DNA of 63,331 bases, taken from the IMG/VR virus record IMGVR_UViG_3300037247_000518, positions 1-63,331 of that record; one strand, given 5' to 3'. The notes under the pieces were generated by a model. It made no database searches and was not told where the DNA came from. It worked only from the letters and a program-made list of their open reading frames with translations. Position 1 is the first letter of the stretch; every line of letters begins with the position of its first letter. A program made the translations under genes and the position numbers. The stretch is from a virus (taxonomy: Duplodnaviria; Caudoviricetes). Positions 1-63,331 of the stretch are shown here, one piece after another.

Positions 1-126
1 CTATTGCGGAGCTACGGAGCCTTCGCCGGAAGACCCCCTCTATGAGTGGGTGCTGTGCGATACGTGCGACCAGTGGCTTTGCCAACCGTCATGCCTAGAG
101 CAGCACCGAAAGGAGGAGAGGCGAGG

Positions 127-669
127 ATGAACGCTAAGCAACGCACGACGGAGCCGACGACGGCTAGGCCGATACCAGCGGTGGAGCTACAGCTAATGAG
201 GGAGACTTGGGAGGCGATGCCGTATCGGGATGGCAACGCTCTCCGTCTTCTCGACGACTACGACACCCTAGCCGCCACGAACCGAGCGCTGACGGAGGCG
301 CTGCGTGACAGGGCCATCACGTTCCACGCATTCATGGGACATGACGGCATCTGGGAAGCCTGCGAAGAAGAGGTATGCCACCAAGACCTCGCCCTCGTCT
401 TCGCCCAGCCCGTCCAGGCGCGGGACGAGGAGCACGGGGCACTCGAAGCGATGGCGGCTGATGTGCGATCTCTCTCTACCCAGCTCGGCCAGAAGATTGA
501 GCAGGCCGTGGAGCGGGACGAGGAGCTGGTGCGGCTGCGGGCGATGTTAGTGCGCGTTCTAAATCGAGTTGATGGCATGTGGGGGAATCATGACTGCCAA
601 GAGCAGAGCGAGGCCTTGTGTACGCTCCACATCGCTCGCGCCCTGCTCGCGGAGGAGCAGCGTGCCTGA
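127..669 (+). CDS. Hypothetical coiled-coil phage protein
   Basis: ATG at 127 after AGGAGGAG; 3' end overlaps next gene. Confidence 0.6.
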   Translation: MNAKQRTTEPTTARPIPAVELQLMRETWEAMPYRDGNALRLLDDYDTLAATNRALTEALRDRAITFHAFMGHDGIWEACEEEVCHQDLALVFAQPVQARDEEHGALEAMAADVRSLSTQLGQKIEQAVERDEELVRLRAMLVRVLNRVDGMWGNHDCQEQSEALCTLHIARALLAEEQRA

Positions 670-880
670 GCAGCCGTCACCTAAGCGCAACGCCCGTCGG
701 CCGATCTGGGAGTTGGTGATCGCTGACATGCATGAACGCAACCGCGTCGGCACAGAGCGCTTCGGGACGCCCCTCCAGGCTTTCAACGGACGCGACGCGC
801 TGCAAGACGCATACGAGGAGGCCCTTGACTTGGCGGCATATCTTCGGCAAGCGATTGAGGAGCGCAATGACGGCAGCTAG
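662..880 (+). CDS. Small all-alpha MazG-like nucleotide pyrophosphohydrolase-type phage protein
   Basis: GTG at 662; motif GTPLQAFNGRDALQDAYEEALDLAAYL with EExxD acidic cluster. Confidence 0.5.
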   Translation: MPEQPSPKRNARRPIWELVIADMHERNRVGTERFGTPLQAFNGRDALQDAYEEALDLAAYLRQAIEERNDGS

Positions 881-1112
881 TGTCAGAGCACATCGGAAGA
901 AAGTTGCCGCCGCACGGAGGAGCGGTGACCTAAAACCTTCTCCAGAATGTCATGCCTGCTTCATGCTTCAGTGCATCCGATGTGCGCGTTTGGATAATGG
1001 AGATGGCTCAAAGCGGTACAAGGGTAAGACGGATTGCAGTCATTGCCCCGAGCACTGCCCAAACAAGCGAGCTAGGCTGCCTATTGTAGAAGGCATCGAT
1101 AAAGTACCGTGA
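867..1112 (+). CDS. Cys-rich zinc-finger protein
   Basis: CHAC, CIRC, CSHC-EHC; overlaps neighbours. Confidence 0.55.
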   Translation: MTAASVRAHRKKVAAARRSGDLKPSPECHACFMLQCIRCARLDNGDGSKRYKGKTDCSHCPEHCPNKRARLPIVEGIDKVP

Positions 1113-2131
1113 GAAAGCTCCCATCCCCACCTATCCCTGATAAGCGTCTGGTCGTCTTCGCCGGTACGCTCCCCGGAGCACGCGGCAAAGCTCTACGTAA
1201 CAGGAAAGCTGAAGCGATCATGGTATCATTTGAAGCTATCCGCACTGGAGGCTGGTGGGAGCGTGAACGTGAGATGTACGATAAGTGGCCGCACTATCGC
1301 TACCTTGATAGTGGTGTCTTCACGCTCATGCGGCAGGCTGGTGTATCGAGAGTTAGCGCAAATACTCAGCCTAAGAAGCAGAGAGAGTCTACGCTTAGAA
1401 AGCGTATGCCAGTCAAGATTCTCAAACAAGAACGCCGTGTCGTTGTCGTACCACAGGCCATGATCCATGAGCGCTTTACCGCGTATCGCGACTACCTGAA
1501 AGAGCATCTTGATGAATGGGACTTCGCGCTCAATTTCGATATCGATCAGTTGAATATCGAACGTGAGGACGGTATGATCATATCAGGCCTGACCGTCGCC
1601 GAGCGCATGACTGCGCAGCTCTACGAGATATGCGGGCCAAAGCTGATCGTCGTCTGGCACCCCGCGAAGATGTCGTGGGATTATTGGAAGGGTCTAGTTG
1701 CCAGCTATGATTACCTCGCGATAGGGAGCGACGCGAAGCTCAGGAGTCGCATTATCAAGTACGCGTGTGACTACGCGCACACACAGGGTAAGCTCGTACA
1801 CGGCCTGGCGGTCGGCACGAAACTCCTCGATCGCATCCCATTCGACACCGCAGACTGTTCGACCTGGATCAGCGGTATTGTCTATGGAATCTTCGCCGGT
1901 ATTAATTATGGGCTGCGATACAAGAAGAACACGTGGGACGCTCGCCATGCGTGGCTTGAGGAATTCACCCGCGGCATCGGCTTAGACCCGGCTGTGCTGA
2001 AGACGAAAGACACGACTGGGCCGAATGCGGTTGCGAAGTTTGAAATTTGTGTCGCCTTATTCCAGCACAAACAAGCACTGCTGCGGGATATCTCAGTACC
2101 ACATGAGCCGGTGAGGTTGCCGATTAGTTAG
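1109..2131 (+). CDS. DpdA/TGT-like DNA guanine transglycosylase
   Basis: TGT-barrel-like motifs YLDSGVFT, NFDID, VVWHP, YLAIG, VHGLA, FDTADCSTW; queC/D/E/folE in same genome. Confidence 0.7.
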   Translation: MRKLPSPPIPDKRLVVFAGTLPGARGKALRNRKAEAIMVSFEAIRTGGWWEREREMYDKWPHYRYLDSGVFTLMRQAGVSRVSANTQPKKQRESTLRKRMPVKILKQERRVVVVPQAMIHERFTAYRDYLKEHLDEWDFALNFDIDQLNIEREDGMIISGLTVAERMTAQLYEICGPKLIVVWHPAKMSWDYWKGLVASYDYLAIGSDAKLRSRIIKYACDYAHTQGKLVHGLAVGTKLLDRIPFDTADCSTWISGIVYGIFAGINYGLRYKKNTWDARHAWLEEFTRGIGLDPAVLKTKDTTGPNAVAKFEICVALFQHKQALLRDISVPHEPVRLPIS

Positions 2132-2145
2132 AAAAGGATGATCCT

Positions 2146-3180
2146 ATGCTCGTCAAAGACCTGTTTCATCTTGTCGAAATCTTCAAGCTCGTAGAGAAAG
2201 ACCCTGGTACGAAGGAGCTATATCTCGACAAAACTGGCGCGTATCTGGCTGGGATGCATGTTGGAGCGCGGCGTGGCATACCGCGTACAAAGAAGCTCCC
2301 GCTTGATGCTGGTATCAGCATTGATGGCTCGATGCTTATGGGTGTTCTTGCACTCATGAAGTCTGATGCCGAGGTCGCAGTCAAACAGACTGATTCGTCT
2401 CTGATATTGAACGCGAAGGGGCGCCGCGCGATACTCCGCGCGAGACTTGGAGCAGACACCGGAGAGGGTCTGGATTTTATGGGAACGGTCTTCGACAGCT
2501 CGCGCTTGCGTAAAGACCTGGTGTTCCTCAGAGCGTGTGCAGCAGAAGGCGTCATCACTCCTGTATTGACCGGCATCCGCTTCAGCAAGAGCGAGAAGGG
2601 CGTAACTCTCGAAGCGACCGATGCTGAACGACGCTCAGGACGAGTCTCTTTGCCTTTACCACGCGCACTCAAGGTCTCCGGTCAGATTGTTCCCGCTGCT
2701 GATCTGGAAATAGCCCTGTCACTGTTAGGCACGAAAATCTCCATGCAGTTTAGAGGTACACATCTGTACTTGCGAGACGCTAGGACGGTCATAAAGCTCT
2801 CGCTCTTACAGGGCAAATACCCCGATCTAAGCAAACTCCCAAAACCAGATATGTACAAGCATCTCCTCTCTGTCTCGAAGACGCACCTAGATACAGCTAT
2901 CAGAGCTGCTATACTATTCGATAGTGATCGCCTCGTGACGCTCGTCATTAAAGACAGGCAGGCGGCGTTGCTCGTGCGAGGGCAGGAGACAGGAGGCTTC
3001 CGTCAGCCAATTGGCAGAGTCGATCTCAGCGATATCGAGATCATCTTCGATGCCCACTGGCTTGATGCTGCACAGTATATCGGAGCGCGCGCAAAACTAC
3101 GCTACAACGACGCACGGTCACCTGTGCTATTCTCAGGTAACAAACGGCTCCTCTGGATGTCGCCAATCGTGCAAGCATGA
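2146..3180 (+). CDS. dnaN: DNA polymerase III beta sliding clamp-like protein
   Basis: 344 aa; LTGIRF...LEATD..R and LLQGKYPD clamp-like motifs. Confidence 0.75.
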   Translation: MLVKDLFHLVEIFKLVEKDPGTKELYLDKTGAYLAGMHVGARRGIPRTKKLPLDAGISIDGSMLMGVLALMKSDAEVAVKQTDSSLILNAKGRRAILRARLGADTGEGLDFMGTVFDSSRLRKDLVFLRACAAEGVITPVLTGIRFSKSEKGVTLEATDAERRSGRVSLPLPRALKVSGQIVPAADLEIALSLLGTKISMQFRGTHLYLRDARTVIKLSLLQGKYPDLSKLPKPDMYKHLLSVSKTHLDTAIRAAILFDSDRLVTLVIKDRQAALLVRGQETGGFRQPIGRVDLSDIEIIFDAHWLDAAQYIGARAKLRYNDARSPVLFSGNKRLLWMSPIVQA

Positions 3181-4586
3181 AGCTCTACCGCCACCAGAAA
3201 GCGGCCATTCGCAAAGCGCTGTCGCTTGACGCCCGCTGCGGCCTCTTCATGGAGATGGGGACTGGGAAGACTCGCGTTGCTATAGAGACAGCGCGCCGCC
3301 TCAATCACTGTCGCCGCATCATTGTCGTGGCACCCCTTTCTGCTGTAGGTGTGTGGCGTAGAGAAGTGCGCAAGTGGGCACCGCAGGCGAGGACTGTGAC
3401 GTGTGCCTACAAGGGCGTGGTGCAGCGAGCGATTAGATTACGCAGGTTGCGTTACAGGCGGACGCGACGACGCGTGTTCGTCATTGTCGGGTATGAGGCA
3501 TTCTGGCGTAAGCCATTGCGGGACGAAATCCTGAAGTATGAGCCTGACATGATGATCTACGACGAAGCGCACCGGCTAAAGGAGAAGGGAACGAAGCAGA
3601 GCCGCTTTGCACATTCTCTTGCTGCTGCCGAGCAGAAGACACCTAAGCCGGATCACGTCCTGGAATTGACAGGCACCCCTCTGCCTAATGGCCCCGAAGA
3701 TGCTTTCTCGCTATTTAAGTCGATCTCACCTGCCATCTTCGGAAGTCGCTGGATAGACTTCGAGGACAGGTACATCATACGTGGCGGCTTCCAGCGTTAT
3801 CAGATTGTTGGCTATCGTAATCTACCTGAGCTAGAGCAGAAGATCGCAGACAACTCTTACAGGATTACAAAGGCCGAAGCATTTGATCTGCCGCCGGAAG
3901 TCGATGTGCCGGTGCCGGTGATACTGGGCCGTCGCGCACGACGGTACTACGACAAGCTGGCGCGCGATGCTATCGCTGAGATCGAGGATGCGTCAGGCAA
4001 AGGCATTGCTCTCGGACGCATCGTCCTGACTAATATCATACGACTTCAGCAGGTGTCATCGGGCTTTGTGAAAGTCGAAGATGGGCGTTTATTAGACTTC
4101 GACAAGTCGAAGCAGCATGCGCTAGCAGACCTGTTGCAAGAGGCGATCTTGAGCGCCGGACGTGCGGTCGTCTTCTGCAAGTTTACGCATGATGTGAAGG
4201 TTGCTATCAAGGTTGCGCAGAAACTTGTGGGCGAGGCTGTGTACAGGATCGACGGAAATGTCCCTCCACGAGATAGAGAGGCGCAGCTAAAATGGTTCAG
4301 GACATTTGACCGGAGTGTGCTGGTCTGCCAGATTCAGGTTGCTGAGGCTATCGACCTCTCATGTGCGCACATCAGCATCTTCTACGGTAGGGACTACTCA
4401 CTGCTCCACTTCGACCAGGCGAGGGGGCGAATACATAGAAAAGGCCAAGAGCAGAAAGTCACCCATTACCATCTGATTGCTGAAGACACCATCGACGGGA
4501 AGATATACGAGGCACTACAGAAGAAGGATAAGCTACAACGCGAACTGCTTGACGCGAACCGCGCAACGGAATTCTTTGGAGGATGA
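3177..4586 (+). CDS. SNF2-family helicase
   Basis: MEMGTGKT, DEAH, LTGTP, QARGRIHRKGQ. Confidence 0.92.
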   Translation: MKLYRHQKAAIRKALSLDARCGLFMEMGTGKTRVAIETARRLNHCRRIIVVAPLSAVGVWRREVRKWAPQARTVTCAYKGVVQRAIRLRRLRYRRTRRRVFVIVGYEAFWRKPLRDEILKYEPDMMIYDEAHRLKEKGTKQSRFAHSLAAAEQKTPKPDHVLELTGTPLPNGPEDAFSLFKSISPAIFGSRWIDFEDRYIIRGGFQRYQIVGYRNLPELEQKIADNSYRITKAEAFDLPPEVDVPVPVILGRRARRYYDKLARDAIAEIEDASGKGIALGRIVLTNIIRLQQVSSGFVKVEDGRLLDFDKSKQHALADLLQEAILSAGRAVVFCKFTHDVKVAIKVAQKLVGEAVYRIDGNVPPRDREAQLKWFRTFDRSVLVCQIQVAEAIDLSCAHISIFYGRDYSLLHFDQARGRIHRKGQEQKVTHYHLIAEDTIDGKIYEALQKKDKLQRELLDANRATEFFGG

Positions 4587-4590
4587 TCCC

Positions 4591-4857
4591 ATGGCTAAGG
4601 TCTGGCATAAATCTCAATGGTACTTCGATGTTCCGTGGGGTGCTTGGCACCTAACAGAGCCTGGTGAGTTCGAGGAGAGTGTGGCCCCTCCTACGCTACT
4701 CAGGCTTGAGGCAGAGCATGTACATATGCTCATCAAGGCACTCGACGAAGCGGGCTGGATAGTCCCGCGTCTCGATGTGCGCCTGCGCGAAGAAGACCTG
4801 AAAATCACACATCGGCTATTAGACCTCCTCGAAGAGCGTAAACATGCCGATTCATAA
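4591..4857 (+). CDS. Hypothetical protein
   Basis: ATG at 4591 after GGAGG. Confidence 0.55.
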   Translation: MAKVWHKSQWYFDVPWGAWHLTEPGEFEESVAPPTLLRLEAEHVHMLIKALDEAGWIVPRLDVRLREEDLKITHRLLDLLEERKHADS

Positions 4858-4978
4858 ACATACTTGGGGATTCTGTCTCTTTGGACGGTGGCCCTTTATT
4901 AGGAGAGTGAAAATTCAATTTACTCTCATCGATCTTAAGGACGGTCAGTGCCCAGTATGTCGTAAGGAATTCAAGTGA
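4844..4978 (+). CDS. Small CxxC protein (44 aa, not in ORF track)
   Basis: MPIHKHTWGF...CPVCRKEFK; fills the gap and overlaps both neighbours (GTGA). Confidence 0.45.
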   Translation: MPIHKHTWGFCLFGRWPFIRRVKIQFTLIDLKDGQCPVCRKEFK

Positions 4979-5583
4979 TCGTCAACATCCATAAAACTCG
5001 TAAGCGCTACGCGACGATCCTAGCTGACCCGCCGTGGAAGTACGCTGTGCTTTTACCTCCTATTAAGCCTAAGCATGGGGGTAGAGTGTCGAGAGATTTA
5101 CCTTACGATACAATGACCTTTGAGGAGATTGCTGCTGTTCCAGTTGGGAGGATTGCTGCAACAGATTCCCAACTTTGGCTTTGGACAACGAACAGCCACC
5201 TACACGAGGCATTGCATGTGATAGAAGCATGGGGATTCACATATAAGGGAGTACGGACTTGGTTCAAGGGGACTTTGGGCTTAGGTACATGGCTGCGCGG
5301 TGCTACAGAGCAGTTACTCTTTGCTGTACAAGGGAATCCTCGCTATGGATTTGGTAAGAAATATACGAAGGGTAATCCTGCAATTTCGACGGCTATCGCA
5401 GATTCCGTGAAGCTGGCCCACTCACGTAAGCCTGTTCAGTCCTATCGTGACATAGAGCGAGTCTGTGGAGATCCTAAGATAGAACTATTCGCCCGTCGAG
5501 CACGTCCAGGGTGGGACTCGTGGGGGGACGAAGCTAAGGACATCGACAGAGAGTTGGAGCGCGATATGAGGAGACACCTGTAA
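4975..5583 (+). CDS. MT-A70 family N6-adenine methyltransferase
   Basis: ILADPPW, LWLWTTN, TEQLL, HSRKP, KIELFARR. Confidence 0.9.
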   Translation: MIVNIHKTRKRYATILADPPWKYAVLLPPIKPKHGGRVSRDLPYDTMTFEEIAAVPVGRIAATDSQLWLWTTNSHLHEALHVIEAWGFTYKGVRTWFKGTLGLGTWLRGATEQLLFAVQGNPRYGFGKKYTKGNPAISTAIADSVKLAHSRKPVQSYRDIERVCGDPKIELFARRARPGWDSWGDEAKDIDRELERDMRRHL

Positions 5584-5798
5584 TGTCCCTCCACGATCTG
5601 ATACACGATAAGGAGAAAGCGGCGGAAACATTGCGTGAGATCGCGCTAGAGGTGGAGTCGGGTTGCTTGGTAATCACTGACGTTCGCATAGAAAGTAGCC
5701 CGATGGATATGGGCATCCGTACTGAAGGCCGACGCTTGACAATTCAGTTTATCTCCACAGGACAGCACGACGACGATCTGCTCGAAGACCTATCGTGA
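5583..5798 (+). CDS. Hypothetical protein
   Basis: TAATG coupling with upstream gene. Confidence 0.5.
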   Translation: MSLHDLIHDKEKAAETLREIALEVESGCLVITDVRIESSPMDMGIRTEGRRLTIQFISTGQHDDDLLEDLS

Positions 5799-6010
5799 GC
5801 ATCTTCGCCTCTGAGTTTGAGGCGGATTTTAAGGCGATGATATCGTCTGTCAATCTCGTCACAGATGCCTTAACTGAGCTTGCCGATAGCGCGTGTAGGG
5901 CTAGTGACGAAATCAGAGAGGCCGTCGAAGAAACGGAAGGAGATTGGGCAGACAAGTGGGCCTCCCACTATCGAGCCTATATAGAGCGTACAGAGTATGA
6001 TGATCTTTGA
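5795..6010 (+). CDS. Hypothetical acidic protein
   Basis: GTGA overlap with upstream gene. Confidence 0.5.
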   Translation: MSIFASEFEADFKAMISSVNLVTDALTELADSACRASDEIREAVEETEGDWADKWASHYRAYIERTEYDDL

Positions 6011-8465
6011 TCCTAGCTGCACTCGCTGTATCTTGCATAGCGCGGCGGAAAGCGTCTGCATCCCTGCCTCTGGTCCTGACGACGCCAAGATTCTGTTCTA
6101 CGGAGAAGGCCCAGGCGGGGAAGAAGACAAGGAGAACGAGCCGTTCATAGGGCCAGCAGGCCAGGAGCTTGATGTACTTCTAGGAGAAGCCGGACTCTCA
6201 CGAAAGCGTGTGCGAGTCTCTAACACCGTCCGCTGCCGCCCGCCTGGTAATAGAGACCCGAGTGAAGACGAGCGCGCCGCGTGTATGCTCTATACTGTCC
6301 GCGAGATCGAGGCAGTGAAGCCGAAAATCATAATCGCTCTGGGTGTCTCTGCTCTCAAAGCACTTACGGGCATTAAGAAGATTGGCGATAGCCGAGGTAA
6401 ACTTCTTTCGCTGCTTCCACAGTATCGCTCGGATGTGCCGGTCATCGCCACATACCACCCTGCCGCGTATCTTCACAACCCAGGTATGCGTGGTGCGTAC
6501 TCGAAATCTATCATCGAAGACATGCGTCTCGCGCAAAAGGTGGTATCTGGCTCGGTCATGCGGGCGAAGATTGTCACGTCTCTGAACAAGGGTGCCGTTA
6601 TCAGACGAACGCTAAAGCGCCTCGCCAAGTGCGACGTGCTCGGCTGCGACCTGGAGTGGGAGGTTCTGCCGTCGAAGAAGAAGGACCCTCTTGGCATGTG
6701 GCCGTGGTCTGCACGTAGAGGTAAGCGTCCGCGTCCTGTGTCTATCGCCATCGCAGGCCGCGTAGACGACAAGATCCTCGCTCTGTCTGTGCCATTCACG
6801 AGCGAGTATGCGGACGACGTGCGCCAGATCATCCGTAGAGTGCCTACCATCTACCACAATGCGATGGCCGACTTGATCTGGCTATATCATCTGGGCTGGA
6901 AAGTGAAGCTCGATAGCTGTACGTTCATCCTAGCCTCGCTCTTGAAGATCGACAGTTCACTGTCACTAAAAGTCCTCGCGCCCATGCTGACAGACATGCC
7001 AGTAGGATGGGAGCGTGATGATTCTGGTATGGGCATCATGCCGGTTTCGAGAGACGAGTGGCGCAGGAAGTTAAAGTATGGTGGCTATGATGCCATCGCG
7101 ACATTCCTACTCAAGCCTAAGCTGCTTGAGCTGGTACACGAGCAGAAGCGAGACGATGTGCTCCCGCTCTATCATCACGTGTTGCTTCCTGCAACTGAGA
7201 TTCTTGCGAGGACAGCTCTGAGCGGTACACCCATAGATCAGCCGCTCTTGAAGTCTATACGGACGAAGGTCTTGCGTAGGGTTAGTGTTCTCACTGAGAA
7301 GATAGGCGATGAATTAGAATTGCCTGCTGATTATGAAGCGATTATCAGTAGCGACATGAAACTCGCTCCCTATCTTGAACGCGTTGGTGTGGACCTACCG
7401 AGGACAAGGAAGACCGATCGGCCTAGCGTCACGAACGATGTTCTGCTCAAGAACAAGAAGGCGCATACGGTCATTCCGCCTATCATCACACGTAGACAGT
7501 TGACTAAGCAAGAATCTGGCTACTGGCGGCCCTGGACGTGGCTCCTGGAGACACAGCGCGACAAACGGCTCCATACTATCTACCGGCTTTCGGTGGCCTC
7601 TACCGGGCGCTCGTCTACGGAGGGTGAAATAGGGTATACGTTCCAACAGTTTCTCAGAGGTAAAAAGTTTCGCCGCCTCGTTCAGGCTCGTAAGGGCTGG
7701 GAAATTCTCTCTGTTGACCAATCGCAGATCGAACTCAGGATCGTCGCCTGGCTCGCGCAAGAACGGCGCATGCTAGAATTCTTCCGGGATGATAAAGACC
7801 TGCATACTGCGATAGCGGGGTGGATGAAAGCCCTGGAAGCAGGGTGGACTATTAAGAAGTACATCAGGCACATGGAGCAGTGGACAGGGGATGTCACAAG
7901 GGCAGAACGCACCGGAGCAAAGCCCATCAACTTCGGCTTACTTTTCGGTGGCGGGCCATCTGTTGTTCAGAAGACCGCGCGCAAAGACTATGGGATTATT
8001 CTTAGTGATGAGCAGTCGGAAGTAGCCTACGATGCATATCACATCTTCTACCCTGACGTACGGCCCTGGCAGGAGACATTCTGGCGTGATGTCAAGCGCG
8101 GATATGGGGAGACATCGCTGGGTCGCAGGCGTAGTGTCAGAGAGGACGAAGAGGGGCCGGATGGCGTGTGGCGTAAGTACATCAACCTCGATGTGCAGGC
8201 TACGGCGTCTGATCTTTCATTGTTTTGCATGGACTACACATGGGAATTACTGAGGAAGGAGTTTGGTAGGCATCTCAGGAGTCTAGCCGAGAATATAGGG
8301 TTCTTCCACGACGCGACTTTGATCCACCTTGATCGCGAGGTCAGGAGTGAAGTCGGGGCCATTGTGAGAGAGTCGTGGGAGCACCCTCCACTAGACCGTA
8401 TAGGTCTCGAAATGGACGTGCCGCTGAAAGCTGATATCAAGATCAGAGAGCGTTGGACTACTTGA
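5997..8465 (+). CDS. Family A DNA polymerase with N-terminal family-4 uracil-DNA glycosylase domain and 3'-5' exonuclease
   Basis: UDG: CxxC, GEGPG, CRPPGNRDP, TYHP; exonuclease: DLE, HNAMAD, YGGYD; polymerase: DQSQIELR, RTGAKPINFG, HDA. Confidence 0.93.
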   Translation: MMIFDPSCTRCILHSAAESVCIPASGPDDAKILFYGEGPGGEEDKENEPFIGPAGQELDVLLGEAGLSRKRVRVSNTVRCRPPGNRDPSEDERAACMLYTVREIEAVKPKIIIALGVSALKALTGIKKIGDSRGKLLSLLPQYRSDVPVIATYHPAAYLHNPGMRGAYSKSIIEDMRLAQKVVSGSVMRAKIVTSLNKGAVIRRTLKRLAKCDVLGCDLEWEVLPSKKKDPLGMWPWSARRGKRPRPVSIAIAGRVDDKILALSVPFTSEYADDVRQIIRRVPTIYHNAMADLIWLYHLGWKVKLDSCTFILASLLKIDSSLSLKVLAPMLTDMPVGWERDDSGMGIMPVSRDEWRRKLKYGGYDAIATFLLKPKLLELVHEQKRDDVLPLYHHVLLPATEILARTALSGTPIDQPLLKSIRTKVLRRVSVLTEKIGDELELPADYEAIISSDMKLAPYLERVGVDLPRTRKTDRPSVTNDVLLKNKKAHTVIPPIITRRQLTKQESGYWRPWTWLLETQRDKRLHTIYRLSVASTGRSSTEGEIGYTFQQFLRGKKFRRLVQARKGWEILSVDQSQIELRIVAWLAQERRMLEFFRDDKDLHTAIAGWMKALEAGWTIKKYIRHMEQWTGDVTRAERTGAKPINFGLLFGGGPSVVQKTARKDYGIILSDEQSEVAYDAYHIFYPDVRPWQETFWRDVKRGYGETSLGRRRSVREDEEGPDGVWRKYINLDVQATASDLSLFCMDYTWELLRKEFGRHLRSLAENIGFFHDATLIHLDREVRSEVGAIVRESWEHPPLDRIGLEMDVPLKADIKIRERWTT

Positions 8466-8490
8466 CAGACGAGCCGGAACATGTTACTAT
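8462..8490 (+). promoter_or_regulatory. Sigma70-type promoter for the recombination module
   Basis: TTGACA-17 nt-TACTAT with extended TG. Confidence 0.75.
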
Positions 8491-8542
8491 ACAAATGCAC
8501 TTGTCCCTTTCGTGAAGTTATAGTCGTGAAGGTCGTCTTCTT

Positions 8543-9577
8543 ATGAAGCCGCTAAGGATCTCTTACTCCGCTGCCCGAGACTGGCAGACGTGTCAGGAGC
8601 TTTACTCAAAGCGTCACATCGAGCAGTTACAACCCAAGCTCCGACAGGCAGCACCAGAGCTTGGGACGATGATTCATGAATACTTTAGGCTCTACTATAG
8701 CAGGCTGGATCCTGGTGATGACCATACGCCGAGAGAGCATCATCGGTATGCTCTCACCGTAACCATGAGGAAGTTCAAGCCCGAGATTCTTTCTCTTGCG
8801 TCTCTCGCTGATGGGCTCGGTGCTGAGGAAGAAGCGAAGAAACTACTCTCTCTACCTCTAACAGCCCGACGGCTGCTTAATGCCTACTTTCGTGTCCAGG
8901 GCAAAGCCGATGCTACACAGCATGAAATCATTGCCGTCGAGCACAGGTTCGAGTTGCCTGTAGATGGTAAGCATGTTGTGCTGCCGGGTGTAATCGACCT
9001 GGTAACGCGAACGCAAGATGGCAATGTCTGGTTGTGGGAGCATAAGACAACTGGCAGCATACCGTCACAGGGGCGACGGTTTCGTGACCTCCAAGTCTTA
9101 ATCTACAAAGTCGCGGTTGAGGAGATACTGGGCTTAGAGCCCACCGGCGTTATTTGGAACTACATCCGCACGAAGCCCCCAGTGCCTCCGAAGGTTCTCA
9201 AGAATGGTCTGCTCAGTACCGCCCAGCATCAGACGACAACACTAGGTCTATTCAAAAAGGCGATGCGCGGAGCCGGAGCAGACCCTCATAAGTACGACTC
9301 ATATCTCAGGCAGCTTGAGCGTCACGAGCGCGAAGTCATGTTCCCGCGGCACACATTGGCGCTCACGCAGTCTGAGGAAGTCTTGCTTCGTGACTATGTA
9401 GCTACTGTCCATGAGATAGAGGCGGCGCGATCCAAGAAGGATTTCATCCCGATTCGCAATCTAGGAGCACAGTGCGACTGGTGTCCATTTGTGAAGCTCT
9501 GCCAAGCGGCCGTAGCAGGAGGAGATATTGATGGACTAAGACAGCGGCACTTCAAGGCTGACAAGAAAAAGAGATAG
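8543..9577 (+). CDS. PD-(D/E)XK Cas4/RecB-like exonuclease
   Basis: ISYS..., GTMIH, GVIDLV, EHKT, C-terminal CDWCP..LC. Confidence 0.85.
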   Translation: MKPLRISYSAARDWQTCQELYSKRHIEQLQPKLRQAAPELGTMIHEYFRLYYSRLDPGDDHTPREHHRYALTVTMRKFKPEILSLASLADGLGAEEEAKKLLSLPLTARRLLNAYFRVQGKADATQHEIIAVEHRFELPVDGKHVVLPGVIDLVTRTQDGNVWLWEHKTTGSIPSQGRRFRDLQVLIYKVAVEEILGLEPTGVIWNYIRTKPPVPPKVLKNGLLSTAQHQTTTLGLFKKAMRGAGADPHKYDSYLRQLERHEREVMFPRHTLALTQSEEVLLRDYVATVHEIEAARSKKDFIPIRNLGAQCDWCPFVKLCQAAVAGGDIDGLRQRHFKADKKKR

Positions 9578-9589
9578 GAGCAGAACAAC

Positions 9590-10399
9590 ATGGCGCGGTC
9601 GATCATAGAACGCATCAGGAAGCCTCTCGCTGCGGTCGAGCAGTATCTTGTTGTCATCTACGCTCGCGGTGGTGTAGGTAAGACGACGCTGCTCGGCACG
9701 ATGCAAGGCCGGGGTCTTGTGATCGATATCCCACAGTTCGAGGGCGGCGATATGGTGCTGTCTGACAAAGGCGACCGTATCAGAATTGCCCCCGTGAGAG
9801 TGTGGGAGGAGATAAATGATCTCTATCTCGCGCTAAAGAAAGGAGCACTTACTGGGAAATATGATTGGGTTGCGATAGATACTGTCTCAGCATGCCAGCA
9901 ATTAGCCAGAAAGAAGGTGCTAAAGGAACGCGACGAAATCATGTCAAAGCGCTATGAGATTAGGCTCAATGATTGGGGCAGTATCTCTCAGCTCATGGGG
10001 CAGCTATATGAGCAATTCAGATTGCTCCCCTTGCCGGTGATCTTCACTGCACAAGAGAAAGCGCGGAAAGATGACCGAGAGGACGAAGATGGCGAACGGA
10101 TCGTCATACCGAACGTGTCGCCAGCATCGCTCGATCTGCTCATCCCCCACCCGCTTTTAATCGGGCGGCTTTTCATGCACCAGACAGATGGGGGTAAGTG
10201 GGAGCGCCGCCTGCGAGTAGGCCCTCACGCGAACTTTGTCACGAAGTCACGGTCGATTCCTGGACGTGCGTTGCCACCTGTAATCAGAAAGCCGCACCTC
10301 GGGCGAATCCTTGGCTGGATGCGCGGCGAAGACGTGAAGTGCCCGCGTGCAGCACCAGATGAAGACTCACTCACGGTTGACCTCTCGGACGAGAGCTAG
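9590..10399 (+). CDS. Sak4-like AAA_24 ATPase (single-strand annealing protein)
   Basis: GGVGKTT, AIDTVS, FTAQE; sits between exonuclease and SSB. Confidence 0.8.
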   Translation: MARSIIERIRKPLAAVEQYLVVIYARGGVGKTTLLGTMQGRGLVIDIPQFEGGDMVLSDKGDRIRIAPVRVWEEINDLYLALKKGALTGKYDWVAIDTVSACQQLARKKVLKERDEIMSKRYEIRLNDWGSISQLMGQLYEQFRLLPLPVIFTAQEKARKDDREDEDGERIVIPNVSPASLDLLIPHPLLIGRLFMHQTDGGKWERRLRVGPHANFVTKSRSIPGRALPPVIRKPHLGRILGWMRGEDVKCPRAAPDEDSLTVDLSDES

Positions 10400-10419
10400 T
10401 AGAAAGGGATTATCCTAAC

Positions 10420-11151
<732 letters not shown>

Positions 11152-11154
11152 GCT

Positions 11155-11337
11155 GTGGTTGTAGACAGCCCAGCTTTCCATCAAGCAATCAGTGAGTGGA
11201 ATCGTGCGCTTCATGATGAGTTAGGAGCGTTTGCTTTCACTGGCGACTCACAGCTAATCGGCATGGGTTCGTGGCAGATGCGATTTGCTGAGTACGTCTG
11301 GGAGAAAGCGCTTGAATCGCGAAAGGGTAAGGATTAG
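11155..11337 (+). CDS. Hypothetical protein
   Basis: Tightly packed in operon. Confidence 0.45.
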   Translation: MVVDSPAFHQAISEWNRALHDELGAFAFTGDSQLIGMGSWQMRFAEYVWEKALESRKGKD

Positions 11338-11601
11338 ATGACAGTCGGAAGAAGTGTCCTCGGATACAAAGTCAAGGACGTCGTGACTGGGCTGATCGGC
11401 ATTGCTACTGGACATGTAGTATACCTGAGCGACTGCAATCAGGTGCTCGTCAACCCAGGACTCGATAAGGACGGTAAGTTACAGAACTCACACTGGATCG
11501 ACGAGCAGCGCCTCAGCATCATTGGAGGTAAGAGCGCTAAGAAGATCGAACTAGACAACACGAAGACGCCTGGATTCGATCAAGAGCCGCCGAGGCGCTG
11601 A
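11338..11601 (+). CDS. Hypothetical phage protein (SH3-like)
   Basis: LGYKVKDVVTGLIGIATG...WIDEQRL pattern. Confidence 0.6.
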   Translation: MTVGRSVLGYKVKDVVTGLIGIATGHVVYLSDCNQVLVNPGLDKDGKLQNSHWIDEQRLSIIGGKSAKKIELDNTKTPGFDQEPPRR

Positions 11602-11876
11602 TGACACACATCATTAAATGCGACCAGTGTGGGAAGCATGCTGACTCTTTCAATACAGCAGGTTTCTTCGTAATAGGTCAAGTAGTCCCGCAACTCTATG
11701 CGGGGGTAGGGCCTATGGACAGTACGAGCGGCACCCACATCTGTAGTATCACATGTCTCGTAAATTGGGCTCTCGACCGGATGCGTAGTGAAGCAGTCGC
11801 GGAGGCACAAGCGGCTGTAAACTTCGCCAACGCCGTGCAACCTGAGGAGCAGGAACCTTCGAAGCGGAAGCGCTAA
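11601..11876 (+). CDS. Zinc-finger protein
   Basis: CDQC...HICSITC. Confidence 0.55.
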   Translation: MTHIIKCDQCGKHADSFNTAGFFVIGQVVPQLYAGVGPMDSTSGTHICSITCLVNWALDRMRSEAVAEAQAAVNFANAVQPEEQEPSKRKR

Positions 11877-11984
11877 CATGATCGCAAGACAATGTGCCCA
11901 GAGACACACATATTCCTCTCATGACTGGTGGAGTGACGACCTCACCCGCCATTGGCGGTGTGCAGGCATAGATGTAACCGAGGC

Positions 11985-12287
11985 ATGAGCGAGACAGCAA
12001 TCAAGGATACGATCCTCTCGTGGCTGCGCAAGCATGGAAGCTATGCAGTCAAAATTCACGGGGGCCCCATGCAGGAGGCTGGGGTCCCCGACATCCAAGC
12101 GTGTATCTCCGGCAGATTTATAGCCATAGAAGTAAAGATTCCTGGACAAGAAGCAACACCAGTGCAGCAATACCACATCGAGGACATCCTCCGTGCAGGA
12201 GGTGTGGCATTCGTCGCACATAGCTTGCGGGAGGCTATGGATCAGTTGGAGACGTTCGGGGTAAACACGACATTCGATAATGAGTAA
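11985..12287 (+). CDS. VRR-NUC endonuclease / Holliday junction resolvase
   Basis: MSE...GVPDI...FIAIEVK...Q. Confidence 0.88.
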   Translation: MSETAIKDTILSWLRKHGSYAVKIHGGPMQEAGVPDIQACISGRFIAIEVKIPGQEATPVQQYHIEDILRAGGVAFVAHSLREAMDQLETFGVNTTFDNE

Positions 12288-12738
12288 GAAGCGCCTTCTT
12301 AGAGATACCTGCTTTCGTTGTGATCTGCCTGTCTGGCAGTATGATGAGAGCGGCAGAGCTTTTTGTGAGTCACACGCCCGCTGGAGGCATCTGAAGATTG
12401 AGCGAATGCAGCACCCGCTTGATGCATATCGTGGCCGACGCTCCGTCATGCCTGCTAGAGTTAAGCACGCCGAGAAGACGACTATTGATATCATCCAGCG
12501 TATCGGGTATGCCGAAGCGCTGTGGGTCTCGGAGCATCTAGGCTTTGAAGACTATATCCAATGGTGGGATAGCAGTCTCGTTATCAGGCTGTCCGACATA
12601 CAGCTTGTCGCATTCGCGGCAGCCATGAGAGCACACCTTGAAGCAGTCTATCCATCTAGGGATGATCCGCGTAAGAGAGTGAGCACTAATAATGCCCCGC
12701 CGAAGAAGAAAAAGCGGAAGAAGCACTCCCTCCTCTAA
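12280..12738 (+). CDS. Hypothetical protein with N-terminal Zn finger
   Basis: CFRC...CESH; overlaps neighbours. Confidence 0.55.
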   Translation: MSKKRLLRDTCFRCDLPVWQYDESGRAFCESHARWRHLKIERMQHPLDAYRGRRSVMPARVKHAEKTTIDIIQRIGYAEALWVSEHLGFEDYIQWWDSSLVIRLSDIQLVAFAAAMRAHLEAVYPSRDDPRKRVSTNNAPPKKKKRKKHSLL

Positions 12739-15640
12739 GATACGCGAAGCAGCCCTAGCTTACGCCGCACAGGGATGGCCGGTGCTGGCGTGCTATACGA
12801 ACACGCCAGAGGGCTGTTCATGTGGTGATAGTGGGTGCATATCTCCCGGTAAGCATCCGTTCCCTGACCTGAGTCCGCATGGTGTACAGAGTGCCACGAT
12901 TGACCTAGACGAGATCGCGGAGTGGCCGGATGATATCAACATCGGTATCGCATTAGGACACGAGAGCCTCATGGCGCTCGATGTAGATGATGCCGAAGTC
13001 GCCGCCGCTCTGCTAGCACCTGAGACAGTGCTGCACGACGAGACGGGCGCTGCGAGAACGGGACGTGGTGTCCATGTCTATTTTCTATGCTCTGGCAATA
13101 AGAAGACACAGCACCTCAGAGATAAAGTCACAGGTCATAAGATCGGCCACATCGCAGGCGTAGGCGCATACGTAATAGCACCGCCGTCTCAGGCGCCTGG
13201 CGGCAAGTTCTACAAATGGCTCGGGCAGGGTAGTGGCGTCTGGATACCACGCCTGACAGAGACAGTCAACGCGCTGAAGTACATTAAGCATCTGCTTGCT
13301 CCTCATGGCATCAAAGTAGTAGAGACACAGAGCATAGACATCGAGAACGTGCCAGATGTCCCTATCGAGGAGCATGACCTCAAGGACATCTCGCAACGCC
13401 TCGCACGAGACGGCGACTTGCTGAACATCAAGCGGCGTTTGTTGGGAAAGCGCGCGGAGGGTGTCAGGGATACCGAACATGATCTGAGCGGATGGGAACA
13501 CTCTATCGCCTGCCAGATTCTCCGCGTTGCCAAACGATATGCCATCAAGTCTGTAGACCCTCTACTGCTAGCAGGTATCATCAAGAAGCTCGACCGCGTC
13601 CACTACGGGAAGTTTGAGTCTGACGTAGAAAGGGGCAAGCGATCTCGTGCCGGTGCGGACAAGCGCTACTATGTCTCTGCCATACGCGCTCTGGATGCCG
13701 AGAATATGCGCCAACGGCAGCGTGTGGAGCACGCTAAGACGCCGGAACCGCTCGAACTGGACGAAGATACCAGTCCAGAGATGATCGGCGTTGTGGAAGA
13801 CGCTAGCTACATGTGGGATGAAGACACTGGAAGGCTCTATCATGTAACCCCTCATAAGAAGACGATCACCACGTCGAGGATCGCGAATTTCAACGTGAAG
13901 CTCGTCTCCGAGATCATGATAGACAAGGATGATGCGCTCCCAGACCGCGCGTGGCGCGTGCAGTTTACGTCGGCGTTCGGACAGGTGCGGGAGGTAGCAT
14001 TGCGAGCCGACGAATTCGACAGCACGAGGTCGCTAGAACAAGCGCTCACGAGGAAGCTTTCGCATGAGTACATCGTCTCGCACAATGGCTACGCTCACTT
14101 GAAGCCTGCCATCTTGGAGCTTACCGACCCGAATGAGATACAGCGGTACAGCATCAGAGCAATACCTGGGTGGTGGTCTGTAACGAACGATGCCGGTGAT
14201 GAAGAACGCGTCTACCTGCTTCCGTCTGCACTAGGAGCTATCACCAAAGACGGTATCATGACCAGCCTGCGCATGAGAATTGAGGAGCTTGCGGAGCTTG
14301 ACGACGCCATCGCCAGGAAGGAGTTCGAGCCGTATGGTAAGGGCGTGAGGCCGCCGGTATCTCGTACAGAGCGACGCAGAGCGTGGAAGGCGCTGCGCGC
14401 TTTAGCACAGTGCGCACCGTCGGAAGTAACGATGCCTATTATCTTGCAAGTGCTCATGGGACCATTGTGGTCTGCTGGTGCCGATGAAGTGCCTTCGTTG
14501 CTGCATGTGACTGGCAGGACGGGTGTGCTGAAGACAAGTTTCTGCCTTGCGGCAATGTCATTGTTTGGGACATTTCGTAAGACGACGCCGCCGACCGCAA
14601 GCTGGATGGCAGTCTCGCCTTCTGCGTTGCGGTCACTTTTAAATTCAGCGAAGGACATGACGGTCCTCGTAGACGACTACAAAGAAGGCGGCGTCATGGA
14701 CAAGCGCGGTATGCGCGAGTTGGTGCAGGCATACGCCGACAAGGCTATGCGGCAGCGCTTGAAGTCATCCGGCGAACGCCGTAAGAGCTTGGAGCTACAG
14801 GCTGTTATGCTGAGCAACGGCGAAGACAGATGGGAACGCGAAGCGTCGATGGTCGCACGGACGATCTTCCTCGACATACACGACCGCGATATCAAGGATG
14901 TCGATCTGCGTATCGCACAGGATGCCGTGGATGCAGGAGACTTGCAGCTCATGGGAGGACACTATCTATCATGGCTTGCTGGACAAGATGAACTCTTTGA
15001 GCAAAAGGGCGTTGAAGTGCTGCGCGAGAAGTGGCACAGGAGATTTCTTGACAGGTCTAGCAAGCGCGATGTGCATCGGCGCTTACTTCAATCTGCTAGC
15101 ACAGTAGCCGCAGTAGGCGATGTCTTCTTGATGTTCGTGAAGGAGTGTTATCCGAAGCGATACGAAGAAGCTCGCCACTGGGTACGAGGGTCGATCCGTT
15201 CGCTAGTATCTGGCACAAGAGAACGCGCGAAAGAAGTCAAGCAGCTTGCGCCTCTCAGGCAGATGCTTGATTATGTTGCGAGTGAAGCGGAAGCAGGCAA
15301 GGCGGCGTTGATGCCGCTGCACGGCATTACAGGTATCAGGACAAGATTGCCGGATTCTCCGCGAGCTGAAATCGTAGGCTGGTGGTCTGTGTCTAAGGAC
15401 AAGCGCTACGGAAAGAAACAACGCCTGATGCATCTTAACGAGAATACGACCTTCGGCTGGTATCATCGAGAGATGCGCAGACAGGGCAGAGACGTAAACT
15501 TCTCCTGGAGTGCGGTTATACAAGAAGCCAAGAACGGTTACGGTGCCTATGAACATCGTGTACGAGTTGGCCGTCACAAAAGACAAATCAGGCTGGTGTC
15601 CATGCCGTTAACACTGCTGAACATCGGTGAGGTACAGTGA
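12692..15640 (+). CDS. Bifunctional Prim-Pol primase fused to a C-terminal P-loop helicase
   Basis: GKHP, NIGIA, LDVD, TGRGVHVYF, VIAPPS; GRTGVLKTS and VLVDD Walker-like motifs. Confidence 0.88.
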   Translation: MPRRRRKSGRSTPSSKIREAALAYAAQGWPVLACYTNTPEGCSCGDSGCISPGKHPFPDLSPHGVQSATIDLDEIAEWPDDINIGIALGHESLMALDVDDAEVAAALLAPETVLHDETGAARTGRGVHVYFLCSGNKKTQHLRDKVTGHKIGHIAGVGAYVIAPPSQAPGGKFYKWLGQGSGVWIPRLTETVNALKYIKHLLAPHGIKVVETQSIDIENVPDVPIEEHDLKDISQRLARDGDLLNIKRRLLGKRAEGVRDTEHDLSGWEHSIACQILRVAKRYAIKSVDPLLLAGIIKKLDRVHYGKFESDVERGKRSRAGADKRYYVSAIRALDAENMRQRQRVEHAKTPEPLELDEDTSPEMIGVVEDASYMWDEDTGRLYHVTPHKKTITTSRIANFNVKLVSEIMIDKDDALPDRAWRVQFTSAFGQVREVALRADEFDSTRSLEQALTRKLSHEYIVSHNGYAHLKPAILELTDPNEIQRYSIRAIPGWWSVTNDAGDEERVYLLPSALGAITKDGIMTSLRMRIEELAELDDAIARKEFEPYGKGVRPPVSRTERRRAWKALRALAQCAPSEVTMPIILQVLMGPLWSAGADEVPSLLHVTGRTGVLKTSFCLAAMSLFGTFRKTTPPTASWMAVSPSALRSLLNSAKDMTVLVDDYKEGGVMDKRGMRELVQAYADKAMRQRLKSSGERRKSLELQAVMLSNGEDRWEREASMVARTIFLDIHDRDIKDVDLRIAQDAVDAGDLQLMGGHYLSWLAGQDELFEQKGVEVLREKWHRRFLDRSSKRDVHRRLLQSASTVAAVGDVFLMFVKECYPKRYEEARHWVRGSIRSLVSGTRERAKEVKQLAPLRQMLDYVASEAEAGKAALMPLHGITGIRTRLPDSPRAEIVGWWSVSKDKRYGKKQRLMHLNENTTFGWYHREMRRQGRDVNFSWSAVIQEAKNGYGAYEHRVRVGRHKRQIRLVSMPLTLLNIGEVQ

Positions 15641-15664
15641 TGCCCTGTCGGATCACAGTCTATT

Positions 15665-15780
15665 CTCTGTCACTCTGACTCATACCTGTCACCTATCTAA
15701 TCCCTATCTAAGAGTGACAGAGTGACAGTATATAATTGAGAAGCTATAGCGAGAGAAAGTGGGGGCGCCCCTTCGGGGCG
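15665..15780. repeat. Candidate replication origin: CTGTCAC/GTGACAG repeats plus hairpin
   Basis: 12-bp perfect inverted repeat 15665-76/15711-22, two more CTGTCAC-type copies, CCTATCTAA twice, CGCCCC-TTC-GGGGCG hairpin. Confidence 0.5.
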
Positions 15781-15807
15781 AAAAATTAAAGTAACAAGAG
15801 GCTGTAT

Positions 15808-16347
15808 ATGCGTAATAAGAGTGTCACCGTCACCATAGAAGGTATCCAGAATAGCAGGAGAACATACGCCACAAAAGCGGTGTTAACGCACCTCCTAGAG
15901 AGGGACGGGCTTCTATGCCAGCTTTGTCAAAAGTCTCTTGGAGAGGAAGACCTTAGTATTGATCACATCATGCCACAGGGTGTAGGAGGGAGGCACACGC
16001 TAGATAACTTCCAACTAGCTCATGGGCGATGCAATAAGAGTAAGGGTAGAGGCTCACATGCAAACTTGTTATTCAAAGCAGGCATCATTCCAGTAGGCAT
16101 AGCTTCTACAAGCGCGGAGTATCGGATACTATATGCGGAGGCACGAGATGCTATAGAGACTCGTTGGTGGAGGAAGTGGGGTAGTAGCTTGGTTGGGTCT
16201 GGGAGGCGATACTCGATATCAGAATGGAAATACATTGAGGACGACGTGTACGCGAAAGTCTGGAAGCTGCGTGTAAGGAAAGGAGAAGAGGCGGCGCTGG
16301 CGTACGATCCAAAGCGATCAGAGTTCAGCAGAAGGAGTACAGTATGA
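15808..16347 (+). CDS. HNH endonuclease
   Basis: RDGLLCQLC...IDHIMP...GG...NFQLAHGRCN. Confidence 0.88.
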   Translation: MRNKSVTVTIEGIQNSRRTYATKAVLTHLLERDGLLCQLCQKSLGEEDLSIDHIMPQGVGGRHTLDNFQLAHGRCNKSKGRGSHANLLFKAGIIPVGIASTSAEYRILYAEARDAIETRWWRKWGSSLVGSGRRYSISEWKYIEDDVYAKVWKLRVRKGEEAALAYDPKRSEFSRRSTV

Positions 16348-16742
16348 AAATAGGGAAAACATATTACTTCGAGGCAGCCCATAGCCTGCCGGGACATAAC
16401 GGTAAATGTAGAAATCTTCATGGACACAGTTACCGTCTCGATGTTGAATTAGAAGGTATCCCGATACTATATCTACATTGCTCCGATGATGGGATGATTC
16501 TTGACTTCGATGATCTCGATAGGGCCGTCGAACGAATCATTGATGGGCACCTAGACCATAGAAATCTAAACGCTTCGTTACCTGAGTCTGAGGTCCGTCG
16601 AACAACTGCCGAACTGATTTGTGGATGGGTCTCAAGACGTATCGATCAGGAGCTAGCCGCAGTGAGGACTGGGCGTGACTTCCGTCTCTCTCGTGTCCGT
16701 CTCTGGGAGACAGTGAAGTCCTGGGCTGAGTGGACACCGTGA
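16344..16742 (+). CDS. queD: 6-carboxy-5,6,7,8-tetrahydropterin synthase
   Basis: FEAAH, CRNLHGHSY, DF, LDH..LN, WET. Confidence 0.92.
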   Translation: MKIGKTYYFEAAHSLPGHNGKCRNLHGHSYRLDVELEGIPILYLHCSDDGMILDFDDLDRAVERIIDGHLDHRNLNASLPESEVRRTTAELICGWVSRRIDQELAAVRTGRDFRLSRVRLWETVKSWAEWTP

Positions 16743-17134
16743 CTAGTCCAGAGCGTCGTATCCTGCCTGATGTTCGCAAGAGCATCACGCACAAGACGGT
16801 GATCCAGGATCGTGCGATGGGCAACATCTCGCTATTCATCACAGCGGGTATGTATGATGACGAGGCTCTCGGCGAAGTCTGGATCAACATCGGCAAACAG
16901 GGGACGACGTTACGCGGATTGACTGATACGATAGCGATTGAGCTGTCCTTGCTTCTTCAGTATGGAGTCCCACTCGAAGCCATCGTCGAGCAGTTTCGTG
17001 GGCATCGCTACGAGCCACTTGGAACGACGGCGAACCCCCACATCCCAAACTGTGTGTCTATCATCGATTACGTGGTACAATGGCTAGAGTGGGCGTTCAT
17101 CACCGAGAGACAGAAGGAGGATCCTGATGCCTGA
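16730..17134 (+). CDS. Stand-alone TSCPD domain (class II ribonucleotide reductase C-terminal-like)
   Basis: GEVWINIGKQGTTLRG, SLLLQYGVPLE, SIIDY. Confidence 0.75.
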   Translation: MDTVTSPERRILPDVRKSITHKTVIQDRAMGNISLFITAGMYDDEALGEVWINIGKQGTTLRGLTDTIAIELSLLLQYGVPLEAIVEQFRGHRYEPLGTTANPHIPNCVSIIDYVVQWLEWAFITERQKEDPDA

Positions 17135-17417
17135 TATTTATATCAATTTGACACATCAGCAATACAAAGAGGTCGAGCGACAAATGCGTGCGTTCGAGGA
17201 GACGACGCACGGCGAGGGCACAGCCTACTATCATAAGTCGTTCGCTATGGACGTGGGAGGCATCCGATTCGAGTTCCACGGCCCCCCCGTGAAAGCAAGA
17301 CGGGGTGCGCTCGTTCTCGGTGATCCGCTGTGCAAAGTTATGCAAGGGAGCGATCCCACTATACTATGCGATAAGCCAGAGGGGCATCCTGGAGAACACT
17401 CTCGGGCAGGCAAATGA
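17127..17417 (+). CDS. Hypothetical protein with C-terminal C-C-H-H motif
   Basis: CDKPEGHPGEH; coupled to neighbours. Confidence 0.5.
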   Translation: MPDIYINLTHQQYKEVERQMRAFEETTHGEGTAYYHKSFAMDVGGIRFEFHGPPVKARRGALVLGDPLCKVMQGSDPTILCDKPEGHPGEHSRAGK

Positions 17418-18184
17418 TCGAAGTAAGCGAGATGTACGTAGCACCACAGGGCGAGGGGCCGAATATGGGTCGCCTGTCGCTCTTTGTCAGGCTGCGTCGC
17501 TGTACGCTGCGTTGTGTCTGGTGCGATACGAAGCAGACATGGGACAAGGGCGATCCAGATTACGAGAAGTATGAGACCTACGAGCCACACCAGCTTGCCA
17601 GCGCAATGCTAAAGAAGGGTCAGCCCTTTGGCAGACTTTCTTCGCTCGATGTCCAAGCCATTGTGCTGACGGGAGGCGAGCCGCTGATGTGGCAAGAGGA
17701 GATGGTCGAGGCATTGATTTCGTATCGTAGCACTCACGGTATCCCAGTCGAAGTCGAGACTTCTGGGACTATCGTGCCGAACACGGACATGCTCATGAAC
17801 TGTAGCTTCACCGTCTCGCACAAGCTAGCCTCTTCGCATAACGAGGGCATCCTGAGAGATTACCTGTGGAATGAGAAGGTTGTGCAGCGCATCATAGCGC
17901 ACAGCGGGCAATCTCTGCGCAATGTGAACTTCAAGCCTGTCGTAGACCCTGTTCAAGATGTCGTGGAGGTTGCGTCATACCTGAATTGGCTTAACAACAT
18001 ATCTGACCGCCTTGGAATTCCTTGGAGTTTCATGCGGGAGCACATCTATCTTATGCCACAAGGAACAAGTGCTCTTGAGCTGAGCGCCAACCAGGCGCCT
18101 ATTATTGAGATGGCGCAGGCTTACGGAGTGCGGTGTACTACGCGTATGCACATCATCGCATACGGAGACGAGAGGGGAAGATAA
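17414..18184 (+). CDS. queE: 7-carboxy-7-deazaguanine synthase (radical SAM)
   Basis: QGEG, FVRL, CTLRCVWCDT, LTGGEP, VETSG, YLMPQ. Confidence 0.92.
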   Translation: MIEVSEMYVAPQGEGPNMGRLSLFVRLRRCTLRCVWCDTKQTWDKGDPDYEKYETYEPHQLASAMLKKGQPFGRLSSLDVQAIVLTGGEPLMWQEEMVEALISYRSTHGIPVEVETSGTIVPNTDMLMNCSFTVSHKLASSHNEGILRDYLWNEKVVQRIIAHSGQSLRNVNFKPVVDPVQDVVEVASYLNWLNNISDRLGIPWSFMREHIYLMPQGTSALELSANQAPIIEMAQAYGVRCTTRMHIIAYGDERGR

Positions 18185-19146
18185 TGCAGATCAGTATGGG
18201 CGCCGCAGCAAGCCTGGCAGAGAGCGTGTCCGATCTCCTGCAAGACGGCCTTGGACGCCTTAGTATGCGTGGGCCTACAGCGTTTGCTGGCATACCGCGC
18301 GGCGGCATACCAGCAGCCATGATGGTAGCGAGGGCCTGGGCTGGTCTTGGGGGTAACTCTGAGATTCCCGTGTTTAGCAGTGACGATGTGCCCGAATCGT
18401 TCCGCGAGCGTATCGTCCTCGTTGACGACATACGAGTCACTGGTAATACTCTGGCTAGAGCAAAGGCTCTATTTGCCCCGAATGTTATATCCCAAGTCGT
18501 ACTGGTGCATAAGGGATTAGCTTCTGATGTTCTATCTGGGATGGAGGTGCCAGCAAATGAATGGGTGACATTTCCTTGGGAGACTCGTGAGAATGACGGT
18601 AAGCCAGAGGACGCTGTCTCCAGGCTCATCGAGTATCTAGGTGACGACCCAACTCGGGACGAGCTACTTGAGACGCCTGCCAGGGTGCTGCGCTTCTACG
18701 ACGAGCTGCGCGCCGCCTCGGAGCAGGAGATAGTCTCTGCGACCTTTAAGTCTACGACAAAAGACCTCGTAGTAGTCTCCGGCATCCCGTTCGCTTCGCT
18801 CTGTGAACACCACATGCTCCCCTTCTTCGGAGAAGCGGCAATCGGATATATACCGAACGGAAGTATCCTTGGTTTGTCCAAGCCCGCTCGTGCTGTCCAG
18901 CAAGCAGCGGCGGCGCTGACAGTACAGGAGCACTTGACGGCGCAAGTCGCTGAGCAGATTAAGGAGTGGACAGGTTCGGGCGCTGTCGCTGTCTTCACAA
19001 CCGCTGTGCATTCCTGCATGGTGATACGCGGTGTCAAAGCCATAGGCTCCAGGACATCGGCGTCGGCAATGCTTGGCAGCTTCCGCACATCTCCTGAACT
19101 ACGTGCCGAATTCTTTGCGGTCGTTGAGGGGGCGAGCAGGCTATGA
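18184..19146 (+). CDS. folE: Fusion of a Gpt-like purine phosphoribosyltransferase and GTP cyclohydrolase I
   Basis: N-terminal GIPRGG, VLVDDIRVTGNT, WVTFPWE; C-terminal ETPARV, SLCEHH, GLSK, VQE, HSCMVIRG; TAATG coupling to queE. Confidence 0.9.
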   Translation: MQISMGAAASLAESVSDLLQDGLGRLSMRGPTAFAGIPRGGIPAAMMVARAWAGLGGNSEIPVFSSDDVPESFRERIVLVDDIRVTGNTLARAKALFAPNVISQVVLVHKGLASDVLSGMEVPANEWVTFPWETRENDGKPEDAVSRLIEYLGDDPTRDELLETPARVLRFYDELRAASEQEIVSATFKSTTKDLVVVSGIPFASLCEHHMLPFFGEAAIGYIPNGSILGLSKPARAVQQAAAALTVQEHLTAQVAEQIKEWTGSGAVAVFTTAVHSCMVIRGVKAIGSRTSASAMLGSFRTSPELRAEFFAVVEGASRL

Positions 19147-19382
19147 CGCGGCTTGAAGGTATAGTTGCGGGACACTGTACCGCTGACGATCATCACGAGT
19201 ACGGGGCTGAGCCTGAAGACTGCGTTTTGATAGACGGTAAGGAAGTTTGCCTCTATTGTCTTATTGATGTGGCTAAGCCGCATCTGATGTTTGAGGGAGA
19301 CTGCATTGCCAGAGAGGAAGAAAGCCTGAGACGGCAGCGAGAGGAACTTATTGGTGCTCCTGAGGGAGATCCCGGTGCTTGA
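19143..19382 (+). CDS. Hypothetical protein
   Basis: ATGA overlap; CLYC. Confidence 0.5.
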   Translation: MTRLEGIVAGHCTADDHHEYGAEPEDCVLIDGKEVCLYCLIDVAKPHLMFEGDCIAREEESLRRQREELIGAPEGDPGA

Positions 19383-19954
19383 CAGCACTAGCAGAAAAGT
19401 TGTATACTGAAAGCATGAAACTTCCAAAGAGGCTCAAGAGCGGACGCAGGCTGGTAGCAACGGCGGCTGATGGTCGTGTGGGTCTGTACTGTTTGGGAAC
19501 GGTCGATGAAGATGGCGACTACGCCCTCCTCCTTCCGAACGGTAAGATCAAGAGAGGTATGGTCGGTGCGAAAGGCTATCCTCTCGCGCCAAGCGGGAAC
19601 TGGAGGTGGCTTCGCGCGAGGAAAAAGCGAGTGCGAGAGCGCAGGGAGAAGAAGCTGCAGGCTATACAGCGGCGTTCGCGTAATGGCGACGAGGAGTCGA
19701 AGAAGGTCCTTGTTTCCAGCATCCATACCTGTGTGGACTGCAAGCGCAACATGCTTGGCTATCAGCACTCTCATACAATGCTCCACGAGCGCGGCTATGG
19801 CGTGGCGTCTATCTGTTGTCGGTGTGCGCGTCGGCGTGGCGGTCGCTGCGAGCTATACGACCGTACAGCGAGAATCAGACGCCACACGCAGCAACGAGAT
19901 GCACGCAGGGCCGAGTGGCGAGAACTAAAGCAACGGCTGAGGCATATCACATGA
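19379..19954 (+). CDS. Basic zinc-binding hypothetical protein
   Basis: CVDC...CCRC; overlaps neighbours. Confidence 0.5.
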   Translation: MTALAEKLYTESMKLPKRLKSGRRLVATAADGRVGLYCLGTVDEDGDYALLLPNGKIKRGMVGAKGYPLAPSGNWRWLRARKKRVRERREKKLQAIQRRSRNGDEESKKVLVSSIHTCVDCKRNMLGYQHSHTMLHERGYGVASICCRCARRRGGRCELYDRTARIRRHTQQRDARRAEWRELKQRLRHIT

Positions 19955-20367
19955 CATCGAACCGAGTGAAGACGATCAAGCGGCTGAGGCGTCTGGCGAA
20001 GACAATGACGCAGGCACAAGCTGCTGAGCGCCTCAATGTCCACCGTCAGTGGGTGCATGTGCTGGCGCACGACTACGGTATCAGGTTCCGGGGCCAGCCA
20101 AAGGCGCGGCCGCTCAGGCGCTGTGATACGTGCGCGTTCAAACTCTGCGATGCTCCCAGATGTCTACGCTGTAAGTGGACGCCCAAGAGGATCAAACGTC
20201 TTCGGGAGCGCTATGGGCTCTCGCAGATCAACATGTCTGTTCATGTCTTAAGGATGAATGTCTTCGCATGTCAGAGATGGGAGACTGGGCGAGCCCTCCC
20301 CGCTCCGAGATCGCTAAGGCTGCTTGAGCGCAGCGAGAAGAAGATCAGGCGCCGTACTACGGCGTGA
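19951..20367 (+). CDS. Double helix-turn-helix regulator with central Zn ribbon
   Basis: MTQAQAAERLNVHRQWV; CDTC..CLRC; IKRLRERYGLSQ...RWETG. Confidence 0.7.
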   Translation: MTSNRVKTIKRLRRLAKTMTQAQAAERLNVHRQWVHVLAHDYGIRFRGQPKARPLRRCDTCAFKLCDAPRCLRCKWTPKRIKRLRERYGLSQINMSVHVLRMNVFACQRWETGRALPAPRSLRLLERSEKKIRRRTTA

Positions 20368-20950
20368 TGCCGTTTGCCTCTAGTGCTTCTCTCCGTCTGA
20401 TGCAGGCTTTACACTTTCCACACGACAACTCGTCTGGGTCATAACAGCTTACGGTCTTTTGCAGCATTTCCGGGTCGCCACCGAGTTCAAGATACTCGTG
20501 TACAGCCCCGGCTTTTGATAGTGCTCTTAAACTCGGCCCAAGCAGAGGCGATGAGACCCTCACCTGGTATCCCGCTGTGTGCGAGAGTAGTGCTGATATG
20601 CCGGTATGGAAGTCCGCGTCATTGTCGGCGTACATATCGTCAGCGACTGAGCACAGCGCTATCTCTGATGCGCCGTAGAGCGCTTGTGCAGCGGCGCAGA
20701 GTAGTACGTTACGCTGTGGTATGTATGCATCATCGTGCTCGATGCGGTCGAGTCTCAGCATGTTGCGTATGATGTAGAGGCCGGCGTGGAGGGCTTCTGG
20801 TTGCGCTATGTGATCCAACTCTTTGTTGCTATACCTGATATTGAGATCGAAGTAGACGGGTGTCCAGTCTGGCGATTGCCGCCGCAAGAGCCAGAGGCCT
20901 ATATACGAGTCGAGTCCTCCTGAGTACAGGATGATTTTTCTAGTGCCCAT
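20357..20950 (-). CDS. queC: 7-cyano-7-deazaguanine synthase
   Basis: LYSGGLDS, YIPQRN, TVSCY...CGKCKACIRR. Confidence 0.9.
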   Translation of the reverse strand: MGTRKIILYSGGLDSYIGLWLLRRQSPDWTPVYFDLNIRYSNKELDHIAQPEALHAGLYIIRNMLRLDRIEHDDAYIPQRNVLLCAAAQALYGASEIALCSVADDMYADNDADFHTGISALLSHTAGYQVRVSSPLLGPSLRALSKAGAVHEYLELGGDPEMLQKTVSCYDPDELSCGKCKACIRRREALEANGITP

Positions 20951-21095
20951 CGCATAAGCTCCACGGCCAATCTTTCTCAACCACGTCGCGCATTGCCTTG
21001 CCGCACAGTCCACAGTTCGCATAGGTAGTGAGATTCGCCAATATGTCTGCTAAGTCATAGAGGCCAAACCAACGCTTCACGAGTCGTCTGATCAT
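20940..21095 (-). CDS. Small Zn-binding protein (51 aa, not in ORF track)
   Basis: GGAGGAG RBS; MIRRLVKRWF...CGLC...CDGH. Confidence 0.5.
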   Translation of the reverse strand: MIRRLVKRWFGLYDLADILANLTTYANCGLCGKAMRDVVEKDWPWSLCDGH

Positions 21096-21265
21096 GTCTC
21101 CTCCTCCGCTGTGAATTCGATACTGCCTCTGGTTAAGCTGTGCTCCTCCATGTCGTGATCTCCTTCTCCGCTCTCTACTCGTGCGATAGCATCCTGCTCG
21201 TCTTCTGCTTCGACCAGGATGTATTCGACTGTAGTGTGATGGACTGCTACTCGGTACTTAGGCAT
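21092..21265 (-). CDS. Small DpnD/PcfM-like protein (57 aa, not in ORF track)
   Basis: MPKYRVAV...VEAEDEQDAI; GAAGGAG RBS. Confidence 0.55.
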   Translation of the reverse strand: MPKYRVAVHHTTVEYILVEAEDEQDAIARVESGEGDHDMEEHSLTRGSIEFTAEEET

Positions 21266-21284
21266 GTCATTGACTCCTTCAAAT

Positions 21285-21323
21285 GAAAGACCGCCGACCC
21301 AGTGTGAGCTAGGTCGGCGGTCT
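21285..21323 (-). terminator. Intrinsic terminator
   Basis: 12-bp stem AGACCGCCGACC/GGTCGGCGGTCT followed by a short T-rich run on the minus strand. Confidence 0.7.
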
Positions 21324-21338
21324 AAGGGGAACGCGCTC

Positions 21339-22178
21339 CTACTTCTTGGAGCGCTTCTTCTTCGCGGCGCCCTTCTTCGCCTTCTTCGTCGTCTTCGTCG
21401 TCTTCTTCTTGCCGGTTGTCACCTGCCAGAGCGTGCTGGACTCGCCGCGTTCGACTTCCTCGCCTTCGCGGTTGGTCAGTACGCGCTTCACAGTCCGCCG
21501 TGTGGGGAACATGGCCTCGCCGGACTTCGTCCTGGTGAGCTTGTGGTAAAGCTCGTTGATCGTGGCCCCGCTCTTGAACGTGCCGAGCGCGTTTACCAAT
21601 GCCGGAACGCGGTCTTCTACGGGGACCGGCGTGTTCCTGTCGCTGCGTCGCTTCGCTGTCTTCTTTGTCTTTGGCTTCGCCTTACTCTTTGCCTTTGGCT
21701 TTGTTTTACTCTTTGACTTTGCAGCGCGCCGCTTGCGGGGGGGAGTGGGCTCTTCGTCTTCTTCATCTTCATCTTCCTCTTCTTCGTCTTCTTCTTCTTC
21801 TTCGTCCTCTTCTTCTTCGTCCTCCCCCTCTTCCTCCCCCTCTTCCTCTTCTTCGTCTTCGTCGTCTAGTTCGCTGTCGTCTAACTCCTCTTCCTCTTTC
21901 TTCTGAACCTTCTTCTTTGGTGCCATCTTGGTTCGTCCTCCTGTTGTCTTAATGCCTGCTTCTTTTGCAATCTCTGCGAGTTCTCCTGCAAGTTCGGCAG
22001 CCCCGTCTATGTACTCATCGACGCCAACGAGGAAGTCAGCAATCTCCCGCATCGAGTACGGATTCTCGTCGTGTAACTCCCCTCCTTCCAGAATGTATCC
22101 GAGGTGTTTCCGGCTCGGGCTTGGTAAGTCATTTAGGCCTTTCAGGACCTCCGCGAAAGCGTCTAGCGTCAGTGCCAA
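21339..22178 (-). CDS. Acidic/basic histone-H1-like winged-helix protein with a second in-frame start at 21926
   Basis: Poly-D/E tract, Lys-rich tails flanking a wHTH-like core; GGAGG RBS before both starts. Confidence 0.6.
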   Translation of the reverse strand: MALTLDAFAEVLKGLNDLPSPSRKHLGYILEGGELHDENPYSMREIADFLVGVDEYIDGAAELAGELAEIAKEAGIKTTGGRTKMAPKKKVQKKEEEELDDSELDDEDEEEEEGEEEGEDEEEEDEEEEEDEEEEDEDEEDEEPTPPRKRRAAKSKSKTKPKAKSKAKPKTKKTAKRRSDRNTPVPVEDRVPALVNALGTFKSGATINELYHKLTRTKSGEAMFPTRRTVKRVLTNREGEEVERGESSTLWQVTTGKKKTTKTTKKAKKGAAKKKRSKK

Positions 22179-22205
22179 AAATCCACCTCCACTGGCACCT
22201 GCCTC

Positions 22206-22234
22206 AGTATACTAGATGGCAGGCTCTTTGTCAA
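22206..22234 (-). promoter_or_regulatory. Sigma70-type promoter
   Basis: TTGACA-17 nt-TATACT. Confidence 0.8.
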
Positions 22235-22356
22235 GGGCTCCTGGTTTTCTCACGGCCCAGATACAGCGTGGTCGATAATGCTGTAAACTGGGAATGCGAT
22301 GAGCAGTCCACCTACGACAGCCAGGAAGATGATGGTCATCAGAATCGAGGGCAGTT

Positions 22357-22641
22357 TCACGCTAGACTCCTTTCTAAGTGTTCTGCAAGCTCGTCTGCTA
22401 GCTTCTCATTACTCGTCCTCTCGTCGCCGGATGCAATACTCATCCCTTCATACTCTATCAGCGATCCGGCACCCCGTATCTTCATGCTGTCCAAGAGCGC
22501 TTTATGGGAGCGTTCCGCAGTCTTAGGGTGCCGGATGCTTAGCGCGATGCCAATGAGGATACCTCCGGCCACGCGCGAGATGTCAGTCGGATCGAATTGT
22601 TCCTCAAGCCAGTCTATGAGATCGTCAGTGAAGTCGGCCAT
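22357..22641 (-). CDS. Hypothetical protein
   Basis: Packed minus-strand ORF. Confidence 0.5.
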   Translation of the reverse strand: MADFTDDLIDWLEEQFDPTDISRVAGGILIGIALSIRHPKTAERSHKALLDSMKIRGAGSLIEYEGMSIASGDERTSNEKLADELAEHLERSLA

Positions 22642-23175
22642 TCACTCTTGCCCCCCTTTCTGCATGAAGCGAAATGCTACCGTCTTTCGCACTCGCTCGG
22701 GGTCGATACTAGGCTGTTCATGCCGTTCTCGTCTCACCTCGTTCTTGACTGTATGGGCGCATGATGTTGAGCAGACACGTAGCCTTTTGCCTCTCCAGAC
22801 GGCGAGACCTATCTTGAACTTACAGGGCTGCGCACCGTTCTGGCAGACGGGGCACGGTCTGAGCGGCAGCGCCTCGGCAATGCGTCGCCGCCGTGCGGTA
22901 GCACGATTTAGAGGACGCGCGTACTTCTTGTAGAACTCCTTCCATCTCCGCGCATTTGCCTGCTTCGAGCTTGAGGATTTCCGCACGCGAAATGTGCGGC
23001 GCGGATCGATCACTGAAAAGTATTCCTTGCTGTGGAAGATGCGTCGAGCACGGACGAGCCGCTGCTTCCTCAGCGTGGCCTCGGTAGAGATTATCACCCA
23101 AGCTCGACCACGCTTGTCTATGACAGTATCGCCCTCCCCAACTGTCTTGCCTCTTGCGTCCTTGTTGGTGATCAC
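22642..23175 (-). CDS. Basic protein with Zn finger
   Basis: CPVC...CSTSC. Confidence 0.5.
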   Translation of the reverse strand: MITNKDARGKTVGEGDTVIDKRGRAWVIISTEATLRKQRLVRARRIFHSKEYFSVIDPRRTFRVRKSSSSKQANARRWKEFYKKYARPLNRATARRRRIAEALPLRPCPVCQNGAQPCKFKIGLAVWRGKRLRVCSTSCAHTVKNEVRRERHEQPSIDPERVRKTVAFRFMQKGGQE

Positions 23176-23453
23176 CCCTTGGTACTCCTCTTAATAAGGA
23201 ACACAACTAGCGCGAAAGACCAGAACCAGTGAGGAAAGAAGTTGAGAATGTCGTAGACCTCCTGCTCAAGCATCACGCAGAGCCTCCTCTCTGACTCTCG
23301 AATAGCCGATGATCCATGCCACATGCCACTGCTAGCGTGGCTGTGGTACGCTCTGAGCGCCACGTACGCGGTCGTTCCGGCGGTGTGCGTGAACCACACC
23401 GGCGCGGCGCGTGTGGTGGCGTACAGCGACGGTATGCGCTGCTAGCAGCCATG

Positions 23454-23654
23454 CTACTCTGAACGCTTGCGGCGACTAGCGCTTTCTACGTCTTGACCGA
23501 TCAGCAGCCGACCAAGGATCCTATGGCCGATGATGGGGAAGTGCTCTTTCCAGACCTCGCGTAGCTGCTCGACTGTCTTCGCCTTGTTGAGCGCACTGTG
23601 CGCCTTTGAGATTGCGGCTTCGCGGTCGTCTTGTGTCTCTGTTGCCTTTGCCAT
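23454..23654 (-). CDS. Hypothetical protein
   Basis: AGGAG RBS, ATG start. Confidence 0.55.
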   Translation of the reverse strand: MAKATETQDDREAAISKAHSALNKAKTVEQLREVWKEHFPIIGHRILGRLLIGQDVESASRRKRSE

Positions 23655-23713
23655 GTGGTTTCTCCTATTGTTTGTACTCTACCCGAGTGCTACTTTCTTC
23701 GCCGCGATGAGGC

Positions 23714-24073
23714 TCACGGTTTCACCTCCACTGGTATACCCGCAGCGATGGCGCGTTGTACCATGTCTTTCGTTCCCCTGCTCTCTGCGAGATTCAGAGT
23801 GAACGCGACGACGAGATCGGGTTTCTCTTTCGCTAGCATCGTGGCGTTCCTGATTGGCCCAGCACGTCTACCAAACTCCTTCCAGTTTGCTGGGTACTCT
23901 CGTACTTCCAGACCTCTACTCTCTGCTGTGATGCCTGCGAGCGTGTCGGCGCCCCTCGCTCCTCCATGAATGATGATGGTATGCCTCGGCAGCGAGTAGA
24001 TGTATTCCTCTATGGTATCTATCATAAGTCCGGGGTCCTCCCAGTTTCGGCTGCCGCAGATGAGGACCTTCAC
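23714..24073 (-). CDS. SLOG-superfamily (DUF2493/YspA-like) protein
   Basis: LICGSR, IIHGGARGAD, AGPIRN..ML, SRGT. Confidence 0.85.
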   Translation of the reverse strand: MKVLICGSRNWEDPGLMIDTIEEYIYSLPRHTIIIHGGARGADTLAGITAESRGLEVREYPANWKEFGRRAGPIRNATMLAKEKPDLVVAFTLNLAESRGTKDMVQRAIAAGIPVEVKP

Positions 24074-24870
24074 GAAGTGTCTCCCTTAGCAGCTTCGATA
24101 GCCGCGCGGTGCGCCTCATCTCCGAGTGGGCTATCCGTCTGGCGGAGCGCCTCACACCGCACGCAGTCGAGATCACACACTGGATCGAAGATGCAACTTC
24201 GCTGGTGATCGTGTTGGCATTCAATCGTCTCCAGCGCCCTCGTCAGTGTCTCTACCTTGGCCTTATAGCCTTCGTCGTACCCATCGTAGAATGCCTTTTG
24301 AACATCAGTTAGGGAATCGTATCCCTCATCGACCGTCGCCTCCGTTTGGACGTGGCTCATGCATGGCGGCTCCTCCTCGGTGTCGATACTCTCCTTCCGA
24401 AGGAGTCTTGCGATGCGACACCACCAACAGTGACAATCACACCAAGGGTTATTGACGTGCATCCAGCACCTCGCCTGCGTACAGCAATGAGGCCACGCGC
24501 TAGGCTTCTCAGTCCACTCGGTTCGGAACAACCCTGATAGCCTGAACAAGACGTTGTACTCTCGGGTGCCGTGATGGAATGCTTCGCAGGTGCAGTGCGG
24601 TGCTTGTACGCTGTCACCTGTGTAGACGTGATGGACGATCTCAGGACGAGAGTCGCTCCTCACATCGATATACTGGCCTGGCTCAGTGATGGCCTTCTTC
24701 GCCCATCCTGGCTGGCTCGGTTCGGCGACCACGGCAAGATGGTTCTCGCAGAGCCCTCCCTTTGTTTTTGTGGTCCCTCGACAGCGCTTGTGGTCATGTC
24801 CTATAGCGGGTGCTATGCAGCGATATTCTTTGGACTTCTTCTTGAGTGCCTTCTTCGTCGTCATGTCCAT
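24070..24870 (-). CDS. SWIM-like zinc-finger protein
   Basis: CTCEAF motif and multiple Cys/His clusters. Confidence 0.5.
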   Translation of the reverse strand: MDMTTKKALKKKSKEYRCIAPAIGHDHKRCRGTTKTKGGLCENHLAVVAEPSQPGWAKKAITEPGQYIDVRSDSRPEIVHHVYTGDSVQAPHCTCEAFHHGTREYNVLFRLSGLFRTEWTEKPSAWPHCCTQARCWMHVNNPWCDCHCWWCRIARLLRKESIDTEEEPPCMSHVQTEATVDEGYDSLTDVQKAFYDGYDEGYKAKVETLTRALETIECQHDHQRSCIFDPVCDLDCVRCEALRQTDSPLGDEAHRAAIEAAKGDTS

Positions 24871-25106
24871 GCCCCCTCCCGAACTTCCTGTATGGCTACA
24901 TCTACATAGTCTGCTGATCGTTGGAAACCTAATTTACGGAAGAGCGAGGAGAATGCCCGCACATTCACGACCTCTTTACCTTCGTTAAGTAGTTCGTAGA
25001 TGAAGTCGAGAGAGTCGTGAGAGAAGTCTTCGTCGCTGAATTCTGGGATAAGGAGGAGTATGAGTGCTTCCATTTCTGGTTTAGTGATTGTTAGTGTCTT
25101 CGTCAT
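24861..25106 (-). CDS. Hypothetical protein
   Basis: AGGAG RBS; overlap with neighbour. Confidence 0.5.
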   Translation of the reverse strand: MTKTLTITKPEMEALILLLIPEFSDEDFSHDSLDFIYELLNEGKEVVNVRAFSSLFRKLGFQRSADYVDVAIQEVREGAWT

Positions 25107-25118
25107 TCCCTTCTCCTT

Positions 25119-25727
25119 TCAGTCTGGCAGGAATACCGCACTCTGCGGTATCGCCCACTTGCGCATCAGCTTGACGGCTCCTGGTAGACGCCCCATCCGA
25201 CAGAGTGCGCGTGTCCAGCTTAGGGAGAAGCCAAGCGCGGCGGCTGCTTCCTTCACAGTCAAGTATGGGTCGTCTGGCTTTGGCTTTGGCTGCTCTCCAA
25301 GCAGCATCGATAGGAATTCGTCCAGGGTCATCTTCTTGATCTCTATGTCCAACCGGCCACTGATGAGCTTCCCTAAGACTTCCCGCGTTTCTTCCGCCGT
25401 CATTTCGCGGACATTGCCCTGCTTGAGCAGCTCCTCCAACTTCGCCATGTCTTCCGGGCTATCCAGGTCTAACTCAACGACGACGAGAGTGACCTCGCCG
25501 TCGTCAAGCATCTCGAATCGAATCTTCTCGCTCTGGTCGCCGCATGTCCCCTTGCACTCCCCGATATGTTCAAACTCGAGGATGTCAAACGAGCATCCAC
25601 CCGGACGTGCCATACCTTCCGCCGCTGGTGATGGGGGTAGTTTCTGCTTATTGTCTGGGTCTGGCTTTAGTGGACAGTCTGATGCATGCCCCTGTGTTGC
25701 CTGATTGCCACAACATCGGAACTTCAC
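25119..25727 (-). CDS. Protein with C-terminal excisionase-like HTH_17 domain
   Basis: YLTVKEAAAALGFS...GRLPGAVK..KWAIP. Confidence 0.7.
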   Translation of the reverse strand: MKFRCCGNQATQGHASDCPLKPDPDNKQKLPPSPAAEGMARPGGCSFDILEFEHIGECKGTCGDQSEKIRFEMLDDGEVTLVVVELDLDSPEDMAKLEELLKQGNVREMTAEETREVLGKLISGRLDIEIKKMTLDEFLSMLLGEQPKPKPDDPYLTVKEAAAALGFSLSWTRALCRMGRLPGAVKLMRKWAIPQSAVFLPD

Positions 25728-25875
25728 GGCTCAGCCTCCTTTCGGGTCGGGCTTTTAGTTTCGTTTCGGATGACTGCTATTCCCCACTGGCGCAGCATAC
25801 CACGAGGAAATGTGAGCAGGGGCCACACTCGAAACTTGATCCCCTTTGTGCTCACGCTTTCCACAACTATACTTC

Positions 25876-26814
25876 TCATAGTTCGGCCTCCTTCTTAGTA
25901 TGAATCCCTTGCTCCGATAGCTCCGAGACGATGTACCTCAAAGCAGCGTTCTCACCCATCTTCCGTGTCGTGAACAGTCCGGGTACATAGATGTCGAATT
26001 CTTCGAGAGCTTTTCCAGTTATGTCCAGCGGATAACCGTACTCGCCTCCAGCGAATACCCCTAGCCACCTTCGCATTGATCCCTTCGCGTGTTCCCATGA
26101 ACCGAATGCAAGCCGTCTGTGTGCGCTGGGATGCGCCAGCACATAGACTAAGTTCGCCAACTGTAGTGGGTCACCGAATTCTTTGAGACGCACTCGGGTC
26201 TCGATTCCGAACGTATCACCGTAGGAGAATAAATCGAATGCTGTGGAAATGGCGTCCACCTGCACCCGCTTCCCGTGCTTCTCAAGCGCATCGATGAGTG
26301 CGACGACTGCCGCTCCTCTTGTGATCATCGTTTTCTGTGGCACACCTTGAGACGCTGCGAAGTTGACACCCATCTTGAGCAGCATGGGCTCTCTCTCGAT
26401 CTCTGCGGGAACGAGCGTCATGAACTGCTCGGGTTCATCGTTGACGAACCTGCCGATGTCGAGTTGGTCGCCTACCACATCGTAATGGACTTCGGGGATA
26501 TGAAGCAGGCCGATCAGCTCCTCAGAAAGCTCGGCGCTGTATTTCTGTATCTCGTTGATACCTTCATCCCATCCATTTCTGGCGAGCTTGATGGCGTCCT
26601 CGAACGTGTCAGTGCCAGACCACTCCTTCCATGATTCGCCTCTCCCGCGCATGCCGCTCATCTGACTGGTACGTTCTTCGTCCTTCATGTCTATAGGGGT
26701 TTCCAGGAAACTAATCCAGTCCCACATACCGTCGAAGGCTTGTACTATTCCTTCACCGGATGGCTTCTCTGCGGGCGGCGCGATGGAGTGTACCTTGCTG
26801 TTACTACAAGACAT
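25876..26814 (-). CDS. vWA-like partner of the AAA+ ATPase
   Basis: NFAASQG degenerate MIDAS-like segment, GAAVVALIDALE; coupled to upstream AAA+. Confidence 0.55.
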   Translation of the reverse strand: MSCSNSKVHSIAPPAEKPSGEGIVQAFDGMWDWISFLETPIDMKDEERTSQMSGMRGRGESWKEWSGTDTFEDAIKLARNGWDEGINEIQKYSAELSEELIGLLHIPEVHYDVVGDQLDIGRFVNDEPEQFMTLVPAEIEREPMLLKMGVNFAASQGVPQKTMITRGAAVVALIDALEKHGKRVQVDAISTAFDLFSYGDTFGIETRVRLKEFGDPLQLANLVYVLAHPSAHRRLAFGSWEHAKGSMRRWLGVFAGGEYGYPLDITGKALEEFDIYVPGLFTTRKMGENAALRYIVSELSEQGIHTKKEAEL

Positions 26815-28162
26815 GGCTTGGCTCCCTCTTGTTGAGGCCCGCCAGAATCTTCTCCTTATCGTCTTTCGAGATCGGCTGCCAGATGACAGCCTGCTCGACC
26901 TCCTCGCGGTCGATCTTCTCGTCGAGCATGCGCGCACCAATCAACGCAGTCCTCATCCCGATGATCGCCCTGATCTTCTGTCTGGCTATGCTTTCGCACA
27001 AGGATTGCACGTAGGCAGTCCATTCCTTGTGCCGCTCACCGCAGATAGAATGCGCCAAGCTCCAGTCTGTGTTCCACTCTAAATAGACCCAGCGGTTGAG
27101 TGTTGCTGCGTCTAGCTGAGCCCGGCCAACGTACAGCATATCAGCACCTCTTCCAAACGTATTCATGGCGGCGACGAAGACGCTATCAGGATGCTTCTTC
27201 ACCATTCCATCAGGAAAGCCAATTGCTTCTCCTGGCTTTGCGTCTACTAGCGCATTGACGATGGTGAGGATTGCTGGGTTTGCTGCGTCCATTTCGTCTA
27301 GCTCGATGAGCCCCCCGCTCTCGCACCCCATGCGAACCAGCGACGGCACGTACTTCCCCGACCCACTCATGTAGCCAACGAGGTCGCTCTTGCTCGTCTG
27401 TGGCCCCAGCGGTTGATGATAGAAGTCCAGTCCTAGTGCTTTAGCTGCATTCCTTCCGGCGACCGTCTTGCCGCTGCCTGCGTCGCCTACCATTGCGGTA
27501 TTGATGCCTGCTGCGATCAGCTTGAGCAGCCTCGGGAAGTTTACGTGCTGTTGCGCCTTGAGCTTCCTGGTCTTCTTCTGGCCGCCCGGTAATGTTCTAG
27601 TGACCTCGATCTCGACGCGGCGGGCGTTGTCAATGCGGGCAATGGCTTTCTTGGTTTCCTCTTGCGCGGCTTCCGAAGCCTTCCGCGCGATGGTGGCCTT
27701 CTGTTCTGCTGCTGTGACCTGCCCGCGCATCTCATCCATCTGATCTTTGAACCGCTGGAAGTCCTCCTTCGAGGCTTTCGTCGGTCGTTCTGGTAGTGCG
27801 ATGTCGATGTCCTCGATGCGAGGCTTCATCGCCACTAACTTGCCGTCGCACGTTCCTGCGCCTCGGTGGCGTACCATCTTGATTGACGGCGACCACCAGA
27901 CTTCATCGCCTTCGGCGACAGGGTCTTGGCAAAGAGAGCACTTACCTGGAAATTTAGCCCGAATAGCCTGTTCCTTTTGCTCCTTCTCCTCGCCGATCTC
28001 CACCAGGTGCTGCGCGTGAAGCTCTCGGCCTTCTTCTGTGATGTTCTTGTGCGAACGCTTGACCGGGTGCCAGGTGTCGTGGTAGGAGCCATCGACGTAT
28101 CTGCTTTGCTTATGGATGTGCAGGTTACCGTCGCGTGTTGGTGTGTAGGGCACTCTCACCAT
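26804..28162 (-). CDS. CobS/CbbQ/MoxR-like AAA+ ATPase
   Basis: GDAGSGKT, LDEMDAA, AAMNTFG, YVGRAQLDAATLNRW. Confidence 0.88.
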   Translation of the reverse strand: MVRVPYTPTRDGNLHIHKQSRYVDGSYHDTWHPVKRSHKNITEEGRELHAQHLVEIGEEKEQKEQAIRAKFPGKCSLCQDPVAEGDEVWWSPSIKMVRHRGAGTCDGKLVAMKPRIEDIDIALPERPTKASKEDFQRFKDQMDEMRGQVTAAEQKATIARKASEAAQEETKKAIARIDNARRVEIEVTRTLPGGQKKTRKLKAQQHVNFPRLLKLIAAGINTAMVGDAGSGKTVAGRNAAKALGLDFYHQPLGPQTSKSDLVGYMSGSGKYVPSLVRMGCESGGLIELDEMDAANPAILTIVNALVDAKPGEAIGFPDGMVKKHPDSVFVAAMNTFGRGADMLYVGRAQLDAATLNRWVYLEWNTDWSLAHSICGERHKEWTAYVQSLCESIARQKIRAIIGMRTALIGARMLDEKIDREEVEQAVIWQPISKDDKEKILAGLNKREPSHVL

Positions 28163-28361
28163 GCTGTTCCTCCATTGGGATGTCTATGCCGCAGGTTCTG
28201 TAGAACTGCGCCCTTCTGAATAGTGGGTTATCTCTCTCGAATACATCGGCGAGAGTGCCTACAACTGATGCTCGGGATGGGGTGCTCTCATTGAACAAGT
28301 CGTACAGCATCCTGATCGCCGTTGCGATCTCGATGTAGGCTGCTTTGCTGTACCTAGCCAT
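28125..28361 (-). CDS. Hypothetical protein
   Basis: GGAGGTG RBS; FERDNPLF..AQF...C pattern. Confidence 0.55.
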   Translation of the reverse strand: MARYSKAAYIEIATAIRMLYDLFNESTPSRASVVGTLADVFERDNPLFRRAQFYRTCGIDIPMEEQHGESALHTNTRR

Positions 28362-28698
28362 TGGTTATCACCTCCTTGCTCTCCTCTACGATCTCCTCTG
28401 GCGATGCGACCAGACGTCCTAGCGCTTGCATCTTAGCACAAGCTATGTGCAGGTGCTCGAGGCACGAGGCACCGGCTGCGGCTGCTGGGCCATAATTGAT
28501 GGCGAAGACGGCGACACCCTGTTCGTCGCATCCGTCCTCTGCGCAGACAAGTCCGAATGCGCCGATGGCTTCGAGGCCGTCGATGGCTTGGGCTAGGACT
28601 TTGCTTCGCTTGCTATCTTTACCGGTGGGCATAAACGCTCCTCCTTTCTTCTCATTCGTCCACCGTTTCCCCCTTCTCCAACCGTAGTCTCCGCTCAT
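28354..28698 (-). CDS. Hypothetical protein
   Basis: AGGAGGTG RBS. Confidence 0.5.
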   Translation of the reverse strand: MSGDYGWRRGKRWTNEKKGGAFMPTGKDSKRSKVLAQAIDGLEAIGAFGLVCAEDGCDEQGVAVFAINYGPAAAAGASCLEHLHIACAKMQALGRLVASPEEIVEESKEVITNG

Positions 28699-28702
28699 CG
28701 GC

Positions 28703-28891
28703 TCACCTCCTACTCTCTCTTAGCTCACGTTTCAGGTCATCTGGAATCTGAGGGTTCGAGCCGTCAGTACCAGGACACCAAAGCCTAGCGTCGCCCTTGT
28801 TCCAGTCGTGACTGCCGTGAACATCCCATGGCTTACCGCACGTACTCCGGGTCCTTCCGCGCTCTAGGTGATTGTCGGCGCTGCTCATCAT
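28703..28891 (-). CDS. Small Cys/His protein
   Basis: C...H..HDW...WCPG. Confidence 0.5.
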   Translation of the reverse strand: MMSSADNHLERGRTRSTCGKPWDVHGSHDWNKGDARLWCPGTDGSNPQIPDDLKRELRESRR

Positions 28892-29076
28892 GTCTCCACC
28901 TCCTCCACGTCTAGCTGAATCGAGTCGGGATGACGGTCACAGTGAAACACATGTAGCCGAAAGTCGTATAGGAACCTCTCGGCTAGTTCCGTCAGTTCGG
29001 TTGCTAGCTCGTCGATGGGCTTATCGGATACCACATAGACATCCGACAAGTTGAGTGTTACCTTAAAGCGCTGCAT
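28888..29076 (-). CDS. Hypothetical protein
   Basis: AGGAGGTG RBS before ATG at 29076. Confidence 0.55.
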   Translation of the reverse strand: MQRFKVTLNLSDVYVVSDKPIDELATELTELAERFLYDFRLHVFHCDRHPDSIQLDVEEVET

Positions 29077-29086
29077 TTGACACCTC

Positions 29087-29380
29087 CTAGCTGGAGTACC
29101 CGGCAAGCTCATGTGCCAGGGCCTTCGCCATCAGTACCCATGTGCGTGGCCGCTGGTGGCCGGTGGTCACGTCAGGCGATGTGAACTCGATGAACTCCTC
29201 CCGTGAGTAGCACAGCGCCGCTGCCTCGAATGCGCCGTTATCAACGACGCAGATAAGCGCCTGGCCTTCTGGCACGTCCTCGAACGCCTCTGGACGCATT
29301 GGCAGAATGGTCGCACCGTGCAGGCCAACCAACTGCTGCGCCTTCCCCTCGTTCTCCGGTACCTGGATGTAGTATCCCAT
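29087..29380 (-). CDS. Hypothetical protein
   Basis: GGAGGTG RBS; ICVVDNGAFEAA. Confidence 0.6.
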   Translation of the reverse strand: MGYYIQVPENEGKAQQLVGLHGATILPMRPEAFEDVPEGQALICVVDNGAFEAAALCYSREEFIEFTSPDVTTGHQRPRTWVLMAKALAHELAGYSS

Positions 29381-29416
29381 AGGACACCTCCGTCCCTACT
29401 ACTCGCCACTGAGTCT

Positions 29417-29566
29417 TCAGTCGAATACCGTCACTGTCACCGTCTTTGTTTTCGGGTTCGGATGCCGTCTCTGTATCTTCTCCGCCATCTTCTCCGCCGC
29501 CTCAACCACCTCCGTCGCTTCCACTGCCGAACCACCGACGACAATGACTGCCTTCACGTATGCCAT
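29417..29566 (-). CDS. 49-aa micro-protein (not in ORF track), paralog of 32943-33080
   Basis: GGAGGTG RBS; MAYVKAVIVVGGSAVEATEVVEAAEK. Confidence 0.6.
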   Translation of the reverse strand: MAYVKAVIVVGGSAVEATEVVEAAEKMAEKIQRRHPNPKTKTVTVTVFD

Positions 29567-29834
29567 GAGACACCTCCATCTCAACTATGAGAGCATGACC
29601 CACGTCACGCACTCATGGAGGAGATGGAAAATCTTCTCCTCCGCCGTTACTCCGGCTCAACCAACGATTCCCCGTGTCTGTGCCAATCAGACACCCCACA
29701 GGCGTTCCAGCGTCATTGCTATCGCAGACTACCGTCGCTCTCTAAAGATAGAGAGTAGACTACAGCCAGCCGGACTCTCCCGTCGCTGCTGCCGCTCATC
29801 GTCCGACGCCATCACCTGCTCGCGGTTGCTATGG

Positions 29835-29869
29835 CAAAACAAATAGGGTGACATACCTCATGTCACCCT
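29835..29869 (-). terminator. Intrinsic terminator or attenuator within the leftward leader
   Basis: 10-bp stem AGGGTGACAT/ATGTCACCCT followed by ATTTGTTTTG on the minus strand. Confidence 0.65.
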
Positions 29870-30053
29870 CTCTGTCTGGCTCTACCGGCGCCTGTCGAGT
29901 GTTCTGCACGTGACCACGGATCGTCCAATCTCAGCGCTCGGAGCACCCCCGCCAAGCTGTATCCTACTGGTCTGCGTCTCCATCGGACTCAGACGTGCTC
30001 GCCTCTGTCGGCAGTCGGTATGCATTTGTTAATGTGGCTCTGTCGCCAATAGA

Positions 30054-30082
30054 ATGGTATAACTTCTCTGCGGGTATGTCAA
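30054..30082 (-). promoter_or_regulatory. Leftward sigma70-type promoter
   Basis: TTGACA-17 nt-TACCAT. Confidence 0.7.
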
Positions 30083-30135
30083 GGCTTTTTACTTGACGTG
30101 TTATGGCGCTCTGTGAGCTACGTCACAAGCGGAGC

Positions 30136-30165
30136 TTGACGCCCTCGGCGCGCGTGTGCTATGCT
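30136..30165 (+). promoter_or_regulatory. Rightward sigma70-type promoter
   Basis: TTGACG-18 nt-TATGCT with extended TG. Confidence 0.55.
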
Positions 30166-30201
30166 GGACTCGCGTACAGGGCCGCTTACTGGAGGTAGCT
30201 A

Positions 30202-30387
30202 ATGGACATCTGGCAGGCACTAGAGGCGATAGCTACGAAGCCTTTCAACGAGAAGGAGACATACAGACCTCGTCCGTCGCCATCTGCTGGCTACGTGTTC
30301 ATGGGCTGTCTCACGTGCGGGCTGTCCTACGATGTCGCCTGGTGGCATCGACTTGTACGGGGCCACTGGCCGGAGGTGAAAGAATGA
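30202..30387 (+). CDS. Small CxxC protein
   Basis: GGAGGT RBS. Confidence 0.55.
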   Translation: MDIWQALEAIATKPFNEKETYRPRPSPSAGYVFMGCLTCGLSYDVAWWHRLVRGHWPEVKE

Positions 30388-30438
30388 TTATCCTGCTTCC
30401 ATCACGCATGGGCGGAAAGCAGATGCTACTCGAAGCCG

Positions 30439-30897
30439 TTGCAAGGAGGACCGGGGCGGTACTTGCTCGGCCTGATGGCGTCTATCGCTGGGATGGCGAC
30501 AGGTGGCAGAAGATACCAGAGCGCGAGTTACGGCCAGCCTGGAGGTGAGGTCATACTAGACATCACTGCGAGACATGCTAGTGGCCGTAAGGTCCGGTTC
30601 GATGCCTTCCCTATGCGGTCATCTTATCGTGAGGCGAAAGTACCGCCATGCCGACACCTGGCGCCTTGTGGCTGCGATGTTGCAACCGAGCATCGCGACG
30701 CTAGGTCATGCTGCCTCCGGTGTCCGTTTGAGCTGTGTCGATATGATGTAGCTGGCGGCATTCGCGCCATCCTCTTGCCTGAGCGTGATAAAGAAATCAG
30801 GACACGCCGAAGTCAGGGCGTGGGGCGTAAAGCTCTGGCGCAGGAGTTTGGGCTTACTGAGCGGAACATCTCTCGTATTCTGGCAGGCGGAGGCTAA
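30439..30897 (+). CDS. Cys-cluster plus C-terminal HTH regulator (start uncertain)
   Basis: CCLRCPFELCRYD; RKALAQEFGLTERNISRIL. Confidence 0.65.
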   Translation: MQGGPGRYLLGLMASIAGMATGGRRYQSASYGQPGGEVILDITARHASGRKVRFDAFPMRSSYREAKVPPCRHLAPCGCDVATEHRDARSCCLRCPFELCRYDVAGGIRAILLPERDKEIRTRRSQGVGRKALAQEFGLTERNISRILAGGG

Positions 30898-30899
30898 TC

Positions 30900-31580
30900 A
30901 TGAAATCGGATCCCAGTCTTACTCTCGCCCAACGTAAAGACGCTAAGCTGCGCGACAAGCCCGATGGCTACGTAGACCCCGCACGCTATCGCTCGCGCAA
31001 GCACCGGCCTACAGTCAAGAAACACAAGAAACACATCGTACCGCCGCATCAGAAGCCTAGCGATGCTACTGCTGTTGTCGAGTCGGAGCCTTATCCGAGG
31101 CATATGAGACTGGGCATCATGCTAGTTGCTATTCAGGATGGCGTGCCCAGTACGGCTGAGCAGTTTGATATCCCCGAGCGTACTATCTACGGGTGGTTCG
31201 CGCAAGAGGGCGGCCTGACTGCGGTTCGGGAGTATGCACAGGCTGCTGCCAGTAACTCGTTCACGAAGCTGATTCAGAAGGCCTGCGACGAGTTATATTC
31301 AAGGATGGAGGAGGCTTCGGACGATGAATTATTTGCCAGCTTCAGGAAGATGCTAGATACGGCGGAAGAGGCAGGTCTAGTGGGGGTAAGGAGCGAGAAG
31401 AAGCGTCGAGGTGAATCTGAGGAGAGCCCAGGACACCCGCCCGGGACTCCTAGTATAGTCTTGCAGTTCGTCCCTCCCGCCCCTGCTATCGCTCCGCCAG
31501 GGTCCAAATCCGAGTCTGAATCGCCTGCCCAGGGGGAGGACGTAGTCGAAGGCGAAGTTACTGACGTATTCGATGAGTAG
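30900..31580 (+). CDS. terS: Putative terminase small subunit (HTH)
   Basis: TAEQFDIPERTIYGW HTH, helical core, disordered C-terminus; upstream of terL. Confidence 0.5.
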   Translation: MKSDPSLTLAQRKDAKLRDKPDGYVDPARYRSRKHRPTVKKHKKHIVPPHQKPSDATAVVESEPYPRHMRLGIMLVAIQDGVPSTAEQFDIPERTIYGWFAQEGGLTAVREYAQAAASNSFTKLIQKACDELYSRMEEASDDELFASFRKMLDTAEEAGLVGVRSEKKRRGESEESPGHPPGTPSIVLQFVPPAPAIAPPGSKSESESPAQGEDVVEGEVTDVFDE

Positions 31581-31588
31581 GAGGAGCC

Positions 31589-31792
31589 ATGCCGTTTGTA
31601 TTAGGCCGCCAACTAGGGACGGAATTGTGTCAGGCGATGGGGATCAAGCCGGATCGTGTCAAGGCGATCACGATCCTTATGCCAATCGATGATATCGCCG
31701 TGGCGGAGGTGGAATACTACCCAGAACCCGATGAACTGAAAGGCGTCTTCGAGCGCTACCGGTTCGAGCGCCTGCCCGAGCCTCAGGTGTAG
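31589..31792 (+). CDS. Hypothetical protein
   Basis: AGGAGG RBS. Confidence 0.55.
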   Translation: MPFVLGRQLGTELCQAMGIKPDRVKAITILMPIDDIAVAEVEYYPEPDELKGVFERYRFERLPEPQV

Positions 31793-31846
31793 GTGAGAAC
31801 CTCGGGGGAACGCTCTCGGCGCCCGCCTAGGCTCCCCGTCGAGACC

Positions 31847-31875
31847 TTGACTTCTCTTGCAGGCTGTGGTATAGT
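31847..31875 (+). promoter_or_regulatory. Sigma70-type promoter
   Basis: TTGACT-17 nt-TATAGT with extended TG. Confidence 0.75.
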
Positions 31876-31880
31876 GACTA

Positions 31881-32006
31881 TGCAAGTAGGGGCCGCACGC
31901 AGTTGCTACCTGAGACTCCGTGTTGCAGTCGTTCCGAAGATACAGGTTAGGGACTCCCGAAAGCGCGAGAAGAGCCTCCGTCATGGACGATGGGGGCTCT
32001 TTCTCT
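31881..32006 (+). ncRNA. Candidate small RNA of about 125 nt
   Basis: Bounded by the promoter and a 12-bp terminator hairpin (31971-32000); no RBS-led ORF; two ANGGAC motifs. Confidence 0.5.
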
Positions 32007-32159
32007 AGGTCTGAGTCCACTACTAACGCTCTCCCATCACCCGTCTGAGACTCCCGCCTAGGTCTGAGTCAAAGGGGAACGGCGCCTGTAGACCCGCCTG
32101 AGTGCGGCGCCCTGCCCGCCTGGGACCTGGTAGTCTAGAGGGATACATACTTTTGCCAC

Positions 32160-32189
32160 TTGACAAGCTCACGCGCGATCTCTTATAAT
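32160..32189 (+). promoter_or_regulatory. Consensus sigma70 promoter
   Basis: TTGACA-18 nt-TATAAT. Confidence 0.8.
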
Positions 32190-32243
32190 GATAGTGCCGG
32201 ACGCCAACGGAGTGCCGGACGGTAGCATGGAAGGAGCAGGATA

Positions 32244-32456
32244 ATGGGTGACGATATAGCGACATGTATCCGGGAAGCTCACGCCACACTAATACGTGCC
32301 GACGACGGGATACGAGTGGGCGCTGATGCGCCGGCGGTGCGCGAGACTAGACGAGAGGTCCTACACGCCATCGACGTACTGACCAGGGTTGGAGAACTCA
32401 TGCTGGGCGAGGAACAGTGGGAGAAGTACGACAGGCAGCTAGACGAGGAAGACTAG
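32244..32456 (+). CDS. Hypothetical protein
   Basis: AAGGAG RBS downstream of promoter. Confidence 0.55.
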   Translation: MGDDIATCIREAHATLIRADDGIRVGADAPAVRETRREVLHAIDVLTRVGELMLGEEQWEKYDRQLDEED

Positions 32457-32478
32457 TAGCAGAGAGAGGAGCAAGAAC

Positions 32479-32676
32479 ATGGGTATAGCAGCAATAGCCA
32501 TACGGGACGAGACGAGCCAGGCACTACAGCGCTTGATGGTCCTGGCCAACGGCAATCAGAGCGAGGTAGAGGCGTCGCTCTCGGACGTGATCGATGCGCT
32601 GCTGGCCATCTCAGACCAGTGGCTATCTGAGGGAGAGATGCTAGTGGAGGTGGTCGCAATGGCAGAGAAGAACTGA
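32479..32676 (+). CDS. Ribbon-helix-helix-like protein, copy 1
   Basis: IAIRDET..AL..LM...SLSDVIDALL. Confidence 0.6.
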   Translation: MGIAAIAIRDETSQALQRLMVLANGNQSEVEASLSDVIDALLAISDQWLSEGEMLVEVVAMAEKN

Positions 32677-32730
32677 CTGAGGGAAGCAGGTGGAGGGGCG
32701 TCGGGAGGCGAAGATAGTAAAGAGGACAGC

Positions 32731-32916
32731 ATGATACTACGAGATGAGACGCGGAACGCGCTGTATGCGCTGATGCAGAAGGCCAACTCCAGTCAGGCTG
32801 GTGTGGGAAAGGTGTCTTACTCGGACGTGATCGACACTCTGCTCGAAATCGCGAGCGAGACGCAGCTTGAGGATGAGGTGCTGGAGGCCATAGTAATAAC
32901 GGCAGAAAAGGACTAG
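32731..32916 (+). CDS. Ribbon-helix-helix-like protein, copy 2
   Basis: ILRDET..AL..LM...SYSDVIDTLL. Confidence 0.6.
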   Translation: MILRDETRNALYALMQKANSSQAGVGKVSYSDVIDTLLEIASETQLEDEVLEAIVITAEKD

Positions 32917-32942
32917 GCTAGCAGTAGCGAAGGAGAAGTAGC

Positions 32943-33080
32943 ATGTACGTACACGCAGTCGTAATCATCAGCGGTGGCACGAAGGAAGACGCGGCGCAGG
33001 TGACTGAGGCAGCAATGAAGGCAGCCGACAAAGCGGTGACGAAGTTGGCTGCGAAGACGCAGGTCCAGGAGCTTAGCTAG
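32943..33080 (+). CDS. 45-aa micro-protein (not in ORF track)
   Basis: AAGGAG RBS; MYVHAVVIISGGTKEDAAQVTEAAMK. Confidence 0.6.
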   Translation: MYVHAVVIISGGTKEDAAQVTEAAMKAADKAVTKLAAKTQVQELS

Positions 33081-33087
33081 GAGAGTG

Positions 33088-33113
33088 GGGCGTCGGGAAC
33101 GGCGCCCTTCTCT
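33088..33113 (+). terminator. Intrinsic terminator
   Basis: GGGCGTCG-GGAA-CGGCGCCC then TTCTCT. Confidence 0.55.
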
Positions 33114-33569
33114 GCCCCTGTGTATGTCCCGCCTGGGTCTAGGTCCGGTACTAACGAGAACGACGTTCCCGGACCCGGGCTGGTGCCTGGCCTCGCCTGC
33201 CTGGGAGGAGACGGGCTGCAGGCGGGGCTAGGTCCAGGTGCTCTACTAACGATGGGCTGCTGGGTCTGGATGCGCTACTAACGATGCCTCTCTTACCCTC
33301 GCACACTTGTTCGCCAGCACACTCGTTCGACTCCCGCCCGCCCCGCCTGCCCCGTTATGTCAAGCTGCAAAAATAGATACTTTTGGCACTTGACACAATG
33401 ACCGATTCATGAGACGATGGACTCGGAGCAAAAAGACAGCGGCGCAACACACGCGCATTGCCAATAAGACGCGAGAGATCGTCGCAGTCGCCGGTTGGCG
33501 AACCGGAACATACCAGCGAATTGCTCTACGTCCATTTGCACGCACTACTAGTCCGATGGAGACAGTATA

Positions 33570-33959
33570 ATGGCGAAGACGAAGACCGGACGGAAGACGG
33601 TGAAACGTGGCAAGACGGCCACGCGGAAGAATGGTGCGCGAGCAGTCGCCACGCGCAAGAATGAGCGCGTAGCGGCGTTCGCATACGATGAGCGCATACC
33701 GGTGCTGGAGAGCGAGCTTCGGCACATGAAGCGTTCGGCTACCGTGGCCGAACTCTTCGAGTCGGTAGAGTCGGCGCAATTCCGCACGGTCCGGCGCGTA
33801 GCGGCGACGTTCCGCGCGGACCAGCGCAGCGATGTGCCGGTGTTCGCTCATGGCGAAGCCGCCGGTACGTGGACGCTGGCGAAGCACACGCGCACGGTCA
33901 ACGGTAGCAAGCGTGGCCGTGGCCGCGTGAGCCGCAAGAGCACACGGCGCAGCAAGTAG
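33570..33959 (+). CDS. Basic-tailed winged-helix (H1-like) protein, paralog of the 21339 gene core
   Basis: ERIPVL..SATVAELF..RTVRRV..GE...TW; K/R-rich tails. Confidence 0.6.
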   Translation: MAKTKTGRKTVKRGKTATRKNGARAVATRKNERVAAFAYDERIPVLESELRHMKRSATVAELFESVESAQFRTVRRVAATFRADQRSDVPVFAHGEAAGTWTLAKHTRTVNGSKRGRGRVSRKSTRRSK

Positions 33960-34269
33960 CGCCGTCAGTGGTCGCAGCGTGTGGCGGCATGCTGCTACCG
34001 GAAAGAGAGCGCCAATGACTGAGCTTGATAAGCTGAACGCGCTGGTGACGCGGTGGATTGCGGACATGAGCGAAGATCACGACGGCCACGCCGCTCACCA
34101 TACCGAGTATGTGCTTGTCGAGTGCGACGGCGAGCAGTGTCCGCATGCTGCCGGTGATGCGCTGATGATCGAGCGTGTCATCGTGATCGTCCGTCGCATC
34201 GCCATGATGTAGAGCCGGTCAACCGGCCAGTGGCGGCTGGCCGGTCGCTGGTAGAAAGAGAGCGATAAT

Positions 34270-34530
34270 GTGAAGACTGCACTTACCGATCTACTGGTGG
34301 CGATGTCGTTACCGGCGAGCAAAGCGGAGCCGCTGGCGGCACTGTTGATCGAAGTAGCCGATCCGGAGAAGCTGTACGCAACGCTCGAAGAGTATCGGCG
34401 CGTGGTGATGTATCGCGCGAGCTACGCGCACATCGCGCTAGACCATGACACCGCGCAAGCGCTGGCGGTGTTTGCTCACGCGCTCGTCTCGCTTGGCGAC
34501 GTGTTGGCAGAGATGGAAGTCTCAAAGTGA
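34270..34530 (+). CDS. Hypothetical protein
   Basis: GTG-start ORF in the island operon. Confidence 0.45.
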   Translation: MKTALTDLLVAMSLPASKAEPLAALLIEVADPEKLYATLEEYRRVVMYRASYAHIALDHDTAQALAVFAHALVSLGDVLAEMEVSK

Positions 34531-34800
34531 AGCACTGTGTCGCCGCTGGATGCACACTGCCGCCGGTCTATGGCATGCGCTACTGCTGGCCGCATGGCGT
34601 GATAGTGCGAGCGCTGGCGCAGATGGCCGCAGCACGTCGATGATGAAGACTTGCGGAGCGAGAATCGTAAGCTCGAATGGTCGCGTAACTTCATGGTGTG
34701 ACCGTGGAGCGAGCCACGCCGGATACCACCATTTCGTTGCTGGCCGTGGCGAATACCGAGAGTTGGAGCGCCGCAGCCGCTAGCCGAACGCGAATGTCGA

Positions 34801-34830
34801 GAGAGAGCCGCCAGAAACGGCGGCTCTTTC
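34801..34830. terminator. Terminator-like hairpin between convergent units
   Basis: AGAGCCGCC/GGCGGCTCT stem then TTC. Confidence 0.55.
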
Positions 34831-34991
34831 GCGTGGGGGAATGGTACGTCAAGATATTGTGGGAATGAGCGCGTTGATGCTCCGGGCTCATCTCCCGTTA
34901 TTTTTCCTCTGCCGCCGCACACTACCTAGCCCTCATGCGCGTGTATTGACTCCAGCCAGGCACGCATAGGCATACATGAATGTCTTCGTCT

Positions 34992-35432
34992 CTAGCATTT
35001 GGCGATTCGGTCATACATGACGATGCTTGCTGCCGTTGCGACGTTAAGGCAGCGAGCCGCTGGGATACTCACTGTGATGGGCGCGCGCTCCAGTATCTCT
35101 TTCGGCAGGTTCCCATCTTCAGGCCCCAGGAGATAGACTGCGCTGCGCGGGTGCGCCAGATGCGGGAGTAACTTCGCGCCGCCAACTTCTACGGCAACCG
35201 GCACGCAATCAAACGGGATATGACGCCAGAACTCATCGAGGTCAGCATAGTGGAAGATAGGTAAATGGCGACAACTTTTAGTCGTGTCTGAAGTCTGATG
35301 TTTGTAGCGCCGCCCGACTGTGAAGCAGAATGCAGCCCCAAATGCTTCCGCAGTGCGCACCATCGTACCGAAGTTGACCTCAGTTTTTAGCAGCACCGCC
35401 CCGATCCCGAAATAGCCACGCGCAGGGCTCAT
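34992..35432 (-). CDS. SpoU/TrmH-family SPOUT RNA methyltransferase
   Basis: NFGTMVRTAEAFG, YLLGPEDG, CLNVATAASIVMYDR. Confidence 0.9.
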   Translation of the reverse strand: MSPARGYFGIGAVLLKTEVNFGTMVRTAEAFGAAFCFTVGRRYKHQTSDTTKSCRHLPIFHYADLDEFWRHIPFDCVPVAVEVGGAKLLPHLAHPRSAVYLLGPEDGNLPKEILERAPITVSIPAARCLNVATAASIVMYDRIAKC

Positions 35433-35857
35433 TGCGCACCTCCCTCTCCTGTGGCCTGGGGCCTAGCAGCGGCGATGGCTGCGCGGGCATATTCCAGATC
35501 GGGATTGTCGAAGCCCGTCCACTCCCGACACTTGGCGCACATCCCCTCCACTTCGGAGTGCTGGGGCGCCCCGCAACACTGAGACGTGCGCTCTGCGTGC
35601 TCCTCGGCGTATGGCAGTGCCCACTCCAGCGCCTTCAGCAATTCCTCGTGGACGTTGGCCTCTACGAACGGGCCGAGAGTCCAGAAGCCATCTTCTCGTT
35701 CTTCCCACTCTCCCACTTTCAGAGAATGGCCTTGTTCGTCCTCGACCTCAACGAATCTACCCGACGCATGCGACGGAGGGCCGTCGAAGACGATGTAGAA
35801 CTCGCAGGTGACGGGCGGCTCCGCCGTGTGCTGCGCTGTTGCGTTCTCGTTTGTCAT
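35429..35857 (-). CDS. Hypothetical protein with Cys cluster
   Basis: GAGGAG RBS before ATG at 35857; CC...CAKC. Confidence 0.55.
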   Translation of the reverse strand: MTNENATAQHTAEPPVTCEFYIVFDGPPSHASGRFVEVEDEQGHSLKVGEWEEREDGFWTLGPFVEANVHEELLKALEWALPYAEEHAERTSQCCGAPQHSEVEGMCAKCREWTGFDNPDLEYARAAIAAARPQATGEGGAQ

Positions 35858-35903
35858 CGTGCTATGCTCCTCTCTGGTCTGGCTATCTACTGTCACCACG
35901 ATA

Positions 35904-35977
35904 AGTATATAACATCTGAACGCCGCTGTCAAGTGCTTTTCTGGTCCTTGACAGCTATGCCAGCTTCGTGCTAGACT
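35904..35977. promoter_or_regulatory. Back-to-back divergent sigma70 promoters
   Basis: Minus strand TTGACA-17 nt-TATACT (35904-32); plus strand TTGACA-18 nt-TAGACT with extended TG (35948-77). Confidence 0.75.
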
Positions 35978-36163
35978 AGTAACTGCGAAACAAGCTGGCA
36001 TGTACCTCCACTGTGCTATGTTTCGGCAGGAGCTTCTGGGCGCGTAGGGTCTCATCGGAGTGCTGGCTTGTTCCGCAGTAGTCGCGAGGGAGCTTGCCGC
36101 GACACGGAACTCCTCAGCCGTGTCGTCGGTCGGCTCTCTCGCGCAATGCTTGAGGAGAATCTG

Positions 36164-36454
36164 ATGGCTTTCTTTCGACCGTCCCGCCTACGTACGCCGC
36201 CCCCATCACTCCCCTCGCCTGAAGAACGCGCCCAACTGAGTGTCGATATCGACCTCCTGGAGCTTCACCGTTTTGTTGAGTCAGTAGCGCGAGATGGTCT
36301 GCATCTGCACCGACATAGCCTGCCCGGCGCTGCTGGTGTGCTCTATCGATGGGTGGCCATATCAAATCCTGCGCGCGCTATGCGCAAAGGCAAATCTACG
36401 TGCGGTACTAACCGCTGCTATAAGCTCAAACTGAAGAATGTTAAACCCGCGTAA
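36164..36454 (+). CDS. Hypothetical protein
   Basis: GAGGAG RBS; TAATG coupling to terL. Confidence 0.5.
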   Translation: MAFFRPSRLRTPPPSLPSPEERAQLSVDIDLLELHRFVESVARDGLHLHRHSLPGAAGVLYRWVAISNPARAMRKGKSTCGTNRCYKLKLKNVKPA

Positions 36455-37830
36455 TGACTGTCCTGCTCCGTGCGCAGCTACACCCTGGTCAGCAGCGGGC
36501 CCAGGACTCGAAGAAAAAAGTCGTTATCGTTATCGCAGGTACTGGCGGTGGGAAAACTGCATACTCGCCACTCTGGGTTCTGACGGAACGCGCGCGCCTG
36601 GCTGAACGCGGTATCATAGCAAGCTCGGGCATTGTCGTTGCGCCGTATAAGATTCTGCGGCGCACGACCATGCCTACTTTTCTACGCCTGTTTGAGCATA
36701 AGTTAAAGTTAGGCCAGTGGGAGTCGAGACAGGACGGCATCTGGAAATTCTATGATGGTGGCTATATATACTTTTGTAGCGCCGACACTCCAGAGTCAAT
36801 CGAGGGTGCGCACGTACACTGGGCTGCTTTGGATGAATGCGGACAGCGCCAGTTTCCTGAGGAGTCTTTTCGTGCGGCCGAGAGACGCGTCCGGTTTCAC
36901 GAGGGTCGTATACTTGGCACGACCACACCCTATGTACTGGGCTGGCTAAAGGCGCTATCCGATGCGACGAAGTTGCCCAAAGATGATCCTGCGTCTCGTC
37001 AAGACGTAGAGATCATCAACTTCCCGTCAGTCGAGAACCCCAAGTTCCCCGTAGCTGAGTTCGAGCGCGCCCGTGCAACGCTCCCGCCTTGGATGTTCAG
37101 GATGTTCTACATGGGTGAGTGGGACAGACCGGCTGGGTTAGTTTACTCGATGCTGACAGACGACCACTGGATCAACTTCTCCAAGCTCCCCTCTGAATGG
37201 AAAAGGTGGCCTGGTTATACTGGCGTGGACTTCGGCTACAACAACCCACACGTAAATCTCTATGGGGCTCTCTCGCCGGAAGACGTTCTCTATGTCTTCG
37301 ATGAATACTATGAAACTGAACGCACGAACGCGGAGAACGCGCGTGCCGCTCCGCACAGGCAGAAAGTGACTCTGGGTTGGGGCGATCCGGCTGCACCCGA
37401 AGCGATAGCAGAGTTTGTCAACCAGCATTGGCGGCTTACTGCTGCGCCACGGCATGCAGTACTCGACGGATTGAAGGAAGTCTTCGAGCGGATGATGAGT
37501 GGAAGGCTATTCTTTGTCAGAGGTAGACTCTCTGAGCTGTCTAAAGAACTCGACTCCTACGTCTGGAATGCTGAGAAGCCAGACGAGGTCATTAAGCTAC
37601 ATGACCACTGTGCTGATGCGCTGCGGTATCTCTGTTGGGGGCTAAAGAGTTCCGGGCACGCGCTGCCTGAGCAGCCCGCCTCGCCCGGGCGCATGGGCGC
37701 GTGGCAGACTCCCCCTGATATTGGAGCAGAGCCAATGCCTACTGCTGGATCGCCGCTGCTGTCTCTAGGCACGAGGCAGCGAACAGGGTCGCGGCTCTCT
37801 GGATTGCCACGTAGATTCACTGGGAGGTGA
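36454..37830 (+). CDS. terL: Terminase large subunit
   Basis: AGTGGGKT, AALDE, TTTP, GVDFG, DHCADALRY. Confidence 0.93.
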   Translation: MTVLLRAQLHPGQQRAQDSKKKVVIVIAGTGGGKTAYSPLWVLTERARLAERGIIASSGIVVAPYKILRRTTMPTFLRLFEHKLKLGQWESRQDGIWKFYDGGYIYFCSADTPESIEGAHVHWAALDECGQRQFPEESFRAAERRVRFHEGRILGTTTPYVLGWLKALSDATKLPKDDPASRQDVEIINFPSVENPKFPVAEFERARATLPPWMFRMFYMGEWDRPAGLVYSMLTDDHWINFSKLPSEWKRWPGYTGVDFGYNNPHVNLYGALSPEDVLYVFDEYYETERTNAENARAAPHRQKVTLGWGDPAAPEAIAEFVNQHWRLTAAPRHAVLDGLKEVFERMMSGRLFFVRGRLSELSKELDSYVWNAEKPDEVIKLHDHCADALRYLCWGLKSSGHALPEQPASPGRMGAWQTPPDIGAEPMPTAGSPLLSLGTRQRTGSRLSGLPRRFTGR

Positions 37831-37834
37831 TAAG

Positions 37835-38053
37835 ATGGATGAGAATACAGACGACTTAATTCGGAAGATAAATGAAGGCGACCAGCTCGCTTCGAGTATC
37901 AAGCAGACGGCAGCTATGACGGTTGAGATATTCAAGCAATTTCGAGAATCGAATGAAATGACGAGGAAGGAGGCCTTCGTGATGACACAGACATGGCTCA
38001 CAGCTCTGCTTACCTCCGATATACGGCGGGGTGATCAGCGCGCGGAGCCTTGA
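37835..38053 (+). CDS. Hypothetical protein
   Basis: GGAGGTG RBS. Confidence 0.5.
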   Translation: MDENTDDLIRKINEGDQLASSIKQTAAMTVEIFKQFRESNEMTRKEAFVMTQTWLTALLTSDIRRGDQRAEP

Positions 38054-38060
38054 CCGACTA

Positions 38061-38089
38061 TTGACTTTACTTGGCTTGTGTGGTACACT
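38061..38089 (+). promoter_or_regulatory. Sigma70-type promoter upstream of portal
   Basis: TTGACT-17 nt-TACACT with extended TG. Confidence 0.7.
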
Positions 38090-38209
38090 CGCGCATGAGA
38101 GGGGGAGATGAAGATGGTTCGTAGGATCTTTCTCTGGTTCTCGGGTTTTCGCCAGCGCAGAAGGATCGATTCGCGGTTACGCGCATTGAAACTACAGTAG
38201 GAGGGATGT

Positions 38210-39592
38210 ATGGTTAGCGAGCCTCGGGTAGATGTGTCTGGTCAGACGGACGGTGTCCCTTCTCCGTTCGCTGAGATGGGGACAACTGGACTTAAAAGGT
38301 TTGGCGGCGAAGTTCAGGAAGAGTTTGATCCTAATCTTCGCGGCATCCGGGGTGTCCGAGTCTTCGATGAGATGCGGCGTAATGATCCTGACATCGGAGC
38401 GATCCTGTTTGCTATCCTGCATGTCACATTAGGGTCTCAGTGGGAAGTTGCGGCTGCAAGCGAGAGCCAGCCGGACCTGGATGCGGCGGAATTCATCAGA
38501 CAGTGCCTCTTCGAGGACATGTCACATAGCTGGCGTGACTTCGTCGTTGACGCGATGACTTCAAATGCCTTCGGGTGGGCGCTGTTCGAGGTCGTCTACA
38601 AGCAGCGTCTAGGTGTTGAAGGCGACACGCCGAGCCGCTTCAGCGATGGCAGAATCGGCCTCAGGAAGCTCGGGCTGCGTGGCCAGGAAACACTTGCGCG
38701 CTGGGTATTTGACGAACACGGTGGCATTCAGGCTATGATCCAGCGCGGCGCACCAGATTTCAAAGAAGTCGTTATCCCCATTGCGAAAGCTCTCCTCATA
38801 CGTACGACAAGCGAGAAGAACAACCCTGAAGGGATTAGTCTGCTCCGCAACGCTTATCGACCCTATTACATCAAGACCAACATGGAGGAGATTGAGGTCA
38901 TAGGCGCCGAGCGCGACATGACGGGCGTGCTGAAAATCATGCTCCCCGCGAACGCGTCTGAAGCAGACAAAGCCAAGGCGCGAGAGATGGGAGAGCGCTA
39001 TCATGTCGATGACCAGACATACTTCCTGCTGCAACGATTCGGCGCGGAGCCACACCTAGGATGGGACATCGACGTAATCCAGACGCCAGGCAAGAAGGTC
39101 GTCGATACCGATAAGACGATTACAAGGTGCAGTACGTTTATTATGAGGAGCGTGCTGGCGCAGTTCTTGACTCTGGGCGCGGCGGGGCGCACTGGGTCAT
39201 TTGCGCTCGCGAATTCGCAGAAGGACCTCTGGCACCTTGCCGTTAAGGGGCGCCTCGATACATTTGCGGATGAGATCAACATGTATCTCATCCCGAAACT
39301 TTTTTTGCTGAATGCATTCCCGGGTATAACCGGACTCCCGAAGCTGAATCACAGCGATCCTGGCGAACTAGAGATGGCTGAGCTAACGCCATTCCTCCGT
39401 GTGATGGGTGGACTAGGCCTTATCAGGCCCACGCAAGAGGTCCTTGAGCATCTGCACGCAGTCGGTAATCTGCCGCCGCCGCCGCCCGATGCAATCGACG
39501 AATTCAAAAAGGAGCAAGAGCCTAAGCCTGAGCCAACTAATCTGCCTAATAACCCCGAGCGGCAGCACCAGACACAGAACGATGGCGCGTAA
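38210..39592 (+). CDS. Portal protein (DUF935 / Mu gp29-like)
   Basis: FDEMRRND, FGWALFEVVY, NPEGISLLRNAY, GSFALA; position after terL. Confidence 0.88.
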   Translation: MVSEPRVDVSGQTDGVPSPFAEMGTTGLKRFGGEVQEEFDPNLRGIRGVRVFDEMRRNDPDIGAILFAILHVTLGSQWEVAAASESQPDLDAAEFIRQCLFEDMSHSWRDFVVDAMTSNAFGWALFEVVYKQRLGVEGDTPSRFSDGRIGLRKLGLRGQETLARWVFDEHGGIQAMIQRGAPDFKEVVIPIAKALLIRTTSEKNNPEGISLLRNAYRPYYIKTNMEEIEVIGAERDMTGVLKIMLPANASEADKAKAREMGERYHVDDQTYFLLQRFGAEPHLGWDIDVIQTPGKKVVDTDKTITRCSTFIMRSVLAQFLTLGAAGRTGSFALANSQKDLWHLAVKGRLDTFADEINMYLIPKLFLLNAFPGITGLPKLNHSDPGELEMAELTPFLRVMGGLGLIRPTQEVLEHLHAVGNLPPPPPDAIDEFKKEQEPKPEPTNLPNNPERQHQTQNDGA

Positions 39593-39980
39593 AGATTTCG
39601 CATCAATAGGTCTTGAAGTCAGGATGCACGGCTTCAAGCGCGCGCTGAGCAAGCTCGACCCCGCTAGAGCAGAACGCGCGCTCGACCAGGGGCTTGATCG
39701 TGGCTCGCAATTTGTCTTTGACACAATTAAGGCACAGTCTCGTGTTAAGACGGCGCGGTACTTTCTCTCTTGGGTGCGTGAGCGTGTCTCGTCCAGTCTA
39801 TACAGGATCACCAACGCTGAATCTTATGCCGAGTTCGTGACGGGCAGGACGCAGCACACGACGCTCGAAGGCGGCAGGCGGCGGGGCGCCGCCGCAGCAT
39901 TTATGCGCAAGATAAGCCGGGAGGTACTCCCGACTGTCAGAAAGCTCATGGACGAAAGCATTAGGGAGCATATGACTTAA
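39582..39980 (+). CDS. Putative HK97 gp10-like virion completion protein
   Basis: RVKT...NAESYAEFV...G pattern. Confidence 0.45.
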   Translation: MARKDFASIGLEVRMHGFKRALSKLDPARAERALDQGLDRGSQFVFDTIKAQSRVKTARYFLSWVRERVSSSLYRITNAESYAEFVTGRTQHTTLEGGRRRGAAAAFMRKISREVLPTVRKLMDESIREHMT

Positions 39981-40156
39981 TGCCTAGCACTTCTCACCAT
40001 CAGCATGTCTTCATCTGCCGTCGTAACCCAATGGCTCATAACTGCTTCCTCGACTCATGTGTGGAAATCCTTGTGATCTGCCCAGAGTGCGGAAGCGCAG
40101 GCCGCATGCTGGTCCTTACGTTCAGCAATAGTGGCATCTGGGAAGAAGTCGAATAA
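39980..40156 (+). CDS. Small Cys-rich protein (58 aa, not in ORF track)
   Basis: TAATG coupling; CPECG. Confidence 0.45.
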   Translation: MPSTSHHQHVFICRRNPMAHNCFLDSCVEILVICPECGSAGRMLVLTFSNSGIWEEVE

Positions 40157-40157
40157 G

Positions 40158-40472
40158 ATGTACGTGTTGCGCAGGACGGTCGGTACCTCAATTACAATCA
40201 AGGCAAGTGATGCTGTGATACGGCTCAAGCTCGTAGGTATTGACTGGCTCGGCGCTTGTGCTCTCCTACACATCACGAGAAATGGAGAGCCGCCTAGACC
40301 GATGGAGATGGGTCCTGGCGAGACTGTCTCTCTCCACCCCGACGTGCAGTTTCAATTGTTAAGGCTCTCGTACGCTACGCACGATGGCACACCCGCCCGC
40401 GTAGCGGAGTTCGGCATCGACGCGCCACGTTCGATAGCTGTGAGACGTTCGGAGACTGAGAATGGCCCTTGA
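40158..40472 (+). CDS. CsrA/RsmA-like RNA-binding protein, about double length
   Basis: N-terminal MYVLRRTVGTSITI and C-terminal FGIDAPRSIAVRRSE match the CsrA termini. Confidence 0.65.
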   Translation: MYVLRRTVGTSITIKASDAVIRLKLVGIDWLGACALLHITRNGEPPRPMEMGPGETVSLHPDVQFQLLRLSYATHDGTPARVAEFGIDAPRSIAVRRSETENGP

Positions 40473-40612
40473 CAACCGGGGACCACCTGTGCTATACCAT
40501 AAATAGCTAGGCGGGGTCGCGCTTGCGCGACTCGCGACCAGGCTAGCCAGCACGCCGTAGATGGATGATCCAGATTGCTCCATCTGCGGCGTTCCTTTAT
40601 GGAGGAGATGCG

Positions 40613-42343
40613 ATGCCGTTCTCAGGCCCAAGTGACAAGTCTCTCCCGAGCAACGTGAAGAAGCTCGGCGCGAAACAGAAGCGTCGATGGGTTAGCGTCT
40701 TCAACTCCGCTTTCTCGAAGTGTAGGAAAGATGGCGGTAAGGACTGCGAGGCGTCTGCTTTTAGGCAGGCAAACGGAGTCCTCAAGAACGCCTCTACGAC
40801 ATTTGCCGGACTGCTAGGGGGTAAGAACGCATTAGGCCGCTCAGTTATCGAGCTACAGGCCGCCGAACCTCCAGAGTCGATCAACATCTTCCCTTCACCT
40901 GGTATCTATAAACATCCTGTATGGGGTGATATGGAGGTCACATCTGAGGGCAATAAGCTGTTTGTAGATAACTTCAATGCACACGTCTACCAGCAGGAAA
41001 TCCCTATTGATGCTGAACACGACGGGAAGCTCTCCGGCGCAGTCGGGTACATCAGAGAACTAGTGCTGAATGATGACGAGAGCATCGAGGCTTCAGTTGA
41101 GTGGACAGATCGCGGAGAGACGCTTATCAAGGACGATGCCTTTAAGTACATCTCGCCTGAGTGGTTCGAGGAGTGGACGGACCCCGCATCGCATGAGGAC
41201 TTCGAGAATATCATGATCGGTGCTGCGCTGACAAACCATCCTTTCTTCAAGAATCTTCGCTCGCTTGTTGCGAGTGAGGGTAGACTCTACGATGCGGGCG
41301 AAGGCGATACGGTAGAGAGAATTCCTCTGGTTAGGAGTACCGCTGAAGGTATTTCATACGGGGACCTCACGACACTCGTGATGAGTGCTGCCCGTCATGA
41401 ATTCCCTGGAGTCTTCGGGCACAGTGAATATGGAGGTTGGGTTGCGGACCTCTATGACGATTATGCAATCATAGAAAACGGTAATCATTATTTCCGGGTT
41501 GATTACAGCTACTCAGGAGAGGAGGTTACATTTTCTGGACAGCCTATCGAAGTAGTACGGCACACAGTCTGGGATGCTGCGCCGCATGCAGCAACAGGAG
41601 AAAAGGAGGAACACGTGGCAGAAGTCAAGGTCGAAGACCTAGATGTCGAGAAGATGGAAGAGAAGGACCAAATGAACCTCTTCCAGCGCCTCGCCAAGCT
41701 CACTAAGGCTACTATCAGTTTTGGTAGCAATGGTGAAGAAGAAGAGGAAGAGGAGGAAGAGGAAGAAGAGGAGACTGGCGGCGATACCGACTCCAAGACC
41801 GCTGCCGAGATCACCTCGCTGCAATCGCGACTCGAAACAAGCGAGAAGCAGCGTATAGCGACTGAAGGCCGCCTTACTGGCCTTGAGACTGAAGGCCGTG
41901 AACGGCGCATGCGCGACATTATCCTTGGTCGAGATGAGCCGTCTGTCAGACAGGCTGCGGAATCGGAAGGTGCTGTACCAGCGCTGCGCCCGATGGTTGG
42001 GGAACTTGCGGACAAGCTCACAATCATGACGGTACTCGCTGAGACGAAGGGTGAGGACTCCGCTGAGTTTAAGGCCTACGTGGCGGGGGAGCGCGAGCAC
42101 GCCAACCAGCTTCACGAGGCGGGGATGTTCTCTGAGGCGGGGGTGGACTCGTCCGGCGGGCCGGTTACTGCATCGGCTGATGACGAGTTTGAGAAGCGCA
42201 TCAAGGTGCTGACCGAAGGCGAGAGCAAGATGCCTCGCGACGAGGCTATCGCGAAGGTCGCGGCGGAAGACCCGAAGCTCTACAACGCGTACGACAAAGA
42301 GCACACAGGGCGTAGGGGCACGCACTCCGGCTCAAGCTCGTAG
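40613..42343 (+). CDS. ChaB-domain prohead protease (Mu I-like) with nested scaffold (GTG 41615)
   Basis: LPSNVK..WVSVFNSA ChaB; IDAEH, AVGYI, WT.RG, YISPE, GAALTNHP; internal AAGGAGG RBS. Confidence 0.85.
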   Translation: MPFSGPSDKSLPSNVKKLGAKQKRRWVSVFNSAFSKCRKDGGKDCEASAFRQANGVLKNASTTFAGLLGGKNALGRSVIELQAAEPPESINIFPSPGIYKHPVWGDMEVTSEGNKLFVDNFNAHVYQQEIPIDAEHDGKLSGAVGYIRELVLNDDESIEASVEWTDRGETLIKDDAFKYISPEWFEEWTDPASHEDFENIMIGAALTNHPFFKNLRSLVASEGRLYDAGEGDTVERIPLVRSTAEGISYGDLTTLVMSAARHEFPGVFGHSEYGGWVADLYDDYAIIENGNHYFRVDYSYSGEEVTFSGQPIEVVRHTVWDAAPHAATGEKEEHVAEVKVEDLDVEKMEEKDQMNLFQRLAKLTKATISFGSNGEEEEEEEEEEEEETGGDTDSKTAAEITSLQSRLETSEKQRIATEGRLTGLETEGRERRMRDIILGRDEPSVRQAAESEGAVPALRPMVGELADKLTIMTVLAETKGEDSAEFKAYVAGEREHANQLHEAGMFSEAGVDSSGGPVTASADDEFEKRIKVLTEGESKMPRDEAIAKVAAEDPKLYNAYDKEHTGRRGTHSGSSS

Positions 42344-42368
42344 TAGCTCTGAAGGAAGGAGGTAGAAC

Positions 42369-42749
42369 ATGACCCTAACACGAAGGCAAAACACTGTGAC
42401 GATTCCGGCAAGTGGAGACCTGTCTACTAACCAGTTTCGTCTTATGACGCTTGATGCCAATGGGCGGCTTGTAGCGGGAGCGGATGCTGCCACTCCGTTT
42501 ATTGGTGTGCTACTCAACAAGCCTAGCGCCGTTGACCGTGAAGGTGAAGTCGCTATTGTTGGTAGCATTGTCAAGATTGAGGCTGGTGCCGCAATCAACG
42601 AACGAGATGCCATCCAGGCTGTTGCGGGTGGCCGGGGTTCCGCGACGACAACCGAGAATGACTTCGTTGTTGGACGAGCCATTTCCGCAGCTTCGGGTAG
42701 TGGTGTGTTGTTCGAGTGTGAAATCAGTCCACAGGCACTCGGCGCGTAG
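42369..42749 (+). CDS. Capsid cement/decoration protein (DUF2190-like)
   Basis: IGVL...AGAAI...VGRAISAA; between scaffold and major capsid gene. Confidence 0.75.
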   Translation: MTLTRRQNTVTIPASGDLSTNQFRLMTLDANGRLVAGADAATPFIGVLLNKPSAVDREGEVAIVGSIVKIEAGAAINERDAIQAVAGGRGSATTTENDFVVGRAISAASGSGVLFECEISPQALGA

Positions 42750-42777
42750 TCTGAATAAGGGAAAGGAGTAAGAGTCA

Positions 42778-43758
42778 ATGCCACAGCCAGACGTAGGCGA
42801 CCTGCATGTCAACGCTCTGTTGACCGATATCAGCATCGCCCACCTGAACAAGGATGAACATTACGTCGCGGACAGGATGTTCCCCCTTGTGGGCGTCGAA
42901 AAGCAGTCAGACCTCTACCAGATTTACACGAGAGGCACTTTCTTCCAGGGTTCAGAAGACGCGCAGTCTATGCGCGCTCTCCTGCGAGCGCCTGGTACTA
43001 GAGCGCCCGTTGCGGGCTACGCACTCTCCAACGCCTCGTTCCGTTGCGACAACTTCGCAGTGGGTGTCGAGATTGCGGACGAGCAGCGAGGCAACGCTGA
43101 CGCGGTGTTCAACCTCGACAGAGAAGCAACGATCCTCGCCACGCAGATTCAGCAAATCCGTCGTGAACGAGCGTGGGCAACTGACTTCATGAAGACCGGC
43201 GTGTGGGGTACCGACAAGACGGTCGCTAACAAGTGGTCTGATTACGGCGCCTCAGATCCCTTTACTGACCTCGAGGACGGACTCGATGCAGTGGAGGCCG
43301 CGACAGGAGATCGCCCGAACAAGTTCGCAATGGGCGCAATCGTATGGCGCAGACTGAAGCATCACCCCGACCTGGTGGACAGGATCAAGGGTGGAGCAAC
43401 AACCGACTCTCCGGCTCTGGTGCAGCGTCGCCTGCTTGCATCCATCCTCGAGATCGAAGAGGTGCTAGTAGCGCGGGCATCGTATCGATCTAGTGCAGAG
43501 GGCGCCGCTTCCCTGACGATGGCTCGCATCATCGACGATGACGCGATCTTGCTGTTCGCAACCCCGACTCCGGGTCTCATGACCCCGACGGCGGGCGTCA
43601 CGTTCTTCTGGCGTCCTCTTACTGGAGGCGCCCTTCAGTTCATGCGGAAGTACCGCATGGAGCCTGAGCGCAAGGATGTGATGGAAGCACACAGCTACCT
43701 CGATCAGGTGGCGACCGAGACAGAATCAGGCTACTTCTTCACTGACGTAGTCGATTAG
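42778..43758 (+). CDS. Major capsid protein
   Basis: 326 aa; LTDISIA..N...VADRMFP, RAPG, LKHHP; position. Confidence 0.88.
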   Translation: MPQPDVGDLHVNALLTDISIAHLNKDEHYVADRMFPLVGVEKQSDLYQIYTRGTFFQGSEDAQSMRALLRAPGTRAPVAGYALSNASFRCDNFAVGVEIADEQRGNADAVFNLDREATILATQIQQIRRERAWATDFMKTGVWGTDKTVANKWSDYGASDPFTDLEDGLDAVEAATGDRPNKFAMGAIVWRRLKHHPDLVDRIKGGATTDSPALVQRRLLASILEIEEVLVARASYRSSAEGAASLTMARIIDDDAILLFATPTPGLMTPTAGVTFFWRPLTGGALQFMRKYRMEPERKDVMEAHSYLDQVATETESGYFFTDVVD

Positions 43759-43783
43759 GAAGTAGGAGAAGGGAGGACGATCC

Positions 43784-44302
43784 GTGGCAACAGCAAAGAA
43801 GAGACGCGAACGTCGCGAGAGCTTCGATGAGCCGTCGCCTGAGCCGGGCAAGCCCGCGAAGACGCAGGCATTGAGTCGGAAAGGTCTCTGGGTAGTCAAC
43901 TCTGGCAGGATGAAGCAGTACGGCGACTACGTAATTGAAGGCCCGGGCCAGATTATCAGGCAGCAGTACCTGAGGAACGACGATGTGCTCCTCAAGCTCG
44001 GCTATGTGCGCCCCTTGAAGAGTCGCGACGAAACGACTCAGTGCAAGGCGTGTGGCCTGGTGTTTCTGGGCACTCTCACCGTGGGGCCGTACAAGGCACA
44101 CCTAGCCGCTGCGCGACACGATCTTGCGCAGACAGACCTTGATTCTGGAACGACGCGTCCTGATGGTCGGAAGCGCCGGGTGGGCGATGAGTCCGATCCA
44201 GACTCCGATAGTGGCGGCGATTGGGACCTGGAGCCTGAAGGCGCTCCTGCTCCAAGCAAGCTCGAAGAAGAGAGTCCTAGCGGCGTTCGCGTCTCAATGT
44301 GA
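43784..44302 (+). CDS. Hypothetical protein with C2H2-like motif
   Basis: CKAC...H....H; GGAGG RBS. Confidence 0.5.
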   Translation: MATAKKRRERRESFDEPSPEPGKPAKTQALSRKGLWVVNSGRMKQYGDYVIEGPGQIIRQQYLRNDDVLLKLGYVRPLKSRDETTQCKACGLVFLGTLTVGPYKAHLAAARHDLAQTDLDSGTTRPDGRKRRVGDESDPDSDSGGDWDLEPEGAPAPSKLEEESPSGVRVSM

Positions 44303-44322
44303 AACAGATAAGGAGGTAGCAC

Positions 44323-44628
44323 GTGGGTTTAGAAAAAGTCAGAAGGCGTATGCATGTCGCGGGCGATGTCACTCTCGGCGCGAATGCCGACGCCGGGCTG
44401 ACGCGCCTTGGTGCAAACATGGTCGGCCCGAAGTCGGGAGATACGCTTGGCATTAACACTGGCACAGCAGCCATCGGGACTGCTGACATTCTCGTCAATG
44501 GAGGTCTTCTGCTACGTCAGCAGGCAGCCGGTTCACCATGCATCGCGTTCAGGAACTCGTCGGGTACGATCTACTCGATGTTTTTCGCAGCCGCCGGTGG
44601 CGCGGTCACAGGCACTCCCATTACGTAA
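44323..44628 (+). CDS. Putative virion protein
   Basis: Gly/Ala/Thr-rich; AAGGAGG RBS. Confidence 0.45.
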   Translation: MGLEKVRRRMHVAGDVTLGANADAGLTRLGANMVGPKSGDTLGINTGTAAIGTADILVNGGLLLRQQAAGSPCIAFRNSSGTIYSMFFAAAGGAVTGTPIT

Positions 44629-44656
44629 GAGAGTTAGATGTTGACAGGAGGATCCC

Positions 44657-45532
44657 ATGTCAGACCATCAAAGGAGACGTGCCGTTGTGCTACGGGACTT
44701 CTCCTACACCGAGCGGCCAGGTGAGAAGGAGCTTGCTATCGAGCGTTTCCTGCGTGCTGCACCTGAGCATATTGACATCTCAGTGCAGCCGCCCGAGTTC
44801 AACCTGGTAGAAGAGTTCGTCAGGGGTGCCGACATCCTCATCTCATTTGGCATCAAGAGTTACCCAGATCAGGTCTTCGACTGGCTACTCGCACATCCGA
44901 GACATGTACATGTCTCACAGGACTGGTGGGAGCCGGTACAGCCGCAGAGCGCTTGGCGAGACAGAATCATCGAGCAGGCTGCGGCAGTGATCTTTATGAG
45001 TCCGTTACATCGGGAACGCTACGAGCGTATCTATCGGGTCAAGTCTCACAATGCTCATGTCGTGCCGTTCCCGATGTTGGAAAGCGACTGGATGCACCCT
45101 CCGCAAATCGATCTCGAACCTGAAGAGGCCGTCCTCTGGTGTGCAAGCTGGCACCCGGATTACGGGAACGATCTCATGCTGCGATGGGCTGATCGCGAGA
45201 GGACTCGTGTTCATGCGCATGGGGTGGGGGTCCCGACAGGCGAGATCGCACCACTGGTAGAAGGGCGCGGGTTGATTGCTCTGGATGCTGCTGCTCCGTC
45301 GTTCCTCCCCTATTCTAGGTTCGTCTTCTTCCCGAGAACGCCTATACCTTTCGGCTTTGCATTCATGCTTGCATACATGCTCGGCCTTGAAGTGACTTAC
45401 TCTGGTGAGATCGGCTGCTTGAGCTACATACCTATCGAGACAATCGGCAGAACGAAATGGCGTGGCGTGCTTGATCACTGTAACGATGCTCCCAAAGAGT
45501 TCTGGCGGGTCGTCGAGGAGGTGGCGGCATGA
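44657..45532 (+). CDS. Divergent GT-B glycosyltransferase-like protein
   Basis: VIFMSPLH, FVFFP...PFG...LGLEV resembles the GT4 C-terminal domain. Confidence 0.55.
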   Translation: MSDHQRRRAVVLRDFSYTERPGEKELAIERFLRAAPEHIDISVQPPEFNLVEEFVRGADILISFGIKSYPDQVFDWLLAHPRHVHVSQDWWEPVQPQSAWRDRIIEQAAAVIFMSPLHRERYERIYRVKSHNAHVVPFPMLESDWMHPPQIDLEPEEAVLWCASWHPDYGNDLMLRWADRERTRVHAHGVGVPTGEIAPLVEGRGLIALDAAAPSFLPYSRFVFFPRTPIPFGFAFMLAYMLGLEVTYSGEIGCLSYIPIETIGRTKWRGVLDHCNDAPKEFWRVVEEVAA

Positions 45533-46014
45533 GTGAGACACTACTTACGCCAGCTACTTCTGAGATTGAGGAGCTTCGCGGCATGTCGCTGCTTGAGATG
45601 CGCGAGCCAGGCTGGAATTGGGATAGCCTCGGAGAGAAGCAACGGCCTCAGAAAGCCTGGATGGTTCGAGACGTGGAGAGAGGCGAATCGGCGGCGATCT
45701 TGCGCATCTTTTTTCGGATGTTAGTATGCAAGGAGCGCGAACTACGTGCTGTAGGCATTGGTGGTGTCTGGACATGGCCCGCCCGTCGTGGTCGGGGCTA
45801 CGCTACGGTGTTGCTTGAGAAGACGATGACGAAACTTCGCGCAGAAATGCCCAGCGCAGACATCGTGATCCTCCACTCAGGCCTCCGCAGTCTGTACGCT
45901 CGTCAAGGATTCTCATGGGAGATGGCGCAGGGGTTGTTTGCTACTCCTTTGCATGGCGATGTGTCATTCATCGAAGGCAGGGAGTGGAGCGTCCGCCCTG
46001 AGGGTCACTTCTAA
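45529..46014 (+). CDS. GNAT acetyltransferase
   Basis: GIGGVWT.PARRGRGYA..LL; LYARQGF. Confidence 0.85.
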   Translation: MSETLLTPATSEIEELRGMSLLEMREPGWNWDSLGEKQRPQKAWMVRDVERGESAAILRIFFRMLVCKERELRAVGIGGVWTWPARRGRGYATVLLEKTMTKLRAEMPSADIVILHSGLRSLYARQGFSWEMAQGLFATPLHGDVSFIEGREWSVRPEGHF

Positions 46015-46028
46015 GAAGGAGGTAACAT

Positions 46029-46325
46029 ATGCCGTGGGGATATGGGAGCGCCGCACACGGGACTGCTGGAGTAGGGACTGCCACTGGCACTGCCGTCCCC
46101 GCTAACGATAATCGTAAATACCTACTCCTGATAAACGACAGCGATACAACTATGTATCTCAGCCTTGACGGCGGTGCTGCTGTTGTCAATGAGGGAATTA
46201 GGGTGAACTCTGGAGGCAGCTCGTATGGAATGTCTTTCAAGGGAGGCGATCTCTTCACCGGGGTAATAACGGCTATCCACGGTGGGACGGGGACGAAGAA
46301 GCTGCTCTACACAGAAGGGGTCTAA
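46029..46325 (+). CDS. Small beta-rich virion protein
   Basis: NDNRKYLLLINDSD...GI pattern. Confidence 0.5.
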   Translation: MPWGYGSAAHGTAGVGTATGTAVPANDNRKYLLLINDSDTTMYLSLDGGAAVVNEGIRVNSGGSSYGMSFKGGDLFTGVITAIHGGTGTKKLLYTEGV

Positions 46326-46342
46326 ACTGAACAGTCCATCTA

Positions 46343-47845
46343 TTGAGGCCATCTCACATGCCATTGAGTAACGAGGCTGCTCTTGCACCGATGCAAAAGT
46401 CGGCCTTTGACGAGGTTCTGACGGCAGAGGCGACTCCTTCCATCCAGATTCAGTTCCCATATAACATCAACACCGACCTCGTAGAAAAACGAGAGAACAA
46501 TCTGGGGACGGTAACCCAGGCCGACGGTATGGCGGTAATGCAGAGTGGTGCGGCGGCTAATTCAGCAGCCCACTTGCTGTCGAAAGTCTTGTTGAAATAT
46601 AGGCCGGGTCAGGGTGCTCTTGTTCGGTTTACCGCCCTCTTTACGGCAGGGGTAGCCGATTCTGTCCAGTTGGCTGGGATAGGTGAGGTAGGAGACGGGC
46701 TGTTCTTTGGTTTCAATGGAGCGGTATTTTCTATTCTGCGCAGAGAGCAGGGCAAACCTGAAGTCCAGACTGTAACGATCACTAGCGGAGCTGTTACAGC
46801 AACAGGCAACATCACTATCAACCTAGATGGGGTAGCGAAGACGGTTGCCGTAGTCAGTGATGACTCCGCGCGGGAGGTGGCAGTGAAGATCGCCGCAGCC
46901 GACTTCTCGGACACAGGGCTTGGGTGGAGTGCGAGCGTCCACAACGCCACCGTGATCTTCAAAGCCTGGAGCGACGGGAACAAGGCGGGTACATTTTCGC
47001 TAGTTGATACGGATACGACTGGCGTTGCCGGGACATTTGCTGAGACAGTCGCCGGAGTTTCGACTACAAACGAATGGGTTGCTCAAACTGATTGGAACGA
47101 GGATAAGGCTGATGGTGCGGGAGACTTGCCGATCCTAGACCCAACGAAAGGTAACGTCTTCCAGATACGTTATCAATGGCTGGGATTTGGCCTCCTCTCT
47201 TTCGCAATCGAAGACCCTGCGGATGGGGAGTATCATACTGTCCATACGATTCGCTTCGCCAACGCCAATGTCATCCCCTCTTTGCAGAATCCTACTTTGC
47301 CGTTACATGTCATGGCGAAGAATATGGCAAATACGTCTAACCTGACCGTCAAGACAGGCTCTATGGCAGCCTTCGTGGAAGGGCACATCGTAGAGGACTC
47401 CGTCCTCCACGGGGTGTCGAATGCCATAACCGGGCTGGGGACGACGGAGAAGCCAATACTTTCCATCAAGAACAACCTGATCCATCAGAGTGAGATCAAC
47501 CGCGTCCGGGTGAGGCCTGAGTTCATCTCTCTGGCCACCGACGCTACTAAGGCCATCATCTTCAGGATACGCATCCAGTCCACATTGGAGGGGCCAGTTG
47601 CCTTCACGGATGTGGATGCTGATGTCTCAGTGATCTCCACCGATGTCGCTGCAACGGGGGTGACTTCGGCAACTGGTCGGGAAGCCTTGACGGTAACGCT
47701 GGGGAAAACGGACTCCCTGCTGATCAATGTTGATGAACTCGACAAGAAGCTGAACCCCGGTGAGCACATCACCATCACTGCCGAGGCGGTCAGTGGGTCG
47801 TCCCATGAGGCTTCGGCTTCGTTGACGTGGGCTGAGCTATTCTAA
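46343..47845 (+). CDS. Large beta-rich virion structural or fibre protein
   Basis: Thr/Ala/Val-rich; YRPGQG, YQWLGFG, NPTLP; late operon. Confidence 0.5.
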   Translation: MRPSHMPLSNEAALAPMQKSAFDEVLTAEATPSIQIQFPYNINTDLVEKRENNLGTVTQADGMAVMQSGAAANSAAHLLSKVLLKYRPGQGALVRFTALFTAGVADSVQLAGIGEVGDGLFFGFNGAVFSILRREQGKPEVQTVTITSGAVTATGNITINLDGVAKTVAVVSDDSAREVAVKIAAADFSDTGLGWSASVHNATVIFKAWSDGNKAGTFSLVDTDTTGVAGTFAETVAGVSTTNEWVAQTDWNEDKADGAGDLPILDPTKGNVFQIRYQWLGFGLLSFAIEDPADGEYHTVHTIRFANANVIPSLQNPTLPLHVMAKNMANTSNLTVKTGSMAAFVEGHIVEDSVLHGVSNAITGLGTTEKPILSIKNNLIHQSEINRVRVRPEFISLATDATKAIIFRIRIQSTLEGPVAFTDVDADVSVISTDVAATGVTSATGREALTVTLGKTDSLLINVDELDKKLNPGEHITITAEAVSGSSHEASASLTWAELF

Positions 47846-48975
47846 TGCAAGAAAGGAGTCATAAGGGGATGATCCCATTATTCAGGGTTGCGATGCACCC
47901 GAGCGTGCCGAAGCGTGTCGAGGAGACATTGCTGTCAGGCTACATAGGAGAGGGCCCTCGCGTCAGAGAGTTTGAAGAGGCATTCGCTGAGATGCATGGC
48001 TATGTTGCAATGCTGGCAACGAACTCATGTACCTCGGCACTCGATATGGCCTATCACCTGATTGGTCTCGGCGCAGGGGATGAAGTGATCTCGACGCCGA
48101 TGACGTGCCTCGCAACGAATATGCCGCTCGCATTGCGCGGCTGTAAGATCGTCTGGGCTGATGTACACCCGCGCACTGGTAATATCTCGCCTGAGAGCAT
48201 TGCTAAGCTTGTTACGCCCGACACCAAGGCTATCGTCGCTACGGACTGGGCCGGTCGCGCGTGTGACTACAATGCGATCCGCGCAGCGGCGCCTGGCGTT
48301 CCCATTGTAGAAGACGCCGCGCATGCGTTCGGTGCATACTACATGGGTCATCCTCTCACGGCGTTTGGCGGTGACTACATCGCGTGGAGCTTCCAGGCGA
48401 TCAAGCACCTGACGACCGGAGACGGTGGCATGCTGAAAGTGCCCGCTAGTAAATACAGGCGAGCACGGCTTCTGCGCTGGTATGGCCTCGACCGCGAGGA
48501 TTCGACGGCGATGAGATGCCTCCAACAGGCAAGCGAACCTGGGTTCAAGTACCAGATGAACGACATCGCAGCGACTATTGGCCTTGCTAACCTGAAGATG
48601 GCGCAGCATCATGTCAACTTTCATCGCATGAATGCAGCCTACTACGACAGAGCATTGCCACAGGCTGTTATAGGCTTATCTTACCCGCCTCTCAATGAAC
48701 ATAGTGCGTGGATATACACAATCCTCGTTGATGACCCCGCGGCATTTGAACAGCAAATGCAGGAGGCTGGCATTCAGGTGTCGCAGGTACATACACGCAA
48801 CGATATGCAGGAGTGCATGCCGGATGCTGACATTTCTCGTCCACGCCCGGGGCTAGCCGAATTCTCCGCACACATGATTTCGATTCCTGTTGGTTGGTGG
48901 TTGACATCGGAGGATCGCGAGTACATCGCAACGACGGTATCGCTTGCTGTGAAGGAGCCGGTCGGTGTTGCGTGA
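47845..48975 (+). CDS. DegT/DnrJ/EryC1/StrS PLP-dependent sugar aminotransferase
   Basis: NSCTSAL, VEDAAHA, SFQAIKHLTTGDGG. Confidence 0.93.
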   Translation: MQERSHKGMIPLFRVAMHPSVPKRVEETLLSGYIGEGPRVREFEEAFAEMHGYVAMLATNSCTSALDMAYHLIGLGAGDEVISTPMTCLATNMPLALRGCKIVWADVHPRTGNISPESIAKLVTPDTKAIVATDWAGRACDYNAIRAAAPGVPIVEDAAHAFGAYYMGHPLTAFGGDYIAWSFQAIKHLTTGDGGMLKVPASKYRRARLLRWYGLDREDSTAMRCLQQASEPGFKYQMNDIAATIGLANLKMAQHHVNFHRMNAAYYDRALPQAVIGLSYPPLNEHSAWIYTILVDDPAAFEQQMQEAGIQVSQVHTRNDMQECMPDADISRPRPGLAEFSAHMISIPVGWWLTSEDREYIATTVSLAVKEPVGVA

Positions 48976-49630
48976 TAGATGGCGGGCCACACCCTATTTA
49001 TCCGAAGAGGCCTTCCCTGATTCCGGTCGGTATGGGTCGGGAAGTAAAGCGGCATCATTCCTATGGCTTGCTACTCTTTCTGATGCTGTGAATCCTGACT
49101 TTTGTGAAGGGGTAACAGTGCTGGACTACGGATGTGGGCACGGGAGATATGCCCGGTTCATGCAAGAGAGACTTCGTTGGTTCTCCTACTACGGACTGGA
49201 GAAAGATAGCGAGCATGGGAGGTTTAGCATAGCCGAAGCACGCTCCCTGTTTGATGGGGACAGCAGAATACAATTCGATTTTACTGGGAGTGAGCTAGAG
49301 CAGAGAGCGCTAGCGTGTACGAATGTTGGCATACTAGGAAGTGTGCTGACCCATGTCCCAATCGACGAAGCCGAGTACATTTTGCAGAAGATGTTTCCCG
49401 TAACTGAAAGAGGCGGAGTCATTGTAGCTTCTGTATTTTATGGAGAGGAATACGGAACCTTTGGACCTGGCATGTATGGGCATGGCGACTGCTTTAGTTC
49501 TGTTGTATATACCCGCCAACAGATAGCAGAGTTAGCGCTGGCCTTGGGCATGTCTGGGGTTGAAAAGGAATCTTTCGCAGATGGCGCCCATATTCACCAT
49601 GTTCTGAGGATGACTGCTCGTGTTATCTAA
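48965..49630 (+). CDS. Class I SAM-dependent methyltransferase
   Basis: VLDYGCGHGR, SVLTH. Confidence 0.85.
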   Translation: MLRDRWRATPYLSEEAFPDSGRYGSGSKAASFLWLATLSDAVNPDFCEGVTVLDYGCGHGRYARFMQERLRWFSYYGLEKDSEHGRFSIAEARSLFDGDSRIQFDFTGSELEQRALACTNVGILGSVLTHVPIDEAEYILQKMFPVTERGGVIVASVFYGEEYGTFGPGMYGHGDCFSSVVYTRQQIAELALALGMSGVEKESFADGAHIHHVLRMTARVI

Positions 49631-50360
49631 TCTTGTCTCCGTTATCATGAGTACGGTTGACCCGCTCCAGGAGCATACACAGCGGGCGCTCAAGCATCTT
49701 GCGCGGAGCGATGTGCCATATGAGCTTATTCTCCTCAACCGTAACCACGAGTGGAGGACAGGGACGATTGTCAATCAAGGCATCGCCGCGTCGGTAGGCG
49801 GCTACGTGGCGTTTCTGTGCGACGACTGCTTCATCGAACCCGATGCGCTCAGAGTAATGCGAGATGCGCTGCAGGATCCTGAAGTCGGTGTTGCAGGTGC
49901 TCTGCTACAATATCCTAATGGCATTGTGCAACATGCCGGTGGCAGACTACGAATTGTCCCCACGGACGAGTACCGCCCTAATGGGAGGCGTATCTGGGCG
50001 GTGGACTTGAACCACATCGGGCAGGGAGAGCCTTTAGGCGTAGTAAAAACTGAGGACGCAGACTTCGTGACCGGCGCCTGCATGATGACACGCCGAGATG
50101 TCCTTGATTCAATTGGCTGGTATGCTGTGGAGTGCGTCCTTGATTGGGGTGATGTAGATTTCTGCCTGCGTGCGCGCAAAGCTGGGTATCGTATCAGGTT
50201 TGCTGCGTCTGCACGTGGCATCCATATAGAAGCAGCAACACGTGGCATGAGGAGTGGGCCGATAGAATGGTTCATGGAACGCTGGGCTAATTCTCCGCTT
50301 GTGCTGCTGCCAGACGAAGGCGTCGTTCCTGCAGGACCTATCACAGTAGGAGGATCCTAA
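49620..50360 (+). CDS. GT2 glycosyltransferase
   Basis: NQGI...VAFLCDD, VQHAG, VTGACMM, DVDFCLR. Confidence 0.9.
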   Translation: MLSNLVSVIMSTVDPLQEHTQRALKHLARSDVPYELILLNRNHEWRTGTIVNQGIAASVGGYVAFLCDDCFIEPDALRVMRDALQDPEVGVAGALLQYPNGIVQHAGGRLRIVPTDEYRPNGRRIWAVDLNHIGQGEPLGVVKTEDADFVTGACMMTRRDVLDSIGWYAVECVLDWGDVDFCLRARKAGYRIRFAASARGIHIEAATRGMRSGPIEWFMERWANSPLVLLPDEGVVPAGPITVGGS

Positions 50361-51673
50361 TGAGTGGTCTACGAATCTTGTGGAAGTCGAATGCACCTCA
50401 CGTTGGCAGCGGCTATGGCATGCAGGCTAATAGTCTCCTCCCCCGTCTTTGGAAGCATCCTGCGATAGAGGAGATCGGTATCTTTGGTTACTACGGAATC
50501 CAGGGGGGACTCACTGAGCTTCCAGTGGGGACTCGAATCCCTGGAGTAAGCCCCCGTGTGATGCAGCACTATCCAATCGGTGCCGATGGTTGGGGTAACG
50601 ATGTTGTCTGGCAACACGCGAAGCACTTCGACGCTCACGTTGTTATCACACTCATGGATGCGTGGGTTCTTGACGCACAGTACGGGTATGGCGGCTTCTT
50701 GTGGGTTCCATATGCGCCGGTAGATCATGAACCGATCCCTCCGCTAGTCCTTGACCGCTTGCGCAGCGCGTATCATCCGGTTGCGTATAGCAAACATGCT
50801 GCGAAGCTGTTTCAGGAGGCTGGGCTTGACCACCACTACATCCCGCATGGTGTAGAGACGAAGATATTCAAGCCATATGACAAGGGTGGAAAGCTCCAGG
50901 CGAAACGCTGGCTCAAATTCGATGAGGAGCATTTCTTGATCGGTACTGTTGCAGCAAATAAGGGCTGGCCGAGCCGGAAAGGCTACCCAGAACTCCTTGA
51001 AGCGTTCTCGATCTTCCACGAGACGCATCCAGAAGCCCGTCTCGTAGCGCACACGGAGATCGTCGATACACGCTACAACGCGATTGATCTCAGAGTGCTC
51101 GCAGACATGTATGGGGTCGCTGACTATGTGCAGTATTCGACGCCTTACGCCCACCTAATCGGCTTGACACCGCGAGAGATGGCGCGATACTATAATGCCT
51201 TCGATGTATTCTGTCTGCCGTCGATGGGCGAGGGGTTCGGGATTCCGATTCTTGAAGCACAAGCATGTGGTGTGCCTGTGATCGTTACTGACTGGACGGC
51301 GTGTGCTGAGTTGTGCGGTTCAGGATGGAAAGTTAAAGTCGGCAAGAAGATACCAACGCTTTTGAAGTCCTTCCAGGCTTATGCCGACGTGGACGATCTC
51401 GTCCGCAAGATGGAAGAGGCCTACTATGTGTGGAAGGACCCTGATGCGCTGCGCGCAATGCAGCATAAGGCACGAGAATTCGCAATGCAGTACGATTGGG
51501 ATCTCTTGGTAAAGGAGAAGTGGTATCCGTTCATCGACTGGCTCTGGGAGCGAGTGCAGATTAAGACGATGAAGAGGAGTTTCTCTACAAATGGCATCGT
51601 AGAAATACCTGTTGTTTTTGAAAGTGCTTCACTTGAGAATACAACCTTTACTTCGGCTGAGAGGACTTCCTAA
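50360..51673 (+). CDS. GT4 glycosyltransferase
   Basis: IPHGV, RKG, PSMGEGFGIPILEAQACGVP. Confidence 0.92.
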   Translation: MSGLRILWKSNAPHVGSGYGMQANSLLPRLWKHPAIEEIGIFGYYGIQGGLTELPVGTRIPGVSPRVMQHYPIGADGWGNDVVWQHAKHFDAHVVITLMDAWVLDAQYGYGGFLWVPYAPVDHEPIPPLVLDRLRSAYHPVAYSKHAAKLFQEAGLDHHYIPHGVETKIFKPYDKGGKLQAKRWLKFDEEHFLIGTVAANKGWPSRKGYPELLEAFSIFHETHPEARLVAHTEIVDTRYNAIDLRVLADMYGVADYVQYSTPYAHLIGLTPREMARYYNAFDVFCLPSMGEGFGIPILEAQACGVPVIVTDWTACAELCGSGWKVKVGKKIPTLLKSFQAYADVDDLVRKMEEAYYVWKDPDALRAMQHKAREFAMQYDWDLLVKEKWYPFIDWLWERVQIKTMKRSFSTNGIVEIPVVFESASLENTTFTSAERTS

Positions 51674-52233
51674 TGGCCTACAACGCATATGAGCAGAGTG
51701 CAGGCGTATCTGTAATCAAGTCGGTCGAGGAGCACTGTAAGCACCTGACTGATAGTGGTACATTCAGCGCTACAGGTACTCCGGTTCTTGCGCGGGTTGA
51801 ACAGTGGATCGATGAAGCATACTATAGGCTTCAAGGCGAGCTGGCGAAAGAGGGCTATGGGGTCACCGTGGCAGCCGCGCAGACAGCAGTCATCGGAATC
51901 CTCGAGCGCCTGAACGTCTATGGGGCGGTGATGCAGATCGAGTTAGCGCATCCGATCACAGGGCGCGGAGGCGAGCCGAACGACCGCTACGAGGCATACC
52001 GGCAGCTCTGGGACGAGGGGGTTACGATTCTCGCGTCGGATGCTCTCTCTGTTCTGGGCCATGCGCGTGTAACTGAACTCTCTGCGTACACCGAAGTAGG
52101 GGGCATTAGTAAAAGCCAGAAGCGCGTTCTATACGAAAACGCCGACGCTGTGCAGTCCCGCTTCAAGCGCAACTTTGGTAGGAGTCCGCTCGTTTCTGAA
52201 CCTACTTCACCTGATCAGGGGACAGCGGTATGA
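51673..52233 (+). CDS. Head-to-tail adaptor
   Basis: TP....VEQWIDEA...L...GY; position and size. Confidence 0.55.
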   Translation: MAYNAYEQSAGVSVIKSVEEHCKHLTDSGTFSATGTPVLARVEQWIDEAYYRLQGELAKEGYGVTVAAAQTAVIGILERLNVYGAVMQIELAHPITGRGGEPNDRYEAYRQLWDEGVTILASDALSVLGHARVTELSAYTEVGGISKSQKRVLYENADAVQSRFKRNFGRSPLVSEPTSPDQGTAV

Positions 52234-52658
52234 GCTACGGGACAGTAGAGGCCGGACTTCAGACCGAGATTCGGGCGATAGCCGCGTTTAGTGATGGCCA
52301 GGTGTCCATAAGCGATCATCGCGTCTTAGCGACGGGGCATCCTCACGTTGCCATACTCACATATCGTTCATTCGTCGCGGAACGCGACTCGGCAGACCAG
52401 AAGACACTATTCACCTGGACGACTCGCATACAGCTCTATGTTAGGTATACTACCGATGTGGATTCGGCGAAGGCGATGCGTGACCGGCGTGATGACATCA
52501 TCACGAGGATCCTAAATAATCCGAAGCTCAACAACACAGCGTTCGATAGCATGCCGGTACGTGGGAGCGTTTCGATAGACGAAAAGGTCGAAATTGGCGG
52601 CGTGCCTTATCTGGTGGAGTTCATCGACGTGGAGATCGAGGAGCGGGTGAGCGCATGA
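52230..52658 (+). CDS. Tail terminator/completion protein
   Basis: Size and position; NPKLNNTA. Confidence 0.5.
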   Translation: MSYGTVEAGLQTEIRAIAAFSDGQVSISDHRVLATGHPHVAILTYRSFVAERDSADQKTLFTWTTRIQLYVRYTTDVDSAKAMRDRRDDIITRILNNPKLNNTAFDSMPVRGSVSIDEKVEIGGVPYLVEFIDVEIEERVSA

Positions 52659-53107
52659 CTGAAGTGATCGACATCATGCCAGGCGGGCGAGTTATGATCG
52701 GCACTTCAGATGAAGTCCGGGCTGACATACGCGCGCTCCCGTTTAAGAATCTTGCGCGCATCCATGCTACGCACATACTGGAAGCCTTTCCCGATGCGTC
52801 TATTGTTCCTGCACTTAAATCTTGTCGTAGGGCCCTGCGCCCCGGTGGTTCACTAGAGCTATACATGGCCGACTTGCCGTGGCTGCTGGGTAAATTTCTC
52901 GGTGCGCATGGGCAAGGTGAGAAGTGGTCGCATTGGGCGAAGCTGATCTATGAACCTCAAGATGGACAGTGGAGCAGGAGCGGCTTCTCAACACATCGCA
53001 TTGTTGCATGTTTGACTGCCGCTGGGTTCAGAGAGATCAGAGTCCGCAGAAGAAGGCATAAGCCGTGTGATCGCAACGTCGAAGTATATGCGCTTGCTAT
53101 ATCTTGA
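52655..53107 (+). CDS. Methyltransferase-fold protein (Methyltransf_11-like, short N-terminus)
   Basis: ADIRALPF, HILE, RRALRPGG. Confidence 0.7.
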   Translation: MTEVIDIMPGGRVMIGTSDEVRADIRALPFKNLARIHATHILEAFPDASIVPALKSCRRALRPGGSLELYMADLPWLLGKFLGAHGQGEKWSHWAKLIYEPQDGQWSRSGFSTHRIVACLTAAGFREIRVRRRRHKPCDRNVEVYALAIS

Positions 53108-53114
53108 AAGGAGC

Positions 53115-53303
53115 ATGATGCCAAAGCAGAGATTCAGAGACCCGCTAGGACACGAGTTCGAGATTACTACGCAGCAGGCTTCCGGTGCCGAGCCGATTAC
53201 GTGTCCTGTGTGTGGGTGGTTTGGCACGACGAATGATGGCGGGACCGAAGTGCTAGGCGCTTCTCCACCAGTGTCTTCCATGCAGGACGAGGAAGAAGAA
53301 TAG
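53115..53303 (+). CDS. FmdB-like Zn-ribbon protein
   Basis: GHEFE...CPVCG. Confidence 0.55.
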   Translation: MMPKQRFRDPLGHEFEITTQQASGAEPITCPVCGWFGTTNDGGTEVLGASPPVSSMQDEEEE

Positions 53304-53304
53304 C

Positions 53305-54381
53305 GTGAGAATTCTTGCAGTCTCTCCGGTCCCGACATACGCAACATGGGACGTCTTTGACGGCCATGTTCAAGGCCTGCTTGCTAATGGAGTTGAAGTC
53401 GAGCGGATGAACTACTCGAAGATTTGGAACATGTTCGCTGACTTCAAGGAGTTTATGGAGGTCACGGGTAGGGTCAAATTCGATACCGTCAATCATACGC
53501 TCCTCGCCGGTGATAGGATTGTCATGGCTGCGGTCACGCTCGGGGTCGATCTCGTTCACTTCGTTGCTCCTATGCATGTCAACCCCGTGACGCTGCGTGT
53601 CCTCAAAGAACATGCCAATATCAAGACTTCGGCGTACTTTACAGAATGCCCATACGACGACGAATGGGCGTTCAGGCTCGCAGAGTTCTTCGATTATGCC
53701 TTCGTCTGCGATAAGACCTCTGTGCTGCCGTTCAAGGAATACAACCAGAAAACACACTACATCGGTCATGCCTATAACCCTGAGCGGCATCAGCCAAATG
53801 GCAAGAGGGACTACAATGCGGACGTTGTCTTCGTAGGAACCAACTTCCCAAGCCGGATCACATTCATGCAGTCGGTAGACTGGAATGGCATCGATTTGCA
53901 TTTGCATGGGTTGATGCCGCTAGGGAACGCGTCGTCGCTAAGCACGTTTGTCAAAGGAGATAGAGCGATCCCGAATGATGTGGCGCTCGATCTCTACCAG
54001 GGAGCGCGCATCGGGCTACAGATGCATAGAAAAGATGGATATGACCCGATAGCAGCGAGAAAAGGTAAGAAGTCTACTAGGGGCGGACTCATCGGAGCCC
54101 GTCCGCTGGCTAATCTCAAGGCACACAGTCTCGGGCCGCGTAGCTATGAGCTGGCGGCATGCGGCGTATTTCAGGTATGTGACGAAGGGAGGGCAGAACT
54201 GCAGGAAGTCTTTCAAGATACGGTGCCGACGTACAAGACGCCGGACGAATTAGGTGCGCTACTGCGACAGTATTTGGACGATCCTGTGCGTCGAGAAGAG
54301 CAAGCAAAGGCGCAGCATGAGGCCGTCAAGCCGTACACGTTTGAGGCTAGGATGCGCACGATGCTGGAGGCTCTTGGATAG
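53305..54381 (+). CDS. CgeB-family glycosyltransferase (Glyco_trans_1_2)
   Basis: DVVFVGT...R, PRSYELAACG..Q, TFEARM. Confidence 0.85.
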   Translation: MRILAVSPVPTYATWDVFDGHVQGLLANGVEVERMNYSKIWNMFADFKEFMEVTGRVKFDTVNHTLLAGDRIVMAAVTLGVDLVHFVAPMHVNPVTLRVLKEHANIKTSAYFTECPYDDEWAFRLAEFFDYAFVCDKTSVLPFKEYNQKTHYIGHAYNPERHQPNGKRDYNADVVFVGTNFPSRITFMQSVDWNGIDLHLHGLMPLGNASSLSTFVKGDRAIPNDVALDLYQGARIGLQMHRKDGYDPIAARKGKKSTRGGLIGARPLANLKAHSLGPRSYELAACGVFQVCDEGRAELQEVFQDTVPTYKTPDELGALLRQYLDDPVRREEQAKAQHEAVKPYTFEARMRTMLEALG

Positions 54382-54402
54382 GAGGAAAGAGAGGTCTAAC
54401 TA

Positions 54403-54801
54403 ATGCCAGGGCCAATCAAGTGGAGGAACGCGTATCTATACTGGAATGGCGCGTTCGTAACTGAAGGGACGGCCATCTCGGTTAGTTTCGACCGAGAATG
54501 GATCGAAGACACTTCCTATGGCGATACGAACCGTACGTATCAGCCTGGATTCGGTGACTTCGAGATGACCGTCCGGCGGCACTACGACCAGGCTGGCTTC
54601 CGAGGGATAGAGTCGGACGCCATCGCCAACACGCCTAGTGCGCGCGGATTCTACATGTACCCAGACCGCAACGTCGTCACGGACTACTGGTATGGGTCTG
54701 GCTATGTGTCACTCGATGATCACGGAGGCGACATGGGTGGTCTGTGGGACGAATCGTACACGATCAGGCCGTCCACGCAGGTCTTCCATTCGGTAGCTTA
54801 G
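54403..54801 (+). CDS. Major tail tube protein
   Basis: EDTSYGD..RTY.PG..D; precedes chaperone and tape measure. Confidence 0.75.
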   Translation: MPGPIKWRNAYLYWNGAFVTEGTAISVSFDREWIEDTSYGDTNRTYQPGFGDFEMTVRRHYDQAGFRGIESDAIANTPSARGFYMYPDRNVVTDYWYGSGYVSLDDHGGDMGGLWDESYTIRPSTQVFHSVA

Positions 54802-54830
54802 TAATCTAGCACACCATAAGGAGGAACCTA

Positions 54831-55408
54831 ATGGCACTCAGGAGAAAGGCGAGCACTACTACACTGACGTTCGGAGAGGACTGGATCGAAGTTCGTACAG
54901 ATCGCAAGTATGGAGATACGGTTCTCGCGCAACGTGCCGCAGCAGGCAGATTATCCGCAAGGTCTGCTGCGGCACGTCGCAAGGAGGGAGATGACGATGT
55001 CGATGTTACCTTCGACATCAGCTCATTTAACTTGTCTCTATTGGCCTCGATGATCATAGCCTGGTCTGACAAGGAGCCTGTTACCGAAGAGAACATCCAG
55101 GAGCTACCTGACGATGTCATCCAGGAAGTACTTCAGGCTATCACAGGGGGTTCAGAAACCGAAGATGAGAAGGCCCCTTTAGAGAGCAGCTCTACTTCGC
55201 CATCGGAGTCGCAAGAAGAAAATGGGAAGCAGGAGACCCCGACGATAGAGGCTGGCCAGCAAGACTGACCTATCTGCTAATATGGGAGCGGTGGAACTTC
55301 AGGTCATATTACGATTTGATTGCCACGCCGCAGTGGGTGATTGACGACATGCTGCTCATCATGGAAGCTGAGCATCTAGTCGAAGAGGAGCCTGAGCCTA
55401 AGAGGTAG
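54831..55408 (+). CDS. Tail assembly chaperone G (54831-55268) and -1 frameshift product G-T (to 55408)
   Basis: In-frame slippery heptamer C CCT TTA at 55175-81; -1 frame open to TAG at 55408. Confidence 0.8.
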
Positions 55409-55411
55409 TTA

Positions 55412-58400
55412 GTGGTCGAACGTATAGAGTTCGAGCTTGTTGCTCGTAGTCGTACTACTGGGCAATTCAAGAAAACCGAAGACGAACTTAACCGTCTAGG
55501 TAAAGCTGCTGCTGGCGCTAGTGGCAGCTCTAAGGCCAGTGCCTCCTCAATAAAGCAGCTTCAGCAAGTTGCTGGTCAACTAGGCCTTACGCTTGAGCGA
55601 AAGACCACTCCGGCTGTTAAACTCAGCAAGCAGCAAATGGACGCGTTTACCCGGTCTGTTGATCAGGCTGGGTTTGCGCTGAAGCGGACTGACCGTGCTT
55701 TAGGCTTATCGCGCTCTGGTGCTGACGCGTTCACTAGAGCAGCGACGCGTGGTGTGGCTGCGATAGGCTTCATCAGCCCGACTGCGGCAACTGCATCAGC
55801 ACAGATCGTAGGACTGACTAAGGCAAGCGCGGCCATGACGCTCGCAATCGGCGCGGCGGCAGTAGGTGCTATCGCACTCGGTACTGGGCTGTTCTTCTCA
55901 GCCAAAGCTGCGATTAGTTTTGAATCATCGTTCAGGGGTATCCGTAAGACGGTTAGCGCGACAGTAGATGAATTTGCGCGCCTCGAATCCCAGAACCGCA
56001 AACTCGCGCGGAGTCTCGGTGAAAATGTTAACACGATCAACGAGATCGGACAGGCTGCGGGACAGTTAGGCGTCGCGGTTGGGAACATCGCACGCTTTGA
56101 ACAGATCGTCATTGAGATGGCATCTGCTACGGACATCACCGCACGGGCGGCGGCGTTCGCCTTCGGCGGCCTGATAAAGGTCCTGAACCTCACCATTGAT
56201 GATGTAGATAGGCTGTCAGATGAGATCGTCGGGCTTGGCAACACGTTTGCCACAACTGAATCGGAGATCGTCGGGCTCTTGAACCGCATCGCTGGTGCTG
56301 GTGCCGTCCTAAAAATTCCGGCAGAAGACTTGGTTTCCTTCGCCGCTGCGTTTTCATCTGTGCGTGTGGAACAGGAGGCTGCAGGCACTGCGATTCAAAA
56401 GGTGATGCTTGCCCTCCAGAAAGCGACGGTGGCAGGCGGCAAAGAACTGACTGCGTTCTCGGCCCTGCTTGGTGTGACGGCCCAACAGTTTCGAGACCTG
56501 GTGCGTACTGATCCTACAAAAGCGTTCATTCAATTTGTCGAAGCGCTCGGCAGGGCTGGTCCTGAAGCTGTGCTTTGGCTAGAAGCTCTAGGTCTAGCTG
56601 ATCAGCGCCTCGTCCGAACATTCCTGAAGCTCGCTTCAGCAGGAAATCTGCTCAACGAAGTTGTTGAAGAGGGTGCTAGACTTAACGAAGAAGGCACCGC
56701 TCGAACCAAGGAATTCCAGGAGGCGCTCGACACGACAGCAGGGCAGCTCCGCCTCGCGAAGGCTGCGGCCGTCGATGTGGCAGTCTCAGTCGGTGATTTT
56801 CTCTTGCCAGTCATCACCGCCGCAACCCAGGTATTCGTTATCTTCATCGATACAGTACGCCTCACTGTTAGTGCTCTCGCATCTCTAAAAGATCAGATGG
56901 ATCGCATCCCTGGCACAGAATTCGTTGGTAAAGTTCGTTCCTGGATTTCTGTAACGAGCAACCTCAGCAGAGCCATTGGAGGTCTAGGTAGCGGTATTAC
57001 GTTCCTTAGAGACGCCCTAGGAGGTTCGGCTGATGATATTGACAGCCTGACCGATGCAAGCAGAGATGCGGCATCTGGAACATCGGACCTCGAAGACAGG
57101 CTCAACGACCTCGTCCCGGATATCAACGCTGTTGGCGCCTCAGCCGAAGATGCTCGCAAGAAACTGTTTAGGATGTTCGCTCCTCCTACTGTTGAAGAGG
57201 CGAAGGCGAAACTCGCACTCTTGGGGCTGAAGCAGGAACTCAATGCTATACAGACGCTACAACGTCCATTAACAGCCGGTGAGAAAGAACGTGCGAATGT
57301 ATTGCGGACAGCCCTCATCCCGTCGGCACAGCGGCTCCTGGAGACGGAGCGGTTATATAGCGATGTGCTGTCTGCACAGCTCAACATTGCCGTTGGTAAC
57401 CTAAAAACGAGACTGCAATTGGCGGCTGCGGCGAACGCGCAAGCGAGAGAAGTTAAGAGTCTAAATGACGAGTTCAAGAGAATTCCTGCCGAGGTCACTA
57501 CCGAGGTTATTATTCTTGGGGTAGAGAGTGCGCTGAGCAACATCAACAGGATGGTCGCTAGGTGGAATGCTCTCGGAGACGCGCAGGCGTTTGCGATCCG
57601 CACATTGACGCCTCTGGAGCGGCTGCGAGAGGTTGACCGTCAACTAATGCGAGAGCGCGACGCGGCGCTGATCCAACTCGCTGATCCAGGAGATATTTTG
57701 GCTGATGCCCAATCTATGCTCGATACCGCTGGTAAGAGTGTGCGGACTCTCGCCCAGGAGCTTGCCTCTCTAAACATCCTGCTTGGTCAAACAGGCCTTC
57801 TTGGGCAGGCTGCGACGTTCAGGGGCGCGCTTGTCAGCCTGGGGCAGCAATTCAGAAAAGCCGGAGAAAGCGCTACGGCGTACTTGAACCGGCTTGCCGC
57901 CGCCACACTCAAGTTTGCTCAGCAACAGCTTGACAAGGTCCTGGGGCCGACTCGTGAGACGCTGGCGCTTGAATTACGGCTCGCAGAATTGCAACGGCGA
58001 CGGTTATTGCTATTCAGAGGAGGCGCGACTGAGGAGGAACTCGAAGAACTTGGGATACTGGGGCCGATTGACCGAGAGATCGCAGCACTGGAAAATTCGG
58101 TGGCGCTGCGCAAGCAAGAGATCGAAATTCTCGAACTTCGTGCGCAGCTTGCCGATAGGGCGATACTCACCGACCAGGAACAGATCGAGCAGGCCAGGCT
58201 ACTCATCGGCGTTATCGCGGATCAGTCTCAGCTTGTTAATGATCTGAACTTCCAACTAGGGCTGGAGGAGGCCGCGATTATCGGAGTCAACCTAATGCTA
58301 GGTCTATTTTCTGATGCGGTGTTGAGCGCCAGAGATGCTGCAAGCGACCTTAGTACGATGCTGAATAGTGCCGTTAATGTACCCAGACTCTCGGCTGGAA

Positions 58401-58591
58401 TGGCGGCGCCTGCGTTTGTACCAAACATTGGGCCTCGTGTCAATATCGAGACGAACATCACACTTACCCCAGAATTCTCACGATTAGTGGAGGAGGTTGT
58501 GGAGCGAGTCACTACAGAGACAGCAGAAGGCCTCCGCAGCGCGGGTATTGGAGGCTCATTCTCAGGTTCAGGGACCTTTATCCCACTATAG
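55412..58591 (+). CDS. Tape measure protein (TP901-type core)
   Basis: 1059 aa, Ala-rich helical; FESSF..IRKT, LGNTFATTESEI, EAAGTA. Confidence 0.92.
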   Translation: MVERIEFELVARSRTTGQFKKTEDELNRLGKAAAGASGSSKASASSIKQLQQVAGQLGLTLERKTTPAVKLSKQQMDAFTRSVDQAGFALKRTDRALGLSRSGADAFTRAATRGVAAIGFISPTAATASAQIVGLTKASAAMTLAIGAAAVGAIALGTGLFFSAKAAISFESSFRGIRKTVSATVDEFARLESQNRKLARSLGENVNTINEIGQAAGQLGVAVGNIARFEQIVIEMASATDITARAAAFAFGGLIKVLNLTIDDVDRLSDEIVGLGNTFATTESEIVGLLNRIAGAGAVLKIPAEDLVSFAAAFSSVRVEQEAAGTAIQKVMLALQKATVAGGKELTAFSALLGVTAQQFRDLVRTDPTKAFIQFVEALGRAGPEAVLWLEALGLADQRLVRTFLKLASAGNLLNEVVEEGARLNEEGTARTKEFQEALDTTAGQLRLAKAAAVDVAVSVGDFLLPVITAATQVFVIFIDTVRLTVSALASLKDQMDRIPGTEFVGKVRSWISVTSNLSRAIGGLGSGITFLRDALGGSADDIDSLTDASRDAASGTSDLEDRLNDLVPDINAVGASAEDARKKLFRMFAPPTVEEAKAKLALLGLKQELNAIQTLQRPLTAGEKERANVLRTALIPSAQRLLETERLYSDVLSAQLNIAVGNLKTRLQLAAAANAQAREVKSLNDEFKRIPAEVTTEVIILGVESALSNINRMVARWNALGDAQAFAIRTLTPLERLREVDRQLMRERDAALIQLADPGDILADAQSMLDTAGKSVRTLAQELASLNILLGQTGLLGQAATFRGALVSLGQQFRKAGESATAYLNRLAAATLKFAQQQLDKVLGPTRETLALELRLAELQRRRLLLFRGGATEEELEELGILGPIDREIAALENSVALRKQEIEILELRAQLADRAILTDQEQIEQARLLIGVIADQSQLVNDLNFQLGLEEAAIIGVNLMLGLFSDAVLSARDAASDLSTMLNSAVNVPRLSAGMAAPAFVPNIGPRVNIETNITLTPEFSRLVEEVVERVTTETAEGLRSAGIGGSFSGSGTFIPL

Positions 58592-58594
58592 GCG

Positions 58595-58957
58595 ATGGCT
58601 GACTACATCATAGACGGCTACACCTTTCCGAGGTCAGACTGGCCCGCTCGCGGCTCCATCGCTGATGATATCATACCTCAAAACTGGTCAAGGCAAGATG
58701 TTCTTGGAAAGGTAGACCCAGGAACTATTCTTACACTTCTTGGTACGAAGAGTCCAGAATGGCCGCTTGTCTGCAATGCAGTCGAGGCGACAAAAAACAA
58801 ACTTCGGACTGTGTATACTGGCAGGGTCGCCGTAGTCTTTAAGACACCTTATAATCCGACTGGGTATAATGTCATTATGACGGCACTCGCTGTCGATACG
58901 CGGGCGACGCCACGGGGAGATATCTTTGTCTGCAGGTTTACTTTGGTGAAGCGCTAA
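58595..58957 (+). CDS. Putative distal tail protein
   Basis: Position after tape measure. Confidence 0.5.
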   Translation: MADYIIDGYTFPRSDWPARGSIADDIIPQNWSRQDVLGKVDPGTILTLLGTKSPEWPLVCNAVEATKNKLRTVYTGRVAVVFKTPYNPTGYNVIMTALAVDTRATPRGDIFVCRFTLVKR

Positions 58958-58969
58958 GGAAGTATTGCG

Positions 58970-61327
58970 ATGGCTCTTCGGGATGAAGTTGACAAGATCA
59001 CTCGTGAGTTATATTTGCGGGTCCGCATCGGCGCGGGTGACGGGACGCAAATCCGTCCTGTTGATCCTACTTCAGAAACAGGCACTCCAGGGATTCTGGG
59101 TTTACAAGTAGCCAAGAGTTTCGATTCTCCTGTCCCTGTTGTAAGTGTCACTGTCAACCGGATTCCAACGTGGATTAACCGTGGACAGAAGGTTGAAATT
59201 GAACTCGGCTATAATGAGCACTGGCAACGCGTGTTCACTGGGACCGTGCAAGATCGCAGCCACGGAGTCAGGCGCTCTGATATTAACTGTGCTGGTACTC
59301 TTCACAAACTATTCCGAGGCATAGAAATTCCTTCGAGAAGTGTAGGCGCGAATACCAAAGCCGCTATCGAGGCGATCCTCGACGATATAGGCATTCCATC
59401 GAGTGACCGAGATACTGCTGATATTCCAACAACGACATTAGGCGCCTTCAGCACTCCAACCCTAGAGCGTCAGCTAGTCTCACAAATGGTTAAGACGCTT
59501 ATGGATGTTGATGGTGTGCGCGTGTTCGAGGATGGCAACGGGATCGCCACGTTCAAAGTGATGAACGGAGTCCCGTCAGGGGCATCCTTCCGCAAGTATA
59601 CTTCGGATGACCCAGATAACGCGCGCATTCTTGGTGCGGGCGTCCGCGAAGACCCATCGTTCACAAGGACACGCGTCACGGTACTCGGTGCGACTATCGA
59701 AGAGGGTACCCCGCCGGACACTACCAGTCGCACTATCGAGCGGACGGCGACCGTCGTTGGCTCTTCTCCTATACTGCCACCACTTGAGTCCGGCCAGCAC
59801 ATCGACGCCGAATATAGCAATCACCTGATCGATAGCGATGATCTTGCTGATACAGTTGCAACTAGGCTACTAACCGAATTTTTTCGCGTGCCTCGAAGTC
59901 TCACGCTTCAGACCCCTGGTGATCCTGAACTTGAACTAGGGATGACACTATTTCTCGTCTATCCAGAACAGCAGGCGACTGGGATGTGGTTCGTCCAGGG
60001 TATAAAGCATATCGTAGATGCGCAGGGCTATAGGACGATTCTTGATCTTCGTGGCGGCCCTGAATTTGGCAACGAGTTGGGCCTCAACCCACAAGCGAGC
60101 TTTTCAGAAAGCATCGACCGTCAGGTTATCGACGACGATGTATATGCGACCGTGACGTTCGACGCCTCAGCCTCCCGCGACCCAGATTCAGACGTAGCGC
60201 TCACATATGCTTGGTCTGATAACCAGTCTCCTGAGATTACGACACCTGATATCGAGACTTTGACAGATAGAATCATCACAGTCAAGGTCCTTCCGGCTGA
60301 CATCACAGGAGATTGGAAAGTCACGCTGACCGTTACGGACACAGACGGATTGACAGGGTCTAAGGAACGGACGATTGAAGTAGTAGCGACTGCGGCTGAC
60401 GTTAAAATCCCGGCAATCTTCGCCGCACTCGATAATAATTTCTCTGCTACACCTGACGGTGGCGAGAATTGGAACGATCAGACAGACGGCGGCATTATCT
60501 CGGTCGCTGCACGCCCAGATGACGGTGTGAACTTCGGGCACGCAGTATTCGGCACTTCAGACGGGCAGATATGGCGCACGCAGGATTACTGCGTGACAGC
60601 TCTAACGCAGATAATTGCTTTGGCTGGTGCTCCTCGCATAGAAAAGATTGCGTGGGACTGGCGTGACGCTAATCGTGTATGGTTTCTTACTGATACCTTT
60701 CTGCTGTACCTCTCTACTGATGGCGGTGCTAGCTTCTCACTGTACGATGACCTTCGCTCTGTGCTGAGCGAGTCTCTTGCCATTGGCAAGCATATCGGCT
60801 TGCCTGGCGGTGGTGGTATATGGGTTTACGGCGGCGACGGCGCGGGGAATGCCCTGATCGCGTATGATGCTAATGTGCATGGGCATAGCTGGACGCGGCT
60901 GCCGTTCGGAGGCGAACTCGATGCTGACATGCCGCATACGAGCGCATCGCTGGCTATCGTGGATGCTAACGATAAAGGCGACGGCTCTGGGTTGGCGATT
61001 ATCTTGGAGAATGCAAATGGCACAGCGGCGAAGCCTGCAATCTACCACGCGGTATCTCCATTCCAGCCTTCTACATGGAAGCGTGCAACCGGCCTGACTG
61101 ACCCGCTAACTACTGGCAGGTACGTCGTCGGCGCTAATGGGATCAGCACGGACTTCATCGCAGCATTTAACGACCGCGATGTCTGGAAGTCCCTCGGCGG
61201 TATTGTTTGGGCGAAGACAGCGAACGTGATGCCGGTAGGCGTCACGCCTAACTATGCGATTTGGGTGAGAGCGAGTGAGGCTGGTGAGCTGGGAACCGAC
61301 TTCTACCTCATAGCGGCGACTGACTAA
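58970..61327 (+). CDS. Tail hub/tip protein with PKD domain and beta-propeller
   Basis: VFTG.V, GDPELELG hub; FDASASRDPD...LTVTDTDG PKD; STDGG BNR repeats. Confidence 0.75.
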   Translation: MALRDEVDKITRELYLRVRIGAGDGTQIRPVDPTSETGTPGILGLQVAKSFDSPVPVVSVTVNRIPTWINRGQKVEIELGYNEHWQRVFTGTVQDRSHGVRRSDINCAGTLHKLFRGIEIPSRSVGANTKAAIEAILDDIGIPSSDRDTADIPTTTLGAFSTPTLERQLVSQMVKTLMDVDGVRVFEDGNGIATFKVMNGVPSGASFRKYTSDDPDNARILGAGVREDPSFTRTRVTVLGATIEEGTPPDTTSRTIERTATVVGSSPILPPLESGQHIDAEYSNHLIDSDDLADTVATRLLTEFFRVPRSLTLQTPGDPELELGMTLFLVYPEQQATGMWFVQGIKHIVDAQGYRTILDLRGGPEFGNELGLNPQASFSESIDRQVIDDDVYATVTFDASASRDPDSDVALTYAWSDNQSPEITTPDIETLTDRIITVKVLPADITGDWKVTLTVTDTDGLTGSKERTIEVVATAADVKIPAIFAALDNNFSATPDGGENWNDQTDGGIISVAARPDDGVNFGHAVFGTSDGQIWRTQDYCVTALTQIIALAGAPRIEKIAWDWRDANRVWFLTDTFLLYLSTDGGASFSLYDDLRSVLSESLAIGKHIGLPGGGGIWVYGGDGAGNALIAYDANVHGHSWTRLPFGGELDADMPHTSASLAIVDANDKGDGSGLAIILENANGTAAKPAIYHAVSPFQPSTWKRATGLTDPLTTGRYVVGANGISTDFIAAFNDRDVWKSLGGIVWAKTANVMPVGVTPNYAIWVRASEAGELGTDFYLIAATD

Positions 61328-62526
61328 TGGGCACTAAGGGAATCTATAAGTCTACAGACGAAGTACAGACGGTTGGAGTGATCCGTCCTGCAACCGGATT
61401 TGATGCTTGGCCTGCGAGTGCGATAGGGAGGCAGGTAGCCATCGGGAGGTCATCTAGTGGTGATAGACTGCTCCTAGTCGCAAACAACAATGTGTCTACT
61501 GTCCTTCATATTGGTTGGAATGTTGGAGGGCTGTCTTTTGCAAAGGAGATCATTGCAGATACCGATGCATTATTTGTAGTGCGCCCGATAACGAGCACTT
61601 TATGGTTCGTCTTCTTCTTTGCCAGCTTCACAGATAGATTAGGTGATTGTCGAAGGACGAAAGATGGAGGCGCGACATGGGCTATCTTGGCGAGTCCTGC
61701 TACCAATCATGATTGGAGTGATATTCGTGCGGCTGCGGATGGCCGATTATGGGGTATTACAGTTGATTCAACAGATCAGGATAAATCCCAAGTCTGGTAT
61801 TCTGATGATGATGGGGATAGTTGGATTTCCTCTAATTCACGAGATGTCGTGAATGAGCGAAGGCAGATGGTAGCACCTCATCCCACTGATAATCAAAGGG
61901 TTGCAGTAATTGGGGTGGATGCTGTAACTATTGAGCGTCTTCGGGTATCACTTACAACAGATCGCGGTGCTACGTGGTCACATGTCTCGGCTGAGAATGT
62001 GATGTGGGCTGCTCTCGCTCATGAATTTGATGTTAGGATGCATGTTAATAACAGGTTGATAATTCCGGTCCTATTAGATACTTCGTCTAGTCCAGGAATT
62101 ATTACGTCTGATGATGATGGAGTAACGTGGGTTGTCAGAAAGAATTTCGGTGGTAACCTTAATTTTAGACGCACTCTGGGGCCTGCTGGGAATCTAATCG
62201 GTGGGAGATTATTTGTGGTTTTTACGGATGCCGCTGGTTCACCATCTCTTAATGAAATATGGACTTCAATCGATGGTGGTCTAACCTGGAACTTGTTATC
62301 TACTCTTCCTAATAGTCCCGATGTGGATTACGAAGGTATTGCTTTTGATGAGAATAAAGATGCACTATACGTAGCTGGAGGTACGCTGGGCCAAACTAAT
62401 CTCATCATGAGACTCATGCCAGCCAACTCCTCCGGAACGTGGCTTGATGTGACTCATGACTTCGCTGACACCATATCATTAAGATTAGACCCGCATCAGA
62501 GTGCCAGCATAGCAGTGATACCCTAA
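61327..62526 (+). CDS. BNR/Asp-box beta-propeller receptor-binding protein, copy 1
   Basis: TKDGGATW, SDDDGDSW, TTDRGATW, SDDDGVTW, SIDGGLTW. Confidence 0.75.
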   Translation: MGTKGIYKSTDEVQTVGVIRPATGFDAWPASAIGRQVAIGRSSSGDRLLLVANNNVSTVLHIGWNVGGLSFAKEIIADTDALFVVRPITSTLWFVFFFASFTDRLGDCRRTKDGGATWAILASPATNHDWSDIRAAADGRLWGITVDSTDQDKSQVWYSDDDGDSWISSNSRDVVNERRQMVAPHPTDNQRVAVIGVDAVTIERLRVSLTTDRGATWSHVSAENVMWAALAHEFDVRMHVNNRLIIPVLLDTSSSPGIITSDDDGVTWVVRKNFGGNLNFRRTLGPAGNLIGGRLFVVFTDAAGSPSLNEIWTSIDGGLTWNLLSTLPNSPDVDYEGIAFDENKDALYVAGGTLGQTNLIMRLMPANSSGTWLDVTHDFADTISLRLDPHQSASIAVIP

Positions 62527-63331
62527 TGGCTACCAAAGGCATCTACAAGTCCACAACCGAGCTATCAACAGTCGGCGTCATACGCCCCGCGACAGGGTTC
62601 GACGCGTGGCCTGCGTCCGCTGTAGGGCGGCAAATAGCGATTGGTAGATCAATAGGTAATCGAGCGCGCATTCTCTATTGCCTGAGACGCGCTGCTCCTG
62701 CTGAAGTACACTTTGCGTGGCGTACTTTTGAATCTAATTTCAACAAGAAGGTATTATCACAGTCAGAAAGTCACTTCAGATGTCGTCCAGCCACCAGTTT
62801 AGTATGGTTTATATTTATCGCGGATGGTGCCACTACAGCTTTCGATACTATTGAAACATGGCGTACTAAGGATGGTGGGAATACTTGGGCACTATTAGCT
62901 GCACCTGCTACCAATCATAGGTGGCAAGACATTCAGCGTGCTGCGGACGGGCGTTTGTGGGGCGTCACGATGGATAGCGTTGATTTAAGTAAGTCTCAAG
63001 TGTGGTACTCTGATGATGATGGGGATAGTTGGGCTTCATCAAATTCGAGGGATGTTACAGGCGAACGTCGGCATACGATAGCAGCACATCCTATTGACGG
63101 GCAGAGAATTGCTGTCTTTGCGGAGAAATTAGGTCCAGGAAACGATGATGATATCATTACTACTATTACTGCGGACAGAGGTAATACGTGGAGCGTTAAC
63201 ATAGCTAGCGGAATCAAGTTCTCCTTACTGGGGTTTGCACAACTTGTGGTATCAATGCTTCCTAATGACAGAATGATATGTGCTGTGGCTAGTCTTTCAC
63301 CAAGTAATCCTAAAATCTTTATCTCAGATGA
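62526..63331 (+). CDS. BNR beta-propeller receptor-binding protein, copy 2 (runs off the window; not in ORF track)
   Basis: TAATG start; MATKGIYKST...; TKDGGNTW, SDDDGDSW; paralog of copy 1. Confidence 0.8.
   Translation, partial: MATKGIYKSTTELSTVGVIRPATGFDAWPASAVGRQIAIGRSIGNRARILYCLRRAAPAEVHFAWRTFESNFNKKVLSQSESHFRCRPATSLVWFIFIADGATTAFDTIETWRTKDGGNTWALLAAPATNHRWQDIQRAADGRLWGVTMDSVDLSKSQVWYSDDDGDSWASSNSRDVTGERRHTIAAHPIDGQRIAVFAEKLGPGNDDDIITTITADRGNTWSVNIASGIKFSLLGFAQLVVSMLPNDRMICAVASLSPSNPKIFISD

Follow-up and report, generated by a model that had tools for sequence, protein, structure and literature searches.

A phosphoribosyltransferase domain fused to phage GTP cyclohydrolase I probably recycles guanine freed by 7-deazaguanine DNA modification, though the version described here lacks the residue that usually grips guanine

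The record IMGVR_UViG_3300037247_000518 of an uncultured phage (Caudoviricetes), analysed over its whole stretch of 63,331 nucleotides and here called the window, encodes a protein in which a compact phosphoribosyltransferase (PRT) domain precedes GTP cyclohydrolase I (FolE). The domain architecture, the conservation of the PRPP and pyrophosphate (PPi) sites, the linkage to FolE and to DpdA and, in the sampled sequences, the restriction of the domain to phage 7-deazaguanine clusters were all observed directly. The domain probably recycles the guanine that the modification sets free, though in the window protein the residue that usually grips guanine is missing. Modification of DNA with 7-deazaguanine protects phages from restriction enzymes, and its pathway is considered mapped, with FolE, QueD, QueE, QueC and DpdA as well as tailoring enzymes. 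The PRT domain sits on the first enzyme of this pathway in roughly one-tenth of phage FolE genes; it is invisible in current annotation, the genes being called 'GTP cyclohydrolase I' or the domain being split off as a hypothetical protein, and it would therefore be an easy, testable addition to the pathway. In the accessible text of the key papers on the pathway, no discussion was found of what becomes of guanine once DpdA has released it.

The PRT-FolE fusion gene

The fusion gene is one uninterrupted ORF on the plus strand, starting with an ATG at 18184, stop-free to 19146 and encoding 320 aa, and its ATG overlaps the stop codon of the QueE gene by one base (TAATG) (Table 1). The sequence-only reading of this DNA had placed a Gpt-like PRTase and FolE in one reading frame within a 7-deazaguanine operon, and both parts of that claim were borne out, as both domains were recovered from the ORF and the gene lies in a QueD-QueE-FolE cluster of a phage that also encodes DpdA. 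The stop or frameshift between the two domains that would have undone the reading was searched for and is absent: the frame is open, homologues share the layout, and the contigs from the one available, non-independent sequencing run carry no indels.

Table 1. Positions of the features in the window and the basis of their assignment.
Feature	Position	Strand	Basis
Divergent DpdA (DNA guanine transglycosylase homologue)	1109..2131	+	phrog_887 E=1.2e-10; hhalign
QueD (CPH4 synthase / PTPS family)	16344..16742	+	PF01242 E=1.4e-32
QueE	17414..18184	+	PF04055, PF13353; QueE NCBIfam models are the best matches, under their cut-offs
Shine-Dalgarno-like GAGAGGGGAAG	18170..18180	+	4-14 nt 5' of the fusion ATG; read directly from the sequence
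PRT-FolE fusion gene	18184..19146	+	single ORF, 320 aa plus stop; both domains modelled, mean pLDDT 94.5; fused homologues 33-90% identity
Compact type I PRT domain, residues 1-140 (modelled)	18184..18603	+	PPi loop GIPRGG 37-41, PRPP motif VDDIRVTGNT 80-89, K110, W127..FPWE133
Extended loop II, about residues 54-76, with acidic D68	18343..18411	+	spacing and column comparison
Val85 codon, at the site of the catalytic PRPP-motif Asp of 6-oxopurine PRTs	18436..18438	+	opposite the DTG Asp of 1vdm, 4z1o in the alignment
GTP cyclohydrolase I (FolE) domain, residues 142-314	18607..19125	+	PF01227, NF006826, Foldseek, VIA; CEHH 207-210, HSC 276-278
QueC homologue	20357..21022	-	PF06508 E=4e-20; phrog_1550 E=1e-23; SGGLDS PP-loop and C-terminal CxxCxxC read from the translation

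The fusion is no assembly artefact. The same layout exists in nature as a 90%-identical 320-aa protein on three other contigs and in 34 cultured phage genomes, both halves are present in 82 of the 120 best-listed homologues (many sources, 272-345 aa), and the linker GKPEDAVxRLIEY between the PRT and FolE halves is kept in the aligned fused homologues. The AlphaFold model of the 320-aa protein (pTM 0.82) is confident across the junction, where the lowest 10-residue block has a pLDDT of 73. Among public sequencing runs with this stretch, no RNA run is listed, and the contigs of the sole DNA run have no inserted or deleted letters and a single G>A at 18133, 5' of the fusion start; this run is possibly the source of the window and hence gives weak, non-independent support. 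Apart from that circumstance, no point was found that would support an assembly or frameshift error joining two genes, which is thus extremely improbable. A megablast search found no near-identical DNA among cultured phages.

The FolE half

The C-terminal half is a complete GTP cyclohydrolase I. It matches Pfam PF01227 with E=1.3e-54 (184.7 bits, cut-off 27; profile positions 2-178 of 179) and NCBIfam NF006826 with 181 bits, above the cut-off of 162, and its T-fold was recovered both by Foldseek (1wm9_E, E=9e-21, TM 0.89 on the target) and by VIA-align (4uqf, Z 22.5, rmsd 1.6 over 178 residues). The CEHH and HSC motifs from which FolE had been recognised hold good, as C207, H209, H210, H276 and C278, which we take to be the zinc and catalytic residues, are invariant in 39 aligned fused homologues.

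The PRT domain

Residues 1-140 are, in the predicted structure, a compact Gpt/XPRT-like type I PRT domain, which sequence profiles detect weakly. Pfam PF00156 scores 21.8 bits, under its gathering cut-off of 26.3 and over residues 68-98 only, while a precomputed PF00156 match is present in many homologues; phrog_8995 matches with E=1.4e-4, and the NCBIfam xanthine PRT equivalog NF006613 gives 16.6-19.9 bits against a cut-off of 138. The top matches of a phmmer search of the PDB are purine PRTs (1vdm, E=4e-4; 4z1o, E=6e-3). With the full model, Foldseek returned FolE chains only among the matches listed, and the matches of the N-terminal domain came from VIA-align, where residues 1-140 of the AlphaFold model fit 4z1o HGXPRT (Z 15.4, 137 residues, rmsd 3.6), 1vdm (Z 14.3), 6kp5 XGPRT (Z 14.0), 7kl6 (Z 13.4) and dozens more PRTs at Z > 10. 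They also fit PRT-fold regulators and a ppGpp binder, namely PyrR 1w30 (Z 14.3), ppGpp-bound 5vog (Z 14.0) and PurR 1o57 (Z 9.8).

The PRPP-binding motif VLVDDIRVTGNT (residues 78-89), with its acidic pair and TG.T, places the domain among the type I PRTs on motif. Across 167 unique homologous domains, GIPRGG, VDD..TG.T and W..FPWE are invariant or nearly so; D81, D82 and G87 do not vary and T89 is almost invariant, both there and in the 39 fused homologues, and P38, R39, G40, G41, D81, D82, G87, T89, W127, F130, P131, W132 and E133 are each kept in at least 80% of the domains of both clades described below. Position 110 is Lys or Arg in 160 of the 167 domains, and W127 is invariant. In 6-oxopurine PRTs, a Lys contacts the exocyclic O6 and an aromatic residue stacks on the base, and by motif alignment K110 and W127 are presumably the counterparts of E. 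coli XGPRT Lys115 and Trp134.

In sequence and in fold, the window domain is matched best by compact 6-oxopurine PRTs (E. coli/Yersinia Gpt, an XGPRT, as in 6kp5, Pyrococcus horikoshii 1vdm, Sulfolobus GpT-2 4z1o and Helicobacter pylori XGHPRT 7kl6), with which it shares the type I PRT core, the RGG of the PPi loop, the acidic pair and TG.T, the C-terminal W..(F)PW(E/D) and a length of about 140-170 aa. Unlike them, it is fused to FolE, is under the Pfam and NCBIfam cut-offs, bears a clade-specific acidic residue on loop II and has Val85 in place of the Asp of DTG/DSG, with 18-22% identity over the fold alignment. The motifs earlier called Gpt-like are real and conserved, with the exception of the Gpt/HGPRT Asp position of the PRPP loop, which is the Val85 of VDDIRVTGNT.

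The 7-deazaguanine cluster and its linkage to DpdA

The DpdA of the window is divergent. Neither the record nor the protein of ORF 1109-2131 matches the Pfam TGT model PF01702 at E<=0.001, and a phmmer search of the PDB with this candidate gave nothing meaningful; its identity was resolved by profile-profile comparison. Compared by hhalign with 18 phage DpdAs, the family of ORF 1109-2131 aligns over 229 columns with a probability of 99.9% and E=2e-33, having LDSG, VxH, HGxG and DxSxW motifs in common with them. The gene lies directly 5' of the sliding clamp, as in Queuovirinae and as in the phages PaMx25, VpKK5 and Iggy.

Co-occurrence of the fusion with dpdA, which had been suggested as a check, was found throughout: a DpdA homologue is present in every record long enough for a judgement. 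It is within the fetched stretch in 54 of 68 fused loci. Another three fused loci have at least about 9.5 kb of sequence to either side without a DpdA, but their records encode one at another place; the remaining 11 break off within 2.3 kb on one side. For one of these three, locus L061, the DpdA match is partial only (146 aa at the contig end, E=3e-5). The partner of the PRT domain, fused or adjacent, is FolE and never QueC or QueE. For many fused loci, the stretch retrieved contains no QueC match and, if this absence is real, the substrate of the domain should be one that is common to all such clusters. As far as the accessible text of the sources goes, 7-deazaguanine is inserted by post-replicative base exchange through DpdA (PMC6884629; PMC10516641).

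Distribution of fused and free-standing forms

The fusion is common in phages, as the search proposed alongside the sequence-only reading revealed, being present in 34 of 403 FolE-bearing cultured phage records and in 68 of 81 sampled IMG/VR contigs with the PRT domain. The other 13 of these contigs have the domain as a separate ORF of 121-277 aa, which abuts FolE in either gene order in six and has no FolE match in the fetched stretch in four. Similarly, Brevundimonas phage MaInes has FolE followed by a separate gene annotated as xanthine PRT. Elsewhere, then, the domain appears from such separate ORFs to work as a protein of its own, which counts for guanine salvage. A word-indexed search with residues 1-141 for short proteins that carry the domain alone gave 19 candidates, none at E<=0.01, a blank explained by its sensitivity, since an exhaustive HMMER search over 1.84 billion representatives later found 26 short relatives (118-205 aa) among 48 matches. 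Ten clusters were queried, of which three are named PRT (two 'xanthine' and one 'hypoxanthine phosphoribosyltransferase') and seven carry no functional name. Among the matches listed, 51 of 586 FolE-motif stretches in viral contigs had the PRT domain, compared with none of 600 such stretches in species-representative cellular genomes, a phage bias that counts for salvage. Many 7-deazaguanine phages are without the domain, including about 90% of phage FolE loci (the FolE of phage Iggy has 207 aa), and it is therefore dispensable, a point against salvage.

The fusion is annotated only as 'GTP cyclohydrolase I', and no description of it was found in the accessible literature on phage 7-deazaguanine, DpdA or FolE and on PRT fusions, where supplementary tables could carry a longer FolE without comment. 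In two papers that name DpdA and FolE of phages, the fused protein spoken of is Gat-QueC. Fusions that keep the PRPP-motif Asp are found in Nipunavirus (PaMx25, NP1, Quinobequin-P09), Vibrio phage VpKK5 and Sphingomonas phage MMDA13, in the same two-domain order, under the same annotation and at the same place in the QueE-QueC-QueD-FolE-DpdA-clamp-polymerase module, and are 34-40% identical to the window protein. Unlike the window protein, they have the canonical DD..D(S/T)G and a shorter loop II, and their DpdA adjoins FolE, whereas in the window phage it is 16 kb away. In the PaMx25 record, folE is annotated with a late start and a 'hypothetical protein' is called out of frame, which together conceal the N-terminal domain.

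Loss of the PRPP-motif aspartate in one subclade

An Asp in a D-S/T-G motif characterises 6-oxopurine PRTs, and the window protein has Val85 instead. In the accessible text of PMC10357585, the PRPP-motif Asp is a general acid/base on purine N7, and all HG(X)PRTs are said to conserve it strictly. In the related phage domains, the Val85 column is Asp or Glu in 113 of 167 and another residue in 54, with Val, Ala, Thr or Cys replacing the Asp. The non-Asp trait defines one clade of 49 non-Asp sequences and one Asp sequence (SH-aLRT 98), of which the window protein is a member, in a tree from a quick IQ-TREE search of 133 columns with the trait column masked, having SH-aLRT support only and many unresolved forks. 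Between G41 and D81, the median spacing is 38 residues in the non-Asp clade versus 31 in the Asp clade, and alignment column 68 holds an acidic residue in 51 of 54 non-Asp domains versus 40 of 113 Asp-type ones. In these alignments, the well-supported subclade of the window protein has lost the N7-contacting Asp and gained a longer loop II with a near-invariant acidic residue, a feature that is new here.

In adenine PRTs (APRTs), the residue preceding TG in the PRPP motif is non-acidic and the flexible loop II supplies a catalytic Glu, an arrangement that the non-Asp clade appears to mimic. We infer that D68, on the lengthened loop II, took over the acid/base role on N7 as in these enzymes. 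Unlike APRTs, the window domain retains what is presumably the Lys/Arg by which 6-oxopurines are typically recognised, and APRT folds match it less well than those of XGPRT type (4trb, Z 13.3; 2dy0, Z 10.4). A locus search with the whole protein gave five loci, none of the window's subclade, and alignment of the N-terminal domain only reached two (L061 and L063). The clade is a natural experiment in PRT catalysis, in which either the acid/base moved to loop II or the enzyme was retuned for a base without N7, and makers of nucleotide analogues would also take an interest in PRTs as small as about 140 aa whose base preference is altered.

Proposed function

The best reading is that the domain serves guanine salvage coupled to DpdA base exchange, to which we give about an even chance. 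In this scheme, the C-terminal half would be a conventional GTP cyclohydrolase I, which directs GTP into the preQ0 pathway (FolE, QueD, QueE, QueC), and the N-terminal half, as a minimal purine PRT, would convert guanine and PRPP to GMP. DpdA would swap guanine in finished DNA for a 7-deazaguanine base, freeing one guanine per base inserted, and the PRT would capture this guanine along with that from host nucleic-acid breakdown. Host kinases could then return GMP to the GTP pool used by FolE, and the removal of guanine would also take away a competitor of preQ0 at the transglycosylase. The implication is that phages keep the purine costs of the modification in balance, or drive the exchange forward by taking guanine away.

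We infer that the domain is catalytic and that guanine is its substrate. Salvage is favoured because the domain retains the PPi loop, the acidic pair and TG.T, together with what are presumably the 6-oxo Lys/Arg and the Trp that stacks on the base, because the domain pairs with FolE, the entry point of GTP, and not with QueC or QueE, and because DpdA is found in every judgeable record and the domain is seen with or without a QueC match. Of the two functions offered by the sequence-only reading, guanine recycling is accordingly the better supported, with support that comes only from context, namely the site motifs, the FolE pairing and the constant presence of DpdA. The acidic column 68 and longer loop II, as a putative compensation in the non-Asp clade, also count for salvage, though the compensation is read from alignment only, a point on the other side. 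Also against salvage, Val85 stands in place of a strictly conserved Asp, and a guanine PRT without this Asp is unprecedented as far as seen. Since GMP is two kinase steps from GTP, the fusion has no means of passing substrate straight on to FolE. A host normally encodes a Gpt/Hpt itself, and so the benefit of a phage PRT is not obvious.

The good fits of PRPP- or nucleotide-sensing PRT-fold proteins to the model likewise weigh against salvage, and would suit a PRT domain that is non-catalytic and that, like PurR or PyrR, binds PRPP, guanine nucleotide or ppGpp and so regulates or organises the FolE decamer. Such regulators and the ppGpp-bound protein fit about as well as enzymes do, a sensor would also keep the PRPP-site residues, the catalytic Asp is gone in the window's clade, and the domain is much reduced compared with HGPRTs, judged by aligned lengths. 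However, the free-standing genes in 13 of 81 viral contigs, four of them without a FolE match in the fetched stretch, indicate that the domain functions untethered from FolE, and K/R110 and W127, presumably on the purine side, are as conserved as the PRPP side. A sensing role is considered unlikely.

The loss of the Asp invites another explanation, namely that the N-terminal domain of this subclade is a TubE-like 7-deazapurine PRT, joining preQ0, CDG or ADG to PRPP and yielding 7-deazaguanosine 5'-monophosphate, which could serve a nucleotide-level route, the buffering of the free-base pool or another purpose. The Asp that hydrogen-bonds purine N7, an atom missing in 7-deazapurines (accessible text of PMC10357585), is replaced by Val, Ala, Thr or Cys in a single clade that conserves the rest of the active site, including the presumed 6-oxo Lys/Arg, which fits 7-deazaguanine. 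A precedent exists in TubE, a CDG-specific PRPP transferase, with ToyH proposed for preQ0 (PMC6112128, as far as its accessible text goes). Nevertheless, all three clade records examined (those of the window, L061 and L063) matched both DpdA and QueC, with both matches partial and at contig ends in that of L061; exchange thus requires the free base, which such a PRT would use up. Moreover, the partner of the domain is FolE and not the enzymes making the deazapurine base, no nucleotide kinase or ribonucleotide reductase was found among the window proteins scanned, and the near-invariant acidic residue of loop II is a simpler explanation of the Asp loss. This function is held to be improbable, and that the subclade actually switched its substrate from guanine to a 7-deazaguanine base (preQ0, CDG or ADG) is rather doubtful. 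The second function of the sequence-only reading, phosphoribosylation of a 7-deazaguanine base for incorporation during replication, thus gains some weight in this clade as regards the substrate, but incorporation during replication is disfavoured by the constant presence of DpdA in judgeable records, the failure to find a nucleotide kinase or ribonucleotide reductase of the phage among the scanned proteins of the window, and the published post-replicative exchange. If the switch were true, 7-deazaguanosine nucleotides would be made alongside DpdA exchange, so that the 7-deazaguanine metabolism of phages would have a second branch at the level of nucleotides, and this would be the first TubE-like activity outside antibiotic biosynthesis.

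The TubE and ToyH proteins of the Streptomyces tubercidin and toyocamycin clusters belong to PF00156, and homologues of GCH I, QueD and QueE are encoded next to them, according to the accessible text of PMC6112128 and bioRxiv 10.64898/2026.04.15.718813. TubE, which joins CDG to PRPP (PMC6112128), is compared with the window domain here by its description only. Unlike the fused window domain, these proteins are described as free-standing (TubE has 194 aa) and as belonging to antibiotic clusters without nucleic-acid insertion enzymes.

The PRT and FolE halves of the fusion protein

Residues 1-140 of the 320-aa fusion protein are a predicted phosphoribosyltransferase (PRT) domain, on the evidence of PDB sequence matches, modelled fold and motif conservation. 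The domain is barely detected by profile libraries, with 21.8 bits for Pfam PF00156 (below the cut-off of 26.3), 17-20 bits for the NCBIfam xanthine PRT (below the cut-off of 138) and E=1.4e-4 for phrog_8995. Its top PDB sequence matches are purine PRTs (1vdm, E=4e-4; 4z1o, E=6e-3), with alignments that span the PPi loop to the C-terminal W..FPWE motif. The AlphaFold model of the fusion protein, with 39 homologues as input, has a mean pLDDT of 94.5 and a pTM of 0.82, and in VIA-align its residues 1-140 match Sulfolobus HGXPRT (Z 15.4), Pyrococcus purine PRT (Z 14.3), Yersinia XGPRT (Z 14.0) and H. pylori XGHPRT (Z 13.4), many further type I PRTs ranking below those four. The PRTase motifs named in the sequence-only reading proved to be conserved family positions. 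Among 167 unique related domains, P38, R39, G40, G41, D81, D82, G87, T89, W127, F130, P131, W132 and E133 are each common to at least 80% of both subgroups, with and without the Asp of the PRPP motif, and position 110 holds Lys or Arg in 160.

Residues 142-314 correspond to a complete, unremarkable GTP cyclohydrolase I (PF01227, E=1.3e-54, profile positions 2-178 of 179), which exceeds the NCBIfam NF006826 cut-off and matches the FolE of Thermus (Foldseek, E=9e-21) and Listeria (VIA-align, Z 22.5). Its CEHH and HSC residues show no variation in 39 fused homologues.

The PRT-FolE fusion is not an artefact. The 320-aa protein is present at 90% identity on three other contigs, and 82 of the 120 best-listed homologues carry the N-domain (272-345 aa), the other 38 being plain FolE of 180-199 aa, as counted with an N-domain HMM built partly from those very sequences. 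The frameshift that the sequence-only reading had named as a possible refutation was not seen: contigs from the only public run with the stretch, which may be the source of the window and is not independent of it, cover it without inserted or deleted letters. One run contig departs from the window sequence at 18175, shortly before the start codon, and has G>A at 18133 (stretch 18103-18175), which suggests a related variant within the same sample.

Gene order and 7-deazaguanine genes

The window, an entire IMG/VR virus record of 63,331 bases, 87% complete by estimate, has on the + strand an early/replication region with, according to profile searches, the DpdA-like protein, sliding clamp, helicase, methyltransferase, family A DNA polymerase, exonuclease, Sak4-like annealing protein, SSB and prim-pol. 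It is followed by HNH, QueD, the TSCPD-domain protein, a 96-aa ORF, QueE and the fusion gene, whose start ATG is preceded by the stretch GAGAGGGGAAG and overlaps the QueE stop by one base (TAATG).

Features of the phage record with their coordinates
Feature	Position	Strand	Remark
Divergent DpdA homologue	1109-2131	+	phrog_887 match; profile-profile alignment to phage DpdAs
QueD	16344-16742	+	
TSCPD-domain protein	16730-17134	+	between QueD and QueE
QueE	17414-18184	+	
PRT-FolE fusion gene	18184-19146	+	one 320-codon frame
QueC homologue	20357-21022	-	1.2 kb beyond fusion gene
Acidic-run protein	21339-22178	-	279 aa
SLOG-family protein	23714-24073	-	119 aa
DUF7192 protein	25876-26940	-	phrog_1909
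AAA_5 ATPase	26804-28162	-	phrog_249, 'porphyrin biosynthesis'
SpoU-family homologue	34992-35432	-	PF00588, E=1e-17

The DpdA homologue has no match in a PF01702 search. Its four-member family aligns with 18 phage DpdAs (hhalign probability 99.9%, E=2e-33), the LDSG, HGxG and DxSxW motifs are common to both, and the ORF immediately precedes the sliding clamp, the same position as that of the DpdA of PaMx25, VpKK5 and Iggy. The QueC homologue scores far under the equivalog cut-offs, with Pfam and NCBIfam QueC models matching its C-terminal half only (residues 95-217), and retains the SGGLDS and CxxCxxC motifs; preQ0 and ADG are both candidate products. The TSCPD protein is free-standing (134 aa) and aligns with the 739-858 segment of B12-dependent ribonucleotide reductase (NF005122, E=5e-35; PF12637); no homologue was found at 90 other loci examined, and the scan of window proteins detected no RNR catalytic domain.

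Distribution of the fusion and of stand-alone PRT forms

The search for the fusion across phages, proposed in the sequence-only reading, found it in both collections. Among cultured phages, 403 records match the fusion protein, 34 of them over at least 80% of its length, so that the N-domain is included. These comprise Pseudomonas phages of Nipunavirus and other Queuovirinae (PaMx25, NP1, JG054, Quinobequin-P09), phages of Stenotrophomonas, Xanthomonas and Variovorax, Vibrio phages such as VpKK5, and Sphingomonas phage MMDA13, all with the fusion annotated as 'GTP cyclohydrolase'. In PaMx25 (JQ067084.3, 5883-6813), the annotation covers the N-domain with a 124-aa 'hypothetical protein' read out of frame and starts folE late; a single open 297-aa PRT-FolE frame (5920-6813) contains PRGG, DDLIDSGST and WIVFPWE. 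Phage Iggy, for which a measured dPreQ0 content is available, has a plain FolE of 207 aa.

At least 51 of the 586 FolE-motif stretches listed from IMG/VR encode the N-domain, and a further scan, based on N-domain patterns, brought in another 30 contigs. The total is 81 distinct contigs, including many near-duplicates, with the fusion in 68 and the PRT as a separate ORF in 13. Six of these 13 ORFs abut FolE (PRT before FolE in three, after it in three), one comes after FolE and DpdA, and two are at 6-7 kb from FolE; at four of the 13 loci the fetched stretch has no FolE match. At the compared phage locus L035 (2905-3738), FolE and DpdA precede a 277-aa ORF that contains the PRT domain but no in-frame FolE domain; the PRT domain may be fused to another partner there. 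Three very large phage records (80-208 kb; L077, L079 and L087) have stand-alone mini-PRT copies, two overlapping the FolE start and one with no FolE or DpdA match within 10 kb. In Brevundimonas phage MaInes, an annotated xanthine PRT comes immediately after FolE.

Exhaustive HMMER searching of 1.84 billion representatives with the window N-domain returned only 48 proteins at E<=1e-3 (21 of fused length, 26 of 118-205 aa and one spurious repeat protein). Ten clusters of these matches were queried, two named xanthine PRT, one hypoxanthine PRT and seven without a functional name. The N-domain was found in none of 600 FolE-motif stretches listed from species-representative cellular genomes, which is not read as absence from bacteria.

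Co-occurrence of the fusion with dpdA, also put forward earlier, was observed, with a DpdA homologue in the fetched stretch at 54 of the 68 fused loci. Three further loci lack DpdA within flanks of about 9.5 kb or more on each side and have it elsewhere on the record; in the record of the phage locus L061 the match, in a 146-aa frame where the contig ends (E=3e-5), is only partial. At the remaining 11, the sequence ends within 2.3 kb on one side. At many fused loci the fetched stretch has no QueC match, and if QueC is truly absent there, the N-domain does not track a particular end product.

A literature search of article main texts found no description of a PRT-FolE fusion, and 'phosphoribosyl' is absent from the main text of two Hutinet papers and the Iggy paper. 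The fusion is rated here as a recurring, so far unstudied variant of enzymes already known; the new element is the subclade lacking the PRPP-motif Asp, with its change in loop II.

Loss of the PRPP-motif Asp and proposed function

The PRPP motif of the window is VDDIRVTGNT, with Val85 aligned to the Asp of DTG in 1vdm and 4z1o. In a 2023 article on trypanosomal HGXPRTs (PMC10357585), this Asp is described as strictly conserved in HG(X)PRTs and as having been identified in the human and Plasmodium enzymes as the general acid/base, with mutagenesis suggesting that any strong hydrogen-bond partner for N7 suffices. Position 85 is Asp or Glu in 113 of the 167 related domains and another residue in 54 (V 31, A 8, T 7, C 2, six others), and all 50 other motif-matched PRT ORFs in one locus set (47 IMG/VR, three cultured phages) belong to the Asp type. 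A tree from a quick search of 133 columns, with the trait column masked and many forks without resolution, places the window protein among 50 rows that group together, 49 of which are non-Asp (SH-aLRT 98), and the trait requires 7 changes on it vs a mean of 46 with shuffled labels. Loop II, from the PPi loop to the PRPP motif, is longer in the non-Asp clade (median 38 vs 31 residues), and aligned column 68 (D68 in the window) is acidic in 51 of its 54 members vs 40 of the 113 of Asp type. Adenine PRTs likewise have no Asp before TG, and their catalytic Glu is on loop II. Because the layout is the same, the simplest reading is that the acid/base of the non-Asp clade would have moved to loop II.

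Alternatively, the non-Asp enzyme would need no N7 contact, its substrate being a 7-deazapurine, which has no N7; this stays a candidate, albeit an unlikely one, because TubE shows that PRTs can accept 7-carboxy-7-deazaguanine (PMC6112128). Against it, DpdA and QueC were matched in all three clade records inspected (in that of L061 both partial, at contig ends), and window scans found no nucleotide kinase or reductase, the lone TSCPD domain being the only RNR-like piece. Guanine salvage by the N-domain coupled to DpdA exchange, a predicted activity argued from gene context, is given an even chance. As DpdA is described as acting by base exchange after replication (PMC6884629, PMC10516641), one guanine would be freed per base inserted, which the PRT would convert with PRPP to GMP and host kinases would return to the GTP pool used by FolE. 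Judging from how TGT enzymes work, guanine removal would also take away a competitor of preQ0 at the transglycosylase. The fusion partner is always FolE, not QueC or QueE, stand-alone PRT forms cluster next to FolE, and the N-domain is present with or without a QueC match nearby, three features consistent with a substrate shared by all such clusters, at the pathway entry. Two steps separate GMP from GTP, so channelling is a less likely role of the fusion than securing co-expression and stoichiometry.

Other genes of the record

The record also encodes a protein of the YspA/cpYpsA-related SLOG family (PF10686, E=5e-17; phrog_289). SLOG/LOG-type proteins bind or cleave nucleotides, and a link to purine handling is conceivable. 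The CobS/MoxR-like AAA_5 ATPase is beside the DUF7192 protein, a pair frequent in phages. The acidic-run protein has a long Glu/Asp run at about residues 95-145, then a Lys-rich tail, with only weak matches, to PHROGs without informative annotation. The SpoU-family homologue is a phage-encoded RNA 2'-O-methyltransferase homologue.

Follow-up and report, generated by a model that had tools for sequence, protein, structure and literature searches.

We identified an orphan unit made of a promoter (P1) and a terminator-like hairpin (T1) in an intergenic region of a phage genome, and we judge the chances to be about even that it yields a short non-coding RNA of ~120 nt within a cassette-like regulatory region. 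The window, that is, the whole stretch of DNA analyzed, is a whole virus record of 63,331 bases with a completeness estimate of 87%. Its sequence was present in 1 DNA run, labeled as a marine sediment metagenome, and in no listed RNA run, an outcome that is uninformative about expression. The element belongs to an uncultured marine-sediment phage with a gene content typical of tailed phages. The match of P1 to the promoter consensus, the conservation of T1, the absence of a conserved open reading frame, and the order gene, promoter, hairpin, promoter in a distant relative argue for the unit, and a weak U-tract, an RNA body without notable structure, and the gene order of a syntenic relative, in which no promoter precedes the hairpin, argue against it. 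The self-contained small RNA of ~125 nt put forward in the original prediction is supported in silico as a promoter-to-hairpin non-coding unit.

In the reading that we prefer, host sigma-70 RNA polymerase would start at P1, near 31882, and most transcripts would end at, or be trimmed back to, T1, giving a non-coding RNA of ~120-125 nt with a stable 3' stem-loop. T1, which comes from the phage's own terminator family, would most likely also stop transcription of the upstream operon and would insulate the cassette that follows, for which a separate consensus promoter (P2) is present. Whether such an RNA would be a trans-acting, low-valency regulator or the by-product of an emptied gene cassette appears about equally likely, and on present evidence we regard the element as plausible, yet as nothing beyond an ordinary promoter-terminator unit.

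Genome setting and promoters

The replication genes, the leftward genes, and the structural genes of the phage are arranged in successive blocks, and the P1-T1 unit lies in the run of small genes that leads toward the terminase, with HTH proteins encoded immediately 5' of it (Table 1). A blastn search with positions 31000-33000 against 50,697 GenBank phage records gave zero matches, and the lineage is without a match in GenBank phage records for the stretches tested. A search for tRNA and tmRNA genes found none. Genes resembling queuine tRNA-ribosyltransferase, QueD, QueE, QueC, and GTP cyclohydrolase were identified at 1109-2131 and 16344-21022, and these genes suggest 7-deazaguanine modification of the phage DNA.

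Table 1. Positions of the features in the window that are discussed in the text
Feature	Position	Strand	Description
Replication and 7-deazaguanine module	1-20 kb	+	
Minus-strand gene block	20 to 29.6 kb	-	
Small-gene run toward terminase, head and tail genes	from 30.2 kb	+	
Upstream operon	30202-31792	+	
IG1	31793-32243		451-nt intergenic region holding P1-T1, flanked by a 67-codon gene and by 4 small genes that form a cassette
CCCGCCTRGG copy CCCGCCTAGG	31822-31831	+	15 nt 5' of the P1 -35 hexamer
P1	31847-31875	+	TTGACT (31847-52), 17-nt spacer, TATAGT (31870-75), extended TG (31867-68); 10/12 match plus TG
Predicted RNA body	31882-31966	+	start at ~31882, estimated from the -10 position; holds CTGAGACTCC (31910-19) and AGGGAC (31949-54)
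T1 hairpin	31967-32005	+	core of 12 bp (31971-82 with 31989-32000), 2 G-U; 16 pairs with 1 bulge when extended
T1 hexaloop AUGGAC	31983-88	+	closing pair C31982-G31989
Repeat-rich spacer between T1 and P2	32005-32159	+	2 copies of CTAGGTCTGAGTC (32005, 32058), TACTAACG (32021), CCCGCCTRGG (32053, 32115), GGGAACGGCGCC (32075), ATACTTTTGCCAC 5' of the P2 -35
P2	32160-32189	+	TTGACA, 18 nt, TATAAT; 12/12 match; serves the small-gene cassette starting at 32244
T2	33087-33108	+	directly after a stop codon; loop GGGAAC, or folded as a GGAA tetraloop
T3	34800-34832	+	directly after a stop codon; hexaloop AGAAAC, C-G closed
Terminase	36454	+	
Portal	38210	+	
CsrA-related gene	40158-40472	+	104 aa, insertion of ~45 residues; Pfam CsrA E 1.4e-4
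Protease	40565	+	
Major head protein	42778	+	
Tape measure protein	55412	+	

The strong promoter with an extended TG that had been proposed ahead of the RNA was found at the positions given, with a scan score of 10/12 plus the TG. Sites with a promoter match of at least 10/12 numbered 13 on the 2 strands of the window, against a mean of 5.0 in 30 Markov shuffles (largest 10). P1 is intergenic and a neighbor of a 12/12 promoter, P2, which lies 285 nt beyond P1 and 160 nt past T1. Among 40 of the 47 entries for the contigs of run X1, zero differences between alleles fell in P1 and the RNA body (31845-31964), a figure that is a bound only, given this coverage of the entries and the breaking of such contigs at variant sites. 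Further, 1 run X1 contig was without 10 nt (31835-44) between the CCCGCCTAGG repeat and the P1 -35 hexamer. The GacA/UvrY box has the motif TGTAAG-N6-CTTACA, and a phage promoter need not carry one; none was identified within 800 nt of P1, and the window total was 14 matches with at most 3 mismatches, against 15.0 expected. The 54-nt leader of P2 (within 32160-32243) holds a tandem repeat, AGTGCCGGACG, at 32193 and 32211.

Hairpin T1, its second allele and the predicted RNA

The terminal hairpin of 12 bp, with a loop that is exactly AUGGAC and a C-G closing pair, proved to be correctly placed in the original prediction. T1 folds at -26.9 kcal/mol (z -4.9), with 0 of 200 shuffles as stable, and it resembles intrinsic terminators in its G+C-rich stem of 12-16 bp, its pyrimidine-rich tail, the pairing kept by compensatory change, and the 2 paralogues that directly follow stop codons. 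Unlike these, it has no clean U run: the tail, UUUCUCU, is a mixed run of U and C that overlaps the outer stem, a kind of tail also found in T2 and T3, and this is why T1 was not listed by a consensus terminator scan, which needs 5 T in 8.

We compared T1 with a second allele, represented by 1 contig of run X1 (depth 12.6) that spans 31935-32115 with 21 substitutions and 7 gaps. Contigs of run X1 were aligned on 30800-33700 at 80% likeness, and the stem of the allele was read by hand from the difference tables; the comparison covers 1 second allele, from the same run X1. The hairpin interval (31967-32005) carries 10 substitutions and 6 indels in this allele. Changes on both sides were identified at pairs 31973/31998 (A-U to G-C) and 31981/31990 (U-A to G-C), C31976 is replaced by U with the pairing kept, UU inserted in the 5' arm is matched by 2 A insertions in the 3' arm, and 1 pair, 31980/31991, is lost (A-A). 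The loop AUGGAC becomes AAGGAU, and the allele motif reads GCAAGGAUGC with the core CANGGANG retained, the changes being limited to the 2 N positions and to the flanking U-A pair, which becomes G-C. Since the G-U pairs are possible only in the + strand RNA, the selected object is the + strand RNA hairpin, and by this comparison of sequences T1 is a real hairpin that acts at the RNA level on the + strand.

The original prediction had named covariation in related phages as a check and a lack of conservation of the GGA loop as a refutation, and the outcome was divided: the stem changes of the second allele were compensatory and its GGA core was kept, whereas the hairpins of 2 relatives (L009 and L011) were without a GGA loop. 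An exact 28-nt pattern of the hairpin gave 0 matches in viral contigs, and the 226-aa neighbor protein searched alone against viral contigs gave 0 loci. With an alignment of this protein, we identified 1 viral locus (L011, 40% identity), 2 metagenome loci (L009 and L010), and 1 irrelevant genome locus; a closer relative, P0001, is 84% identical and is encoded on a 62.6-kb contig. The syntenic relative (G005, locus L011) has a gene followed by a hairpin and then a promoter, and the hairpin loop is without GGA; as no promoter stands before the hairpin there, the P1-to-T1 unit is not conserved at 40% protein identity. In the distant relative L009, the gene is followed by a promoter, then by a hairpin of 12 bp with an 18-nt loop without GGA, and then by another promoter. 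A terminase search gave 6 loci at 23-39% identity. At L014, a hairpin 5' of the terminase with ACGGAU near the loop was dropped as this GGA is paired in its fold. Another ACGGAU hairpin was dropped as it lies within the terminase coding sequence. The region G004:1-14000, considered as a regulatory region, turned out to be a replication module. In 6 relatives, conservation of the 226-aa HTH protein (30900-31580) begins with its first residues, whereas the gene call of the record is 158 aa (P0002). A shorter homologue of this protein is encoded in L010 directly upstream of a terminase-like gene, and on sequence grounds the 226-aa HTH protein may be related to small terminase subunits.

The AGGGAC of the RNA body lies where it had been reported, and the minimum-energy fold places this first GGA in a predicted stem. 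As a whole, the 129-nt RNA folds unremarkably (z -1.57, with 14 of 200 shuffles equally good), and the body without T1 is predicted to have no notable structure. Its CTGAGACTCC stretch was also found at 32045. When the RNA body was searched for duplexes with 84 translation-start regions, no significant pairing emerged, the best value being -51.4 with 3 of 40 shuffles equal or better. In agreement with the earlier description, the unit has no open reading frame led by a ribosome-binding site, neither the ATG (31880) nor the GTG (31920) having a Shine-Dalgarno sequence. The indels of the second allele (-1, +1, +2, +1, +1, +1) shift all frames across the hairpin, and since they are not codon-sized, the 42-codon open reading frame that begins at this ATG, the one that begins at the GTG, and a minus-strand one are not conserved.

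Terminator family and repeat modules

T1 is one of 3 paralogous + strand terminator hairpins (T1, T2, and T3), and T1 and T3 have both arms in common (CGAGA.AGAGCC and GGCUCUUUC). T1 and T3 have purine-rich, C-G-closed hexaloops, and T2 folds with a GGAA tetraloop; a purine-rich loop of this kind is a family trait, so a GGA in 1 copy is unsurprising. The terminator is among several modules that IG1 has in common with a second intergenic region, IG2 (33081-33569). The motif CCCGCCTRGG was identified in 5 copies in the window, against 0.29 expected, with 0 of 100 shuffles reaching 5; 4 of these copies lie in IG1 and IG2 (31822, 32053, 32115, and 33128), and in the shared module GGTCTRRGTCC then follows. 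All 4 window copies of TACTAACG lie in IG1 or IG2, and the 2 window copies of ATACTTTTGNCACTTGACA (32147 and 33377, against 0.01 expected) each precede the next promoter, P2 or P3. A search of viral contigs with the motif of the P2 module gave 0 matches. The modules shared by IG1 and IG2 may serve a phage regulator as binding sites, or they may mark where gene cassettes recombine.

Contigs of run X1 also differ from the window in larger blocks. A contig skips 331 nt (31477-31809), which would remove the 67-codon gene, and a contig joins 32227 to 33088, which would drop the 4-gene cassette, the shorter side of this joint being only 21 letters. Taken with the 10-nt gap, the gaps in the contigs (31477-31809, 31835-31844, and 32227-33088) suggest that cassettes have been gained and lost at the repeat modules. 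Two adjacent genes of 65 and 61 aa (32479-32676 and 32731-32916) are paralogues, with a SYSDVID-type motif that is also found in the 76-aa gene occupying their place in G005 (L011 6536-6766). The sequence GCAGCTTGACATAA occurs in 4 tandem copies in G005 (L011 7000-7065) and in 1 inverted copy in IG2 of the window (33343-33360). After this array, G005 carries GTAGCGTATGCTAC-like repeats at 7070-7300, an array that looks like an origin or operator array.

The arrangement is loosely like that of the PeSL cassettes of T4-type phages (PMC2839356), in that T1-T3 are paralogous, the module upstream of P2 and P3 is repeated, and small genes are flanked; the co-occurring variants of the window with indels, and a possible loss of cassettes at motifs, are further points of likeness. 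PeSLs form compact motifs in which the stem-loop lies within the promoter or abuts it (PMC2839356), whereas in the window a hairpin and the next promoter stand 160-270 nt apart with other repeats between them, and there is no sequence relation. Further, P1 lies upstream of T1, so that a free RNA of 125 nt would result, unlike PeSL.

The CsrA-related gene and the competing readings

The RNA had been paired in the original prediction with a CsrA-like gene, and a CsrA-related gene does exist in the phage but does not adjoin the RNA unit, from which it lies 8.2 kb away. It is located in the head module between portal and protease, the same place as in L014. The 104-aa protein scores 22.2 bits against Pfam CsrA (PF02599), below the gathering cut-off of 27 bits, with similarity to CsrA at both ends of the protein, around the insertion. 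A search with it gave 27 proteins at E <= 0.001, namely, 26 relatives and the window's own; the family members are 102-105 aa long, the relatives are 55-88% identical, and 20 of the 26 aligned members match CsrA at E <= 0.01 (best 1.6e-6). An alignment of the CsrA-like proteins identified 5 viral loci, with a homologue of the 226-aa protein in 1 of the 5 records, and 0 loci in genome contigs. The AlphaFold2 model of the protein is all-beta with a pLDDT of 87.2 and was made as a monomer; CsrA is an intertwined dimer. With VIA-align, RsmN (4kji_A) was matched at Z 5.2 (52 residues, 25% identity, rank 24) and RsmA (1vpz_A) at Z 4.7 (24-25% identity, rank 34), both within the background Z. Foldseek with the model gave no PDB match at E <= 0.001, a sequence search against solved structures gave 0 matches, and tblastn against the 50,697 GenBank phage records gave 0. 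A small zinc-ribbon-like open reading frame (39980-40156) lies directly 5' of the CsrA-related gene, and a promoter-like sequence (TTGACA, 18 nt, TATACC) overlaps its stop codon.

The label of an Rsm-type sponge was not supported, as GGA occurs at background density, no Rfam match was found, only 1 site is looped, the loops of the paralogous terminators differ, and the hairpins of L009 and L011 show no GGA loop. GGA occurs twice in the 125 nt of the RNA; the mean for the genome is 2.23, and 64% of genome windows have at least 2; for ANGGA the count is 2, against a mean of 0.51, with 10.9% of windows having at least 2. ANGGAN hexaloops on stems of at least 4 bp number 9 in the genome, against 8.5 expected, and T1 is the only one on a stem of at least 8 bp (0.17 expected, with at least 1 in 14 of 100 shuffles). 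The caveat attached to the label, that only 2 motifs are present, was well placed, with 1 of the 2 GGA in a loop. Searches with the curated covariance models of Rfam 15 (CsrB, CsrC, RsmX, RsmY, RsmZ, and others) gave 0 matches at gathering score in the window, and at E <= 10 the interval 29500-33700 gave 3 weak, unrelated matches, none to a Csr/Rsm family. Small RNAs that mimic Csr/Rsm targets expose ANGGA or GGA in multiple hairpins or single-stranded stretches (PMC7366521); in the RNA described here, the GGA of AGGGAC is paired in the predicted fold and multiple exposed sites are not found. The unit is like CsrB, CsrC, RsmX, RsmY, and RsmZ in having its own promoter, a terminal hairpin, a length of ~125 nt, and 1 RsmE-optimal hexaloop, and unlike them in its few GGA, the missing Rfam match, the missing GacA/UvrY box nearby, and a hairpin that comes from a terminator family whose other loops are without ANGGA. 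By these sequence features, the RNA does not look like a multi-site CsrA/Rsm sponge.

A single-site ligand of the Csr type is possible, given that the loop is exactly RsmE-optimal and is kept in the variant: UCAUGGACGA (31981-90) fits the optimum (A/U)CANGGANG(U/A) quoted in PMC6849547, citing Schubert 2007. A decoy of this kind, in which the T1 hexaloop, perhaps with the second GGA 34 nt 5' of it, titrates the phage CsrA-related protein or host CsrA, nevertheless appears quite unlikely. The retention of CANGGANG in GCAAGGAUGC amid the changes of the second allele and the presence of the CsrA-related gene in the same phage speak for it, as does the record of csrA genes in phages, which PMC7366521 puts at 30 of 2517 phage genomes. 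On the other side are the background density of GGA and of ANGGAN hexaloops, the lack of a Csr/Rsm match in Rfam even at E <= 10, the paired AGGGAC, the loops of T3 (with the same arms as T1) and T2, and the background Z of the structural match to CsrA. Further, G005 (L011 and L016), which also encodes a CsrA-like protein, is without an ANGGAN hexaloop on stems of at least 5 bp, and the same is true of L009. A low-valency Csr-type pair in the phage, with the CANGGANG hexaloop of the terminator as the ligand of the insertion-bearing CsrA-related protein or of host CsrA, is likewise improbable; if true, it would couple the RNA made early to the control of translation late, in a phage carrying both a CsrA-like protein and its RNA ligand. 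In the literature searched on phage csrA and Csr/Rsm RNAs, as far as its text was available, csrA genes were found in phages and no phage-borne Csr/Rsm RNA was found.

The remaining readings differ in what becomes of the transcript. P1 could drive the downstream genes with T1 as a regulated stop that is read through with a phage factor, so that the RNA would be a terminated leader, much as in lambda, where the strong constitutive promoter PR' gives a short terminated 6S RNA at tR' upstream of the late genes. The window resembles PR'/6S/tR' in its strong promoter, its predicted short terminated RNA, and its position upstream of small genes and then of terminase and head genes, the weakness of the U-tract points to partial termination, genes for HTH proteins lie immediately 5', and a mirror-image unit precedes the leftward genes on the minus strand. 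We regard such a promoter-proximal attenuator as a minor possibility; it is weakened by P2, the 12/12 promoter of the downstream cassette 160 nt after T1, and, unlike in lambda, the flanking proteins included no Q-like product and no member of a Q-type or N-type antiterminator family. The leader of P1 and the leftward leader also share no similarity (best local alignment score 16, shuffle mean 16.1). It is unlikely, too, that the region makes no RNA of its own, with P1 as a chance or decayed site and T1 as the terminator of the upstream operon, 178 nt past its last stop codon. Three points fit this reading: in G005 no promoter stands between the homologous gene and the hairpin after it, T2 and T3 simply terminate their operons, and the region carries long repeat-rich intergenic stretches in any case. 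P1, in contrast, carries an extended -10 TG, and with ~5 chance matches of at least 10/12 expected over both strands of the whole window, 1 in a 180-nt gap and on the right strand would be unlikely. Very improbable is a small protein made from the 42-codon open reading frame (31880-32008) on a leaderless or near-leaderless mRNA, for which the position of the ATG, 5 nt past the -10 hexamer, would allow a transcript to begin at or near it. The frame shift of the second allele, read by hand, alters the last ~14 residues and the stop, and the composition is arginine-rich and not protein-like. The 71-aa frame that encloses the open reading frame had a single match among 1.84 billion representatives, covering 38 residues of a 1799-aa protein, and no Pfam or PHROGs family, and from these searches it has no credible relative. 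Translation of this open reading frame, which the original prediction had set against a small RNA, is on this evidence unsupported in silico, and the predicted RNA stands as non-coding.

If the promoter-terminator unit does make an RNA, a small RNA encoded by a phage of an uncultured lineage from marine sediment would be added to those known. The region also shows that terminators and promoters can be arranged around small genes in a cassette-like manner in phages other than the T4 type. The mirror unit on the minus strand (29835-30082) has a promoter (TTGACA, 17 nt, TACCAT) at 30082-30054 and, ~190 nt further on, a canonical terminator at 29869-29845 with the tail AUUUGUUUUG. It lies ~260 nt ahead of the first leftward gene, its fold has a z of -2.76, and by its sequence it is a second candidate for a short RNA or leader.

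Follow-up and report, generated by a model that had tools for sequence, protein, structure and literature searches.

We find that the gene directly ahead of the head operon of a tailed phage encodes a CsrA-like protein of double length, and that behind it lies a leader with a GGA-containing element that is kept across related loci. The stretch analysed, hereafter the window, is the whole of a virus record of 63,331 bases that is 87% complete. The homology to CsrA, the conserved length of the protein, the gene order around it and the motif and hairpin behind it are all seen directly in the sequences compared. In our model, two CsrA-type beta units would be joined in one chain as a CsrA-derived RNA-binding pseudo-dimer; CsrA-like sequence would be retained at the two ends, in the opening strand (MYVLRR) and in the closing ones (GIDAPRSIxxRxE), and the second face (mid-chain, with strand 47-51 and with the beta5 counterpart of the first unit absent) would have decayed. 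The most likely target would be the mRNA leader directly behind the gene, with GGAUGAUCC ahead of the SD of the protease/scaffold-capsid operon, and the same 9-mer at other translation start regions of the phage may be a target as well. The outcome could be a tuning or timing of head-gene translation, or read-through of the terminator-like leader hairpin; target and direction of control are those that we infer. RNA binding by the 104-aa protein is probable, and we consider it moderately probable that the protein is a single-chain pseudo-dimer of two CsrA-type units. Taken whole, a one-face pseudo-dimer acting on the leader is the best explanation that we can offer, and we hold it tentatively.

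The gene, its genome setting and its family

The ORF is a genuine gene, and PHROG matches place the genes around it in the window:

40158-40472, + strand (ATG 40158, TGA 40470-40472): ORF of the CsrA-derived protein (104 aa), supported by translation, family and model
36454: terminase gene
38210-39592: portal gene
40613-42343, + strand: Mu-I-type head protease/scaffold gene (also PF10123, E 6.8e-11), the constant downstream neighbour
42369: scaffold-like gene
42778: major capsid gene
2146: clamp-like gene of the replication module
3177: helicase gene of the replication module
5997: polymerase gene of the replication module
12692: primase-like gene of the replication module

The ATG of the CsrA-like gene stands 1 nt past the stop of a cysteine-rich 58-aa ORF (39980-40156, + strand), and it is therefore the last gene of the terminase-portal block and closes that operon. 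The 58-aa ORF is translationally coupled to the CsrA-like gene and by eye is possibly zinc-binding; it had no family match and is not kept at the same place in two of the related loci, L004 and L005. In the protease/scaffold protein, a run of 13 glutamates in mid-protein (window 41735-41773) probably marks the border between protease and scaffold. Elsewhere in the window, a queuine tRNA-ribosyltransferase-like gene (1109-2131; phrog_887, E 1.2e-10) and an aminotransferase-like gene (47869-48975; phrog_3139, E 2.2e-34) may together hint at modification of phage DNA bases.

A word-indexed search of 5.8 billion proteins yielded 30 candidates, of which 27 are relatives at E<=0.01, with lengths of 101-113 aa and identities of 55-88%; a profile search, with 930 candidates, raised the number to 40. 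When 1.84 billion cluster representatives were scanned in full by HMM, just five came up, one of which (P0030, 369 aa, repetitive) was set aside as probably spurious. With so few matches, and with relatives of 101-113 aa, this is a small family in which the double length has been kept. The sole DNA sample listed for the gene is labelled a marine sediment metagenome and may be the source sample; none of the RNA runs searched was listed with the gene. No relatives were found among 185,579 species genomes, searched for prophages and hosts, no GenBank phage matched the 104-aa protein, and the distant member P0029 yielded no loci.

The likeness of the protein to CsrA is genuine and more than chance, but weak. 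Its N-terminus (MYVLRRTVGTSITI) and C-terminus (...FGIDAPRSIAVRRSETENGP) resemble those of E. coli K-12 CsrA taken from NC_000913 (MLILTRRVGETLMI...IGVNAPKEVSVHREE), which bears out what the initial annotation had claimed for the two ends. Pfam PF02599 matches the window protein at E 1.4e-4 with 22.2 bits and does not reach its gathering score of 27 bits, two NCBIfam CsrA equivalogs match at E 2.4e-3 and 5.4e-3, far below their cut-offs, and phrog_9500 ('CsrA-like regulator') matches at E 6.1e-3. Among the relatives, PF02599 is matched at E<=0.01 by 20 of 26 (best 1.6e-6), and precomputed PF02599 assignments exist for 9 of the 27 from the word-indexed search.

The conserved positions fall into two segments of the protein:

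40158-40226, + strand: residues 1-23, match to CsrA beta1-beta3, with L4, R5 and R6
40317-40454, + strand: residues 54-99, second CsrA-like unit (beta2-beta5), with G54-E55, G86, A89-P90, R97 and E99

In the family alignment, L4, R5, R6, G9, G54, E55, G86, A89, P90 and E99 are invariant or nearly so; R5, R6, G86, P90 and E99 are strictly invariant, L4 is nearly so, and among the 26 rows, 20 have R and 3 have K at position 97. Set against all PDB sequences, the family profile retrieved only CsrA and RsmE rows, both non-significant (E 0.66 and 1.3), with residues 1-22 on beta1-beta2 (RsmE 1-21) and residues 75-100 on RsmE 22-47; the RsmE alignment sets R97 on R44 and E99 on E46. The set of RNA-binding residues of CsrA (L4, R44 and the R6-E46 pair) is present as L4, R97, R6 and E99, and passages of a CsrA review call L4 and R44 critical for RNA binding (PMC7652899).

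The two segments also emerge when the halves are taken separately, at E-values that are weak for both and against a reference of 121 near-identical CsrAs: an HMM of residues 1-46 set residues 1-23 on CsrA 1-22, and an HMM of residues 45-104 set residues 54-99 on CsrA 9-46, from G-E-T onward. In the latter, the internal GETVSLHPDVQFQLL, earlier read as a second beta2-beta3 copy, does align with CsrA beta2-beta3. A profile-profile comparison of the two halves for an internal repeat (hhalign, three cut points) was not significant (E 0.29-0.42), Pfam gave no match to the N-terminal half and matched just residues 40-55 of the C-terminal half (E 0.024), and when the family was compared with E. coli CsrA alone, hhalign aligned just residues 84-100, at a probability of 4%. 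A search with E. coli CsrA for a diverse set listed 120 rows that were about 88% or more identical and of little use for a profile.

Predicted fold and relation to known CsrA-type structures

The AlphaFold2 model, computed from a 26-row alignment, has a pLDDT of 87.2 and a pTM of 0.77 and is all-beta, with nine strands (2-7, 11-15, 20-29, 34-41, 47-51, 56-60, 63-75, 78-88 and 94-98) and no helix. Foldseek against the PDB gave no match at E<=0.001. In an exhaustive VIA structure search, class II fusion-protein domains took the highest ranks (Z 7.7-8.3, 7-11% identity), and the tool itself warns that a Z below 8 may reflect merely a common arrangement. Among the 50 rows listed, the best CsrA-family structure is RsmN (4kji_A, rank 24; Z 5.2, rmsd 2.7, 52 of 64 residues, model residues 1-101, 25% identity); RsmA follows (1vpz_A, rank 34; Z 4.7, rmsd 3.6, 53 of 57 residues, model residues 44-104, 24% identity), and these two have the highest identities of those rows. 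The structural check proposed earlier, a comparison with CsrA, RsmA and RsmN, thus gives a predicted self-contained nine-strand beta structure on which the RsmA and RsmN chains align, at Z-scores in the range to which the tool's warning applies.

BFVD gave nine matches at E<=1e-3, viral proteins of 85-114 aa except for the seventh, whose length is 177 aa; the top match is named 'Carbon storage regulator [uncultured Caudovirales phage]' (114 aa, E 2.7e-6, TM 0.70). The ESM Atlas returned mostly viral clusters of proteins of about 100 aa, two of which have 410 and 219 members with PF02599 on 27% and 12%, and a cluster of a 105-aa 'putative translational regulator CsrA' from Peregrinibacteria (TM 0.75). 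Because of the nine BFVD matches and the Atlas clusters of 410 and 219, the predicted fold seems common in phages.

The strand order, together with the residue ranges of two middling structure alignments, points to two sheets, S9-S2-S3-S4-S5 and S6-S7-S8-S1. If these sheets are right, the RsmA chain lies on S5-S9 and the RsmN chain on S1, S2, S7, S8 and S9, and both alignment ranges agree with this. Unit A would comprise S1-S4 and unit B S5-S9, with the beta5 of the first unit missing. Each RNA face of CsrA is described as beta1 of one subunit plus beta5 of the other (PMC7652899, in part), and S1 and S8-S9, the CsrA-like segments, would together form one such beta1/beta5 face. We propose one retained working face because the CsrA-like parts are the first and last strands, which are beta1/beta5 partners in the CsrA dimer. 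In S5, which reads xxE[MLI]G, both L and R are lacking, and a second face would need this strand plus the missing one. The monomeric state and the strand topology, like the single working RNA-binding face of the pseudo-dimer, we infer; a homodimer prediction scored 0.07 against a mark of 0.42, which is no answer and counts neither way.

The CsrA-like parts can also be described as an N-terminal beta1-beta3 and a C-terminal beta4-beta5, the pattern of one chain with an insertion, and passages on RsmN show that the fold tolerates insertions (PMC3791407). The protein might on this account be a classical two-faced CsrA-type homodimer with an extra beta subdomain (residues ~30-75), which would bridge GGAUGAUCC to the GGA in the SD and so repress the head operon. 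We consider this unlikely: the monomer model is compact and, by its pTM, confident, the whole RsmA chain aligns on residues 44-104, and the match of residues 54-99 to CsrA 9-46, G-E-T included, is more in keeping with a second unit than with an unrelated insert.

Generic beta sandwiches lead the structural rows, phage baseplate proteins among them (Z 5.1-5.9), the net charge of the protein is near zero (pI 7.98), and the gene sits inside the head module, between portal and protease/scaffold. These features would suit a small head-assembly or structural accessory protein that keeps a CsrA-derived beta sandwich and has no role in RNA regulation. Such a role is very unlikely in our view. The best conserved residues are the RNA-binding ones of CsrA (L4, R6, R97, E99 and GxxAP), and the gene does not count among the core head parts, since cultured relatives that share the capsid type do without it at this position. 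In Roseobacter phage RDJL Phi 1 and Rhizobium phage RHph_Y60, the small genes at the corresponding position were not CsrA-like by eye.

With the CsrA/RsmA/RsmE proteins (PF02599; E. coli CsrA, P. aeruginosa RsmA 1VPZ and the RsmE-RNA complex 2JPP), the phage protein shares the N-terminal MxxLxR...VG and the C-terminal GxxAPxxxxxxRxE, the residues L4, R6, R44 (here R97) and E46 (here E99), a predicted all-beta sandwich and, presumably, a ligand of GGA-containing RNA near an SD. CsrA has about 61 aa and a C-terminal helix, whereas the phage protein has 104 aa and nine strands without a helix; CsrA is a domain-swapped homodimer with two RNA faces, whereas the phage protein is probably one chain with one face. 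RsmN/RsmF of Pseudomonas aeruginosa (4KJI) has a rewired CsrA fold, an insertion within the chain, no C-terminal helix and an RNA face formed by beta1 and beta5 of the same chain, as predicted for the phage protein (PMC3791407, in part). According to passages of the same paper, the sheet order is beta5A-beta2B-beta3B-beta4B-beta1A in RsmA and beta5A-beta2A-beta3B-beta4B-beta1B in RsmN, and R8 and E64 of RsmN form an intrachain salt bridge joining beta1 and beta5 whose equivalent in RsmA is intersubunit. RsmN is there described as a 71-aa protein with a 16-residue helix between beta2 and beta3 that forms a dimer of compact monomers; the phage protein instead has about 45 extra residues as beta strands and no helix.

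A precedent for a single chain is the C-terminal domain of the GTPase YqeH (3EC1), remarked on in PMC2954204, in the passages seen, as a CsrA-like sandwich of two repeats; that domain is part of a large GTPase, whereas the phage protein is free-standing, and it was not among the 50 VIA rows listed. CsrA-family genes of tailed phages are likewise on record as the phage and plasmid csrA alleles of Sobrero and Valverde 2020 (PMC7366521, in part; phrog_9500), which were found by PSI-BLAST with an E. coli CsrA query and are discussed in those passages as Rsm subfamilies of ordinary type. Phage csrA alleles, rewired CsrA folds such as that of RsmN and a single-chain CsrA-like sandwich in YqeH are thus already known. 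On natural single-chain CsrA, our literature search, partial texts included, returned only the YqeH remark (PMC2954204), and on a free-standing form no paper. The same search found no paper on this phage fold.

CsrA is among the best studied bacterial post-transcriptional regulators, a symmetric dimer whose two faces bridge two GGA sites. A natural single-chain form with one face, if real, would be a ready-made test of what one CsrA face can do and a compact scaffold for engineering RNA binders.

Conserved elements in the leader of the head operon

The alignment covered seven related loci, which reduce to five distinct ones (the window, L001=L002, L003=L004, L005 and L010). What lies upstream of the CsrA-like gene varies: in the window it is the cysteine-rich 58-aa ORF, in L004 a gene for an FkbM-type methyltransferase and in L005 an ORF without a Pfam match. 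A FliW-type partner upstream was considered and rejected, as the neighbours differ between loci and none matched such a family. Downstream, the order is the same in five of the five distinct loci: CTTGACA...TGTGnTA, then GGATGATCC, the SD and the protease/scaffold gene, which starts with ATG/GTG CCN TWY TCN GGN CC. In the window, the elements are as follows:

40468-40498, + strand: promoter-like element, CTTGACA, 17-18 nt, TGTGnTA, both blocks invariant in 7/7 aligned loci
40505-40544, + strand: first leader hairpin, only in the window and L003/L004
40552-40592, + strand: second leader hairpin, with the 9-mer in its upper stem and loop, followed by UUCCUUUAU
40563-40571, + strand: 9-mer GGATGATCC, invariant in the leaders of 5/5 distinct loci, candidate RNA target or SD-like element
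40601-40615, + strand: SD GGAGGAG (40601-40607) and ATG 40613 of the head protease/scaffold gene

The element at 40468-40498 may function as a promoter, and its -35-like hexamer overlaps the TGA stop of the CsrA-like ORF. A consensus scan of the window called neither this site nor the leader hairpin, and a search of the window with the strict pattern CTTGACA-N15-19-TGTGNTA came back empty. None of the -10-like hexamers (TATACC, TAGTAC, TATCTA and TATTGC) has the final T, so that the site could be a promoter of the extended -10 kind or another sort of element. From TGTGnTA to the 9-mer the spacing ranges from ~15 to ~65 nt across loci.

The hairpin that carries the 9-mer is stable in the window, L001 and L003 (z -3.2, -2.7 and -3.5) and is followed by a U-rich run; in L005 it is weak, and L010 has no stable one. 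The consensus hairpin has 14 pairs, 4 with compensatory changes among just 3 sequences, and in it the GG of GGA is paired and not in the loop. The initial annotation had pointed to AUGGA at two places in this leader: both copies are there (40561-40565 and 40599-40603), the stem around the first has about 14 pairs instead of the 7 described, and the second, overlapping GGAGGAG, is just an ordinary SD. A GGA element as such does hold its place, since the 9-mer that contains it is the invariant one, and the 'A' of ANGGA is not conserved. The 140-nt leader has 4 GGA against 2.5 expected and 2 ANGGA against 0.6 expected, which is unremarkable; it stands out by conservation across loci, not by its GGA count. 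Rfam gave no match on the whole window. In the predicted fold, the U/C run UCCUU after the leader hairpin pairs with GAGGA of the SD (40593-40606) in a small SD-occluding hairpin.

The leader hairpin is a plausible, if tentative, target of the protein, and a one-faced CsrA derivative might work by controlling read-through of it. For the two-faced homodimer, the leader provides the further point that the 9-mer stands ~15-38 nt from the SD in the five leaders, and passages of PMC7652899 report a CsrA bridging range of 10-63 nt. The fixed pairing of gene and leader may bear on how the phage controls the amount of its head proteins, or the time at which they are made.

The 9-mer at other sites and a proposed small RNA

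Outside the leader, the window contains the 9-mer four more times:

2136-2144, + strand: GGATGATCC, 1 nt before ATG 2146 of the sliding-clamp-like gene
4581-4589, + strand: GGATGATCC, 1 nt before ATG 4591 of an 88-aa ORF
12660-12668, + strand: GGATGATCC, 23 nt before ATG 12692 of the primase/polymerase-like gene
47867-47875, + strand: GGATGATCC, containing the in-frame ATG 47869 of the aminotransferase-like gene

All five copies lie on the + strand and none on the - strand, with ~0.27 expected per strand (Poisson P ~9e-6). The related 54.6-kb record G001 likewise has five on the coding strand and none on the other, the reversed-pattern control giving 0. The looser GGANGATCC occurs 10 times against 1 on the two strands of the window (+ strand sites at 2136, 4581, 12660, 17116, 40563, 43775, 44647, 47867, 50349 and 54276) and 11 times against 0 in G001, and the counts are 0/2 and 1/0 in two cultured phages whose capsid protein is 34-37% identical and in which the gene is absent at this place.

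At six of the ten GGANGATCC sites in the window, an ORF of at least 88 aa starts 0-2 nt further on, which gives the 9-mer its SD-like look, and the exact GGATGATCC copies of G001 show the like in three of five cases. Such a pattern might reflect an unusual way of starting translation or a word read by a regulator, and the 9-mer may simply be SD-like, an SD with its spacer. The sequence UGAUCC is the complement of GGAUCA, which lies just upstream of the anti-SD near the 3' end of 16S rRNA. Because CsrA sites by nature mimic SDs, the SD and CsrA-site readings are inseparable by sequence alone. The CsrA SELEX consensus is given as RUACARGGAUGU in passages of PMC7652899, and GGAUG is common to it and the 9-mer.

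The protein might accordingly bind RNA with GGAUGAUCC not being its site: the 9-mer would be an SD-like, ribosome-recruiting or small-upstream-ORF element peculiar to this clade of phages, and the protein would act elsewhere, for example on host mRNAs or Csr/Rsm sRNAs. Most GGA(N)GATCC copies lie 0-2 nt before start codons, and GTG or ATT follows the motif by 1-3 nt in five of five leaders; moreover, Csr control of host physiology is broad (PMC7652899, in part), and a survey of 2517 phage genomes found csrA alleles in 30 (PMC7366521, in part). Against this stand the linkage of gene, promoter-like element and motif in 5/5 loci despite varied upstream genes, the frame after the motif, which is not conserved (in frame with the protease gene in three leaders, out of frame in two), and the fact that no strong SD of the window is the perfect anti-SD complement GGAGGUGAUCC. 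We judge action at another site to be unlikely.

Returning to the one-faced pseudo-dimer, a narrower form of it would be a monomeric CsrA derivative that reads the 9-nt word GGAUGAUCC both at the top of the leader hairpin and at several gene starts, which we regard as doubtful. T4 RegA is a phage translational repressor, and if such reading of a 9-nt word were true, the protein would be a CsrA-fold counterpart of a RegA-like repressor and a two-site bridging regulator would have been turned into a one-site specific one.

A hijacking of host Csr regulation is unsupported by our analysis, and the same holds for the proposal that an sRNA at 31881-32006 titrates the Csr-like protein. That RNA has an unremarkable predicted fold (z -1.25) and just two GGA, and no similar DNA was found in four related records (12-65% complete). 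A possible small transcript covers 31847-32005, with TTGACT-17 nt-TATAGT and an upstream TG, then ~125 nt that end in a terminator-like 16-pair hairpin with a U run and AUGGAC in its loop. Just past this hairpin, in non-coding DNA, the direct repeat CTAGGTCTGAGTC stands at 32005-32017 and 32058-32070, and the repeat stretch precedes another promoter-like site, TTGACA...TATAAT near 32160-32190.
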